A stretch of 33,156 nt of DNA, from the IMG/VR virus record IMGVR_UViG_3300037851_000800, positions 1 through 33,156 of that record; one strand, given 5' to 3'. This document shows positions 1 to 33,156 of the stretch, one piece after another. The stretch is from a virus (taxonomy: Duplodnaviria > Caudoviricetes). A model generated the notes under the pieces. The model saw nothing but the letters and a program-made list of their open reading frames with translations. It did not search any database and had not been told where the DNA came from. How positions within the stretch are numbered: position 1 is the first letter of the stretch; the number at the start of each line of letters is the position of its first letter. The translations under genes were made by a program, and so were the position numbers.

Positions 1-1107
1 CTTGAGTCGGCCAATAATTACAGCAATACGCTGGCCCTCAAAATTATGGCCGTGGACTCAGACAACCCCACTGCCATAACCAGTGAGTCCGACGGCAACG
101 GGCGGGCGGTGACCACGGCCCAGGTGGATTGGGATTTTTCCACCTCGTGGGTGACCGACAGTGTTTACGACACACCGGAGATAAAAACGGTTATCCAGGA
201 GTTGGTGGATAGTTATACCATTTCCGGTGATGCTATTGAGTTATTGATTAAAGACGACGGGACGAGTGCCACCAGCCGCAACGTGCGGAGTTACAATAGC
301 GGGGCGGCCAATGCCGCGCAGTTTTACGCGGAGTATACCGAGGGCGGCGGGGAAATTACCGGCACGCTCACAGCTACGCTGGCCGCCGCCACGCTGAGCG
401 CGGCGGGAACGGTAGGGGTGGAGGGCGAGCTAACCAAAACCCTGGCGACGGCGACATTGAGCGCGGCGGGCGCGGTTGAGATTGAGTGTGTTTTAAGCGC
501 CACGTTGGGCGCGGCTACTCTCTCCGGCGCGGGCGCGGTTGAGGTTCAGGGCGTTTTAACAAAAACGCTGGATACGGTTACATCCAACGCCACGGGTGAG
601 GTGGACATTGAGGGGACACTCAGCGCCACGCTGGGAGCAGCGACACTATCCAGCACCGGCACGGTGGAGATAGAGGGGACACTCAGCGCAACGTTGGGCG
701 CGGCTACCCTGAGCGCCACGGGAACCGGGGCCACGATTGTGACCGGGGCGGTAACGCAAACCCTGGCGGCGGCAACATTATCAGGCTCAGGCGCAGTTGA
801 GGTTGAGGGGACACTCAGCGCCACATTGGGCGCGGCCACTCTCTCCGGCGCGGGCGCGATTGAGGTTGAGGGCGCGGCAGTCATATCGCTGGCGGCGGGG
901 GTGTTGACTGCGACCGGCAAGGTTTATATAACCGGCAGCGCCAGCCAAACTCTGGCCGCCGTGACCCTGGTCGCCGGTAATGAGGCAGCGCCCCACGGAG
1001 AAATATCATTAGCATTTGTCGCCAGGCAGCCTGAGGTGGCGTTTGCGGCGGCGCAGCCGGGCGTTAATTTTACATCCAAACAAATTACTATCACTTTTAC
1101 GGAGTAA
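1..1107 (+). CDS. Tail fibre/virion structural protein with ~21-aa Ala/Thr/Gly repeats (5' truncated)
   Basis: Frame is open from base 1; repeats such as GTLSATLGAATLSATGTVEIE; lies in tail module. Confidence 0.6.
   Translation, partial: LESANNYSNTLALKIMAVDSDNPTAITSESDGNGRAVTTAQVDWDFSTSWVTDSVYDTPEIKTVIQELVDSYTISGDAIELLIKDDGTSATSRNVRSYNSGAANAAQFYAEYTEGGGEITGTLTATLAAATLSAAGTVGVEGELTKTLATATLSAAGAVEIECVLSATLGAATLSGAGAVEVQGVLTKTLDTVTSNATGEVDIEGTLSATLGAATLSSTGTVEIEGTLSATLGAATLSATGTGATIVTGAVTQTLAAATLSGSGAVEVEGTLSATLGAATLSGAGAIEVEGAAVISLAAGVLTATGKVYITGSASQTLAAVTLVAGNEAAPHGEISLAFVARQPEVAFAAAQPGVNFTSKQITITFTE
361..960 (+). repeat. Degenerate ~63-bp tandem coding repeat
   Basis: Recurring gaggggacactcagcgccacgttgggcgcggc-type units at ~63-bp spacing. 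Confidence 0.75.
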
Positions 1108-1112
1108 ACATT

Positions 1113-1520
1113 ATGGCAATCCAATTATCAACCACAGTACGAAATATGCGATTAGATACCATCGAGTCAACCATTGGCACGGCGGCAATTTTACGGATAC
1201 GCACGGGCGCGGCCCCGTCCACCTGCGCCACGGCCGACAGCGGCACGGTGCTGGCGGAGCTAACGTTGCCCTCCGACTGGATGGCGGCGGCCTCCGGCGG
1301 CAGCAAGGCGCTGGCGGGCACGTGGCAGGATACCAGCGCCAACGCCGACGGCACGGCGGCCCATTTTAGGGTGTACGACAGCGGCGGGTCTACCTGCCAT
1401 ATCCAGGGCACGGTGACAGCTACCGGCGGCGGCGGGGATATGACGCTGGATAATACCAGCATTACCACCGGCCAGCAGGTGACCATTACCACGTTTACGC
1501 TGACCGACGGGAACGCCTAA
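1113..1520 (+). CDS. Phage tail-associated structural protein
   Basis: GGAG RBS; Thr/Gly/Ala-rich beta-type sequence; tail synteny. Confidence 0.6.
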   Translation: MAIQLSTTVRNMRLDTIESTIGTAAILRIRTGAAPSTCATADSGTVLAELTLPSDWMAAASGGSKALAGTWQDTSANADGTAAHFRVYDSGGSTCHIQGTVTATGGGGDMTLDNTSITTGQQVTITTFTLTDGNA

Positions 1521-1521
1521 A

Positions 1522-1863
1522 ATGCCGACCACTCTAACCGCCAGTGCCATTGAAAAAGGCACCTACTTTATTACGGTGAGTTTTATCGATGAGGACGGCA
1601 ATGCAGTGACGCCCAACGCCGGGGTAACGTGGACCCTGACCGACAGCAACGGCGTGGTGATTAACAACCGCAAAAATGTGGGCATCACCGAGGCGGCCAG
1701 CGTGGACATTGTGCTGAGCGGTGATGATTTGCAGGCGGTGGACAGCGCCGACCCCTGGCGCAAACTGTTGATTGAGGGCACCTACGACAGCGACGCCGGG
1801 GATGATCTGCCGTTTAAGGACGAGGTTAAATTCCCGTTCATTGATTTGGCGGCGGTGAGCTAA
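1522..1863 (+). CDS. Hypothetical phage tail/baseplate protein
   Basis: Tightly packed in the tail operon (1-nt gaps on both sides). Confidence 0.5.
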   Translation: MPTTLTASAIEKGTYFITVSFIDEDGNAVTPNAGVTWTLTDSNGVVINNRKNVGITEAASVDIVLSGDDLQAVDSADPWRKLLIEGTYDSDAGDDLPFKDEVKFPFIDLAAVS

Positions 1864-1864
1864 T

Positions 1865-3442
1865 ATGGGCGTGCGCGATCTGATCACGTGGTCGGTGGCC
1901 ATAGATTTGGACGGCGACGGTGATTACACCGAGACCAACGAGGAGCTGGCGGAGTATGTGCAAAACGCCACGTGGAGTTTGGGATTTAGCCAGCCGTATG
2001 ACAACATTGCCCGCGCGGCCACGCTCAGTTTGCAACTCAAAAACAGTGACCGCCGTTTCAGCCCGGAGTATACCGGCAGCCCGATCTACCCCAATTTTAC
2101 GCGGGGCAAGTCTATCAAAATCACCACCACCTACGAAGGCGTGACGCGCACCATGTTCGTGGGCACCATTGACAGCATTGTGCCGGTGCCGGGCCAGAAA
2201 AAGGAGCGGTATGTGACCGTGACCAGCAACGGCCTGTTTAACCGGATGCAAAACGCCGAGGTGTTCATTGCCGCGCAGGAGGACAAGCGGGCCGATGAGG
2301 TAATTGCGGCCATTTTGCTGGCGTCGGGGCTGGTGAGTTCGGATTTTTCCGGGCGGTGGCGGCTGGGCATTGCCGGGGAATCCGAGTTAGGCGATACCAC
2401 CGAACTGGGCGCGGTGGATGATATTTTGACCGCGGAGCAGGGCATCAGCGTGTTTGAGATCATTGGGGACCAGTGGAGCGACGGGGTGAGCGTGTACGGC
2501 GCGCTGCGGGACACGGTGGGTCAGGAGGGCGGCCGCCTGTTTGTGGACAGGAGCGGGGTCATTAACTTTTGGAACCGCCACCATATGATTTTGGATACCG
2601 CCAGCCTGGCCGCGTTTGACGATGAGATGAGCAGCCTGGACTATGCCTATGGCGAGGACGTGATCAACCACGTGATTGTGCGGGCCAACCCGCGCAGCAT
2701 TGGCACCAGCGAGGAGACGCTGGGCGAAATTGACCAGGCGGTGCGGATAAAAGCCGGCGACAGCAAAAATGTATCGTTCCGTTATGCCAGCCAGAGCGCC
2801 GGGGTTAAAATTGCCGGTAAAAACGCGCTGGCCCCGGTGCAAACCACCGATTTTACGGCCAACAGCCAGGAGGACGGCAGCGGGGCCGATTTAACGGCCA
2901 ATGTGAGCGCGGCTATTATTGAGGAGAGCGCCACCCGCAGCCAGGTGACGTTTACCAACAGCGGGCCGCTGGACGCCTGGCTGCAACCGGGAGCCACTAT
3001 CCGGGGCATCAAAATAACGGATTTTGGCGAGGTGGACGTGGAGGCCGAGGACAGCGGCTCTATCTCCACCTACGACCGGCAGCGGTACACCTACCCGTAT
3101 GTGATGGATACTGTGGACGCCGCCGAGGGGATGGCAAATTTGATTTTGGCGCGGGGTAAAAACCCTGCCGGCATTGCCCGCTCGATGCAGATATACCCGT
3201 ACAGCAACCCGGGGTTGATGGGCCAGGCGTTGAATTTGTCGGTAGGCAGCCGGATCACGGTGGCCGAAACGCAAACCGCAGCCGACGGTGACTATTTTAT
3301 CATAGGCGAGCAGTGGCAATTGATGAAAAAATGGACGGCTGTGACCTGGATGCTGGAACCGGCCAGCCGCGAGCAATACTGGATACTTGGAAAAATTGGT
3401 TTTGGAGAATTGGGCCAAACCACATATTTGGGACCGTATTAG
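1865..3442 (+). CDS. Minor tail/baseplate hub-like protein
   Basis: 525-aa ORF; GGRLFVDRSGVINFWNR and C-terminal LSVGSRITV...YFIIG segments typical of hub/minor tail proteins; repeated W-x-LG-x2-G-x-x-ELG-x-TT-x-LG motif. Confidence 0.6.
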   Translation: MGVRDLITWSVAIDLDGDGDYTETNEELAEYVQNATWSLGFSQPYDNIARAATLSLQLKNSDRRFSPEYTGSPIYPNFTRGKSIKITTTYEGVTRTMFVGTIDSIVPVPGQKKERYVTVTSNGLFNRMQNAEVFIAAQEDKRADEVIAAILLASGLVSSDFSGRWRLGIAGESELGDTTELGAVDDILTAEQGISVFEIIGDQWSDGVSVYGALRDTVGQEGGRLFVDRSGVINFWNRHHMILDTASLAAFDDEMSSLDYAYGEDVINHVIVRANPRSIGTSEETLGEIDQAVRIKAGDSKNVSFRYASQSAGVKIAGKNALAPVQTTDFTANSQEDGSGADLTANVSAAIIEESATRSQVTFTNSGPLDAWLQPGATIRGIKITDFGEVDVEAEDSGSISTYDRQRYTYPYVMDTVDAAEGMANLILARGKNPAGIARSMQIYPYSNPGLMGQALNLSVGSRITVAETQTAADGDYFIIGEQWQLMKKWTAVTWMLEPASREQYWILGKIGFGELGQTTYLGPY

Positions 3443-3452
3443 GAGATAAACT

Positions 3453-4313
3453 ATGGCGTGGACAACTATCAGTAACCTGGCGCAGGGCGATCTGGTAACG
3501 GAGAGCCACTGGGATTATCAACTAAAGGGGAATTTGGAATATTTGTTGTCATTGGTAGAGCCTAACACGCTGACCAACAAAAGCGGTGGCGCGCTGGAGG
3601 AGGGCGACGTGGTGGTGGCTGACGCCAGTAATGACAATGCGTTTACCACGACCACTACCGCCAACGATGTGGACGTGATCGGCGTGGTGAAAGAGAGTAT
3701 AGCCAACAATGCCACGGGGCGCGTGTCTGTGGCCGGCATTGTGACAGTTAAGGTGCAGGGAAATGTGGCGCGAGGTGATTTTTTGGCCACCAGCACCACA
3801 GCCAAACGGGCCGCCACCGCCGGAGCGTCGCCGGGAACGGGCACATTTGCCCGGGCGTTGACCGCATATAGCGGTGGCGGTGCAGGCACCGTTACGGCGC
3901 TGCTGGTTTTTACGGCAGCCGGAGGCGGGGCCGTGCCGGCTAATATGGTCGCCTACACATCGGCGGGAGCTGCACCCAGTGGTTACAGCGAGGTGACCGG
4001 GGCGAGAGGGCGGGTGATAGTGGGATTACCATCCGGCGGCACAAACGCGGGCACGGTGGGCACGGCGTTAACAAATTTGCAGGACAAAACGCACACGCAT
4101 ACCTATAGCACGGTTATTGCCCACACTCACACCCAAATAGGATTTACGTCGGGGACTGGAGCAGAGGCGATTGTAAACGTAGACGCCTCGGCATCGGGTT
4201 ACCAGAACGCCAATGAAACCGCGAGCACCGGCTCGGCCAGCGGCACCACGTCCACCGCCGCACTATCTGATATTTTTGCATACATCCAATATATGACCAT
4301 CAAAAAGGACTAA
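3453..4313 (+). CDS. Tail fibre/receptor-binding-like protein
   Basis: AGGAG RBS; central cement/DUF2190-like segment (GDVVV...VIGVV...GDFL); C-terminal collar-like GRVIVG and HTH-T-H His motifs. Confidence 0.6.
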   Translation: MAWTTISNLAQGDLVTESHWDYQLKGNLEYLLSLVEPNTLTNKSGGALEEGDVVVADASNDNAFTTTTTANDVDVIGVVKESIANNATGRVSVAGIVTVKVQGNVARGDFLATSTTAKRAATAGASPGTGTFARALTAYSGGGAGTVTALLVFTAAGGGAVPANMVAYTSAGAAPSGYSEVTGARGRVIVGLPSGGTNAGTVGTALTNLQDKTHTHTYSTVIAHTHTQIGFTSGTGAEAIVNVDASASGYQNANETASTGSASGTTSTAALSDIFAYIQYMTIKKD

Positions 4314-4316
4314 ATT

Positions 4317-4595
4317 ATGAGCAGAACAATTACCATGAGCGAATGCCGCACACAAAAAATAGAAATAGATAAAATTTACCCGGACGGAGGCACGCCCTAT
4401 TTGCGGGTGACGCTGCATTACGAGATTATGGACGACTCCGTTCCGCCCGTACCTATTACATACAAACAGATAACCCAATTTTCGTCTGAGGCGGGGTTGC
4501 CGGGTGGGCGGACATTGCCCCCGGCCTGGGAAGCCACATTTGAAACGCTGGTGTCGGAACTGGAGACAAAACTGGATGTTGTTGAACAACTCTGA
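4317..4595 (+). CDS. Hypothetical protein (possible fibre assembly factor)
   Basis: ORF directly after the fibre gene; function by synteny only. Confidence 0.5.
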   Translation: MSRTITMSECRTQKIEIDKIYPDGGTPYLRVTLHYEIMDDSVPPVPITYKQITQFSSEAGLPGGRTLPPAWEATFETLVSELETKLDVVEQL

Positions 4596-5070
4596 TCATA
4601 CGCCGGCGCGGATTGAGGAAAAGTACCCCACGGCGCGGGTGCCCGGCGCGCTAACCCTGGCCGATGTGTTTGCCGGATGGGAAGCCGCCGGGCTAACACC
4701 GGTTGAGGTGAGCACAGAGGATTTGGCGCAACGCATTAATATTGAGTATAATGCGCTGACCACGCAGCTCAAATGGACAACGGACAATATGGACGGGGTG
4801 CAGGCATTGGGGATAATGGCCGATGCGTTTTTGAGTATGTTTTCCGAGTTTTTTAAGGCCAAACCCAGGCCCAAATTTAGCAGCGGCCAGGCGCGGGTAA
4901 TGGTTAATCTTGACGGCAATCAACTGGCGGTGGCGCTGGACCCGCTGCACGATCCCACTGTTGTCAAGGGCGTTTTGGGGGCGGCGCTGGCCGAGGTGAT
5001 CACCCGCAGCCGGTCGGATGATCCGGTGCGGGATTGGCTAAAAATGTGGAGTGTAGACATTAGCTCGTAG
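4576..5070 (+). CDS. Hypothetical protein, last gene of the late operon
   Basis: ATG 4576 with GGAG at 4562 preferred over 4504; converges on the integrase. Confidence 0.55.
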   Translation: MLLNNSDHTPARIEEKYPTARVPGALTLADVFAGWEAAGLTPVEVSTEDLAQRINIEYNALTTQLKWTTDNMDGVQALGIMADAFLSMFSEFFKAKPRPKFSSGQARVMVNLDGNQLAVALDPLHDPTVVKGVLGAALAEVITRSRSDDPVRDWLKMWSVDISS

Positions 5071-5093
5071 CCTGCTCCGAGCCAATGTCTACA
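5052..5093. other. Candidate attP site of the serine integrase
   Basis: 20-bp inverted arms TGTAGACATTAGCTCGTAGC / GCTCCGAGCCAATGTCTACA (18/20) around a central CT dinucleotide, at the integrase 3' end. Confidence 0.65.
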
Positions 5094-6595
5094 AACGATT
5101 TAACCCACTGTCGTGTCTGGATGAGGGTGAATTGATTGCCCGTTATTTCCAGGCGATCAAAAATACTGTGGATGATATTTCGCTGGTGATACAGGTCGGC
5201 GCTAGGAAGTTGGTCCAGGTAACTCAATATAACATTGATGTGTGTTTCAAGATCGGCCATCTCAATTGAGGTGGCCTGTTTTTTTTCCAGAGCGGTAATG
5301 GCGATTTGCAGGGGTTGGTTACGGCTGATAAATTGCTCTTTGGTGATCAGACCGCTGGTGTGCAGGTCTATCAACCGTTCTAATTCCTGCCGTCTGGCCT
5401 GGAGTTGGAGTTGGTTGTTGTTGGGGGCGGTCATTGTGGTCGCAAGTGCCCGGCGTGTATTGTTGACCAGTAGCTGGTAATAATCGCGCTGGTAGGCGAG
5501 TTGCAGTACCAGGCCAATGAGGTGCTGTTCCAATGGTTGGGCGGGGGTAAAACGTTGGGGGCAGGCAGGAGGTTTAGCATCCATATGGCGGTAGTAAGGC
5601 CGTTTTGTGGTGCCGCTGGACATCATTTGGCCGGTGAGTTTGCCGCCGCAATGGCCACAGTAGAGTATCCCGGAGAGTGGATATATCCGGGCGGGTTTAT
5701 TTTTGCGGCCGGGGGTATGATAATGGCTGCGACTGTCCAGCGCGGCGCCCACCCGGCGGCATAAATCCGGGTCCAGTATTGGCTCAAACTGACCGGGGAG
5801 CGGGGGCAGGGTACGGTCGGGGTGGTGGTTTTTGGTCAGGCGGGGTATTTGCCCGGCGTAGAGTTGCCAGCGGGCCAGGGTTGAGGCGACGCGGGTAAAT
5901 GTCCAGGGGGTAGGGGTAACGAGATCAACCTGCCAGCGATAAAAACTTGCCTCGTTGAGTGCCAGGGCGGTATCGCGGTAGCTGCTGCGCCCGGTGGCGT
6001 GGATTTCAAACAGGGCGACGAGCGTATCATAATAGCGCCGCTCTGCGCCGTTGAGAGTGTATGTTTTGACGGTGGGGATGAGATGTTTGGTGATCGGGTC
6101 GCGGTCGCAGCCAAACGGGGTTGGCCCCCAGTGGCGGCCGTTGTTGGCGCGCAGGTGCTGTACCGTGGCCGCCATCCTGTCACCGGCTTTGCGGCTCTCG
6201 GCCTCGGCAAAAGCCATTATCACGGTGGCCATCACCCGGCCGTCGGTGGTGGACAGGTTTATATCCTGGGTGGCGCTGATGAGGGTGAGGCCGCGCGGCT
6301 CCAGTTGGCTATCGTAAAAATGCAAAAATTCAGTGACATTGCGGTGGCTGCGATCAATGGACTCCACGATCACGCCGGTGGTGCCGGGCCGGTCCAAGTC
6401 ACCCAACAGGCGCAGCCAGTCGGGGCGGTTGGCCTCGCGGCGGCCGGAGATGTCTAAATCCTGATACCATTCCAGGGCGGGCAGGCCGTGCGCGGCGGCC
6501 CACTGCTCGATGGCGGCGCGCTGCCGGGCCGGGCTGGCGCTGGGGTTGTTTTCATCCTCCACGGATTTGCGGATGTAGGCGCGATAGAGGGGCAT
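5060..6595 (-). CDS. Large serine recombinase (phage integrase)
   Basis: N-terminal YIRKS catalytic motif, DxDISG, SIDRSHR; recombinase domain (PFGC); Zn ribbon LSGILYCGHCG; coiled-coil C-terminus. Confidence 0.95.
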   Translation of the reverse strand: MPLYRAYIRKSVEDENNPSASPARQRAAIEQWAAAHGLPALEWYQDLDISGRREANRPDWLRLLGDLDRPGTTGVIVESIDRSHRNVTEFLHFYDSQLEPRGLTLISATQDINLSTTDGRVMATVIMAFAEAESRKAGDRMAATVQHLRANNGRHWGPTPFGCDRDPITKHLIPTVKTYTLNGAERRYYDTLVALFEIHATGRSSYRDTALALNEASFYRWQVDLVTPTPWTFTRVASTLARWQLYAGQIPRLTKNHHPDRTLPPLPGQFEPILDPDLCRRVGAALDSRSHYHTPGRKNKPARIYPLSGILYCGHCGGKLTGQMMSSGTTKRPYYRHMDAKPPACPQRFTPAQPLEQHLIGLVLQLAYQRDYYQLLVNNTRRALATTMTAPNNNQLQLQARRQELERLIDLHTSGLITKEQFISRNQPLQIAITALEKKQATSIEMADLETHINVILSYLDQLPSADLYHQRNIIHSIFDRLEITGNQFTLIQTRQWVKSFVDIGSEQATS

Positions 6596-6981
6596 TATAT
6601 TTTTGCTTCCAACTTTTCAATCCACTGCTGGAATTTTTGGGCTTGTTCAGGATAATTGTCGTTTGTATCAATGAATAACTGACAAACTCTGATAGCATCA
6701 TGATAGCGTTTTTGTCGGGTATAGATTATTCGCAGTCGTTCATAAGGACCGGGGTGACGATACCGGGCGGTGATGAGTTGTACATAAAGAGTAATGGCAC
6801 GGGCTGGGTCGGTTTTTTCCAGTTCGTTGGCTTGGTTAAATTTCAATATCAACTGATTTTCTATTTCATTCTCTCGCTGTATGATCTCAGTTTTTTTTGC
6901 AAATTCTTCGCCAATTCTGCCATATTGTTCATCAAGGCTAATTTCTTTTTTTTTGGGAAATAACCGTTTGAATAGGTTCAA
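6595..6981 (-). CDS. TPR-like helical hypothetical protein
   Basis: PYERLRIIYTRQKRYHDAIRVC resembles TPR helices; TAATG overlap with the integrase start; AT-rich. Confidence 0.6.
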   Translation of the reverse strand: MNLFKRLFPKKKEISLDEQYGRIGEEFAKKTEIIQRENEIENQLILKFNQANELEKTDPARAITLYVQLITARYRHPGPYERLRIIYTRQKRYHDAIRVCQLFIDTNDNYPEQAQKFQQWIEKLEAKI

Positions 6982-7187
6982 TTTTCTTTTACCTTCACGA
7001 TCAACTCACCTGGCTCACATTCCAGATAGTCGGTGAGGCGGTCAATCACATCCAGTGCGATCATTTTTTGCTGTTCGTGGTTGATTTTGCTGAGGATGCT
7101 AGTCGAAACGTTAGCGCCCTGGCTCACCTGCCGGTAGGTCAAGCCCCGGTCAGCCATTATTTGCTTTAGTTGGATTTTTACGGCCAT
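6978..7187 (-). CDS. Cro/C1-type (HTH_26-like) transcriptional regulator
   Basis: IQLKQIMADRGLTYRQVSQGANVSTSILSKI...LECEPGELI; GAGGTG RBS before ATG 7187. Confidence 0.85.
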   Translation of the reverse strand: MAVKIQLKQIMADRGLTYRQVSQGANVSTSILSKINHEQQKMIALDVIDRLTDYLECEPGELIVKVKEN

Positions 7188-7204
7188 TTTACACCTCACC
7201 CCCC

Positions 7205-7233
7205 AGTGTATATCCTCTGTGAAATATTGTCAA
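7205..7233 (-). promoter_or_regulatory. Sigma70-type promoter for the HTH-TPR-integrase operon
   Basis: TTGACA-17 bp-TACACT on the minus strand. Confidence 0.7.
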
Positions 7234-7274
7234 TGATTTTTGTAGCGACTTTACGAAATTTTAAGGTTAAAGGG

Positions 7275-7324
7275 TTGAGTTTTTATCGAGTTTATGATAC
7301 AATTGTATCGAGTAGTTAATACAA
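7275..7324 (+). promoter_or_regulatory. Promoter for the exonuclease operon with two tandem operators
   Basis: TTGAGT-17-TACAAT with TG extension; imperfect palindromes TTTTATC-N8-GATACAA (7281-7302) and TTGTATC-N8-AATACAA (7303-7324). Confidence 0.65.
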
Positions 7325-7337
7325 ACGAGGCAACAAA

Positions 7338-8012
7338 ATGGACAACTTTTTTGGCATCGAGATCACTCTGGAACACCCCGCCGCCGAGGCCCGGGCCGAG
7401 TTGGGCGAGTTAAAAACCGCGCTGCAAGAGATCGAGTCGGCGCTCGCCCTCACCCCTGACCCCTCTCCCGCCGGGGGGGAGGCCGCCGCGCTGCTGGCGC
7501 TGGACCCGCTGTTTGTGGATTACGAGACCACGGGCCTTAACCGCCGCACCGACCGGGTGTGCGAGGTAACGGTGATTGACCGCCAGGGGCGGGTGTTGCT
7601 GAGCACGCTGGTTAACCCGCAAATGGCAATTTCGCCCGCCGCCGGCGCGGTGAACGGCATTACCGACGAGCTGGTGGCCGATGCTCCCACCTGGCGGCAG
7701 GTGGAACCGGCGCTGCGGCAATTGCTGGCCGGGCGGGTGGTGGTGGCCCACAATGCCCCGTTTGAGGCCAAATTCACCCCGTTTGCGGCCAACTGGGTGT
7801 GCAGTATGGCCCTGGCCGACCGGGCGCTGGGCAAGGCCGAGTGGGGGGCGGTGAAACAGGATTGGCGGGCGGGCAGCAGCTTGCGGGCGCGGTTGTACCA
7901 GTGCCGGCTGCCCCAGGCCGAGGCCCATACCGCGGCGGGCGATTGCCTGGGCGCGCTGCGGCTGGTGAGATTTTTGGCCGGGGTTTCCGGCGAAGTGGAG
8001 TTAATTTATTGA
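7338..8012 (+). CDS. DEDDh 3'-5' exonuclease (DnaQ/epsilon-like)
   Basis: VDYETTG, VVAHNAPFE and AHTAAGD motifs. Confidence 0.9.
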   Translation: MDNFFGIEITLEHPAAEARAELGELKTALQEIESALALTPDPSPAGGEAAALLALDPLFVDYETTGLNRRTDRVCEVTVIDRQGRVLLSTLVNPQMAISPAAGAVNGITDELVADAPTWRQVEPALRQLLAGRVVVAHNAPFEAKFTPFAANWVCSMALADRALGKAEWGAVKQDWRAGSSLRARLYQCRLPQAEAHTAAGDCLGALRLVRFLAGVSGEVELIY

Positions 8013-8015
8013 GCC

Positions 8016-8048
8016 AGACCTGACAGGTTTCTAAAACCTTTAGGGTCT
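8016..8048. repeat. Intergenic imperfect palindrome, REP-like
   Basis: AGACCTGACAGGTTT-cta-AAACCTTTAGGGTCT (12/15 arm match). Confidence 0.5.
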
Positions 8049-8071
8049 TACAATCAAACGAAAGGATCATC

Positions 8072-8701
8072 ATGATGACAACCAAAAATGGCAGTAAGGC
8101 AACATTGGCCGATGTAATGGGCGCGGTGCAGGGCGTAGGCCAGGAGGTCAAACACATTAGGGTAAAGGTGGATAAACTGGAGGGGCGGGTGGATAAACTG
8201 GAGGCGGCGGGGCCGGTGTTGAAGACCAGAATTGTAAATAGCTATACGAAGGACGAGCCGGCCAAAACTCTCACGGCGCGCCCGGCGCAGTTACCCCGGC
8301 GCGATGACGACCAGGGCGAGGATGAGGCCATTGCCGGCGGCAAGTGGATCAAAGAACTGAAAACCAAAACGTGCAACAAGATTGGCCTTACCAAAACCAG
8401 CAAGCGCGATGCCTGGAAGTTGTTGCTGTATATGCCCGGGTTGCGCCGCCCGGCCACGTTTATTGCCTGGGACGGCGTGAGCGATTTGCTGGATTTTTTT
8501 GCCGAGGTTTTGCCGGGGCTGAGTATGGACCATTTTGACGAGGAGGCGTGGCGCGAGGTGGATAACGGCGGCGACCGCAAAACGCCCATCCTCAGTTGGA
8601 TTGAGGATTTTGACCCGTTTGTGGTGGAGTGGTTCAAAACCGCGCCCAACGGGCAGGGCCATACGTTTATCAATATCGAGGCGGTGTACCCGGTAGAGTG
8701 A
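8072..8701 (+). CDS. Hypothetical protein with N-terminal coiled coil
   Basis: AAGGA RBS; VDKLEGRVDKLE heptad duplication; followed by a terminator. Confidence 0.7.
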   Translation: MMTTKNGSKATLADVMGAVQGVGQEVKHIRVKVDKLEGRVDKLEAAGPVLKTRIVNSYTKDEPAKTLTARPAQLPRRDDDQGEDEAIAGGKWIKELKTKTCNKIGLTKTSKRDAWKLLLYMPGLRRPATFIAWDGVSDLLDFFAEVLPGLSMDHFDEEAWREVDNGGDRKTPILSWIEDFDPFVVEWFKTAPNGQGHTFINIEAVYPVE

Positions 8702-8722
8702 CCGCCACCGCCTGACCCCCTG

Positions 8723-8752
8723 ACCCCGCCCTGACCCGGCGGGGTTTTTTTT
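8723..8752 (+). terminator. Intrinsic terminator
   Basis: ACCCCGCC-7 nt-GGCGGGGT followed by a T run. Confidence 0.85.
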
Positions 8753-8795
8753 GCCTTAAAAAACGGCGAGGCAGTACCATTATCCTATTTTAACA

Positions 8796-8825
8796 AGAAC
8801 ACCTGTTCTGTTTTTGTGCTACAAT
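8796..8825 (+). promoter_or_regulatory. LexA (SOS) box overlapping an extended -10 promoter
   Basis: AGAAC-ACCT-GTTCT (8796-8809) matches GAAC-N4-GTTC; TGcTACAAT at 8817-8825. Confidence 0.7.
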
Positions 8826-8841
8826 AGAGCGGGAGCCAGTG

Positions 8842-9087
8842 ATGAAAAAGTTTGGGCAAACAACCCTGGCAATAACCTTGACCGCGCGCCCGGCGGGGTG
8901 GCGCTTATGGCCGCCGCTGTGGGCGTTCAGGCTGTGGATTTTGCAGCGGCGTTGCCGTCGCGTAGCTCTTTTTCTGCGCGATAACGGGCCTGTTCTTCCC
9001 GAAAAAACAACTCGGCAATGCTCAGCAAGCGCTCCCGCTCCTGGGGAGAGAGGCGCTTGCCCAGATCGTACAACTGTTTCAGAGTAA
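8842..9087 (+). CDS. Putative SOS-induced small protein (antirepressor candidate) overlapping the repressor 3' end in antisense
   Basis: GGGAG RBS at 8831, ATG 8842, directly downstream of the LexA-box promoter; no recognisable domain. Confidence 0.4.
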   Translation: MKKFGQTTLAITLTARPAGWRLWPPLWAFRLWILQRRCRRVALFLRDNGPVLPEKTTRQCSASAPAPGERGACPDRTTVSE

Positions 9088-9325
9088 AATCCTCATCCGG
9101 GCCGGGCAGGGGCGGCAATAACCCGGCCTCGCGCATTACGATCTCCGGGGGAAGGTCCAGGGCGCTGGCTATTTTAGTGCAAAAATTGGTTCCAGGATTT
9201 TGTTGACCACTGATAACCATTGAGATATTTGAAGTGGTTAATCCTGATTGGCGGGATAATTCAGAGTTGCTCCAACCCCGTTTATTGAGTTCATCGTTCA
9301 ACCAGATGACAAATTTATTCTCCAT
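8927..9325 (-). CDS. cI-like XRE-family repressor without S24 peptidase domain
   Basis: WLNDELNKRGWSNSELSRQSGLTTSNISMVISGQQNPG HTH; divergent from Cro-like gene; ATG 9325 preferred over 9355. Confidence 0.85.
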   Translation of the reverse strand: MENKFVIWLNDELNKRGWSNSELSRQSGLTTSNISMVISGQQNPGTNFCTKIASALDLPPEIVMREAGLLPPLPGPDEDFTLKQLYDLGKRLSPQERERLLSIAELFFREEQARYRAEKELRDGNAAAKSTA

Positions 9326-9350
9326 AGTGAATATTTTAAGGTAAAAAGCC

Positions 9351-9446
9351 CTCATATCTATGATAATTTAACTCATCCTCTTGACAAATTACCACAAGGT
9401 GTGGTATATTTCTCATTGTAATGAGTTATTTCCTCATAGGAATGAA
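9351..9446. promoter_or_regulatory. Immunity region: four TCAT-N4-ATGA operators and rightward promoter
   Basis: CTCATATCTATGAT 9351, CTCATCCTCTTGAC 9372, CTCATTGTAATGAG 9412, CTCATAGGAATGAA 9433; TTGACA 9381 and TGgTATATT 9402-9410. Confidence 0.75.
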
Positions 9447-9448
9447 AA

Positions 9449-9736
9449 ATGAGCATCCCCTACGGACAAAAAATAAGAGCATTACGGGCCATCCGGGGTT
9501 TAACCCAGGTTGAGCTGGCCGCGCAGGCGGGGGTTGGCCGGGAAACGCTGGTACGGGTGGAGGCTACCCACGTAGCCAATAAAACCACCCGTCAAAAAAT
9601 AGAAGCCGCTTTTGGCCTGTCGTTTGACAGTCCGGCGGTGGAAATGGCTTTTTCTGTGCTGGCCACCGAGGCCGCCCGGCCCGATCTGGTGCGGCTGGCG
9701 CTGGCTATTTTGGAGCATCCCAATGGTCATTTCTAG
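9449..9736 (+). CDS. Cro-like XRE HTH regulator
   Basis: KIRALRAIRGLTQVELAAQAGVGRETLVRVE; divergent from the repressor. Confidence 0.85.
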   Translation: MSIPYGQKIRALRAIRGLTQVELAAQAGVGRETLVRVEATHVANKTTRQKIEAAFGLSFDSPAVEMAFSVLATEAARPDLVRLALAILEHPNGHF

Positions 9737-10023
9737 TCCTCCTGGTTCTGTTAGGGCGAGGGGCGTTTTTCTCCTTTCCGCCCCTCGCTCAACGGGTGAT
9801 TTAACAGACGCAGAGATGGCAGAGATGGCGGCTTGTCATTTTGTTGCGGCGCTGTTTGATTTGATGCGCGGCGTTCAGGTACCCGGCTCGATCACGCGTG
9901 GAATCGAGCCGGGGTTATTTTCTCTCGAGGCAGCTCTCCATCCGGTAACAATTCCGATAACCCCCACCAGGGCAAGGCCGGGTGGAGAGCCTCCTGGAGA
10001 GAAGGTTAACCAAAGTATACCAA

Positions 10024-10512
10024 ATGAATGAGCAATTGTATCAAATTTCGGTGGATTTTGATTTGATTTTACGGTTATTTTTGGCTTTTTTGTGGGGTAT
10101 TGGCTGGGCGCTGTTTTTGCACTACCACCACATTGGCCAGGATGTGGTTAAAAACAAAACGTGGCTGGCGGTGGTGGTGGGCATTGGGGTAGATTTACTG
10201 ATTGCCTACAACGCCGACTGGTGGACGGTGAGCGGGGTTATTGCGGCGAGCAGTATCGGCATTATCTGGCGCAGTTTGAGCGCCGAGAGCCAGCAGCAGC
10301 AGGTCAACTACAACGCCCACCACGTAAAATGGGGCATTATGGACGCCACCGCCATGGCCGATGATATGATCAAAAAACTGGCGGGGCTGCTGCGGGAACA
10401 CGACCCGCAAACGTTACCCGCCGCAATAAGCGAGTTATTAGGCACCGCCTACGCCCAGCGGGAAATTTTACGGGCGGCGCGGCAGGGGCGGCTGGTGGAG
10501 AAAAACGGGTAA
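10024..10512 (+). CDS. Membrane protein (three hydrophobic segments)
   Basis: Hydrophobic stretches in the N-terminal half; ATG 10024 preferred. Confidence 0.6.
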   Translation: MNEQLYQISVDFDLILRLFLAFLWGIGWALFLHYHHIGQDVVKNKTWLAVVVGIGVDLLIAYNADWWTVSGVIAASSIGIIWRSLSAESQQQQVNYNAHHVKWGIMDATAMADDMIKKLAGLLREHDPQTLPAAISELLGTAYAQREILRAARQGRLVEKNG

Positions 10513-10540
10513 ATGGATGCAACGCGGGATTGGAGAGCCA

Positions 10541-10810
10541 ATGGATTTGCCGGACGGGGCGCATATTATCAACGTGCCCGGCGAGAGTCGGCCAATTATG
10601 CACCGGGTGGTTTTTGTTATTGCCGGGCGGGGGTACATTACCGAGTTGTGCCGTCACTGTTTTGGCCGGGTGGCTATGGTAACTACCCGTTACGGCAAAC
10701 TGCAACCCCGCGACGCCGACGGCCAGGTGCATTTTGCCACCTGCCCGGTATTGCTGGCCCGGCGGCAACGGCGGCGGGCGCGAAAACCAAAACAGTTACG
10801 ATTACCATAA
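10541..10810 (+). CDS. Small Zn-finger-like phage protein
   Basis: CRHC...HFATCP ligand pattern; GGAGAG RBS before ATG 10541. Confidence 0.6.
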   Translation: MDLPDGAHIINVPGESRPIMHRVVFVIAGRGYITELCRHCFGRVAMVTTRYGKLQPRDADGQVHFATCPVLLARRQRRRARKPKQLRLP

Positions 10811-10877
10811 TTGTGTGCGCGTAGCAATTATTGATAACTCAAAATTATCAATTTTCAGAAAGATAAAAATACCGATT

Positions 10878-12098
10878 ATGCCGATTACAGACGATTTACA
10901 GTATAAATGGCAACTGGCGCTCAGCGATCTGAGCCGGCAAATGACCCAGGCCACGTTTGACGCCTGGCTGCGCGGTACGCGGCTGGTGGATATTGACGCC
11001 GCCGCCGATGCCCTGGTGGTGGTGGTGCCCAGCGAGGCGGCAAGGGTATGGCTGGAAAACCGGCTGTACGGCACGGTGCAGCGGGTTGTGCTGGCCGTGT
11101 TTGGGTATCCCTGGCGTATAAAATTTGTGGCCCCTCACTGGGGGCAGGATGAGGCAGACGACGATGACCCGCCCTCGGCCCCGGACCAGCCGCCGGTTGT
11201 TGACGGATTGGAGCCGGAGGTTGTTGATTTGCCTGACGAGGCTACCGTGGCCAAATTGGCCGGCGCGGATTACCATAAAATATATTACGCGGCGGGCGGG
11301 TTAGGTTATGCCATGATAAGCCATTACGCGGCCTATTTTTGGCAACCCTATTTGGGCCAGGCGTTTGCGCTGTGGAAACGGATTGACGCGGATGAGCGCA
11401 GCAGCCTGAAACAGGTGGAGAACCGCTGGAGCGCGCCGCGGCGATACCGGTACCGGCAACTGGCCCGCGCCCTGGGCAAGGATCATCCCCGCGTGATCAA
11501 GGGCGGGCCGGTGGAGTGCTGGTACACCAAAAACGGCCGCATTAACGGGCGGCAAGTGTTGGGGTGCTGCGGCAACCCGGAGCACCAGCCCTCGTGCGCC
11601 GAGATGGGCGCGGATCAATTGCCGCGCTGTTTGCACTGGCATCGGGGCCTGCTGCAAATACTGGCCGACGAGGGCCTGGCGGCGGTGGCGGCTACCGAGG
11701 CCGAGCGCTGGCTGAACAGGCTGGAGGTGCAGGTGTGGCGGTTGTTCCCGGTGCTCACGCCGTGGCAGGTCAGCCGGCTCAACATCCAGTTGCAGGAGGA
11801 GCACGAGCGCTGGCTCGAGGGGCAGGGCGACCGGCCCAAACTGGGCGAGGCGTTGGGCGTGACGCTGCGCGAGTGGGAGCAGATAGAGGCCCGCACGCTG
11901 GTGCCGTTAATGACCGGTTACGCCGATTTTAGATTACTGTTTGACAATTACGCCCCGGACGCCGAGTTTTTGGCGCAGGCGGGTTTTAATAACGGGGGTA
12001 ATTTCTTGTGGCGCGCACACCACAAGATTGAGGATGATTTGGAGGAAATGGGCAATCTTGTGGCGCGCACGCCACAAGGCGTTGACATAATGGCGTAA
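10878..12098 (+). CDS. Replication initiator-like protein with DnaA N-terminal domain
   Basis: WQLALSDLSRQMTQATFDAWL...VVVVPSEAARVWLENRL resembles DnaA domain I; no AAA+ Walker motifs follow; repeats and an AT-rich tract lie at the 3' end. Confidence 0.7.
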   Translation: MPITDDLQYKWQLALSDLSRQMTQATFDAWLRGTRLVDIDAAADALVVVVPSEAARVWLENRLYGTVQRVVLAVFGYPWRIKFVAPHWGQDEADDDDPPSAPDQPPVVDGLEPEVVDLPDEATVAKLAGADYHKIYYAAGGLGYAMISHYAAYFWQPYLGQAFALWKRIDADERSSLKQVENRWSAPRRYRYRQLARALGKDHPRVIKGGPVECWYTKNGRINGRQVLGCCGNPEHQPSCAEMGADQLPRCLHWHRGLLQILADEGLAAVAATEAERWLNRLEVQVWRLFPVLTPWQVSRLNIQLQEEHERWLEGQGDRPKLGEALGVTLREWEQIEARTLVPLMTGYADFRLLFDNYAPDAEFLAQAGFNNGGNFLWRAHHKIEDDLEEMGNLVARTPQGVDIMA

Positions 12099-12310
12099 AT
12101 GTTTTTTTTTGGCAATTTGTTGGGGCGTTGTTGCGCTAGCAATAACCCAACAACGGGCCGTTATGTCACAACCGGCCCCGGCGGGTTGGGGCAGCGCAAC
12201 CCAACAACCGCGCCGCTTGTGCCATCGTTCTCGACGGAAAAGGGGGGGAAGAATTAATAATAAATATTAATTAAAAGAAAAGAAAAATATATATGAGAGA
12301 ACAAATAGAA
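12005..12310. other. Candidate replication origin
   Basis: 22-bp palindromic direct repeats CTTGTGGCGCGCAC(A/G)CCACAAG at 12005 and 12057, GTTGGG...CCCAAC palindromes at 12117-12207, AT-rich tract ~12249-12310. Confidence 0.6.
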
Positions 12311-12418
12311 TTGATTTGGTGGCGCACGTGGTTTCGGTGGGCGAAGGGCCGCCGCACCTGCCGGGTAGAGCGCTCCGACGGGGCGCGCAAGTGGGCTTAT
12401 GAGGTTTATTTGAATTAA
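12293..12418 (+). CDS. Small hypothetical protein (41 aa)
   Basis: MREQIELIWWRTWFRWAKG...; fills the gap before the next RBS; below the ORF-track cutoff. Confidence 0.3.
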   Translation: MREQIELIWWRTWFRWAKGRRTCRVERSDGARKWAYEVYLN

Positions 12419-12425
12419 GGAGACA

Positions 12426-12743
12426 ATGATGGATCAGTTAAGTTTATTTGGCAACGAGCAGCGCAAGATACGGATATACCTGGACCCGCAGGCGGGTCCC
12501 GCGCCGTGGGAGCAAAAGCCGGTGGTAGAGGTAAAAATCCAAATGGAGCCGCAACCGGACCGCCCGTGGGGTAGCTGGCCGGCCACGCTGGAGCTGTGGG
12601 TTAGTGGTGTTCCGGCGCGGCGGGTGTTTACCACCTGCGCCGATATGCCGGGCCAGTTGCAAACTCTGCTGGCCGAGCGGTTTACCCCGCCACCGGTGGC
12701 AGAGGACGTACCGGTGGGGGTGCCGGAGTGGCTTAATGTTTAG
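12426..12743 (+). CDS. Hypothetical protein
   Basis: AAGGAG RBS; starts with the QLSLF motif common in phage early proteins. Confidence 0.65.
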   Translation: MMDQLSLFGNEQRKIRIYLDPQAGPAPWEQKPVVEVKIQMEPQPDRPWGSWPATLELWVSGVPARRVFTTCADMPGQLQTLLAERFTPPPVAEDVPVGVPEWLNV

Positions 12744-13086
12744 GCAGCGGACAGAGGCGGATGATGCGGCCATGCTGGACGGGGCGGAGCAATGCCCGTT
12801 GTGCGGGGTGTACCATCAGCCGGAAATGCCGCACGCGCTGACCGGGTTGTTTGAGCGCAATTTTACCCAACAGCACGGGCGCGCGCCCCAGTTTGCGGAC
12901 ACGCTGGCCCATTGCGGGCCGGCGGTGCAGCAGGCGTGGCAGCAAATACAACAGGCGCAGGTGTATTATGCCTGTTTCCAGGCCACGTATCGCGTGGGCA
13001 GGCGGGGGATGCGGGACCGTAACGGGCAACGGCTGCGGGATTTGAGTGATCTGATGATTGCCGAGGCCGAGGGGAGATGGCCCTAG
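12736..13086 (+). CDS. Hypothetical Cys/His protein
   Basis: ATG 12736 overlapping the previous stop; CPLC-x2-YH-x5-H and AHC motifs. Confidence 0.6.
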   Translation: MFRQRTEADDAAMLDGAEQCPLCGVYHQPEMPHALTGLFERNFTQQHGRAPQFADTLAHCGPAVQQAWQQIQQAQVYYACFQATYRVGRRGMRDRNGQRLRDLSDLMIAEAEGRWP

Positions 13087-13146
13087 TTGAGGGCGGATAC
13101 TTCTGATTTGCCTGTTAAAACAGGCAATAAAAACTAAATTCGCCGA

Positions 13147-13366
13147 GTCATCCGGGGCGATTATAAATACTGGATGACCCGCGTGTGTGTCGCCCGATGC
13201 AAGACGCAAGCAGGGCTGGGTGGGGTAGGCTCACCCAGCCCATATTTAATCGGCAAACGAGAGGTATCCGATTAACAAATTAAAGCCCCGGTCAGTAGAT
13301 CGGTACCGGCCGGGGCAAGCTGCTGGAGACGCAGCAGCCGTTATGATTTTACATAAAATACGGCTG
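13147..13366 (+). ncRNA. Candidate structured RNA (six successive hairpins)
   Basis: Intergenic; see finding for stem coordinates. Confidence 0.35.
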
Positions 13367-13398
13367 GCTGACAAGTCGTATTTTTTATTTGGAGGCGA

Positions 13399-13605
13399 AT
13401 GATGGTGGTTGAAATGCTGGTTTTGATGGCGGCGTTACTGATCGGGCCAATCGCGCTCGTGGTAGGGGTGGTGTGGGTGCTGGCGTTACGCGCCGGGGCA
13501 AAGGAAACGCGGCTGGTGGCCGCGTGGCGGGAGTCGCTGGAGCAGGGGCCGCGAGTGGTGCTGGTGCGGCGGTCATCGTTTACGAGTTTGCGTGATGAGG
13601 ATTGA
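13399..13605 (+). CDS. Small single-pass membrane protein
   Basis: GGAGG RBS; long hydrophobic N-terminus. Confidence 0.6.
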   Translation: MMVVEMLVLMAALLIGPIALVVGVVWVLALRAGAKETRLVAAWRESLEQGPRVVLVRRSSFTSLRDED

Positions 13606-13607
13606 CT

Positions 13608-14486
13608 ATGAAAAAATTTAACGTGATGGAATTTATATCACAAAATTCTATCGTCATTGTGCCGCTGTTCCCTATGGCCGTGGTGGGAGTGGCCGCCTAT
13701 TATTTTGCCATCGGGGCCGGGCTGCATTGGGCGCTGGCGCTGGCGCTGGCCGGGGTGGCGGCCTTAGCCATTGAATTGGCCGGGATCAGTTCATTTCGGA
13801 CCCTCACCGGCGTGTATCAGAGTTTCAAGCAGCATCACCATGATGGTTTTGTGGTGGCCGAATTTGCGCTGCTGGTGGTTGGCGTGGCGGTGTACATTGT
13901 GGCCATTGTGCTGGCCTCGCTGGTACTGGAACGGCAATTTGCGGGATCGTGGCCGTTGGGGGCAATGGCCGGGCTGATGGCGGTGGCGGTGTATATTGTG
14001 CGGGCGGTAGGCGAATCGTACACGGTGATTGAGCAGGAAGTCGAACAGGATAAAGAGTTTGAACGGTTCCGGCGCGAACAGCTATTTGAACAGGAATTGA
14101 AAGACCGCGAACACGCCCGGCGAATGGAGAGCAAACAGGAAACTGTGCACGCCTATGAAACGCGCATCGATCTGGAACAGGCCAAAAAGGGCCAGTTGAA
14201 CAGGTCCCCAACGGCCTCGAACAGGGGAAAACAGGGATTGCGGCCACCGGCGGCAACCAGCCCGGCGTTCAAGAGCGCGTTTGAGGCGCAGCCGGAACGC
14301 AACCGCGCGAACAGAGAGCAACGAAAAGAACAGCTATTGAATGTTTTGTCCGAACAGCCGGAGATAGGCCAAAATGAAGCCGGACGAAGGGTCGGCATAG
14401 CGGCCTCAACCGCGTCCGACTATGTTCGGGAACTGACCGAGTCTGGACGGTTAGGCAAAAATGGCAGCGGCTGGAAAGTCAGATAA
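13608..14486 (+). CDS. Multi-pass membrane protein with coiled coil and C-terminal winged HTH
   Basis: Four hydrophobic segments, charged helix, then QNEAGRRVGIAASTASDYVRELTESG HTH. Confidence 0.7.
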   Translation: MKKFNVMEFISQNSIVIVPLFPMAVVGVAAYYFAIGAGLHWALALALAGVAALAIELAGISSFRTLTGVYQSFKQHHHDGFVVAEFALLVVGVAVYIVAIVLASLVLERQFAGSWPLGAMAGLMAVAVYIVRAVGESYTVIEQEVEQDKEFERFRREQLFEQELKDREHARRMESKQETVHAYETRIDLEQAKKGQLNRSPTASNRGKQGLRPPAATSPAFKSAFEAQPERNRANREQRKEQLLNVLSEQPEIGQNEAGRRVGIAASTASDYVRELTESGRLGKNGSGWKVR

Positions 14487-14500
14487 TTGCAGGATTACTT

Positions 14501-15172
14501 ATGCGTAAAACCAACTTGACCCAACTTGCAAAGGCCGCCGGCGCTTACGTGGTGGTGTCCGGCCTCACGGTTGACACTGCGCTGGCCCTGGCCGATAGCG
14601 CCCGCCTGTATGACGTGCCCGGCGCGTGGTATCTGCACGGCCCAATGCTGGCCTACGTGGCCGCCGGGGTGCCGCTGTCAATCAGCCTGGCCGAGCGGGC
14701 GTTGAAGACGATTGACGACCGGCCGGGCGCGATTGTGGCCGACGTGGAGGGCAACGGGCCGGCGCGACGGGGGATTCCGTTTACCGCGCGCGGCAAGCCG
14801 GGCACACTGTTTGCGTCAACGGTTGCCAGCATTTTTGACCATCAGGAGGTTGAGGACAGCAAGGGCCGGGAGCGCCGTCCGGCGGTATGGCACGTGCCGG
14901 TGGGAGATGATAACTGGGTGACGGTGCGCGAGTCGGAATTGCGCGCGTTTTTGGACACGGCCTACAAGCGCAAAAAACACCAATTCAGCCGCAATTATTG
15001 GACAAAATCACGCCGCCCGGCACTGTGGGAAGTGAGATACAGTGCATTTATGCGCCTGTTGACCGAGGCCGGGCTGGTTGAAGGCCGCGCGTTTGGCGCA
15101 TCGGGCCGGTTGGTGATGTTTCCGCGCGAGGCGATTATGTACCTGAAATACGAGAGTCAATTTGCAGTATAG
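14501..15172 (+). CDS. Hypothetical protein, hydrophobic N-terminus
   Basis: AGGA RBS; 223-aa ORF in the same operon. Confidence 0.65.
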   Translation: MRKTNLTQLAKAAGAYVVVSGLTVDTALALADSARLYDVPGAWYLHGPMLAYVAAGVPLSISLAERALKTIDDRPGAIVADVEGNGPARRGIPFTARGKPGTLFASTVASIFDHQEVEDSKGRERRPAVWHVPVGDDNWVTVRESELRAFLDTAYKRKKHQFSRNYWTKSRRPALWEVRYSAFMRLLTEAGLVEGRAFGASGRLVMFPREAIMYLKYESQFAV

Positions 15173-15174
15173 TA

Positions 15175-15248
15175 CCTGCGAACCTGTGACAACCTGCGAA
15201 ACCTGCGAAACCTGCGTAGGCGTAAAATCCGCAACAGGTTTGGCAGGT
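15175..15248. repeat. ACCTGCGAA short tandem repeats with inverted CAGGT copies
   Basis: acctgcgaacctgtgacaacctgcgaaacctgcgaaacctgcg followed by caggtttggcaggt. Confidence 0.65.
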
Positions 15249-15276
15249 GGCGAGTAGGTTAGGAAAGATTAGAAAA

Positions 15277-15819
15277 ATGAAATTGATAGATTGCGCCCGC
15301 CAGGCAATGGCCGAGATGGAATACACCCCGGCCACGACCCGCACTTACATCCGTTCCGGTTTGAGCGTGAGCGAGTGCGCGCGGCTGCGGATTAGGCAGT
15401 TGGATTTTGGGACAAATTTAGTTATACTAAACAACAGGACAACTGTTCTGCCGGATTTGGGCCGGGAGCAACTCCAGGCGCAGGCGGCGCTGGCGCGTGA
15501 TTGGCCCGGTAACGTGGAGGGTTATGTATTCCCGTCCAGCCGGATGCACGGCGGGCGCTGCTGGCACGTATCGCCATCCAGCCTGCAAAAGGCGCTGAAA
15601 CAGGCGGCTCCAGGAGACCGGCGGATCACACCGCGGGTATTGCGGCACTCGTTTGTGCTGCGGTTGCTGGAGGCAGGTTATGATGTTCGCACCGTGCAGG
15701 AGGTGTCCGGTTTTGCGGATGTGGAATCGGTGATGGTGTACCAGCGGATGCTCGACACGCGCGGCGTGGTCAGTCCGTTGGATGAGTTGACATATGCGGA
15801 AAAATCCGCAGATGAGTAG
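15277..15819 (+). CDS. intI: Degenerate, internally deleted integron integrase (probably catalytically inactive)
   Basis: IntI-like segments MKLID...TYI, SGLSVSECARLR, YVFPSSR, HVSPSSLQKALKQAA, LRHSF, LLEAGYDVRTVQE, GVVSPLD; 180 aa; catalytic R1, K, H and H/W positions altered. Confidence 0.8.
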   Translation: MKLIDCARQAMAEMEYTPATTRTYIRSGLSVSECARLRIRQLDFGTNLVILNNRTTVLPDLGREQLQAQAALARDWPGNVEGYVFPSSRMHGGRCWHVSPSSLQKALKQAAPGDRRITPRVLRHSFVLRLLEAGYDVRTVQEVSGFADVESVMVYQRMLDTRGVVSPLDELTYAEKSADE

Positions 15820-15825
15820 TTAGCT
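15795..15825 (+). other. attI-like junction at the integrase stop codon
   Basis: G/TTAGCT core at 15819 whose downstream 11 nt are the exact reverse complement of the end of cassette 1; TGCGGA-AAAA-TCCGCA palindrome just upstream. Confidence 0.65.
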
Positions 15826-15835
15826 GGACTAAGAG

Positions 15836-16507
15836 ATGTCACTTGATAGCATAATCATAACCGGCGATGCCCGGCAAATAGAACTAGCTCAATTCCCTAA
15901 TCGTTACGGTGTGATTGTCGCTGACCCCCCCTGGCCGTATCGTGTGGCGAAAGGACAAGGCACGGCAAAAGACCAGTACGAGCTAATGACTGATAAAGAG
16001 ATTTACGCCATGCCAGTGGGCCATCTTGCCAAGTCCGATAGTGTACTTTTGCTGTGGGGAACGTGGCCGAAACTACCAGAAGCATTAGCTACTATGCAAG
16101 CCTGGGGATTTGAGTATGTGACCGGCTTCCCCTGGATAAAGATGAACAAAAACGGGCATGGTGTTTATTACGGGGTTGGTTATTGGGTGCGCGGTTGTTC
16201 TGAGTTTGTTTTTATCGGAAAGCGGGGCGATGTGTCAGCCCCAAGAATGGATGGGTTTTTAGGGCTAATGTCCCCAAATTTTCAGCACAGCCGAAAGCCA
16301 AACAGCATCCACGAATTAGCCGAAGCATTACCAGGCCCTTATCTTGAATTGTTTGCTCGGCGCTCTATGCCCGGCTGGACAAGTTTTGGAAATGAAGTTG
16401 AGGACATTAAAACGGGGTTGGTGTTACGTCCAGCTAACAAGGGCATGAAGCCGACTTGCTACCAGTCTAAATTTCAACTCCCCCTTGCTGGCGAAGGGGA
16501 TTTATAA
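15836..16507 (+). CDS. Cassette 1: MT-A70-family N6-adenine methyltransferase
   Basis: ADPPW, LLLWGT, WGFEY, HSRKP and LELFAR motifs. Confidence 0.9.
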   Translation: MSLDSIIITGDARQIELAQFPNRYGVIVADPPWPYRVAKGQGTAKDQYELMTDKEIYAMPVGHLAKSDSVLLLWGTWPKLPEALATMQAWGFEYVTGFPWIKMNKNGHGVYYGVGYWVRGCSEFVFIGKRGDVSAPRMDGFLGLMSPNFQHSRKPNSIHELAEALPGPYLELFARRSMPGWTSFGNEVEDIKTGLVLRPANKGMKPTCYQSKFQLPLAGEGDL

Positions 16508-16557
16508 TCAATCAATCGGGGCCAGCCCGCAAGCGGCTTATGCCCCACCAGTTAGGG
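16432..16557 (+). other. attC1 (126 bp)
   Basis: AGCTAAC...GGGCAT(G)AAGCCG(A)CTTGC / GCAAGCGGCTTATGCCC...GTTAGGG. Confidence 0.9.
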
Positions 16558-16575
16558 GCTAAAGCGGATTGGCTT

Positions 16576-17568
16576 ATGGCAAAGGTAAGAATAACTCATA
16601 TTGACGGCAAACTCCCTAACCTTGCGCTTATGAAATTGGCCCATTGGCACAAGGCGCAAGGTGATGAGGTGTTTTTTGCCAGAAATATCGAAAGAACGAT
16701 GTTTGAACCGGATTATGATATAGTTTACGGTTCGACTATTTTTACCTTTAGCCAGGCCAACACAAGCCGCTTTATGGTAAATTTCCCTAACGCCATTGTC
16801 GGCGGAACCGGAACCGGAAAAATGAACACAGTTGAGGAAATCACCGGAAAACACGAGCATTATGATTACTCAATTTACTCTGAGTATCAATGGTCTATCG
16901 GCTTTACTCAGCGAGGATGCCGCTTAAATTGCCCGTTTTGTGTGGTCCCGAAAAAGGAAGGCCGCCCCCGATCCGTCAATACAATTTGGGATATTTACCG
17001 GCCAGGGACTCCAAAAAACATTTGTCTGTTAGATAATGATTTTTTCGGACAGCCTAAAGAGCAATGGTTAGAGCGGATCAGTGAAATAAAAAGTGGTGGG
17101 TTCAAGGTTGCATTTAATCAGGGTATCAATATCAGGCTGATTACTGATGAGGCCGCTTACTGGTTGGCTCAAATTCCGTATTATGATGACCAATTTAAAA
17201 AGCGCAGGCTTTACACGGCCTGGGACAACCTAAAGGATGAAAAGATTTTCTTTGATGGCGTTGACCGTCTGGAAAAAGCCGGAGTGCCACCGTATCACCT
17301 GATGGTTTATATGCTCATCGGCTTTGACCCGTCCGAAACCTGGGAGCGCATTTTTTACCGTTTCAATCGGATGGTTGAGCGTGGTATCCGGCCTTATCCG
17401 ATGGTCTATAATGATAATCGAGATTTGCGCCGCTTCCAGCGTTGGGTAGTGCGTAGGTATTACGAGGTCATAAGTTGGTCTGATTTTACGCAACCTAACA
17501 AGGGCATGAAGCCGAATTGCTACCCTTCCAATTTTCAACTACCCCTTGCTGGCGGAGGGGACTTTTAA
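16576..17568 (+). CDS. Cassette 2: radical SAM protein, phage type
   Basis: TQRGCRLNCPFC CxxxCxxC motif, LLDNDF; N-terminal IDGKLPNLALMKL; ATG 16576 lies after attC1. Confidence 0.85.
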   Translation: MAKVRITHIDGKLPNLALMKLAHWHKAQGDEVFFARNIERTMFEPDYDIVYGSTIFTFSQANTSRFMVNFPNAIVGGTGTGKMNTVEEITGKHEHYDYSIYSEYQWSIGFTQRGCRLNCPFCVVPKKEGRPRSVNTIWDIYRPGTPKNICLLDNDFFGQPKEQWLERISEIKSGGFKVAFNQGINIRLITDEAAYWLAQIPYYDDQFKKRRLYTAWDNLKDEKIFFDGVDRLEKAGVPPYHLMVYMLIGFDPSETWERIFYRFNRMVERGIRPYPMVYNDNRDLRRFQRWVVRRYYEVISWSDFTQPNKGMKPNCYPSNFQLPLAGGGDF

Positions 17569-17618
17569 TCAATCAACCGGGGCCGGCCCGCAATCGGCTT
17601 ATGCCCCATCTGTTAGAG
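17493..17618 (+). other. attC2 (126 bp)
   Basis: ACCTAAC...GGGCAT(G)AAGCCG(A)ATTGC / GCAATCGGCTTATGCCC...GTTAGAG; close copy of attC1. Confidence 0.9.
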
Positions 17619-17625
17619 GGACAAA

Positions 17626-17859
17626 ATGAGCAAAATTATTAAAACTCGGTCACAAGAAATTACATTATCAAAAACTTGTGCTGGTGTTAGTCTTAATATC
17701 AAAAGAAAAGACGGTCGGCATCAATCTGTGCATATTTTCGACGAAGCTATACCTGAAATTGTAGATGAATTGAATCACATGATGGTCAAAAAGTCCGCCC
17801 AACAAGCGGTTGCAGGGGACGCCAAGAGCGAGGTCGTTAATCAAAAAACCGGCGCGTAA
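17626..17859 (+). CDS. Cassette 3: small hypothetical protein
   Basis: ATG 7 nt after the attC2 R' box; stop inside attC3. Confidence 0.7.
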   Translation: MSKIIKTRSQEITLSKTCAGVSLNIKRKDGRHQSVHIFDEAIPEIVDELNHMMVKKSAQQAVAGDAKSEVVNQKTGA

Positions 17860-17916
17860 GGTAGTTGGTTTTATTCTGCGGTTCTAAATCGCGCCCCTGA
17901 ACCGCAGGCATTAGGC
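17797..17916 (+). other. attC3 (120 bp), R' box ATTAGGC instead of GTT
   Basis: GCCCAAC...GCGGTT(G)CAGGGG(A)CGC / GCGCCCCTGAACCGC...ATTAGGC. Confidence 0.85.
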
Positions 17917-17938
17917 GGACCCCGAAGGAGAAATAATC

Positions 17939-18187
17939 ATGCAGGAATATGTTATCGCAATGAAGAGCGGTCATTCGTTCCGTGTGCAAATAAAAGACTT
18001 TTTATCATTTATATCGGATTTACAAACTGCTATCAATCCGCAGGCCATAAACAACTTTTATGCTCAGGGTGGAGTTATGTTCGATGTTGCCGATGTTTCT
18101 GCAATCTATCCACTGTCCGCCCAACAAGCCAATGGTGCGGACGCTGAAAGTAAGGCTCTATTAACCGGGGAAAAGTCTTTAGGCTAA
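17939..18187 (+). CDS. Cassette 4: small hypothetical protein
   Basis: AAGGAG RBS; stop inside attC4. Confidence 0.75.
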   Translation: MQEYVIAMKSGHSFRVQIKDFLSFISDLQTAINPQAINNFYAQGGVMFDVADVSAIYPLSAQQANGADAESKALLTGEKSLG

Positions 18188-18225
18188 AATACATTCACGC
18201 GCCGCTCATTGGCGGGGCGTTAGCA
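18119..18225 (+). other. attC4 (107 bp)
   Basis: GCCCAAC...GCCAATG(G)TGCGG(A)CGC / GCGCCGCTCATTGGC...GTTAGCA. Confidence 0.88.
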
Positions 18226-18237
18226 GGATAATCGCAA

Positions 18238-18621
18238 ATGAAACAATCGTTTGAAGTAATATATACATCTAACGCAGAGGAACTAATAAAACAACTATTT
18301 CCTGAATTGATTGAGCGTCAATCGTATCGTTTTAAATTCGTCCCGTCTGGTGATCAATGGTTTTTGCCTGTCTATGAATTTGAGGGATACGCAAAAGATT
18401 TTGATTTGCAAAACAAGGATGATGTATCCGTAAATGCAAACTTTGTTGTACTTAAGGATACATTCGTTGATTACACCGATTATAGATTTTATGCAAAGCT
18501 ATTGCGTTTTTTATGGAGATTCACTTGGTTGCATCGGCTTGTTGATATAGTCTCAAAGTGGCACAATCCTGCTAACAAGCATTTTCACCGGACGGCACAA
18601 CCAAGCGTTTTATCGGAGTAG
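18238..18621 (+). CDS. Cassette 5: hypothetical protein
   Basis: AGGA RBS; AT-rich; stop inside attC5. Confidence 0.7.
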   Translation: MKQSFEVIYTSNAEELIKQLFPELIERQSYRFKFVPSGDQWFLPVYEFEGYAKDFDLQNKDDVSVNANFVVLKDTFVDYTDYRFYAKLLRFLWRFTWLHRLVDIVSKWHNPANKHFHRTAQPSVLSE

Positions 18622-18688
18622 GTTTATTATTTGCGGTAGGCATTTTACCATAGGCCGCGTGGCCGCCGGTGAAATGTCACCGTTAGGT
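18570..18688 (+). other. attC5 (119 bp)
   Basis: TGCTAAC...CATTT(T)CACCGG(A)CGGC / GCCGCCGGTGAAATG...GTTAGGT. Confidence 0.88.
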
Positions 18689-18701
18689 TGCCTGAGCAAA
18701 G

Positions 18702-19328
18702 ATGAGTTTAAGACAGCGGATTTCTTTAATTGAAAAACCAACCGAATGGCTAAACGAGATGGTCACACTATATCACTATATGCACCGGTCAATCCACCAA
18801 AAATCTTGCCCGTTTGGTTGGGCTGTGTCGTTTGATGGTCAACTCGTTCAGCCGGACGGCAAACCAAGCGGTTTTATTGTATTCGCCAGTATCCACTTCA
18901 CCCGCTTGCATAATGAATTTGGTTATTCTGGTCTGCCTACAAAATGGCAGGTATTGAGCCTGGCCAGGCTTTGGCTTCATGATGACTTGCCGCGCAATTC
19001 TGAAACGTGTGTTATCGGTAAGGCTATGAAATTAGTACAAAAACGTTGGCTTGAGGTTCATCCGCCGCGTTTTTTGAAACAGCCATATCACATAGTAAAA
19101 ATTATTTCTTACGCTGATACTAGGTACCACGATGGTACAATTTACAGAGCTGCAAATTTCCGCGAAAGCGGGAGAACTGTCAGCCAGAAACGGCACAAAA
19201 ACAGCCGTGGGCCAGGTATGGGCGAAGCGGAATTGATTAGATTTATCTATGATCTTGATGAACCCAAATGGGTTTATGAACCGTTGCAACCGAGGCTTTT
19301 TGAGGAATTTGATTTCACGGCAGCCTAA
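18702..19328 (+). CDS. Cassette 6: Mom-like (GNAT-fold) DNA-modification protein
   Basis: YHYMH, LARLWLHDDLPRNSET and IISYAD-x3-HDGTIYRAANF motifs of Mom-related proteins; TAA stop lies within R'' of attC6. Confidence 0.75.
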   Translation: MSLRQRISLIEKPTEWLNEMVTLYHYMHRSIHQKSCPFGWAVSFDGQLVQPDGKPSGFIVFASIHFTRLHNEFGYSGLPTKWQVLSLARLWLHDDLPRNSETCVIGKAMKLVQKRWLEVHPPRFLKQPYHIVKIISYADTRYHDGTIYRAANFRESGRTVSQKRHKNSRGPGMGEAELIRFIYDLDEPKWVYEPLQPRLFEEFDFTAA

Positions 19329-19448
19329 CAAGCATTTCCAGCCGAATTACTACCGCTGCGGTTAACGAGCCTAACACCGCTGGCGATGGTGGCTCTTAAT
19401 CAAACTAAATTTGCTGGCCCGTAATCGGCTAAAATGCGGGCGTTGGGC
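19323..19448 (+). other. attC6 (126 bp)
   Basis: GCCTAAC...GCATTT(C)CAGCCG(A)ATTAC / GTAATCGGCTAAAATGC...GTTGGGC. Confidence 0.88.
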
Positions 19449-19560
19449 TGCTTTAATATACTCCCACAAAATGTTCAAATTTTTACATTCCATGTATTCC
19501 AACTGTTCTATAGTTATGATATAATAGTATGTAATAGAATCTTTTTTATCATTGATTTTT

Positions 19561-19588
19561 TTGTCAAAAATTGTCAAGGTGTTATAAT
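19561..19588 (+). promoter_or_regulatory. Internal promoter of cassette 7
   Basis: TTGTCA-16-TATAAT with TG extension in an AT-rich leader. Confidence 0.6.
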
Positions 19589-19625
19589 CTCAACTCCCAA
19601 TCTTTTAAAAATAGGAGATGATACA

Positions 19626-19844
19626 ATGGGTGGAGAAATCAAAGAGAGATTCACTGATTTTTTATACTCAAGACCTTCGTTTCTTGAGGGGGTCGCTCGT
19701 GTCGTTGATTTTGCAAATGTTTTGCAGGAATACAACGCATCATCTACACCTGAAATTGCAGATGAAAGAGCGACACGCGCTGATTGGGGTGCTGTAGGTA
19801 GTGATATGTATAAAACACTTAGGAGTATAAAATATGAACTGTGA
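19626..19844 (+). CDS. Cassette 7 gene A: small conserved-looking hypothetical protein (72 aa)
   Basis: AGGAG RBS at 19613; PSFLEGVARVVD...EYN...ADW-x-AVG-x-D pattern. Confidence 0.7.
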   Translation: MGGEIKERFTDFLYSRPSFLEGVARVVDFANVLQEYNASSTPEIADERATRADWGAVGSDMYKTLRSIKYEL

Positions 19845-20037
19845 TAGATGCGGTAAAGAGGTTCACGAAGATAAAGACGATTGGGTTTATTGTTTATATT
19901 GCGGGCTGAATTTATGCCTAGATTGTTGTGGGAAAGTCAACAATCTAGGTGCGTGCGAAAAGTGTGCCGCCCAACTAGCCAATGGAGCGGACGCTGAAAC
20001 AACGGCTCGGTTAGCTGAAGATAAACCGTTAAACTAA
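19834..20037 (+). CDS. Cassette 7 gene B: small Zn-finger protein
   Basis: AGGAG RBS; four CxxC pairs; stop inside attC7. Confidence 0.65.
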   Translation: MNCDRCGKEVHEDKDDWVYCLYCGLNLCLDCCGKVNNLGACEKCAAQLANGADAETTARLAEDKPLN

Positions 20038-20075
20038 AATTCATTCGCGCGCCGCTCATTGGCGCGGCGGTGTGA
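19969..20075 (+). other. attC7 (107 bp), terminal, R' box GGTGTGA
   Basis: GCCCAAC...GCCAATG(G)AGCGG(A)CGC / GCGCCGCTCATTGGC; close copy of attC4. Confidence 0.85.
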
Positions 20076-20120
20076 GGTAGGTAAAAAGGGCGGTCGGCCT
20101 CGCAAAAACCCGCAATTGAG

Positions 20121-20149
20121 TTGACATTTTTGTTATTTTGAACTACAAT
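20121..20149 (+). promoter_or_regulatory. Late-operon promoter
   Basis: TTGACA-17-TACAAT. Confidence 0.75.
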
Positions 20150-20163
20150 ATACATAATAATTT

Positions 20164-20210
20164 AACCCCCCTGGTGGCGCGCGTTGCGTGTGCAGGGGGG
20201 TTTTGTTTTT
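20164..20210 (+). terminator. Terminator/attenuator immediately after the late promoter
   Basis: AACCCCCCTG / CAGGGGGGTT 10-bp stem followed by TTGTTTTT. Confidence 0.65.
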
Positions 20211-20227
20211 CCCGGAGTTTTTTGGAT

Positions 20228-20722
20228 GTGCCTGATAAAATTTTGGATGACGACGCGATCAAACAGCTCTCGGCGTATGCTCGCGCGCAGGAGGCTGCTA
20301 ACCAGATTGAGCAGCGTAAACTCCAGGCATTGTTACGCCGGGAAAATATTTTTTTGGCGATTGTGGAAACTACGCAACAACTCACGTCGGATGTCCGCGA
20401 ATTACTACAATGTATGCGTGAGCGCAATCTGGCCGATGATGCAGTGCGGGAATTTTTTATTGAACTATCTGAGCAGATCGAGCGCCTGGAGCGCAACCAG
20501 GTTTTGCTCCTTACCGAGCATAACCAATCCGGCATTGCCCGGGCTATTGAGGATACTGTTGGCAACGCCGCACAACGTAAATTAATGCGCCAGTACCTAA
20601 AAAATCTGGCGCATTTGCGCGAACAGGCCGCCATATACGGCACCGATGTGCCGCTGGAACTGGTCAATAAAATAGAGCGCACACTAGAGGATATTGAGCG
20701 CCTCAAAAAGGAAATGAATTGA
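20228..20722 (+). CDS. Coiled-coil hypothetical protein
   Basis: GTG 20228 with GGAG at 20214 preferred, because the 20138 start lies within the promoter/terminator. Confidence 0.6.
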   Translation: MPDKILDDDAIKQLSAYARAQEAANQIEQRKLQALLRRENIFLAIVETTQQLTSDVRELLQCMRERNLADDAVREFFIELSEQIERLERNQVLLLTEHNQSGIARAIEDTVGNAAQRKLMRQYLKNLAHLREQAAIYGTDVPLELVNKIERTLEDIERLKKEMN

Positions 20723-21051
20723 TGACAAATTATGCGATGGATCGGGTGGCCGCCCGTTTAAAAAACATCAATGAGCGCTGGATAAAACTCAGCGAGCGCA
20801 TCAGTGTGTTTGCCGATAATGAAATTTTTTTGGCGTTGGCTCAGGAATCGGAGCAGTTGCGCGGCGAATTTGCCGATCTTGCCAGTTTGGGCAATCCCGA
20901 GGCGTGGCGATTGCTGGCCGAGAGTAACCATTTTTTGTTACCGGATGAGTCTAACTCGGCGGCGCTGGCCGAGCACATAGTGCGGCAACACATCAACATC
21001 CCGGAGTTGATAGCGGCGATAGAGGCGCGGATAGGTAACCATGATGGATAA
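20722..21051 (+). CDS. Hypothetical protein
   Basis: TGATG coupling with the previous gene. Confidence 0.6.
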   Translation: MTNYAMDRVAARLKNINERWIKLSERISVFADNEIFLALAQESEQLRGEFADLASLGNPEAWRLLAESNHFLLPDESNSAALAEHIVRQHINIPELIAAIEARIGNHDG

Positions 21052-21616
21052 TATTTATCCCGCATCGGCCAACACGCCCGGCCAGGCGGAGAGCCGCACC
21101 GCCTACGCCCGGATGGCGCGCGAGGCGGCGCAGGGCAATTTGCCCTGGTGGAACGATTATGTGGCCCTTAAAATGATGTTCCCCCAGTTTAAAAACTGGC
21201 GGGTGTGGGCGTTTGTGGCCTGGGACAGCCAGGCGATGAGCGCCAAACAGGCGCAGGGCATTATCACCCAACTGGATTTTGCCCAACAGGTTTTGGGCAC
21301 CAAAACCGACCGGGCGATCCGGGTTTGGCGCAAACGTTTTGGCGACGAGCTGGAGAACGCCAAAACGTGGGCGCAGGCCGCGCCGCTGTACCAGTATCGC
21401 CGCGATTTTTACGATGCCCTGGCCGCGGTGGCCAGCCGCCCCGACCCACGAGCGCACAACGACCGCAAACTGGCGCTGGAAATGCTGGGTGACTACACCT
21501 CCCGCCAAAAACTGGCGGCAGAGATTGACCTGCCCCAATTGCCGGGGGTTTTGGACGAGTTATTAAGTCAGGTTTATGGCAATGATCGGGATGATTCCGG
21601 CGACGCCGGCCAATAA
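21041..21616 (+). CDS. terS: Probable terminase small subunit
   Basis: Directly upstream of and overlapping terL; HTH-like TQLDFAQQVLG...IRVWRK; DRKLALEMLG motif. Confidence 0.6.
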   Translation: MMDNIYPASANTPGQAESRTAYARMAREAAQGNLPWWNDYVALKMMFPQFKNWRVWAFVAWDSQAMSAKQAQGIITQLDFAQQVLGTKTDRAIRVWRKRFGDELENAKTWAQAAPLYQYRRDFYDALAAVASRPDPRAHNDRKLALEMLGDYTSRQKLAAEIDLPQLPGVLDELLSQVYGNDRDDSGDAGQ

Positions 21617-23153
21617 ACTCAATAATACCGAGGCCCTGCACCGGTTTGTGGCTGAGGTCCGCCACGCCGGTTGCCCGCCGGATCAGATACGCAATTTTTT
21701 ACGGGCGGGATACGTGCCGCAGCCCAAACAACTGGAATTTCACGCTGCGGCTCGTTGTTGCGATGAGCCGGGCGGCCCCACCGAGATAGGGTTTGGCGGC
21801 GCGCGCGGCCCCGGTAAAAGCCACGCCCTGTTTGCGCAAATGGCATTAGACGATTGCCAGCGTTTCCCCGGCCTGAAATTTTTGTTTTTGCGCAAAATAG
21901 GCAAACAGGCCCGCGAGAGTTTTGAGGATTTACGGTTGCGGGTGCTGGCCCGCGTGCCCCACGATTACAACAGCAGCCGCGGGTTGCTGACATTTGCCAA
22001 CGGCTCGCGCATTATTTTGGGCCATTTTAAAGACGAGCGGGACATTGACGCCTACCTGGGCATTGAGTACGACGGCATTGTGCCGGAGGAAGCCACCTCG
22101 CTGAGCAGCACCAAACACCAGGCCCTGCGCGACAGCAACCGCACCAGCAAAACGGGCTGGCGTCCCCGGATGTACAACAGCACCAACCCCGGCGGCGTGG
22201 GTCACGCCTGGTATAAAAAACGATTTGTGGAACCGGCCCTGGCCGGCATTGAGGGCGACACCCGTTTTATTTTTGCTACGGTAGATGACAACGTATTTGT
22301 GGATGCGGATTATCGCCAAAAGCTGGAGCAGAACACCGGCTGGCGGCTGCGGGCGTATCGGTATGGTGACTGGGACATAGCCGCCGGGCAATTTTTCACC
22401 AACTGGCGGCGCGCGGCGCACGTCATTTCCCCGTTCCGCATCCCCGAAAACTGGCGGGTGTGGCTGGCAATGGACTACGGGTTTACGCACTACACCTGCG
22501 TGTACCTGCTGGCCCAGGGCGACGGGATGATCTACATTGTGGACGAGCACGCCGCCCGCCAATGGCTGCCGGAGCGTCACGCCGGGGCCATTGCCGCCAT
22601 GCTGCAACGGCACCAGGTTGACCCGGCCCGGTTGTGGGGTTTTGTGGCCGGAGCCGATGTGTTTGCCCGGCGCGGCACGTTTGGCGGCACCGTGGCCGAC
22701 GAGTACAAAAAACTTGGCATCAAATTACGCCGGGCCAATGACGACCGCATTAACGGCGCGGCGCAACTGCTGCGCCTGCTGGGTGATGTGGAGATGGGCA
22801 TACCGCCCCGGTTGCAGATTTTTGATAATTGCGCCCGGTTGATCGAGTGCCTGCCCGCCCTGGAACACGACCCGCACCGCCCGGAGGATGTGCTCAAATG
22901 GGACACCGACGACGACGGTGTGGGCGGCGATGATCCCTACGACGCGGCGCGTTACGGGGTAATGGCTGTGCATCGCGCCCAGGTGCGCGGCGGGGCAATG
23001 GACTGGTACACTCAGGCTGCGCCGGGTGGGTCTGCCCCGGCTGCGCCGGGTGGGTCTGCCCAGGCTGCGCCGGGTGGGGGGATACTGCCCTCAGCCCGCA
23101 GCGAGGCCGAAATTGAGCAATTATTGAACGAGGCCGCGTATGGCGACGAATAG
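21576..23153 (+). CDS. terL: Terminase large subunit
   Basis: Q motif PQPKQLEFH, Walker A GGARGPGKS, Walker B GIVPEEAT, STNPGGVGH, nuclease MDYG and DDPYDAARY. Confidence 0.95.
   Translation: MAMIGMIPATPANKLNNTEALHRFVAEVRHAGCPPDQIRNFLRAGYVPQPKQLEFHAAARCCDEPGGPTEIGFGGARGPGKSHALFAQMALDDCQRFPGLKFLFLRKIGKQARESFEDLRLRVLARVPHDYNSSRGLLTFANGSRIILGHFKDERDIDAYLGIEYDGIVPEEATSLSSTKHQALRDSNRTSKTGWRPRMYNSTNPGGVGHAWYKKRFVEPALAGIEGDTRFIFATVDDNVFVDADYRQKLEQNTGWRLRAYRYGDWDIAAGQFFTNWRRAAHVISPFRIPENWRVWLAMDYGFTHYTCVYLLAQGDGMIYIVDEHAARQWLPERHAGAIAAMLQRHQVDPARLWGFVAGADVFARRGTFGGTVADEYKKLGIKLRRANDDRINGAAQLLRLLGDVEMGIPPRLQIFDNCARLIECLPALEHDPHRPEDVLKWDTDDDGVGGDDPYDAARYGVMAVHRAQVRGGAMDWYTQAAPGGSAPAAPGGSAQAAPGGGILPSARSEAEIEQLLNEAAYGDE
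23013..23078 (+). repeat. 24-bp tandem repeat (2.75 copies) in the terL tail
   Basis: c(a/c)ggctgcgccgggtgggtctgcc units encoding QAAPGGSA/PAAPGGSA. Confidence 0.9.
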
Positions 23154-24480
23154 CATTTTTGATCTGCCCGAATTTAAACCGCTGGAATTGCGCTGGAATA
23201 CCCGCCTGCGGGAATTGACCCGCCGCCAGAAATATTACGACGGTACCATTTACAAAAATTTGTGGGGTCAATTGGGCTGGCTGGGGCCGCGTTTGTACAA
23301 GGGCATCAAACCACTCTACCTGCCCCTGGCCCGGGCCGTGGATGTTGACGCCGGCATTGTGCCCGGCGGCTGGGCAATGGACGAGGACGCGCCGGCGGCC
23401 TGGAGCGCGGCCCGCGACGTGCTGTTTGACTGGTCCAACTGGAGCACCGAGGGAGTTTTGTTTGTTCATTACGGGGCCACCTACGGACAGAGCGGCCTTA
23501 AAATTGCCGATCTGCGCGAGCAGCAGCGGGTGATCATTGCCCCGGTGAAACCCACTTGTTTTATGCTGGTGCCCGGCGGCGAATATGACAGCACGCCCCG
23601 GCTGGCGTTGTGGATTGAAACCCGCACCGACGCGAGTGGGGGCTACGAATACGCCGAGGTGATTACGGCGGAGGAAATTAAAACCTACAAAAACGGCGCG
23701 CTCACCGGCTTTGACGAGCGCGAGCCGGCCTACCCCAATGAGTTGGGTTTTGTGCCGTTTGTGGAGGTGGAGCACATCAAAACCGGCGAGGCGTTGGGCG
23801 AGGCCACGTTTCAAAAAGCCATCCCCATGCTCGATGAGGTGAACGAGATTGCCAGTTACCTGGCCGATGTGATCAAAAAACACGCCGAACCGCAATGGGC
23901 GGTATTTGGCGCGGGGGCCAGCGATTTGAACAAAAGCGGCGAGAATGTGTGGTTTTTTGACTCGGCGGAGAGCCGGGTGGAACCGGTGCTGGCTACCGTA
24001 GATATTCCCGGCGTGCTGGAGTTTGTGCGGGAAATTCGCGACCAGGTGTTTGGCAGCCTGCCGGAGCTGGCGTTTGACGAATTAAAAACCAAAACGCAGA
24101 TCGCCACCGCCACGCTGGAGTTGCAGTTGATGGAGCTGGTGCTCAAAATCAAACGGGTGCGGCCCAATTATGACCACGGCCTGGCCGACGCGCTGCGGCT
24201 GGCCGGGCGCGCCGCGGGCACAATGGGCGCGCGCGAGATCACCGCGCTGGATGACGAGGCGCTGGAGTTTGACCCCGACCGCCCGGTGTTACCGTTGGAC
24301 CCGCTCACCGAGATACAACTGGAATTACAGCAAATAGCATTGGAACGGGAACGGATGTTACTGGACGCGCGGGAGGAGGGCGTGAGCCTCATCCCGCCGC
24401 AATTACGGGAAAAAACCGAACCGGATGAGGATGAACCGGACGAGGATGAGCCGGACGAGGCGGAGGATGATAATGCCTGA
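23140..24480 (+). CDS. Portal protein
   Basis: 446 aa directly after terL; YYDG and NELGFVPFV motifs of SPP1-like portals; acidic tail. Confidence 0.85.
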   Translation: MATNSIFDLPEFKPLELRWNTRLRELTRRQKYYDGTIYKNLWGQLGWLGPRLYKGIKPLYLPLARAVDVDAGIVPGGWAMDEDAPAAWSAARDVLFDWSNWSTEGVLFVHYGATYGQSGLKIADLREQQRVIIAPVKPTCFMLVPGGEYDSTPRLALWIETRTDASGGYEYAEVITAEEIKTYKNGALTGFDEREPAYPNELGFVPFVEVEHIKTGEALGEATFQKAIPMLDEVNEIASYLADVIKKHAEPQWAVFGAGASDLNKSGENVWFFDSAESRVEPVLATVDIPGVLEFVREIRDQVFGSLPELAFDELKTKTQIATATLELQLMELVLKIKRVRPNYDHGLADALRLAGRAAGTMGAREITALDDEALEFDPDRPVLPLDPLTEIQLELQQIALERERMLLDAREEGVSLIPPQLREKTEPDEDEPDEDEPDEAEDDNA

Positions 24481-25393
24481 CCTGCGCCCGGCGCAAACGT
24501 TTGCGCGCGAGATGACCCAATTGGAGCAAGAATATTTGTGGGAGCTGGATAGCTACCTTAAAAATACTCGCCGCGCTATTTTGGATGAGCTGGTTGGTAA
24601 CGGCATTAACAACCCGCAATTGCCCGCGCTGGCGCGCCGCGAGCTGGATAGTTTGCGCCGCGATCTGGAGCATTTGGCCCGTAACAAGGCGCTGAGTATT
24701 GACTACATCTCCGCCGGGCAGGTGGACCGGTTGTTAAAATCGTTGCGGCGGGTGCGCCCGGCCGCGCCGGGGCTGGATGATTTGCAAGCCTCCACCCAAA
24801 CCAGCCGCCGCGCTATTTTGGGCGGTCTGGTGGACAACCTGGTGGGACTGGTGGATGAAATCCAGGCGCGGTTGACCGGAGAACTGGGCCGCCTGCGCAG
24901 CAGCAACACCCCCACCGAGGCAGCCGTTGACCGGTTGCTGGCTTCCGATGTTGCCGACGGCCGGGTGAGCGTGTGGCGCAATGCCGGTAATATTGTAGCC
25001 ACCGAGAGCCAGGTTGATCTATGGACGGCGGGCACCAGCATTGTGAGCAATTATCTGGACGCCGGGCAGAGCCAGGCGGGGGAGCGCTGGAAAAAACAGT
25101 GTATTGCCGCCATTGACGAGCGCACGACCGACTGTTGTTTGCAGGCGCACGGCCAGATTGTTGATCTGGATGCGCCGTTCAAATTGACCGGCGAACCGCG
25201 TTTTAGCGATGAGCAGCAAAATCCGCCGTTCCACTGGTATTGCCGCACCGCCACCTCGTTGTGGGTGGAGGAGTTTGAGCAGGTGGGTACCACTACCGCC
25301 GATATGAGAGACGCCGCGCGGGCCGAAATTACCGCGCGCCAGGATGGCAGCCGCGTGGAAATCCACCCGGCGCACGCCACCAGCAGGAGATAA
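24473..25393 (+). CDS. Minor head morphogenesis protein (Mu gpF/SPP1 gp7-like)
   Basis: AAIDERTTDCC...HGQ...PPFHWYCRT motif; follows portal. Confidence 0.85.
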   Translation: MPDLRPAQTFAREMTQLEQEYLWELDSYLKNTRRAILDELVGNGINNPQLPALARRELDSLRRDLEHLARNKALSIDYISAGQVDRLLKSLRRVRPAAPGLDDLQASTQTSRRAILGGLVDNLVGLVDEIQARLTGELGRLRSSNTPTEAAVDRLLASDVADGRVSVWRNAGNIVATESQVDLWTAGTSIVSNYLDAGQSQAGERWKKQCIAAIDERTTDCCLQAHGQIVDLDAPFKLTGEPRFSDEQQNPPFHWYCRTATSLWVEEFEQVGTTTADMRDAARAEITARQDGSRVEIHPAHATSRR

Positions 25394-25428
25394 CGGGGCG
25401 TAGCCCGTAAAAAACGAATTGAGGAAAA

Positions 25429-25956
25429 ATGACAGACCCAAACAATAACCAACCTGTACCACCCGCTGCCCCGGCAGAGCCGGCGCAAGCCCCGGCCCAA
25501 CCCCCGGCGCAGCCCAAACCGGAGCCGGAACCCGGCCCGGTGCCGTATGACCGTTTTAGGGAGGTCAACGAAAAATTAAAAAACACCGAAACCCGCCTGG
25601 CCGAAATGGAAGCGGCGGCCAAAACAGCCGCCGAAAAAGAATTGGCGGCGCAGAACAAATGGCGGGAACTGGCCGAAAAACGCGAGGCTGAACTCAAACA
25701 GGAACGGCTGGAACGGCTGCGGCTGACCGTAGCCACCAGCAAGGGGTTGCCGTTAGAACTGGCGACCCGGTTGCAGGGCGAGGATCAGGCCGCGCTGGAG
25801 GCCGACGCGGAGGCGATATTGCAGTATTTGAAACCCAGCAGCGGGCCGGGCGTGCCGCCGCCGGGCCGCAAACAACAGAGCGCCGCGCTGGATATGTCTA
25901 CGATGACGCCGGATGAAATTCGTAAAAACAAGGCGAAACTTTTGACACAAATGTAA
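25429..25956 (+). CDS. Capsid scaffolding protein
   Basis: Pro-rich N-terminus, VPYDRFREVN, coiled coil, LATRLQG; precedes capsid gene. Confidence 0.8.
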   Translation: MTDPNNNQPVPPAAPAEPAQAPAQPPAQPKPEPEPGPVPYDRFREVNEKLKNTETRLAEMEAAAKTAAEKELAAQNKWRELAEKREAELKQERLERLRLTVATSKGLPLELATRLQGEDQAALEADAEAILQYLKPSSGPGVPPPGRKQQSAALDMSTMTPDEIRKNKAKLLTQM

Positions 25957-26056
25957 GAATTTTCTAACTAATTTAAAATGCCCTCTCCTCGTGGCGTTGC
26001 ACGTAAAAAACGAAAGGTACTATAGGGAAATAATTTAGCCGACGAGGAGATAATCA

Positions 26057-26953
26057 ATGGCAAACATTACGTCAACTACGTTGGGAGATTCCATCCCGAC
26101 AATTGTAGCAGCAGAAGCCCTGGGCTATTTAAAAGCCAATACCGTGCTGGCCCGTTTGGTGGCGCGGGATTGGGACAATGAGGTAGCCACCTATGGGCAA
26201 ACTGTGGATATTGCGTTTACCGGCGCGCTGAGCGTTAACGACAAAAGCGCGGACACGGTGATCACCCTGCAAGCCCCCGCCGACACCAAAAAATCCGTGA
26301 CCCTCAACAAACACAAGGAAGTTTCTTTTCTGATGGAGGATTACGCCAAGGCTTTGGCCCGCCCCGATATGTTTTCGCAGTTGGTGGCCGACGCGATGGC
26401 CGTGGTAGCCGAGCAGATTGACGGCGACATTGCGGCGTTGTACTCCGGTTTCAGCCAGAGCATTGACGCGACAACCGGCCTGGCCGAGGACGATTTTAGG
26501 GAAGCGCGCCGGCAGCTTAACGCGGCCAAGGCGCCGCTGGCCCAGCGCTATGCCGTGCTGCACGAGGACGCCGAGTTTGAGGCCCTGGGCATTGACCGGA
26601 TTGTCAACCGGGATTACGCCGAGAGTTTGGGCAGTATGGCCAGCAACAGCTATGTTAACCGGGCGTTTGGGTTTGACATTTTTATGGATCAAAAAATCGC
26701 CACGGCTGCGTCGGAGGCTAAAAACCTGTTTTTCCAGCGCAACGCCATTGCCCTGGCCACCCGGCCCCTGCCGCCCGCCCCGCAAAACGCGGGTGTGGTG
26801 CAGACCATGATGAACGAGGACGGCATTGGGCTGCGGGTCACGATGAGCTACGACCACAACTATCTGGGCGTCAAACTGACCATTGACGTGCTGTACGGTG
26901 TGGCCGAATTGCGCGACAACCACGGCGTGGTTGTGCGCACCGCCGAAATTTAA
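26057..26953 (+). CDS. Major capsid protein (HK97 fold, P22-coat-like family)
   Basis: GAGGAG RBS; GQTVDI, AEQIDGDI and IDVLYGV motifs; 298 aa after scaffold. Confidence 0.9.
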   Translation: MANITSTTLGDSIPTIVAAEALGYLKANTVLARLVARDWDNEVATYGQTVDIAFTGALSVNDKSADTVITLQAPADTKKSVTLNKHKEVSFLMEDYAKALARPDMFSQLVADAMAVVAEQIDGDIAALYSGFSQSIDATTGLAEDDFREARRQLNAAKAPLAQRYAVLHEDAEFEALGIDRIVNRDYAESLGSMASNSYVNRAFGFDIFMDQKIATAASEAKNLFFQRNAIALATRPLPPAPQNAGVVQTMMNEDGIGLRVTMSYDHNYLGVKLTIDVLYGVAELRDNHGVVVRTAEI

Positions 26954-26983
26954 ACCAACCTATTTTAGTGGAGAATAAAAACG

Positions 26984-27469
26984 ATGGAAAACCAAAAAAC
27001 AAACATCTGGAATGTAGCGGCATTGTTGGTGCTGCTGGTAGTGGCCCTGGTGGCCGTGTTGCTGATGGTGCAATCTCCGGTGGAGGCGGCCCCGCCGGCA
27101 GGGCCGCTGGCCGCGCCCACTCCGGTGGCCGCGCCCGACGGTGTGGAAAAAGGAAAATATTTCCGATTTCAGGCTGCCACGGCAATAACCGCCGATACCA
27201 ATACCAGCGCCGCCGACGCGCTGAGTTTTGAAACGGTTGATATCCAATACGTGATTGACCAGACCGACATCAACACGGTGACGCTGACGGTGCAATACAG
27301 CATTGACGGCACCAACTACACCGACGGAGCGGTTTTGGTGAGCGCTAATGCGGCCGATGCCGCGGTGGTAGTGGCGCGGGTGCCTGCGTTTGGGCGGTAT
27401 ATGCGGGTTAACCAGAATGTGGACGGGACCAACCCCGTAACCATTACCCTGGTGGCGGTAGGCAGATAA
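26984..27469 (+). CDS. Protein with N-terminal signal/TM helix and beta-rich domain
   Basis: GGAG RBS; hydrophobic residues ~8-28, VEA-A, Pro linker, VQYSIDGTNY. Confidence 0.65.
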   Translation: MENQKTNIWNVAALLVLLVVALVAVLLMVQSPVEAAPPAGPLAAPTPVAAPDGVEKGKYFRFQAATAITADTNTSAADALSFETVDIQYVIDQTDINTVTLTVQYSIDGTNYTDGAVLVSANAADAAVVVARVPAFGRYMRVNQNVDGTNPVTITLVAVGR

Positions 27470-27487
27470 TCAAATAATCAAAAACAA

Positions 27488-27509
27488 GGGGGGGACTAAT
27501 GTCCCCCCC
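27488..27509. terminator. GC hairpin (T tract only on the minus strand)
   Basis: GGGGGGGAC-taat-GTCCCCCCC preceded by AAAAACAA. Confidence 0.5.
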
Positions 27510-27527
27510 GGAAACGCGGAGAGTTTT

Positions 27528-27800
27528 ATGGCAACAGCAAAAAAAACGGCAGCCAACCCGGCTGAGGATGAGGAAAAGCAGGATGTGATCTACCTGGTCA
27601 ACCCGGCCGGAGCCATCCATACCTGCACCCGCGATCACGCCCGTTATCGCCTGCGATTCGTGGGCTGGCGCGTGGCCAGCAAAGCCGAAATTACAAAATA
27701 TCAGGCCACGCGGGTGCAACGTTCCGGGCGGCCGCTGGCCCAACCCTGGAGTCCTGAGCCTGATTTTGAGCCGGAGTTACCCGGCGAGTCGCAGGGCTAA
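27528..27800 (+). CDS. Hypothetical head-region protein
   Basis: GGAGAG RBS; synteny. Confidence 0.6.
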   Translation: MATAKKTAANPAEDEEKQDVIYLVNPAGAIHTCTRDHARYRLRFVGWRVASKAEITKYQATRVQRSGRPLAQPWSPEPDFEPELPGESQG

Positions 27801-27816
27801 CCGCGAGGAGTGAGCT

Positions 27817-28656
27817 ATGGACGAGCGCAGCCGGATTTATAACGGCCAATTTCGGCACGATCTGAGCAACTGGACGGCCAGCGCAGCTACCTACAACGCC
27901 GGGGATGGCGACGACCATTACGGCGTGGCGGTGTTGACCACCGGCGGCGGGTACGTGGAGCAAAATTTCAGCGTGCCCAAATTCCGCACCTACACCCTCA
28001 GTTTGAGCGTGAAGGCGGCGGGCGCGACGTTGAGCGGCAGCCAGGTAACGGCCCGGATTGTGGACGGCAACGGCAACACCGTGACCACCCAAAATCTGAG
28101 CGGCACCGCCGACACCTGGACGGCCAATACATTGGCGCTGGGGTTAGCGCCGGGCACCACCTACACGCTGCGGCTGACCAACAGCAGCGCGGCGGGCGAT
28201 GTTAAAATTGACGACGTGTGGTTGTGGTGGGTGCCCAAAACCCGCCAGGAATTGGCGGCGCGGGTGCACGCCAAACTGGCCCGGCTGGCCAGCCAGCGCA
28301 GTTTGACCACGGCGGCCACCGGCACCATGACCGAGGGCGACTATACCTACGCCGTAGACAGCGGTTTGCGCCAGGCCGGGGCTATTGACCCGGAGACAGA
28401 TTTGCCCGACGTGCGGTTTTTGGACACGAGCGCGGTTGATACCGTGCTGGATTTGATCGAGCGGGAAATGCTGGAACGGTTGCAGCGCGACTACGCGGTG
28501 GAGGTGGATATTACCGTGGGGCCGCGCCACGAAACGTTGAGCCAGGTGGCAAAATCGGTGGGCGAGTTGACCGGCACCGGTGAGAGCGGCGGCGGCAGCG
28601 GGCGGGTGATTGTGCGCAAACTGCGGCATAGCGCCGATGATTACGAGATGAGCTAA
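27817..28656 (+). CDS. Probable head-tail adaptor fused to a carbohydrate-binding-like domain
   Basis: N-terminal NGQF...W...IDDV jelly-roll pattern; helical C-terminal half; neck position. Confidence 0.55.
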   Translation: MDERSRIYNGQFRHDLSNWTASAATYNAGDGDDHYGVAVLTTGGGYVEQNFSVPKFRTYTLSLSVKAAGATLSGSQVTARIVDGNGNTVTTQNLSGTADTWTANTLALGLAPGTTYTLRLTNSSAAGDVKIDDVWLWWVPKTRQELAARVHAKLARLASQRSLTTAATGTMTEGDYTYAVDSGLRQAGAIDPETDLPDVRFLDTSAVDTVLDLIEREMLERLQRDYAVEVDITVGPRHETLSQVAKSVGELTGTGESGGGSGRVIVRKLRHSADDYEMS

Positions 28657-28823
28657 TGAGAGTTATTTACCTGGCGCGCCAGTATGTGGCGGTGATGGTG
28701 CTGGCCCTGGCCGTGGGCTGTATGTGGCTGGTGAAGGTGGTCCACCCGGACACCTACAACCTGTTCATTAACAGTTTGCTGGCCAGCGCCCGGCGAGGAG
28801 CGGCGAACTATGGCGAGCGCTAG
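28656..28823 (+). CDS. Small membrane protein (55 aa)
   Basis: TAATG coupling; MRVIYLARQYVAVMVLALAVGCMWLVKVV...; not in the ORF track. Confidence 0.5.
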   Translation: MRVIYLARQYVAVMVLALAVGCMWLVKVVHPDTYNLFINSLLASARRGAANYGER

Positions 28824-29139
28824 TTTTGCCCGGCTGGCTACCGTAACCGCGAGCACCAAACGGGCCACGCTGAGCAGCGGCAAACGGGCGGCCCCGGCCG
28901 CGTATTTAACGGGCGTGAGTTGCCTGCCGCTGGATCCGGTGGATCAGGCGTTACAACAACGGCTCCAACTGGATACGCCGCACGAGGTTTTGCAGACATT
29001 TGTGGACGCCGGCCTGGACATTCTGGCCGGTGACATTTTGGTAGTGAGCAGCACGGAGTACCCCATCAAATGGGTGGGCGAATGGACGTTTGGCAGCAGC
29101 GAGTATTTGCATTTAGTTGTGGAGGATTTAAAAAGATGA
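28810..29139 (+). CDS. Probable head closure protein
   Basis: GAGGAG RBS; DILAGDILVV...EYPI motif; neck synteny. Confidence 0.6.
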   Translation: MASASFARLATVTASTKRATLSSGKRAAPAAYLTGVSCLPLDPVDQALQQRLQLDTPHEVLQTFVDAGLDILAGDILVVSSTEYPIKWVGEWTFGSSEYLHLVVEDLKR

Positions 29140-29339
29140 ACATTATTTGGGGTGTTATCAAGGGTTTGTTGGGCAGCAAAAAATTTGTTACGGCCATGAT
29201 CGGCGTGATTGTGAGTATTTGTTTGTACCTGTTCCCCGATCTGCCGGAGGACGCCATTACCGCCGTGGTCTCGGTGATCATCAGTTACATCGTGGCGCAG
29301 GGGTTGGCTGATTTTGGCAAAGAGGCCAAAAAACTTTAA
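29136..29339 (+). CDS. Holin-like two-TM protein
   Basis: ATGA coupling; SKKFVTAMIG...SYIVAQGLADFGK with charged C-terminus. Confidence 0.6.
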   Translation: MNIIWGVIKGLLGSKKFVTAMIGVIVSICLYLFPDLPEDAITAVVSVIISYIVAQGLADFGKEAKKL

Positions 29340-29719
29340 TGGATATTGATCTGACCATCCGCGGGTTGCAGGAGGCGCAGGCGGCCAATTTACGGCGCAT
29401 TGCCCAATTGCAACCCGGCGGGGCAATGGGCCACCTGATCCGCCAGGTGACGGCATTTACGCACGCCGAGGCGGTGAAAGTAACGCACGTTGACAGCGGG
29501 GCGCTGCGGGCCAGCCACCGAATGAAGATTACCGAGGTGCGCGGCCAGGTATACATTGACCCCGGCGCGGTGAACCCGCGCGGCCAAAAACCGGTGGTTT
29601 ATGGCCCGGAGGAGCAGGCTCGCGGCGGCAGCCACGCTTTTTACACCCGCGCGCGGGTGGCCGCCGAGCAGTATTTTAGGGTGGTCAAACCGCAAGTGGA
29701 ACGGGAGCTGGTGAAATAA
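29339..29719 (+). CDS. HK97 gp10-like tail completion/neck protein
   Basis: IRGLQE start and THVDSGALRAS motif. Confidence 0.7.
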   Translation: MDIDLTIRGLQEAQAANLRRIAQLQPGGAMGHLIRQVTAFTHAEAVKVTHVDSGALRASHRMKITEVRGQVYIDPGAVNPRGQKPVVYGPEEQARGGSHAFYTRARVAAEQYFRVVKPQVERELVK

Positions 29720-30177
29720 TGGCTACCTCTAACCGCTCGACAATGCGCGCGGCGCTGGCCGCGTTGATCAGCAGCAACCTGGTTGGCGCGGGCAAACCGT
29801 TGCAGGCGGTGTATGCCTACAACGTAGGCGACTTTCAGGGGCAAAGCCCGGTAACAACCGTGACCAGCGGCGGCACGCGCCGGTACGAGGGCGATTACGG
29901 GGTTGAGTTTGAGAACGAGTTTTATCTGGTGATTAACAACTACGTGCTGTACGCCGACCCCGGCACCGGCTGGGGCGAGGACGACGCCGAGGAGAGGCTG
30001 GATTTGATCGAGCAAAGTCTGGCCAATCTATTCAAAACCAATCGCAGCCACCCCAGCGGCACGTGGGAGTGGCTGGAATACGACGGGCGCAGCCAGGTGA
30101 TCGAGGCCATTATTGGCGGTGAGATGTACCTGGTGGAGATGATCCCGGTGAAAGTGACTGAAAATGACAACAACTAG
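29719..30177 (+). CDS. Probable tail terminator
   Basis: Size and position between gp10-like gene and tail tube. Confidence 0.55.
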   Translation: MATSNRSTMRAALAALISSNLVGAGKPLQAVYAYNVGDFQGQSPVTTVTSGGTRRYEGDYGVEFENEFYLVINNYVLYADPGTGWGEDDAEERLDLIEQSLANLFKTNRSHPSGTWEWLEYDGRSQVIEAIIGGEMYLVEMIPVKVTENDNN

Positions 30178-30373
30178 CAAACCAAAACAACCCCCGGCGC
30201 GGTTTTTTCAGGCCACGCGGGGCATCGAGAACAGCGAAAAACGGCACAAGGCCGGCGCGATTTTGGGCGAAAAAGACCTGGCCTATTTCTCGGAGGCATC
30301 TGTTAAAAACTGGATCGCGCGCGGCGTGTTGATCCCGGCCCCAAAGCCGCAGGAGGTGAACGATGGGACATAG
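30164..30373 (+). CDS. Small hypothetical protein
   Basis: Overlaps both neighbours in the operon. Confidence 0.55.
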   Translation: MTTTSKPKQPPARFFQATRGIENSEKRHKAGAILGEKDLAYFSEASVKNWIARGVLIPAPKPQEVNDGT

Positions 30374-31079
30374 AGCAAAACACACCAAAATCTGGGCGGG
30401 CGGGTACGTGTTATCCACCAAAACCCGCGACATCAAACCGACCATTGCCGCCGACGAGCTGGAGGAAAGCGGTTATTTAATGGATCACAGCACGCTGAAA
30501 GGGCAATTTGCCAGCGATATTGCCCTGGATGGTTACTACGACCCCACCACCGGCAGCACCCACGACGCGCTGAAAACGCTGAACGACACGGCCCAACTGG
30601 TGAGCACGGCGCTGGGCGAGAACGCCACCCCGGCGCAGGGAGATATTTCCCTGAGCCTGGAGGCGGAGCAGATCAATTATGAGATCAACCCGGCGTTAAA
30701 TGATGTGATAGCCGCCACCGGTACCTTTAAAGCGCGGGGCAACCCGGCCGAGTTTGGTATTTTGCTGGCCGATCAGAGCGCGGTGAGCAGCGACAGCAAC
30801 ACCAGCAGCGTGGATCAAACCGCGCAGAGCACCGCCGGCGCGGTGGGTTATTTGCACCTGACCGCGGTGAGCGCCGGCGACACCCTTGTGGTAAAAATCC
30901 AGGACAGCGCCAACAACACCGATTGGGCCGATCTGATCACGTTCACCCTGGACGGCACGGCGGTGGGCGCGGAGAGATCAACCGTCAGCGGCACGGTAGA
31001 CCGGTACGTGCGGGTGCTGTGGGATGTGACCGGCACAGGCGTATCGTTTGATTTTGCCGTGATGTTTGTTAGAAAATAA
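30363..31079 (+). CDS. Tail tube-like protein with C-terminal beta extension
   Basis: AGGAGG RBS; paralogous to the next gene; C-terminal VKIQDSANNTDW...RYVRV domain. Confidence 0.6.
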   Translation: MGHRAKHTKIWAGGYVLSTKTRDIKPTIAADELEESGYLMDHSTLKGQFASDIALDGYYDPTTGSTHDALKTLNDTAQLVSTALGENATPAQGDISLSLEAEQINYEINPALNDVIAATGTFKARGNPAEFGILLADQSAVSSDSNTSSVDQTAQSTAGAVGYLHLTAVSAGDTLVVKIQDSANNTDWADLITFTLDGTAVGAERSTVSGTVDRYVRVLWDVTGTGVSFDFAVMFVRK

Positions 31080-31109
31080 TTTGAATTTAAACTGACAGGA
31101 GATTAAAAA

Positions 31110-31547
31110 ATGGGTTTACGATCAAAACACACCAATGTATGGTTTGACAACAGCAGCGGCACGCCCGTGGACATATCGCTGTACACGATGGAGTCCAACG
31201 GCATCCCGCTGGCCTACGACGAGATCGAGGACAGCACCTACAACATTGACCACAGCACCATGAAGGGCCAGGGCGACTCCAGCCCCACGCTCAAAATAAA
31301 ATTCAACGACACCACCCACGCCCTGTTTACTCACGAGAGCACGGGCGCGTTAAAAAGTGACACCGCCCGCACCCTGAAAGTGGAATTGGGCGAGAACGCC
31401 GCGCCCACCACGGGCGATCTGACCATTACCGGCGAGTACGTGGTGGTGGGGGTTGAATTTGAAAACGCCAAAGACGGCGAGCGGCTGGCCAATTTTACCC
31501 TGCGCCTCAGCGGCGGCGTGATGCCTACGTTTGGAACTAAAGCATGA
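31110..31547 (+). CDS. Major tail tube protein
   Basis: AGGAG RBS; 145 aa, beta-rich; directly before the chaperone and tape measure genes. Confidence 0.65.
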   Translation: MGLRSKHTNVWFDNSSGTPVDISLYTMESNGIPLAYDEIEDSTYNIDHSTMKGQGDSSPTLKIKFNDTTHALFTHESTGALKSDTARTLKVELGENAAPTTGDLTITGEYVVVGVEFENAKDGERLANFTLRLSGGVMPTFGTKA

Positions 31548-31861
31548 TAAAGGCGAAATGCCCGGTGGCGGGGTATGAGAATTTTACCATTGAGTACCCC
31601 GCCGAGTTGAAACGGAAACACCAGCGGGTGTACGCCCAGGCCGTGAGCGATTTTTTGGAGCGCGAGCAGGCCGCCGGGCGTACCCTGAATGAAATCCCGC
31701 TGGAGGACGCGCGGTTTTGCGGCGCGCAGGCGTTGTGCAGCGTGTTCAAAAACCCGCCCGACGCGGACGTGGACGAATGGCCGCTGGCGGTATACCGCTG
31801 GTTTATGGACACGGTGTACTGGGATCACTACGAAAAAGCGGTTAACCCGCCAAAAAACTGA
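31544..31861 (+). CDS. Tail assembly chaperone (gpG-like)
   Basis: Position; ends CCA AAA AAC TGA. Confidence 0.75.
   Translation: MIKAKCPVAGYENFTIEYPAELKRKHQRVYAQAVSDFLEREQAAGRTLNEIPLEDARFCGAQALCSVFKNPPDADVDEWPLAVYRWFMDTVYWDHYEKAVNPPKN
31852..31858 (+). other. -1 programmed frameshift slippery site A AAA AAC
   Basis: X XXY YYZ heptamer; the -1 frame is open (KLILAAAGYAKND...) and joins the 31912-32133 ORF. Confidence 0.85.
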
Positions 31862-32133
31862 TCCTGGCGGCGGCGGGCTACGCCAAAAACGACGCCGAAC
31901 CGCCGCCGGAGATGCTGGTTTTAGCCTGGCAGTGCCGCCGCTGGGGGGCGCTGCCGGCGGCGGGCGGGTTGCTGGAGCAACCGCTGGCAATAATGGTGCA
32001 AATGGAGGCCGCGTTGAACACGTTTGAAGCGTTTGCGGCGCGGGAACGCGCGGATAATGCGGTGGAATTTTCCAAACGATATCCCCACCTGGTGCAGTTT
32101 TGCCAGTGGGTGGAGCAATTAAACGATGACTGA
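31852..32133 (+). CDS. Frameshifted tail chaperone extension (gpGT-like)
   Basis: -1 frame; WGALPAAGGLLEQP motif; overlaps tape measure start. Confidence 0.75.
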   Translation, partial: KKLILAAAGYAKNDAEPPPEMLVLAWQCRRWGALPAAGGLLEQPLAIMVQMEAALNTFEAFAARERADNAVEFSKRYPHLVQFCQWVEQLNDD

Positions 32134-33156
32134 AAAAATTGAGATTGTTGTAACCGGAGATGCCAAGGCGCTGGTTGATGAGTTAAAACGCGCCGGGGTA
32201 CAGGTCAGGACGTTTGGAGAAGAAACCGAAAAATCTAAAAAAGGTCCGGAGTCGCTGGGCGGCCAGATGAAGGGTTTGGCCAGGGAATTGGGTCTGATGT
32301 ACGGCCTGGCGGAAGTGACCGGAATGGTCAAGGATTTTGCTACGGCGTCAATTGCGGCCGCGCGGGAAAGCGCGGCCAGCGAGGCCCAGTTGGTGGCGGC
32401 GCTTACCTCGACCGAGGGGGCGGCGGGCAAAACCAAAGAGGAGTTAATGGCCTACGCCTCCTCGTTGCAAAATGTGACAAATTACAGCGATGAGGCGGTG
32501 CAGGGCGGCCAATCGCTGCTGCTCACGTTTAAAAACATCAAGGGCGATACGTTTGACCAGGCTACCGCGGCTATCCTGGATATGTCGCAGGCAATGGGCA
32601 CCGACCTGAAATCCAGCGCCATCCAGGTGGGCAAGGCGTTGAATGATCCGGTAGAGGGGTTGAGCGCTCTCTCCCGCGTGGGCGTGCAGTTTACGGCGGA
32701 TCAGGAAAAGATGATCAAGGCGATGGTTGAGGCCGGGGATGTGGCCGGGGCGCAGGGCGTTATTTTGGCCGAACTGGAGAGCCAGTTTGGCGGCAGCGCC
32801 GCCGCCGCCAGGGATGCCGCCGGGCCGATCAAAGACCTTGAGGTGGCCTACGGCGATTTGCAGGAGGAGTTTGGCAACCTGTTGCTGGCGATGGCCGACA
32901 CCGGCGCTATGGATGTGATGGTTGACCAGATAAAAGCGATGACCGAGGGGGCGAAAGGGTGGGGGGAATTTATCAACCTGGCCAAGGCCATTACCTCAAC
33001 GGGCGAGGCCGCCGACGAAGCGGCGGGAGCAACTACAAAATATGCTTTAGGGACGGAATTGGCGACGCGCTGGCTGACAATGGGCGTTTTGAGCGCCGAG
33101 GATTTGGAACGGGTATTGACCGATGGCACAACCGCGCTTTTGGATTATACCGGCGG
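32126..33156 (+). CDS. Tape measure protein (3' truncated)
   Basis: MTEKIEIVVTGDAK..., Ala/Gly-rich helical sequence with VGKALNDPVEGLSALSRVG; open to the window end. Confidence 0.9.
   Translation, partial: MTEKIEIVVTGDAKALVDELKRAGVQVRTFGEETEKSKKGPESLGGQMKGLARELGLMYGLAEVTGMVKDFATASIAAARESAASEAQLVAALTSTEGAAGKTKEELMAYASSLQNVTNYSDEAVQGGQSLLLTFKNIKGDTFDQATAAILDMSQAMGTDLKSSAIQVGKALNDPVEGLSALSRVGVQFTADQEKMIKAMVEAGDVAGAQGVILAELESQFGGSAAAARDAAGPIKDLEVAYGDLQEEFGNLLLAMADTGAMDVMVDQIKAMTEGAKGWGEFINLAKAITSTGEAADEAAGATTKYALGTELATRWLTMGVLSAEDLERVLTDGTTALLDYTG

Follow-up and report, generated by a model that had tools for sequence, protein, structure and literature searches.

A gene cassette array in the operon of a tailed phage is headed by an integrase-derived gene of a conserved family predicted to lack catalysis

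The window analysed here is a stretch of 33,156 nucleotides (IMG/VR record IMGVR_UViG_3300037851_000800), a linear metagenomic contig that is 79% complete. It carries the gene set of a temperate tailed phage (terminase, portal, capsid, tail tape measure, integrase and repressor/Cro switch), and a serine integrase together with the repressor and Cro-like pair makes it look likely that the phage is temperate. An integrase-derived gene and seven attC cassettes lie between a replication gene with a DnaA_N domain and the terminase genes. A preliminary description had placed this locus in the phage backbone, with replication genes on one side and packaging genes on the other, and gene and family matches agree with this; the array is also more AT-rich than the backbone, as had been stated (GC 44.5% vs 57.9%). 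The assignment of a host is uncertain because the Atlas matches to Chloroflexota clusters have a score of 0.79, below the tool's lead level of 0.9.

Seven attC sites are found on the + strand: attC1 at 16432-16557, attC2 at 17493-17618, attC3 at 17797-17916, attC4 at 18119-18225, attC5 at 18570-18688, attC6 at 19323-19448 and attC7, the final site, at 19969-20075, with lengths of 126, 126, 120, 107, 119, 126 and 107 bp. The first two are 88% identical, and attC4 and attC7 81%. A covariance model built from 30 attC sites of other genomes, with the window sites excluded, scores all seven at these coordinates, with 14.3 (attC2) to 35.0 bits (E 0.069 to 6.5e-7), and this independent result confirms the earlier claim that the sites are real. 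The modelled stem covaries among the 30 non-window sites. One extra match of 22 nt given by the model is a chance hit. Two scanners, both tuned on the window's own seven sites, were also used: the strict one finds 5/7 sites, with 0.02 matches per dinucleotide shuffle of the region, and the relaxed one finds all seven, with no match on the minus strand and 0-1 matches in each shuffled 33 kb. A first scanner with right spacers set to 4-6 nt found none of the seven; the right spacers of the window sites are 7-8 nt. A comparison with Rfam gave no family match.

The end boxes are of the attC type (R''/R', RYYYAAC / GTTRRRY). R' begins with GTT in five sites, with ATT in attC3 and with GGT in attC7, which is therefore likely to be a poor substrate. 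The L''/L' stem is paired, and the anatomy given in the preliminary description recurs in 7/7 sites: R'' ends in AAC and the left arm has two extra, unpaired bases, the second always A. Whole-site folding is modest (z-scores -1.3 to -3.0); in 3/7 sites it is the top strand, and not the bottom one, that gives the better fold. Complementary cassette ends had also been reported; in cassettes 1-7, the ends are complementary at 11, 6, 8, 9, 11, 10 and 9 of 11 positions, and 8 of 5040 permutations equal or better the true pairing. The claim stands for cassettes 1, 5, 6 and 7, the ones named there; cassette 2, not mentioned there, is at background level. The seven sites lie within 3.7 kb, and clustering of two or more attC sites is one mark of a CALIN (Cury et al. 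2016). The other is the absence of an integron integrase nearby; here there is no functional IntI, but the IntI-derived gene adjoins the array.

The genes of cassette 1 (15836..16507, +), an MT-A70-type DNA methyltransferase (PF05063, E 2e-28; phrog_359; PADLOC MTase_II), and cassette 2 (16576..17568, +, start codon picked by eye), a radical SAM protein (phrog_9298, E 8e-55), each extend 76 nt into the attC site that follows. Those of cassette 3 (17626..17859, +, 77 aa), cassette 4 (17939..18187, +, 82 aa) and cassette 5 (18238..18621, +, 127 aa) likewise run into their sites; cassettes 3 and 5 match no family above the cut-off and cassette 4 matches none. Cassette 6 (18702..19328, +) encodes a Mom-family DNA-modification protein (PF25680, E 2.5e-16; phrog_1384) and is the sole window cassette whose gene stops inside R''. 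This protein has 307 homologues, and the three closest viral ones are two ordinary phage genes and one cassette. Cassette 7 (19561..20037, +) holds a promoter-like site (19561-19588) and two ORFs, one of 72 aa (19626-19844, +) and one Cys-rich of 67 aa (19834-20037, +) that runs into attC7. The methyltransferase, radical SAM and Mom-like genes all have PHROG matches, in keeping with the earlier view that the cargo is phage-type. No defence system was matched among the cassette proteins except a type II methyltransferase. Cassette genes read into their own attC at 6/7 window sites and 44/53 phage sites. Constraint on the encoded tails is not evident at the protein level within the window, where attC1 and attC2 codons differ by 3 synonymous and 6 non-synonymous changes, and attC4 and attC7 codons by 2 and 9.

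To judge by the orientation of the genes, the array may be transcribed by read-through of the phage operon during lytic transcription. No sigma-70-like match that could serve as a cassette promoter Pc was found on the + strand from 13400 to the first cassette, and terminator-like hairpins occur at 13213-13384. Promoter-like sites are present at 19561 and 20121, although promoter matches overall are no more frequent than in shuffles; the latter (20121..20149, +) is a sigma-70-like candidate matching the consensus at 11/12 positions, just past the array and before the packaging genes.

The gene at the head of the array (15277..15819, +) encodes 180 aa and is co-oriented with the cassettes. Its best NCBIfam match is TIGR02249, with 78.9 bits vs a cut-off of 265, and its best PDB match is 2a3v. 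In the numbering of IntI1 (PMC2095811), the residues at R146, K171, H277, R280, H303 and Y312 are S, a gap, R, R, F and Y, so only 2/6 of the catalytic set R-K-H-R-H/W-Y are present and the locus is not a complete integron. The I2 span comprises 12 residues, vs 35 in intact IntI, which means that the IntI-specific I2 insertion is missing, and deletion of I2 is reported to abolish IntI activity (PMC7790495). An in-frame deletion has also taken 100 residues out of the DNA-binding domain, corresponding to positions 27-126 in the family protein described below; the same deleted protein, with one residue changed, occurs in a second assembly. Judged by its residues, the protein is predicted to be catalytically dead, which would leave the phage incapable of shuffling the array by itself, and this copy of the gene is likely decaying. 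The proposal that the phage has domesticated an integron thus holds for an attC array of phage-type cargo but not for a self-working system.

The window protein belongs to a family with 21 further members (pairwise identity 35-79%, median 44%). All 21 lack R146, K171, H277 and the I2 insertion, as does the window copy; R280 is kept in 21, H303 in 9 and Y312 in 7 of 21, whereas intact viral IntIs keep all six catalytic residues in 74/74 cases. The family and the window copy are monophyletic in a FastTree tree (support 1.0, 21/21 rows) whose alignment omits indels and five of the six catalytic columns (K171 being a gap); the sister group is not resolved in this tree. Twenty near full-length members have open frames, 52 alignment columns are conserved in at least 18/20 members, and the family has new invariant residues of its own. 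The dN/dS values are 0.43/1.12 and 0.40/1.82 for two pairs, the third pair being saturated. These comparisons indicate that the family stays under purifying selection. DNA-binding and C-terminal docking motifs are kept without catalysis. An internal deletion unlike that of the window copy is seen in member P0048, and the predicted structure of one member (pLDDT 88.9) also has 2a3v as its best match.

When 185,579 prokaryote genomes (GTDB) were scanned, 24 loci were recovered; their identity to the query was at most 48%, no locus reached the family's score and no family member was found. A search of viral contigs with the family alignment likewise gave no member, and a literature search returned no paper on the dead family. 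Among the 120 matches listed, three are intact IntIs with names from Anaerolineae and Chloroflexota. The DNA context covers 2/21 relatives, L016 and L017 (1.5-1.8 kb, of putative phage origin), with attI visible in one. In both, the family gene adjoins the stop of the gene upstream or overlaps it, and is therefore likely expressed with the operon.

Hairpin and junction geometry point to a likely attI at 15791..15825 (+). Its inverted repeat (15791-15800 / 15805-15814) includes a putative L box at 15807-15813, and the hairpin is better than 99.7% of base shuffles. The predicted G/TT crossover lies at 15819/15820, the G being the final base of the stop codon of the integrase-derived gene. This geometry is common to the window and to intact phage integrons. 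The predicted attI overlaps the stop codon in L016 as well, where the same G/TT is accompanied by a shared 13-nt stretch read in another frame, and 7/21 family proteins end in a matching peptide; in L016 the inverted repeat does not reach significance (0.78 of shuffles). Cassette 1, with its 11/11 complementary ends, is placed exactly at G/TT. Catalysis appears to have been lost long ago, yet this cassette is perfect, which argues for its insertion after the loss.

Other phage contigs carry an intact, co-oriented IntI with differing attC arrays, and the same layout is seen in more than 10 unrelated phage contigs. Two copies of one phage (L001 and L002) are alike at 10,605/10,608 bases up to G/TT and have different cassettes from there onward. 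The explanation that L001 equals L002 plus one inserted cassette was rejected, as the second cassette of L001 shares only the first 10 nt with the first of L002. A DNA pattern for the attC1/attC2 class matched five loci, with attC sites only in the phage contig L042, and one for the attC4/attC7 class gave no matches. L042 has both the window's upstream gene, being the only contig recovered by a search with that gene, and an attC cluster with a gene of 83% nucleotide identity to the window's cassette 2 gene. An attI-like junction and cassettes are present in L042, whose record (42% complete) contains no intI, and the dead protein may accordingly be dispensable. Searches of viral contigs with the terminase and the upstream gene gave no close relative of the window phage in which a reshuffled version of the window array could be seen. 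The terminase search gave 13 relatives (41-64% identity), and their DNA, in several cases short or lacking the upstream side, contained neither attC nor intI.

Taken together, it seems rather probable that this real phage cassette array, headed by an integrase-derived gene lacking four of six catalytic residues, received its cassettes through an active IntI acting in trans. An outside IntI, from the host or another phage, would recombine a cassette circle, by way of the folded bottom strand of its attC, with G/TT at 15819, and each insertion at attI would put the most recent gene at the front of the rightward operon. Strict specificity of IntIs for their own attI is reported (PMC2095811), so action in trans needs a helper or a look-alike site. 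In the least certain step, a full-length family protein might bind the attI L box as a non-cutting helper of a foreign IntI. In integron recombination just two of the tetramer's four monomers cleave (PMC2727003), and in attC x attI the L box is the one tetramer position requiring neither catalysis nor reading of the extra bases; a protein that keeps the DNA-binding domain and docking motif and has lost catalysis and the attC extra-base readers would fit there. We propose, tentatively and expecting that it may well prove wrong, that a lineage of phages made IntI a non-catalytic adaptor that binds the attI at the end of its own gene, recruits a host IntI and overrides attI specificity. Because the window copy has lost 100 residues and is likely decaying, the array here is probably close to frozen and would change mainly when an enzyme of the host excises cassettes by attC x attC recombination.

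The retained binding and docking motifs would also suit a guard or regulator that sits on the attI repeat or poisons host IntI tetramers, the cassettes again coming by a trans IntI, with less cassette loss or tuned read-through into the array as the effect. Likely co-expression with the operon in L016 and L017 is consistent with this, and host integrons are described as holding anti-phage cassettes (bioRxiv 2024.07.02.601686, accessible text), which could favour an inhibitor. We think it unlikely, as the fresh-looking cassette at the window attI and the cassette start in L016 imply that insertion is not blocked, and no paper on a dominant-negative IntI was found in the literature. An ordinary attC cluster, captured or stranded beside an intI pseudogene, with an integrase-like protein that has no present role here or in the family, is quite improbable. 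The 100 missing residues, the different deletion in P0048, the free drift of H303 and Y312, the altered R' boxes of attC3 and attC7 and the mismatched ends of cassette 2 all speak for decay, and intI pseudogenes are reported near 15/279 CALINs in the accessible text of PMC4889954. Against it stand the 20 near full-length members, whose reading frames are open at 44% median identity, dN well below dS, the family's own invariant residues and the genome scan, in which no locus exceeded 48% identity or reached the family's score. Decay of this kind probably describes the window copy but not the family.

The literal claim of the preliminary description, a self-sufficient, active integron, is very improbable here. 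R280 and Y312 are retained and other phages have intact-IntI layouts that vary at G/TT, but the protein has lost R146, K171, H277 and H303 together with the I2 helix and the greater part of its DNA-binding domain, and the record (79% complete) contains no second intI. That a host integron was joined to a phage contig during assembly, as the linear metagenomic source might suggest, can hardly be credited given the recurrence of the layout in unrelated phages, the one-residue variant of the deleted protein in a second assembly, cargo matching phage families and the gene and cassette shared with L042.

The array alone is clearly a new example of a published phenomenon, phage attC arrays (PMC9892861). 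The published phage integrons, as described in the accessible part of that source, resemble captured host pieces; the window locus and related contigs point to integrons native to phage operons and carrying phage genes. Cargo such as DNA-modifying enzymes could protect against restriction, and the dead-but-conserved family is a test case for what determines attI specificity and for whether another protein can serve as the non-cutting subunits. Coding attC sites bear on the origin of cassettes, for whose formation no reliable model exists (PMC4792948). If the adaptor proposal is true, this would be the first natural two-protein integron recombinase, serving a cassette economy that the phage runs for its DNA-modifying genes and other accessory functions, with attC hairpins providing the C-terminal tails of proteins as well.

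Qi et al. 2023 (PMC9892861) report 3 complete integrons, 1 In0 and 17 CALINs among 10,705 phage genomes, and 5/6 of the phage attC sites tested were substrates of bacterial IntI. The window resembles these cases in its attC cluster within a phage genome, its methyltransferase cassette and sites expected to be substrates of bacterial IntI. The complete integrons there are pieces of a Vibrio chromosomal integron, class 1 mosaics or a cryptic Shewanella prophage; unlike the cases in the accessible text, the window locus is part of a rightward operon of the phage itself, where an integrase-derived gene of a conserved dead family runs in the same direction, a likely attI overlies the stop codon of that gene and the cargo is phage-type. 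As in the inverted-integrase integrons of Treponema (PMC3607928, PMC4889954), the gene is transcribed toward attI in the direction of the cassettes. Those integrons are described in the accessible text as chromosomal with a complete integrase, whereas the window locus is phage-borne, with a protein predicted to be dead and a likely crossover at the last base of the stop codon. IntI1 and VchIntIA (TIGR02249; PDB 2a3v) are the best match in profile, sequence and fold, and their CB-domain residues, R280 and SPxD are kept; unlike them, the window copy falls below the TIGR02249 cut-off, and both it and the 21 relatives lack R146, H277, the I2 insertion and K171 along with the loop around it. Finally, the cassette genes recall the coding attC sites of Nivina et al. 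2020 (PMC7439510), which are both recombination site and translated sequence; those are designed, according to the accessible text, while the reading into attC in the window and other phage sites is natural.

The seven attC sites of the preliminary description were confirmed, each 107-126 bp long, on the plus strand within 16432-20075. All seven were recovered at identical coordinates, with 14.3-35.0 bits, by a covariance model trained on 30 attC sites from other phage and bacterial loci and none from the window; the training sites were chosen by the scanner of the same analysis, so this test is independent in sequence and not in selection. The folding z-scores of the sites are modest, and GTT is absent from attC3 and attC7. 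Complementarity of the cassette ends, also claimed earlier, holds for the array (11, 6, 8, 9, 11, 10 and 9 of 11 positions in cassettes 1-7), the true pairing being equalled or bettered by 8 of 5040 permutations, but cassette 2 is at background. The array is AT-rich as described, with 44.5% GC against 57.9%. The integron reading stands as regards the attC array and fails as regards the resident integrase, which is catalytically dead.

The 180-amino-acid product of the integrase-like gene (15277-15819) has its best matches in the integron integrase family TIGR02249 and the VchIntIA structure 2a3v, with a score far under the cut-off. Its nearest relatives are 16 proteins of 256-286 amino acids (43-68% identity), and profile searches added five more. 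At the catalytic positions, numbered after IntI1 (PMC2095811), these 21 relatives keep R146, K171 and H277 in no case, R280 in every case, H303 in nine and Y312 in seven; the window protein has S, a gap, R, R, F and Y. In all of these proteins both the I2 insertion and the lysine loop are cut short. All six catalytic residues are present in 74 of 74 aligned viral IntIs, that is, the 80 best loci minus seven (partial, frameshifted or over-long) plus Virus Rctr41k. Because the family was assembled by likeness to the window protein, the losses that its members have in common are to be taken as a single ancestral event.

The dead family is nevertheless conserved. When the catalytic and gapped columns and one member (P0048) were excluded, it formed a single clade with the window protein (21 of 21 rows, support 1.0) on a long stem, the sister group not being resolved in the tree. 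Pairwise identity is 35-79% (median 44%), and 52 alignment columns are conserved in at least 18 of 20 members, including the NQA motif of the CB domain, R280, SPxD and family-specific G, N and C residues. Among the three members whose DNA is available, two pairs give dN/dS values of 0.43/1.12 and 0.40/1.82, and the third pair is saturated. The predicted structure of the member P0002 (pLDDT 88.9) has 2a3v as its best match (E 5.5e-18). The resident integrase is dead, and not through chance decay alone. The window copy, which additionally lacks residues 27-126 through an in-frame deletion and with them most of the DNA-binding domain, is likely a decaying one; the same deleted protein, with one residue changed, is found in a second assembly. 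At the deletion junction (Arg and Ser codons, 15349-15359) there is a GTT at 15353-15355, which may reflect a microhomology of 3 nt or a secondary crossover of the IntI type. Other shortened IntI-like proteins (P0166 and P0259, 272-286 amino acids) also have their insertions cut down; the tree places P0166 outside the family, and such proteins may represent parallel losses.

Cassette 1 begins at a G/TT whose G is the final base of the stop codon of the integrase-like gene. A 1.5-kb contig with a full-length family member (L016) has an identical junction, with a ribosome-binding site and then an ORF beyond it. It shares with the window a 13-nt stretch upstream of the junction that lies in different reading frames in the two, and therefore the DNA is what is conserved. 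A C-terminal peptide fitting this stretch is found in 7 of 21 family proteins; the contig of another member (L017) stops short of the putative attI position. Of 17 such junctions, 13 have an inverted repeat 5' of G/TT at p <=0.05 against base shuffles (window p = 0.003), the threshold not being reached in L016, L047, L049 and L051; the repeat stops a few bases ahead of the G except in the phage contig L042.

The interval that separates the integrase-like gene from the gene upstream of it contains short repeats and their inverted copies (15175-15270), and L042 has similar repeats ahead of its array region. By eye, the window has two copies of a roughly 11-nt stretch that includes a -35-like hexamer, one immediately 5' of the putative attI (15785-15795) and the other immediately 3' of attC7 (20119-20129), and only the second copy has a matching -10. 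A gene for a multi-pass membrane protein lies close 5' of the integrase in the window (13602-14486), L016 (3-539), L017 (298-981) and L002 (6711-7463); three of the four proteins have a zinc-finger-like or HTH tail, and no Pfam family is common to them.

According to PMC2727003 and PMC4792948, IntI recombines the folded bottom strand of attC with an attI in double-stranded form; cleavage is carried out by just two of the four monomers, and binding of the extra-helical attC bases occurs both in cis and in trans. IntI activity requires I2 (PMC7790495). Judged by its residues, the resident protein lacks the chemistry of recombination. An outside IntI presumably inserted cassette 1, because the family lost catalysis long ago, yet cassette 1 is perfect and abuts the putative attI. 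The seat at the L-box of attI is the only one that would require neither cutting nor base-flipping, and a full-length dead protein might tentatively be placed there, where it could conceivably enable a foreign IntI to use the attI of the window. The same anatomy fits nearly as well with a dead protein that acts as a guard.

The cargo is of phage type, as proposed earlier: cassette 1 carries a gene for an MT-A70 methyltransferase, cassette 2 one for a radical SAM protein and cassette 6 one for a Mom-like protein, each product belonging to a PHROG family, and the remaining five cassette ORFs gave no family above the cut-off. The three close viral Mom homologues (58-70%) include one cassette, whose ends are almost identical; the other two are plain phage genes. 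Following the argument in PMC9892861, the methyltransferase may counter host restriction.

Six of the seven window ORFs extend 52-76 nt into their own attC. In phage arrays an ORF could be assigned to 53 sites and runs into attC at 44 of them, compared with 4 of 25 in chromosomal controls; the latter were 41 sites, 16 of them without an ATG-started ORF nearby, from Acidobacteriota and Pseudomonadaceae, with 17 from one locus and none from the likely host phylum. The right-arm TAA ends 21 of the 44 ORFs. Within attC, 16 CxxC motifs lie in the frame of the ORF, against 1 and 2 in the two alternative frames. None of the window sites encodes a zinc ribbon. Differences between sister window attC sites are mostly non-synonymous, and attC1 and attC2 supply nearly identical tails to two unrelated enzymes, with a QLPL motif reminiscent of clamp-binding motifs.

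The window is the entire record (33,156 bp, linear, CheckV completeness 79%). It encodes terminase, portal, scaffold, capsid, tail and tape-measure proteins, a replication protein with a DnaA_N domain and a serine integrase (5060-6595, minus strand), and its repressor-like gene (8927-9355, minus) faces a Cro-like gene (9449-9736, plus); it appears to be a temperate tailed phage. Every selected ORF from 9449 onwards is on the plus strand, so that the array, which has the replication genes on one side and the packaging genes on the other, follows the rightward direction. Three terminator-like hairpins (13213-13384) separate the replication genes from the two genes preceding the integrase-like gene. 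The host phylum is probably Chloroflexota, as hinted by Atlas matches (score 0.79), one named Mom homologue among the 120 matches listed, and three Anaerolineae/Chloroflexota names among the 120 IntI relatives listed, where one planctomycete and one cyanobacterium also appear.

Scanning viral contigs gave at least 538 IntI relatives. With a strict scanner, the best 80 had attC downstream on the same strand in 10, upstream on the opposite strand in 18 and none detected in 52. With a relaxed scanner and the model, co-oriented arrays were found in L001, L002 (which shares its contig with L069), L047-L051, L057, L064, L078, L079, L088 and GenBank Virus Rctr41k, and the 13 such IntIs included in the tree belong to a single clade with 15 members (support 0.85). 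By eye, the integrase follows replication genes in L002 and L079 and the terminase gene in L047-L049; in the latter an intact IntI with attI and cassettes comes directly after the large-subunit gene, a slot unlike that of the window. L001 and L002 are identical at 10,605 of 10,608 bases up to G/TT, after which the cassettes differ, and this is natural variation at the crossover. Reshuffling of the window array was not seen because no close relative of its phage was found in the searches of viral contigs. In L042 the upstream gene of the window has a homologue at 31%, and the contig also carries a junction resembling attI, attC sites of the attC1/2/6 type and a radical SAM gene with 83% nucleotide identity to that of the window; no intI is present in this record (42% complete).

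Among L052-L126, many viral contigs carry intact IntI genes within phage operons, the stop often overlapping the next start. KX853513 (Virus Rctr41k, 4680-10101) has an intact IntI under the annotation xerD, and after it come six attC sites scored by the model and methyltransferase genes. This is apparently a complete phage integron that a public record leaves unannotated. Viral contigs L133, L155 and L160 have three or four attC-like sites near Mom-like genes and L173 has two; L155 also has an IntI.

Searches of an open-access library, with subscription papers mostly outside its scope, turned up no report of an inactive IntI family that is conserved. Phage integrons and CALINs have been published in PMC9892861, whose supplementary list of 17 CALIN phages may contain similar cases; compared with the four cases given there, IntI seems far commoner in phages. 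Co-oriented integrases are known from Treponema (PMC3607928), and in this respect the window locus resembles them. The putative attI of the window differs from the attI described in PMC2095811 as being without a palindrome, in that it has an inverted repeat before G/TT.

Follow-up and report, generated by a model that had tools for sequence, protein, structure and literature searches.

A cassette array in a temperate phage genome

The window analysed here, a stretch of 33,156 nt of viral DNA, contains a genuine integron array of seven cassettes within a temperate phage. A co-oriented intI-like gene is followed by a predicted attI site and seven cassettes delimited by attC sites, all on the plus strand. 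The original prediction addressed positions 15836..19328, a span that begins after the intI-like gene and attI and stops short of cassette 7. The packaging and head module lies directly downstream of the array. A large serine integrase is encoded on the opposite strand and, judging by its domains, is likely the prophage integrase, distinct from the cassette system.

5060..6595, minus strand: large serine integrase (PF00239 and PF13408; phrog_95, 4e-71)
15277..15819, plus strand: IntI-derived gene, 180 aa, in the same orientation as the array
15796..15826, plus strand: predicted attI, which overlaps the intI-like gene at its final codons and stop; G|TT crossover at 15819/15820
15836..16507, plus strand: MT-A70 orphan methyltransferase ORF of cassette 1 (15820-16551), with DPPW motif; its end lies within attC1
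16432-16557, plus strand: attC1, 126 nt, 88% identity to attC2
16576..17568, plus strand: radical SAM protein ORF of cassette 2 (16552-17612), carrying CxxxCxxC and, N-terminally, a cobalamin-binding-like domain
17493-17618, plus strand: attC2, 126 nt
17626..17859, plus strand: 77-aa ORF of cassette 3 (17613-17910), no family match
17797-17916, plus strand: attC3, crossover A|TT instead of G|TT
17939..18187, plus strand: 82-aa ORF of cassette 4 (17911-18219), no family match
18119-18225, plus strand: attC4, 107 nt, 81% identity to attC7
18238..18621, plus strand: 127-aa ORF of cassette 5 (18220-18682), no family match
18570-18688, plus strand: attC5, 119 nt
18702..19328, plus strand: Mom-like GNAT ORF of cassette 6 (18683-19442), PF25680, phrog_1384
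19323-19448, plus strand: attC6, 126 nt
19626..20037, plus strand: 72-aa ORF and 67-aa Cys-rich ORF of cassette 7 (19443-20069), with an AT-rich leader and a promoter-like site at 19561-19588
19969-20075, plus strand: attC7, the array terminus, right end G|GT
21576..26953, plus strand: packaging/head module (terminase large subunit, portal, head morphogenesis, scaffold, major capsid)

The R'', L'', L' and R' boxes and extrahelical bases are found in all seven attC sites, and the canonical GTT in five of them, the exceptions being attC3 and attC7. Four sites reach scanner scores of 19.0-20.5 and one reaches 17.3, while attC3 scores 16.5 and attC7 15.5; block shuffles of the window (n=3) gave 0.33 matches per window at score 17 and none at 18. 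Taken alone, the folding z-scores are modest (-1.2 to -3.0 for the bottom strand). The 5' end of cassettes 1 to 7 pairs with the cassette's own R'' over 11, 6, 8, 9, 11, 10 and 9 of 11 bases, respectively. The cassettes measure 732, 1061, 298, 309, 463, 760 and 627 nt, and the array has a GC content of 0.445 versus 0.579 in the remainder of the window. An attI site adjoins the integrase gene and has G|TT as its insertion point, both in the window and in a second phage locus, L040. Searching GTDB genomes with the attI pattern returned one match, a chance one; Rfam gave no match in the window, and no terminal repeat was found there.

A promoter scan of the window did no better than chance (10 vs 9.9), and it identified no upstream cassette promoter. 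The promoter-poor array is probably transcribed by read-through from the upstream operon, and it is proposed that the cargo would therefore be made during replication, ahead of packaging. The host is probably an Anaerolineae-type bacterium of the Chloroflexota.

Enzymes and small proteins encoded in the cassettes

The MT-A70, radical SAM and Mom-like proteins occupy the three largest cassettes, as originally described, and family matches agree with these names. Cassette size was rejected as evidence in itself, as these enzymes are simply long ORFs. The profile libraries searched gave no family match for the other five of the eight cassette ORFs. An Atlas look-up returned generic names only.

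The MT-A70 protein matches PF05063 with 99.2 bits (cut-off 23.9; 3e-28), phrog_359 (9e-57) and PADLOC MTase_II (2e-47), and aligns with solved MT-A70 proteins in the PDB (2e-18), including the DPPW motif. A PADLOC search of nine array proteins for a cognate restriction endonuclease returned only MTase_II and a weak Cas56g match (E 0.004). The protein thus shares with orphan phage methyltransferases of the MT-A70 type (PF05063, phrog_359) the above-cut-off match, the DPPW motif and the lack of a detected restriction partner, but differs in that its gene resides in an attC cassette. It matches a cassette protein of locus L269 at 51%. A copy of cassette 1 is held in another context by phage L067, extending from the same G|TT into attC (15817-16455, 87%), although the methyltransferase gene of this copy appears frameshifted. 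Among 41 viral loci with MT-A70 homologs, the gene is clearly cassette-borne in L067 and adjoins a single attC in L098. On viral contigs, an attC is almost never located beside the more distant MT-A70 homologs (40) or the other radical SAM homologs (13). The modularity put forward in the original prediction is borne out, as the named genes lie within true attC cassettes and the MT-A70 cassette recurs in L067 at its crossover border.

The Mom-like protein of cassette 6 matches PF25680 with 60.4 bits (cut-off 27.1; 2.5e-16) and phrog_1384 (2.5e-18). Its top PDB match, by sequence (8e-5) and by fold (E 6.7e-9, TM 0.63), is 8bv8. The search for homologs yielded 307 sequences, and a viral locus search with the protein found none. 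It shares the GNAT fold with Mom of phage Mu (PDB 8bv8; PMC13219725), and its R89, D139 and R141 align with R111, D149 and R151 of Mu Mom when the numbering is shifted by an offset deduced from the S124A mutant. In contrast to Mu Mom, S124 is replaced by a threonine (T102), structural identity is about 20% and the gene is cassette-borne. All 32 aligned sequences have H25, Y26 and Y148, which were equated with H58, Y59 and Y159 of Mu Mom by motif only. According to the same paper, an HTH-like insertion (175-209) is needed for Mu Mom activity. The predicted model of the Mom-like protein has no helix beyond residue 150 and a pLDDT of about 59-73 over residues 161-180; in this model, the essential insertion seems to be shorter or absent.

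The radical SAM protein of cassette 2 scores 23.5 bits against PF04055, below the cut-off of 29.5, and matches phrog_9298 (E 9e-56). Despite the low Pfam score, it has the CxxxCxxC motif and the fold of the superfamily. The cysteines C115, C119 and C122 are invariant in 45 sequences, and 6747 homologs were found. In silico modelling (pLDDT 84.7) indicates structural similarity with AprD4 (Z 16.7), MgmA (15.8), MiaB (15.1) and TsrM (14.8). An N-terminal Rossmann-like domain preceding a radical SAM core is common to these enzymes, to MtaB and RimO and to the window protein (Z 14-17), which differs from them in its identity of 12-17%, its much shorter length and an N-terminal domain devoid of cysteine. 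Methylthiotransferases hold a second Fe-S cluster by N-terminal cysteines. No cysteine precedes CxxxCxxC in the window protein, and TIGR00089 gives 16 versus 251 bits; a methylthiotransferase role (MiaB/MtaB/RimO) was therefore rejected. Assignment to base modification, as suggested originally, was not borne out: no link to DNA was found, the fold is that of the AprD4/MgmA/MiaB/TsrM group, and methyltransferases occur near 6 of 13 non-cassette radical SAM homologs and, among the control loci, near 2 of 11 (p=0.21). The same gene is present in locus L053 with a mere attC remnant. The cassette is predicted to encode a travelling accessory enzyme, most likely a radical SAM methylase with a B12-binding domain.

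An IntI-derived protein and the turnover of cassettes

TIGR02249 is the best family for the IntI-derived protein, yet its score of 78.6 bits falls far below the cut-off of 265. The top PDB match is IntI4 (2a3v). In the alignment, the catalytic residues R-K-H-R-H-Y are replaced by S, gap, R, R, F and Y, so that the first arginine, the lysine loop and both histidines are lost, together with about 90 N-terminal amino acids present in its family of 270-288 aa. The protein belongs to a conserved, catalytically dead clade of 20 members, of which three have genomic context and two a first cassette. The first arginine, the lysine loop and the first histidine are absent in 20/20, and the integron-specific insertion is partly deleted across the whole clade. 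Its placement among the IntI clades has supports of only 0.38 and 0.84. No further clade member was found when the alignment was searched against viral contigs, 401 genomes of the host class or 24 GTDB loci, the last giving ordinary IntI-like matches at 34-48%; metagenomes yielded two short contigs only. An assembly error behind the deletion was rejected, as a contig of sequencing run X1, which may be the source sample, shows the same deletion.

A precedent is MrpR of the Bacillus phage SP-beta, described in PMC10516654 as a phage protein with a tyrosine-recombinase fold that lost recombinase function and persists in a DNA-binding role. MrpR acts as a lysogeny repressor, whereas the proteins of the dead clade are IntI-derived and head an attI-cassette array. 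The window lacks the catalytic R-K-H-R-H-Y and the full-length IntI with integron-specific insertion of a complete integron. It also differs from a CALIN, which has no intI nearby, in that an IntI-derived gene and attI head the array. Since the IntI of the window phage lacks the catalytic residues, cassette shuffling requires an outside integrase, and in this respect the array is CALIN-like in function.

Turnover is evident in a family of related phages whose co-oriented intI, placed much as in the window, is intact. Loci L144 and L214 share 99.97% identity over 11,002 nt up to the attI crossover and then carry different cassettes; the same applies to L154 and L155 (99.97% over 10,994 nt). L154 and L269 share, at 100% identity, a block of three cassettes (1,309 nt) that is located at different array positions. 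The gene-attI junction of the window recurs with similar sequence in L040, where another first cassette follows it. In run X1, of which about 75% was covered, one contig spans 13573-15823 with one difference from the window and ends at attI; at attI, where contigs break, depth changes from 19 to 12, and further contig ends lie at the crossover of attC3 (17909). Parts of cassettes 4-7 lack cover in the portion read, an absence that was given no weight. One X1 contig (depth 7), with a side of 30 nt, joins 17913 to 18681, thereby skipping or replacing cassettes 4-5. The notion of a shufflable kit therefore stands in part: near-identical relatives differ from attI onwards, but the window phage cannot shuffle its own cassettes. 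The protection set would change by gain and loss of cassettes rather than by ordered shuffling.

The array might instead be a frozen relic in which cargo exchange has ended. The dead and truncated integrase, the decayed crossovers of attC3 (A|TT) and attC7 (G|GT) and the attC remnant beside the radical SAM gene of L053 are in line with such decay. The X1 contigs branching at the attI and attC3/attC5 crossovers, the 11/11 end pairing of cassettes 1 and 5 and the alternative first cassette of L040 argue against it, making this explanation quite improbable.

Phage integron loci and a possible role in counter-defence

The co-oriented layout of the window is common to 28 of 80 viral IntI loci, and in co-oriented phage loci attI overlaps or directly follows the intI stop codon. 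All six catalytic residues are retained in 23/23 co-oriented phage IntIs, as seen from the tree and residue table. These 23 proteins form two phage-only clades (support 1.00 each), and phage and host-class IntIs group together (0.98). Within the likely host class, strong IntI matches occur in 36 of the 401 genomes.

Capture of a piece of a host chromosomal integron, with no phage-specific function, is consistent with this grouping and with the lower GC of the array relative to the phage backbone, and such captures are described for Vibrio and Shewanella phages by Qi et al. (PMC9892861). The phage IntIs nevertheless constitute two clades of their own, and the layouts differ: phage loci are co-oriented, while the five of 30 host-class loci with visible attC are all divergent, and among 33 bacterial IntI loci 13 are divergent versus 2 with downstream attC. 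The cargo is also unlike that of bacterial arrays. Simple host capture is thus considered very improbable.

A survey of cassette functions in related phages, suggested along with the original prediction, showed that methyltransferases predominate among the annotated cargo of phage arrays. Counted by PHROGs, which is phage-biased, DNA methyltransferases account for 13 of 29 cassette proteins of at least 120 aa in co-oriented arrays and for 12 of 31 in another phage set, collected through an attC pattern; the two sets have one cassette in common (L154 = L269), and several loci with adjacent numbers in the dataset may lack independence. Methyltransferases make up 1/150 flanking genes, a control that takes in core genes (p=4e-11), 2/71 ORFs located upstream of the terminase gene in relatives devoid of an integron (p=7e-7) and 0/71 cassette proteins in 22 bacterial arrays, which are mostly from other phyla (p=1e-8). 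Other modification cargo comprises DpdA/TGT (L163), with Mom-like (L253) and MT-A70 (L269) proteins recurring. The enrichment in DNA-modification enzymes claimed originally thus holds for the phage arrays, but the window itself has 2/8 credible modifiers, and per phage, methyltransferase carriers are not significantly more frequent than among integron-free relatives (9/24 vs 2/11, p=0.44). Of 24 terminase-related loci, 0/24 have attC arrays; three isolated weak matches were seen.

The array could also be a general trap for accessory genes that takes the place of the variable region separating replication from packaging genes, with methylases present as the commonest recognisable phage accessory genes on a platform not dedicated to counter-defence. 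The non-significant per-phage frequency fits this explanation, as does the fact that 83 of 96 ORFs in co-oriented arrays are not methyltransferases, most cassettes carrying small ORFs without assignment (median 98 aa). Distant homologs of MT-A70 and radical SAM are mostly non-cassette phage genes, and methyltransferases lie upstream of terminase in two of the 11 integron-free relative loci. Conversely, methyltransferases of integron-bearing phages are nearly all cassette-borne (13 vs 1), at least three unrelated methyltransferase classes recur together with DpdA and Mom, and none was found in the bacterial arrays. A general trap is therefore regarded as unlikely, though less so than relic or capture.

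Overall, the MT-A70 and Mom-like cassettes of this phage integron array probably serve to modify adenines of the phage genome as a shield from host restriction, and the cassettes are probably moved by an integron integrase of outside origin. Orphan methylases and Mom-like enzymes are predicted to block restriction enzymes. A broader scenario is proposed tentatively: Chloroflexota phages may have domesticated the integron as a counter-defence platform, with phage-specific IntI clades of head-to-tail intI-attI layout swapping cassettes for N6/N4/C5 methylases, MT-A70, Mom-like proteins and DpdA among genomes that are otherwise identical. In one lineage, the conserved dead IntI might bind attI/attC and thereby steer or block the integrase of the host. 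The radical SAM enzyme could add an undescribed base.

Phage attC arrays with methylases are already known. Qi et al. 2023 (PMC9892861) report 21 complete-integron cases in 10,705 genomes, captured from chromosomal or class 1 integrons, along with phage CALINs, five cassette methyltransferases and the recombination of phage attC sites with IntI1, and an anti-restriction role of the orphan methylases is proposed there. The loci described here differ from that account in their co-oriented layout, two phage IntI clades, isogenic pairs diverging from attI and the dead clade. The literature found (PMC open-licence, bioRxiv) does not describe the phage-specific co-oriented clades or the dead clade. 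Treponema integrons are chromosomal and found in spirochaetes, according to PMC3607928, whereas the present ones are phage-borne with attI overlapping or abutting the intI stop. Integron cassettes in phage-host conflict are also the subject of bioRxiv 10.1101/2024.07.02.601686 and 10.1101/2024.07.02.601719; these cassettes reportedly serve host defence, while those on the phage side are dominated by orphan DNA methyltransferases.

Integrons are regarded as bacterial devices, lately shown to stock anti-phage genes, and phages are now seen to have their own version. Rapid site-specific turnover of orphan DNA methylases and kindred enzymes is predicted to offer a homology-free route to altered restriction protection. 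The dead clade raises the question of whether integron recombination is regulated by a phage protein. Furthermore, phage arrays represent a bounded library of candidate modification enzymes and small uncharacterised proteins for anti-defence screens. Several palindromes are avoided in the phage genome, namely CATG (0.28 of expected), CTGCAG (0 vs 8.2), AGGCCT (0 vs 6.5) and GAATTC (0 vs 6.0), which fits restriction pressure.

Gene cassettes of the window

The array is defined by the following features of the window:
15277–15819, + strand: IntI-derived gene
15796–15826: predicted attI
16432–20075, + strand: seven attC sites
The IntI-derived ORF lies upstream of the array, is co-oriented with it, and ends in a stop codon that overlaps with the first G|TT. 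Five attC sites score 17.3–20.5 in a purpose-written scanner. On three shuffled versions of the window, the scanner produced 0.33 hits per window at a score of 17 and no hits at 18. Lower scores than for these five were obtained for attC3 (A|TT) and attC7 (G|GT). The R'' of each cassette pairs with the 5' end of its own cassette at 6–11 of 11 bases. The attC encloses the 3' end of most cassette ORFs, and thus the recombination site encodes the protein C-terminus. A terminator-like hairpin is present in each of attC1 and attC2 (16432–17618).

As originally noted, the three largest cassettes encode a radical SAM protein (1061 nt), a Mom-like protein (760 nt), and an MT-A70 methyltransferase (732 nt). 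The remaining five cassette ORFs had no match in the libraries tried. The MT-A70 protein scores above the family cut-off and contains the DPPW motif; a defence-profile scan of the array proteins revealed no restriction partner for it. The predicted model of the Mom-like protein matches the fold of 8bv8. Alignment indicates that R111, D149, and R151 are kept, with Thr in place of S124 (residues from the accessible part of PMC13219725). Since no HTH-like insertion is visible in the model, its product may differ from that of Mu Mom.

A search with the radical SAM protein found 6,747 homologs. The model of this protein contains an N-terminal cobalamin-binding-like fold. The best fold matches are AprD4, MgmA, MiaB, and TsrM, with 12–17% identity. 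Two observations connect it with DNA. A methyltransferase is found near its homologs in 6/13 loci versus 2/11 control loci, a non-significant difference (p=0.21), and the gene follows a methyltransferase cassette in two arrays, those of the window and of viral locus L171. PAPS reductases occur near three of the 13 radical SAM homologs.

Methyltransferases in co-oriented phage integrons

An IntI alignment matched 393 viral stretches, of which the best 80 were examined. The 28 co-oriented loci picked from these have either an attC downstream of intI or a GTT at its end; L146 and L149, which are duplicates, and L170, which is doubtful, were left out. At least one attC is present in 24 of the 28, with 77 attC in all. 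Their arrays contain 96 cassette ORFs with a median of 98 aa, not counting one further ORF that is intI itself. Among the flanking genes are those for terminase, portal, HNH, primase, and DnaC. The GenBank virus Rctr41k (KX853513) is organised likewise: its intI is intact, and one of its cassettes carries a methyltransferase. L214 and L212 also have a natural intact phage IntI.

Pfam assigns 10 of the 96 ORFs to DNA methyltransferases. Other named cargo comprises DpdA, a protein homologous to the window radical SAM protein, and a PAPS reductase paired with ParB; the majority of cassettes have no assigned function. Among ORFs of at least 120 aa, PHROGs identify 13/29 as methyltransferases, compared with 1/150 flanking ORFs (p=4e-11; 150 of 154, four long ones left out), 2/71 upstream of the terminase in 11 integron-free relatives (p=7e-7), and 0/71 in 22 bacterial arrays (p=1e-8; 32 loci screened, of which those with short flanks and two class 1-like loci that are nearly identical were excluded). 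A second phage set, found by attC pattern (29 of 80 loci with flanks), yielded 12/31 methyltransferases and one Mom-like cassette, and holds an MT-A70 cassette 51% identical to that of the window. The two phage sets have one cassette in common, some loci may stem from the same campaigns, and the controls are imperfect. Counted per phage, 9/24 carry a methyltransferase versus 2/11 integron-free relatives, which is not significant (p=0.44). The suggested enrichment in DNA-modification cargo, for which a survey of related phages had been proposed, is found per ORF but is not significant per phage. More distant homologs of the MT-A70 and radical SAM proteins hardly ever lie in cassettes.

The accessible part of Qi et al. 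2023 (PMC9892861) describes integrons and CALINs in phages, with five methyltransferases among their genes, and already proposes an anti-restriction role. In L163 (11951–12517), a DpdA/queuine tRNA-ribosyltransferase-like gene forms a cassette, which suggests 7-deazaguanine DNA modification as cargo. L150 (13200–14902) has a PAPS-reductase/DUF3440 and ParB pair within a long cassette segment.

Bacterial IntI loci are mostly divergent (13/33, versus two with downstream attC), as are all five host-class loci with visible attC (30 scanned). Co-orientation is known from Treponema integrons, as described in the accessible part of PMC3607928. On the tree, 23 phage IntIs form two clades with support 1.00 each. 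In six integron phages, a gene that lies upstream of intI and outside the cassettes encodes a phrog_2045 protein; in four of them, it directly precedes intI:
L153, 9250–10008: phrog_2045 protein
L159, 9152–9985: phrog_2045 protein
L175, 6844–7686: phrog_2045 protein
L197, 6113–6937: phrog_2045 protein
L206, 8760–9995: phrog_2045 protein
L217, 9080–9997: phrog_2045 protein
In L253, the attC array itself contains an integrase gene at 871–1908 (345 aa, 30% identity to phage IntI), and the last attC is followed by a further integrase-like ORF.

The dead integrase and cassette exchange

The window protein belongs to a monophyletic clade of IntI-derived proteins (support 1.00; FastTree, 20 sequences, 272 columns). 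None of the 20 members, of which P0003 and P0008 are full-length, retains the first catalytic Arg, the Lys loop, or the first His, and 12/20 are without the Tyr. All six catalytic residues are kept in 23/23 co-oriented phage IntIs, and Arg, Lys, the second His, and Tyr in 26 host-class IntIs. Relatives of the window protein have 256–288 aa; the window copy lacks a further ~90 aa compared with the rest of the clade. In three DNA pairs, dN is 0.39–0.49 with dS from 1.0 to saturated, which indicates that the dead clade is under purifying selection. MrpR, described in the accessible part of PMC10516654, is a dead phage tyrosine recombinase retained as a DNA-binding protein and offers a precedent. 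In the published literature searched, neither co-oriented IntI clades specific to phages nor a clade of dead IntIs were described. The co-oriented intI of L153 (10001–10978) has an in-frame stop, the ORF ending at 219 aa, another route to integrase loss.

Judged from its genes, the window phage resembles an integron in its working, yet is not a complete one, because its IntI lacks catalytic residues and ~90 aa. The missing Arg, Lys loop, and His argue against self-shuffling. Exchange, the other side of the proposed shufflable kit, is seen in relatives. L144/L214 and L154/L155 are each 99.97% identical over ~11 kb up to attI and differ beyond it, and a three-cassette block (1,309 nt, 100%) occupies different positions in L154 and L269. 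L040 has the same arrangement of gene and attI at this junction and a first cassette different from that of the window. Cassette 1 recurs in L067 with 87% identity from the crossover into attC, with different neighbours and no intI. This copy (563–1205) appears frameshifted; it is located at a secondary G|TT site, behind a gene that does not encode an integrase. The array of L053 (2786–5684) has no intI; its radical SAM gene (87% identity) retains only an attC remnant, and two cassettes share starting bases with window cassette 6.

In metagenome run X1, possibly the source sample and ~75% read, contig breaks coincide with attI, where depth drops from 19 to 12, and with the crossover of attC3. 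In a single contig of depth 7, position 17913 is connected to 18681, where skip and replacement of cassettes 4–5 look alike in contig data; these cassettes span 772 nt, in agreement with the reported 767 once an overlap of 5 nt is allowed for. At 19845–19976 (cassette 7), X1 contains an allele with several substitutions (depth ~6). Among the eight matches listed for run X2, from a second study, six are short pieces of the window phage without differences; the attC1 junction and the Mom gene are among the regions that they cover.

Phage, probable host, and proposed mechanism

The window consists of one virus record of 33,156 nt. Profile matches to a serine integrase, repressor-like genes, and terminase, portal, capsid, and tail genes indicate a temperate tailed phage. 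The best terminase match among genomes is Caldilineaceae (65%), with Verrucomicrobiota at 47–58%; together with the IntI tree position, this match points to a host that is probably an Anaerolineae-type Chloroflexota bacterium.

Around the observed array, cargo families, dead integrase, and exchange in relatives, the following mechanism can be proposed. The array would be expressed by read-through from the upstream operon; a promoter scan of the window found none above chance for the array. The phage DNA would be modified at adenine ahead of packaging, and the IntI of the host or of a co-infecting phage could exchange cassettes. Strong IntI matches occur in 36/401 host-class genomes. CATG is present at 0.28 of expected, CTAG is also strongly avoided, and several six-base palindromes, among them CTGCAG, AGGCCT, and GAATTC, are absent from the whole window, an avoidance that fits, indirectly, with restriction pressure. 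A 26-nt inverted repeat (88%) at 12005–12078, at the end of a DnaA_N-domain replication gene, is a possible origin or regulatory site. A virion-region protein (46–1107) contains 63-nt (21-aa) repeats.
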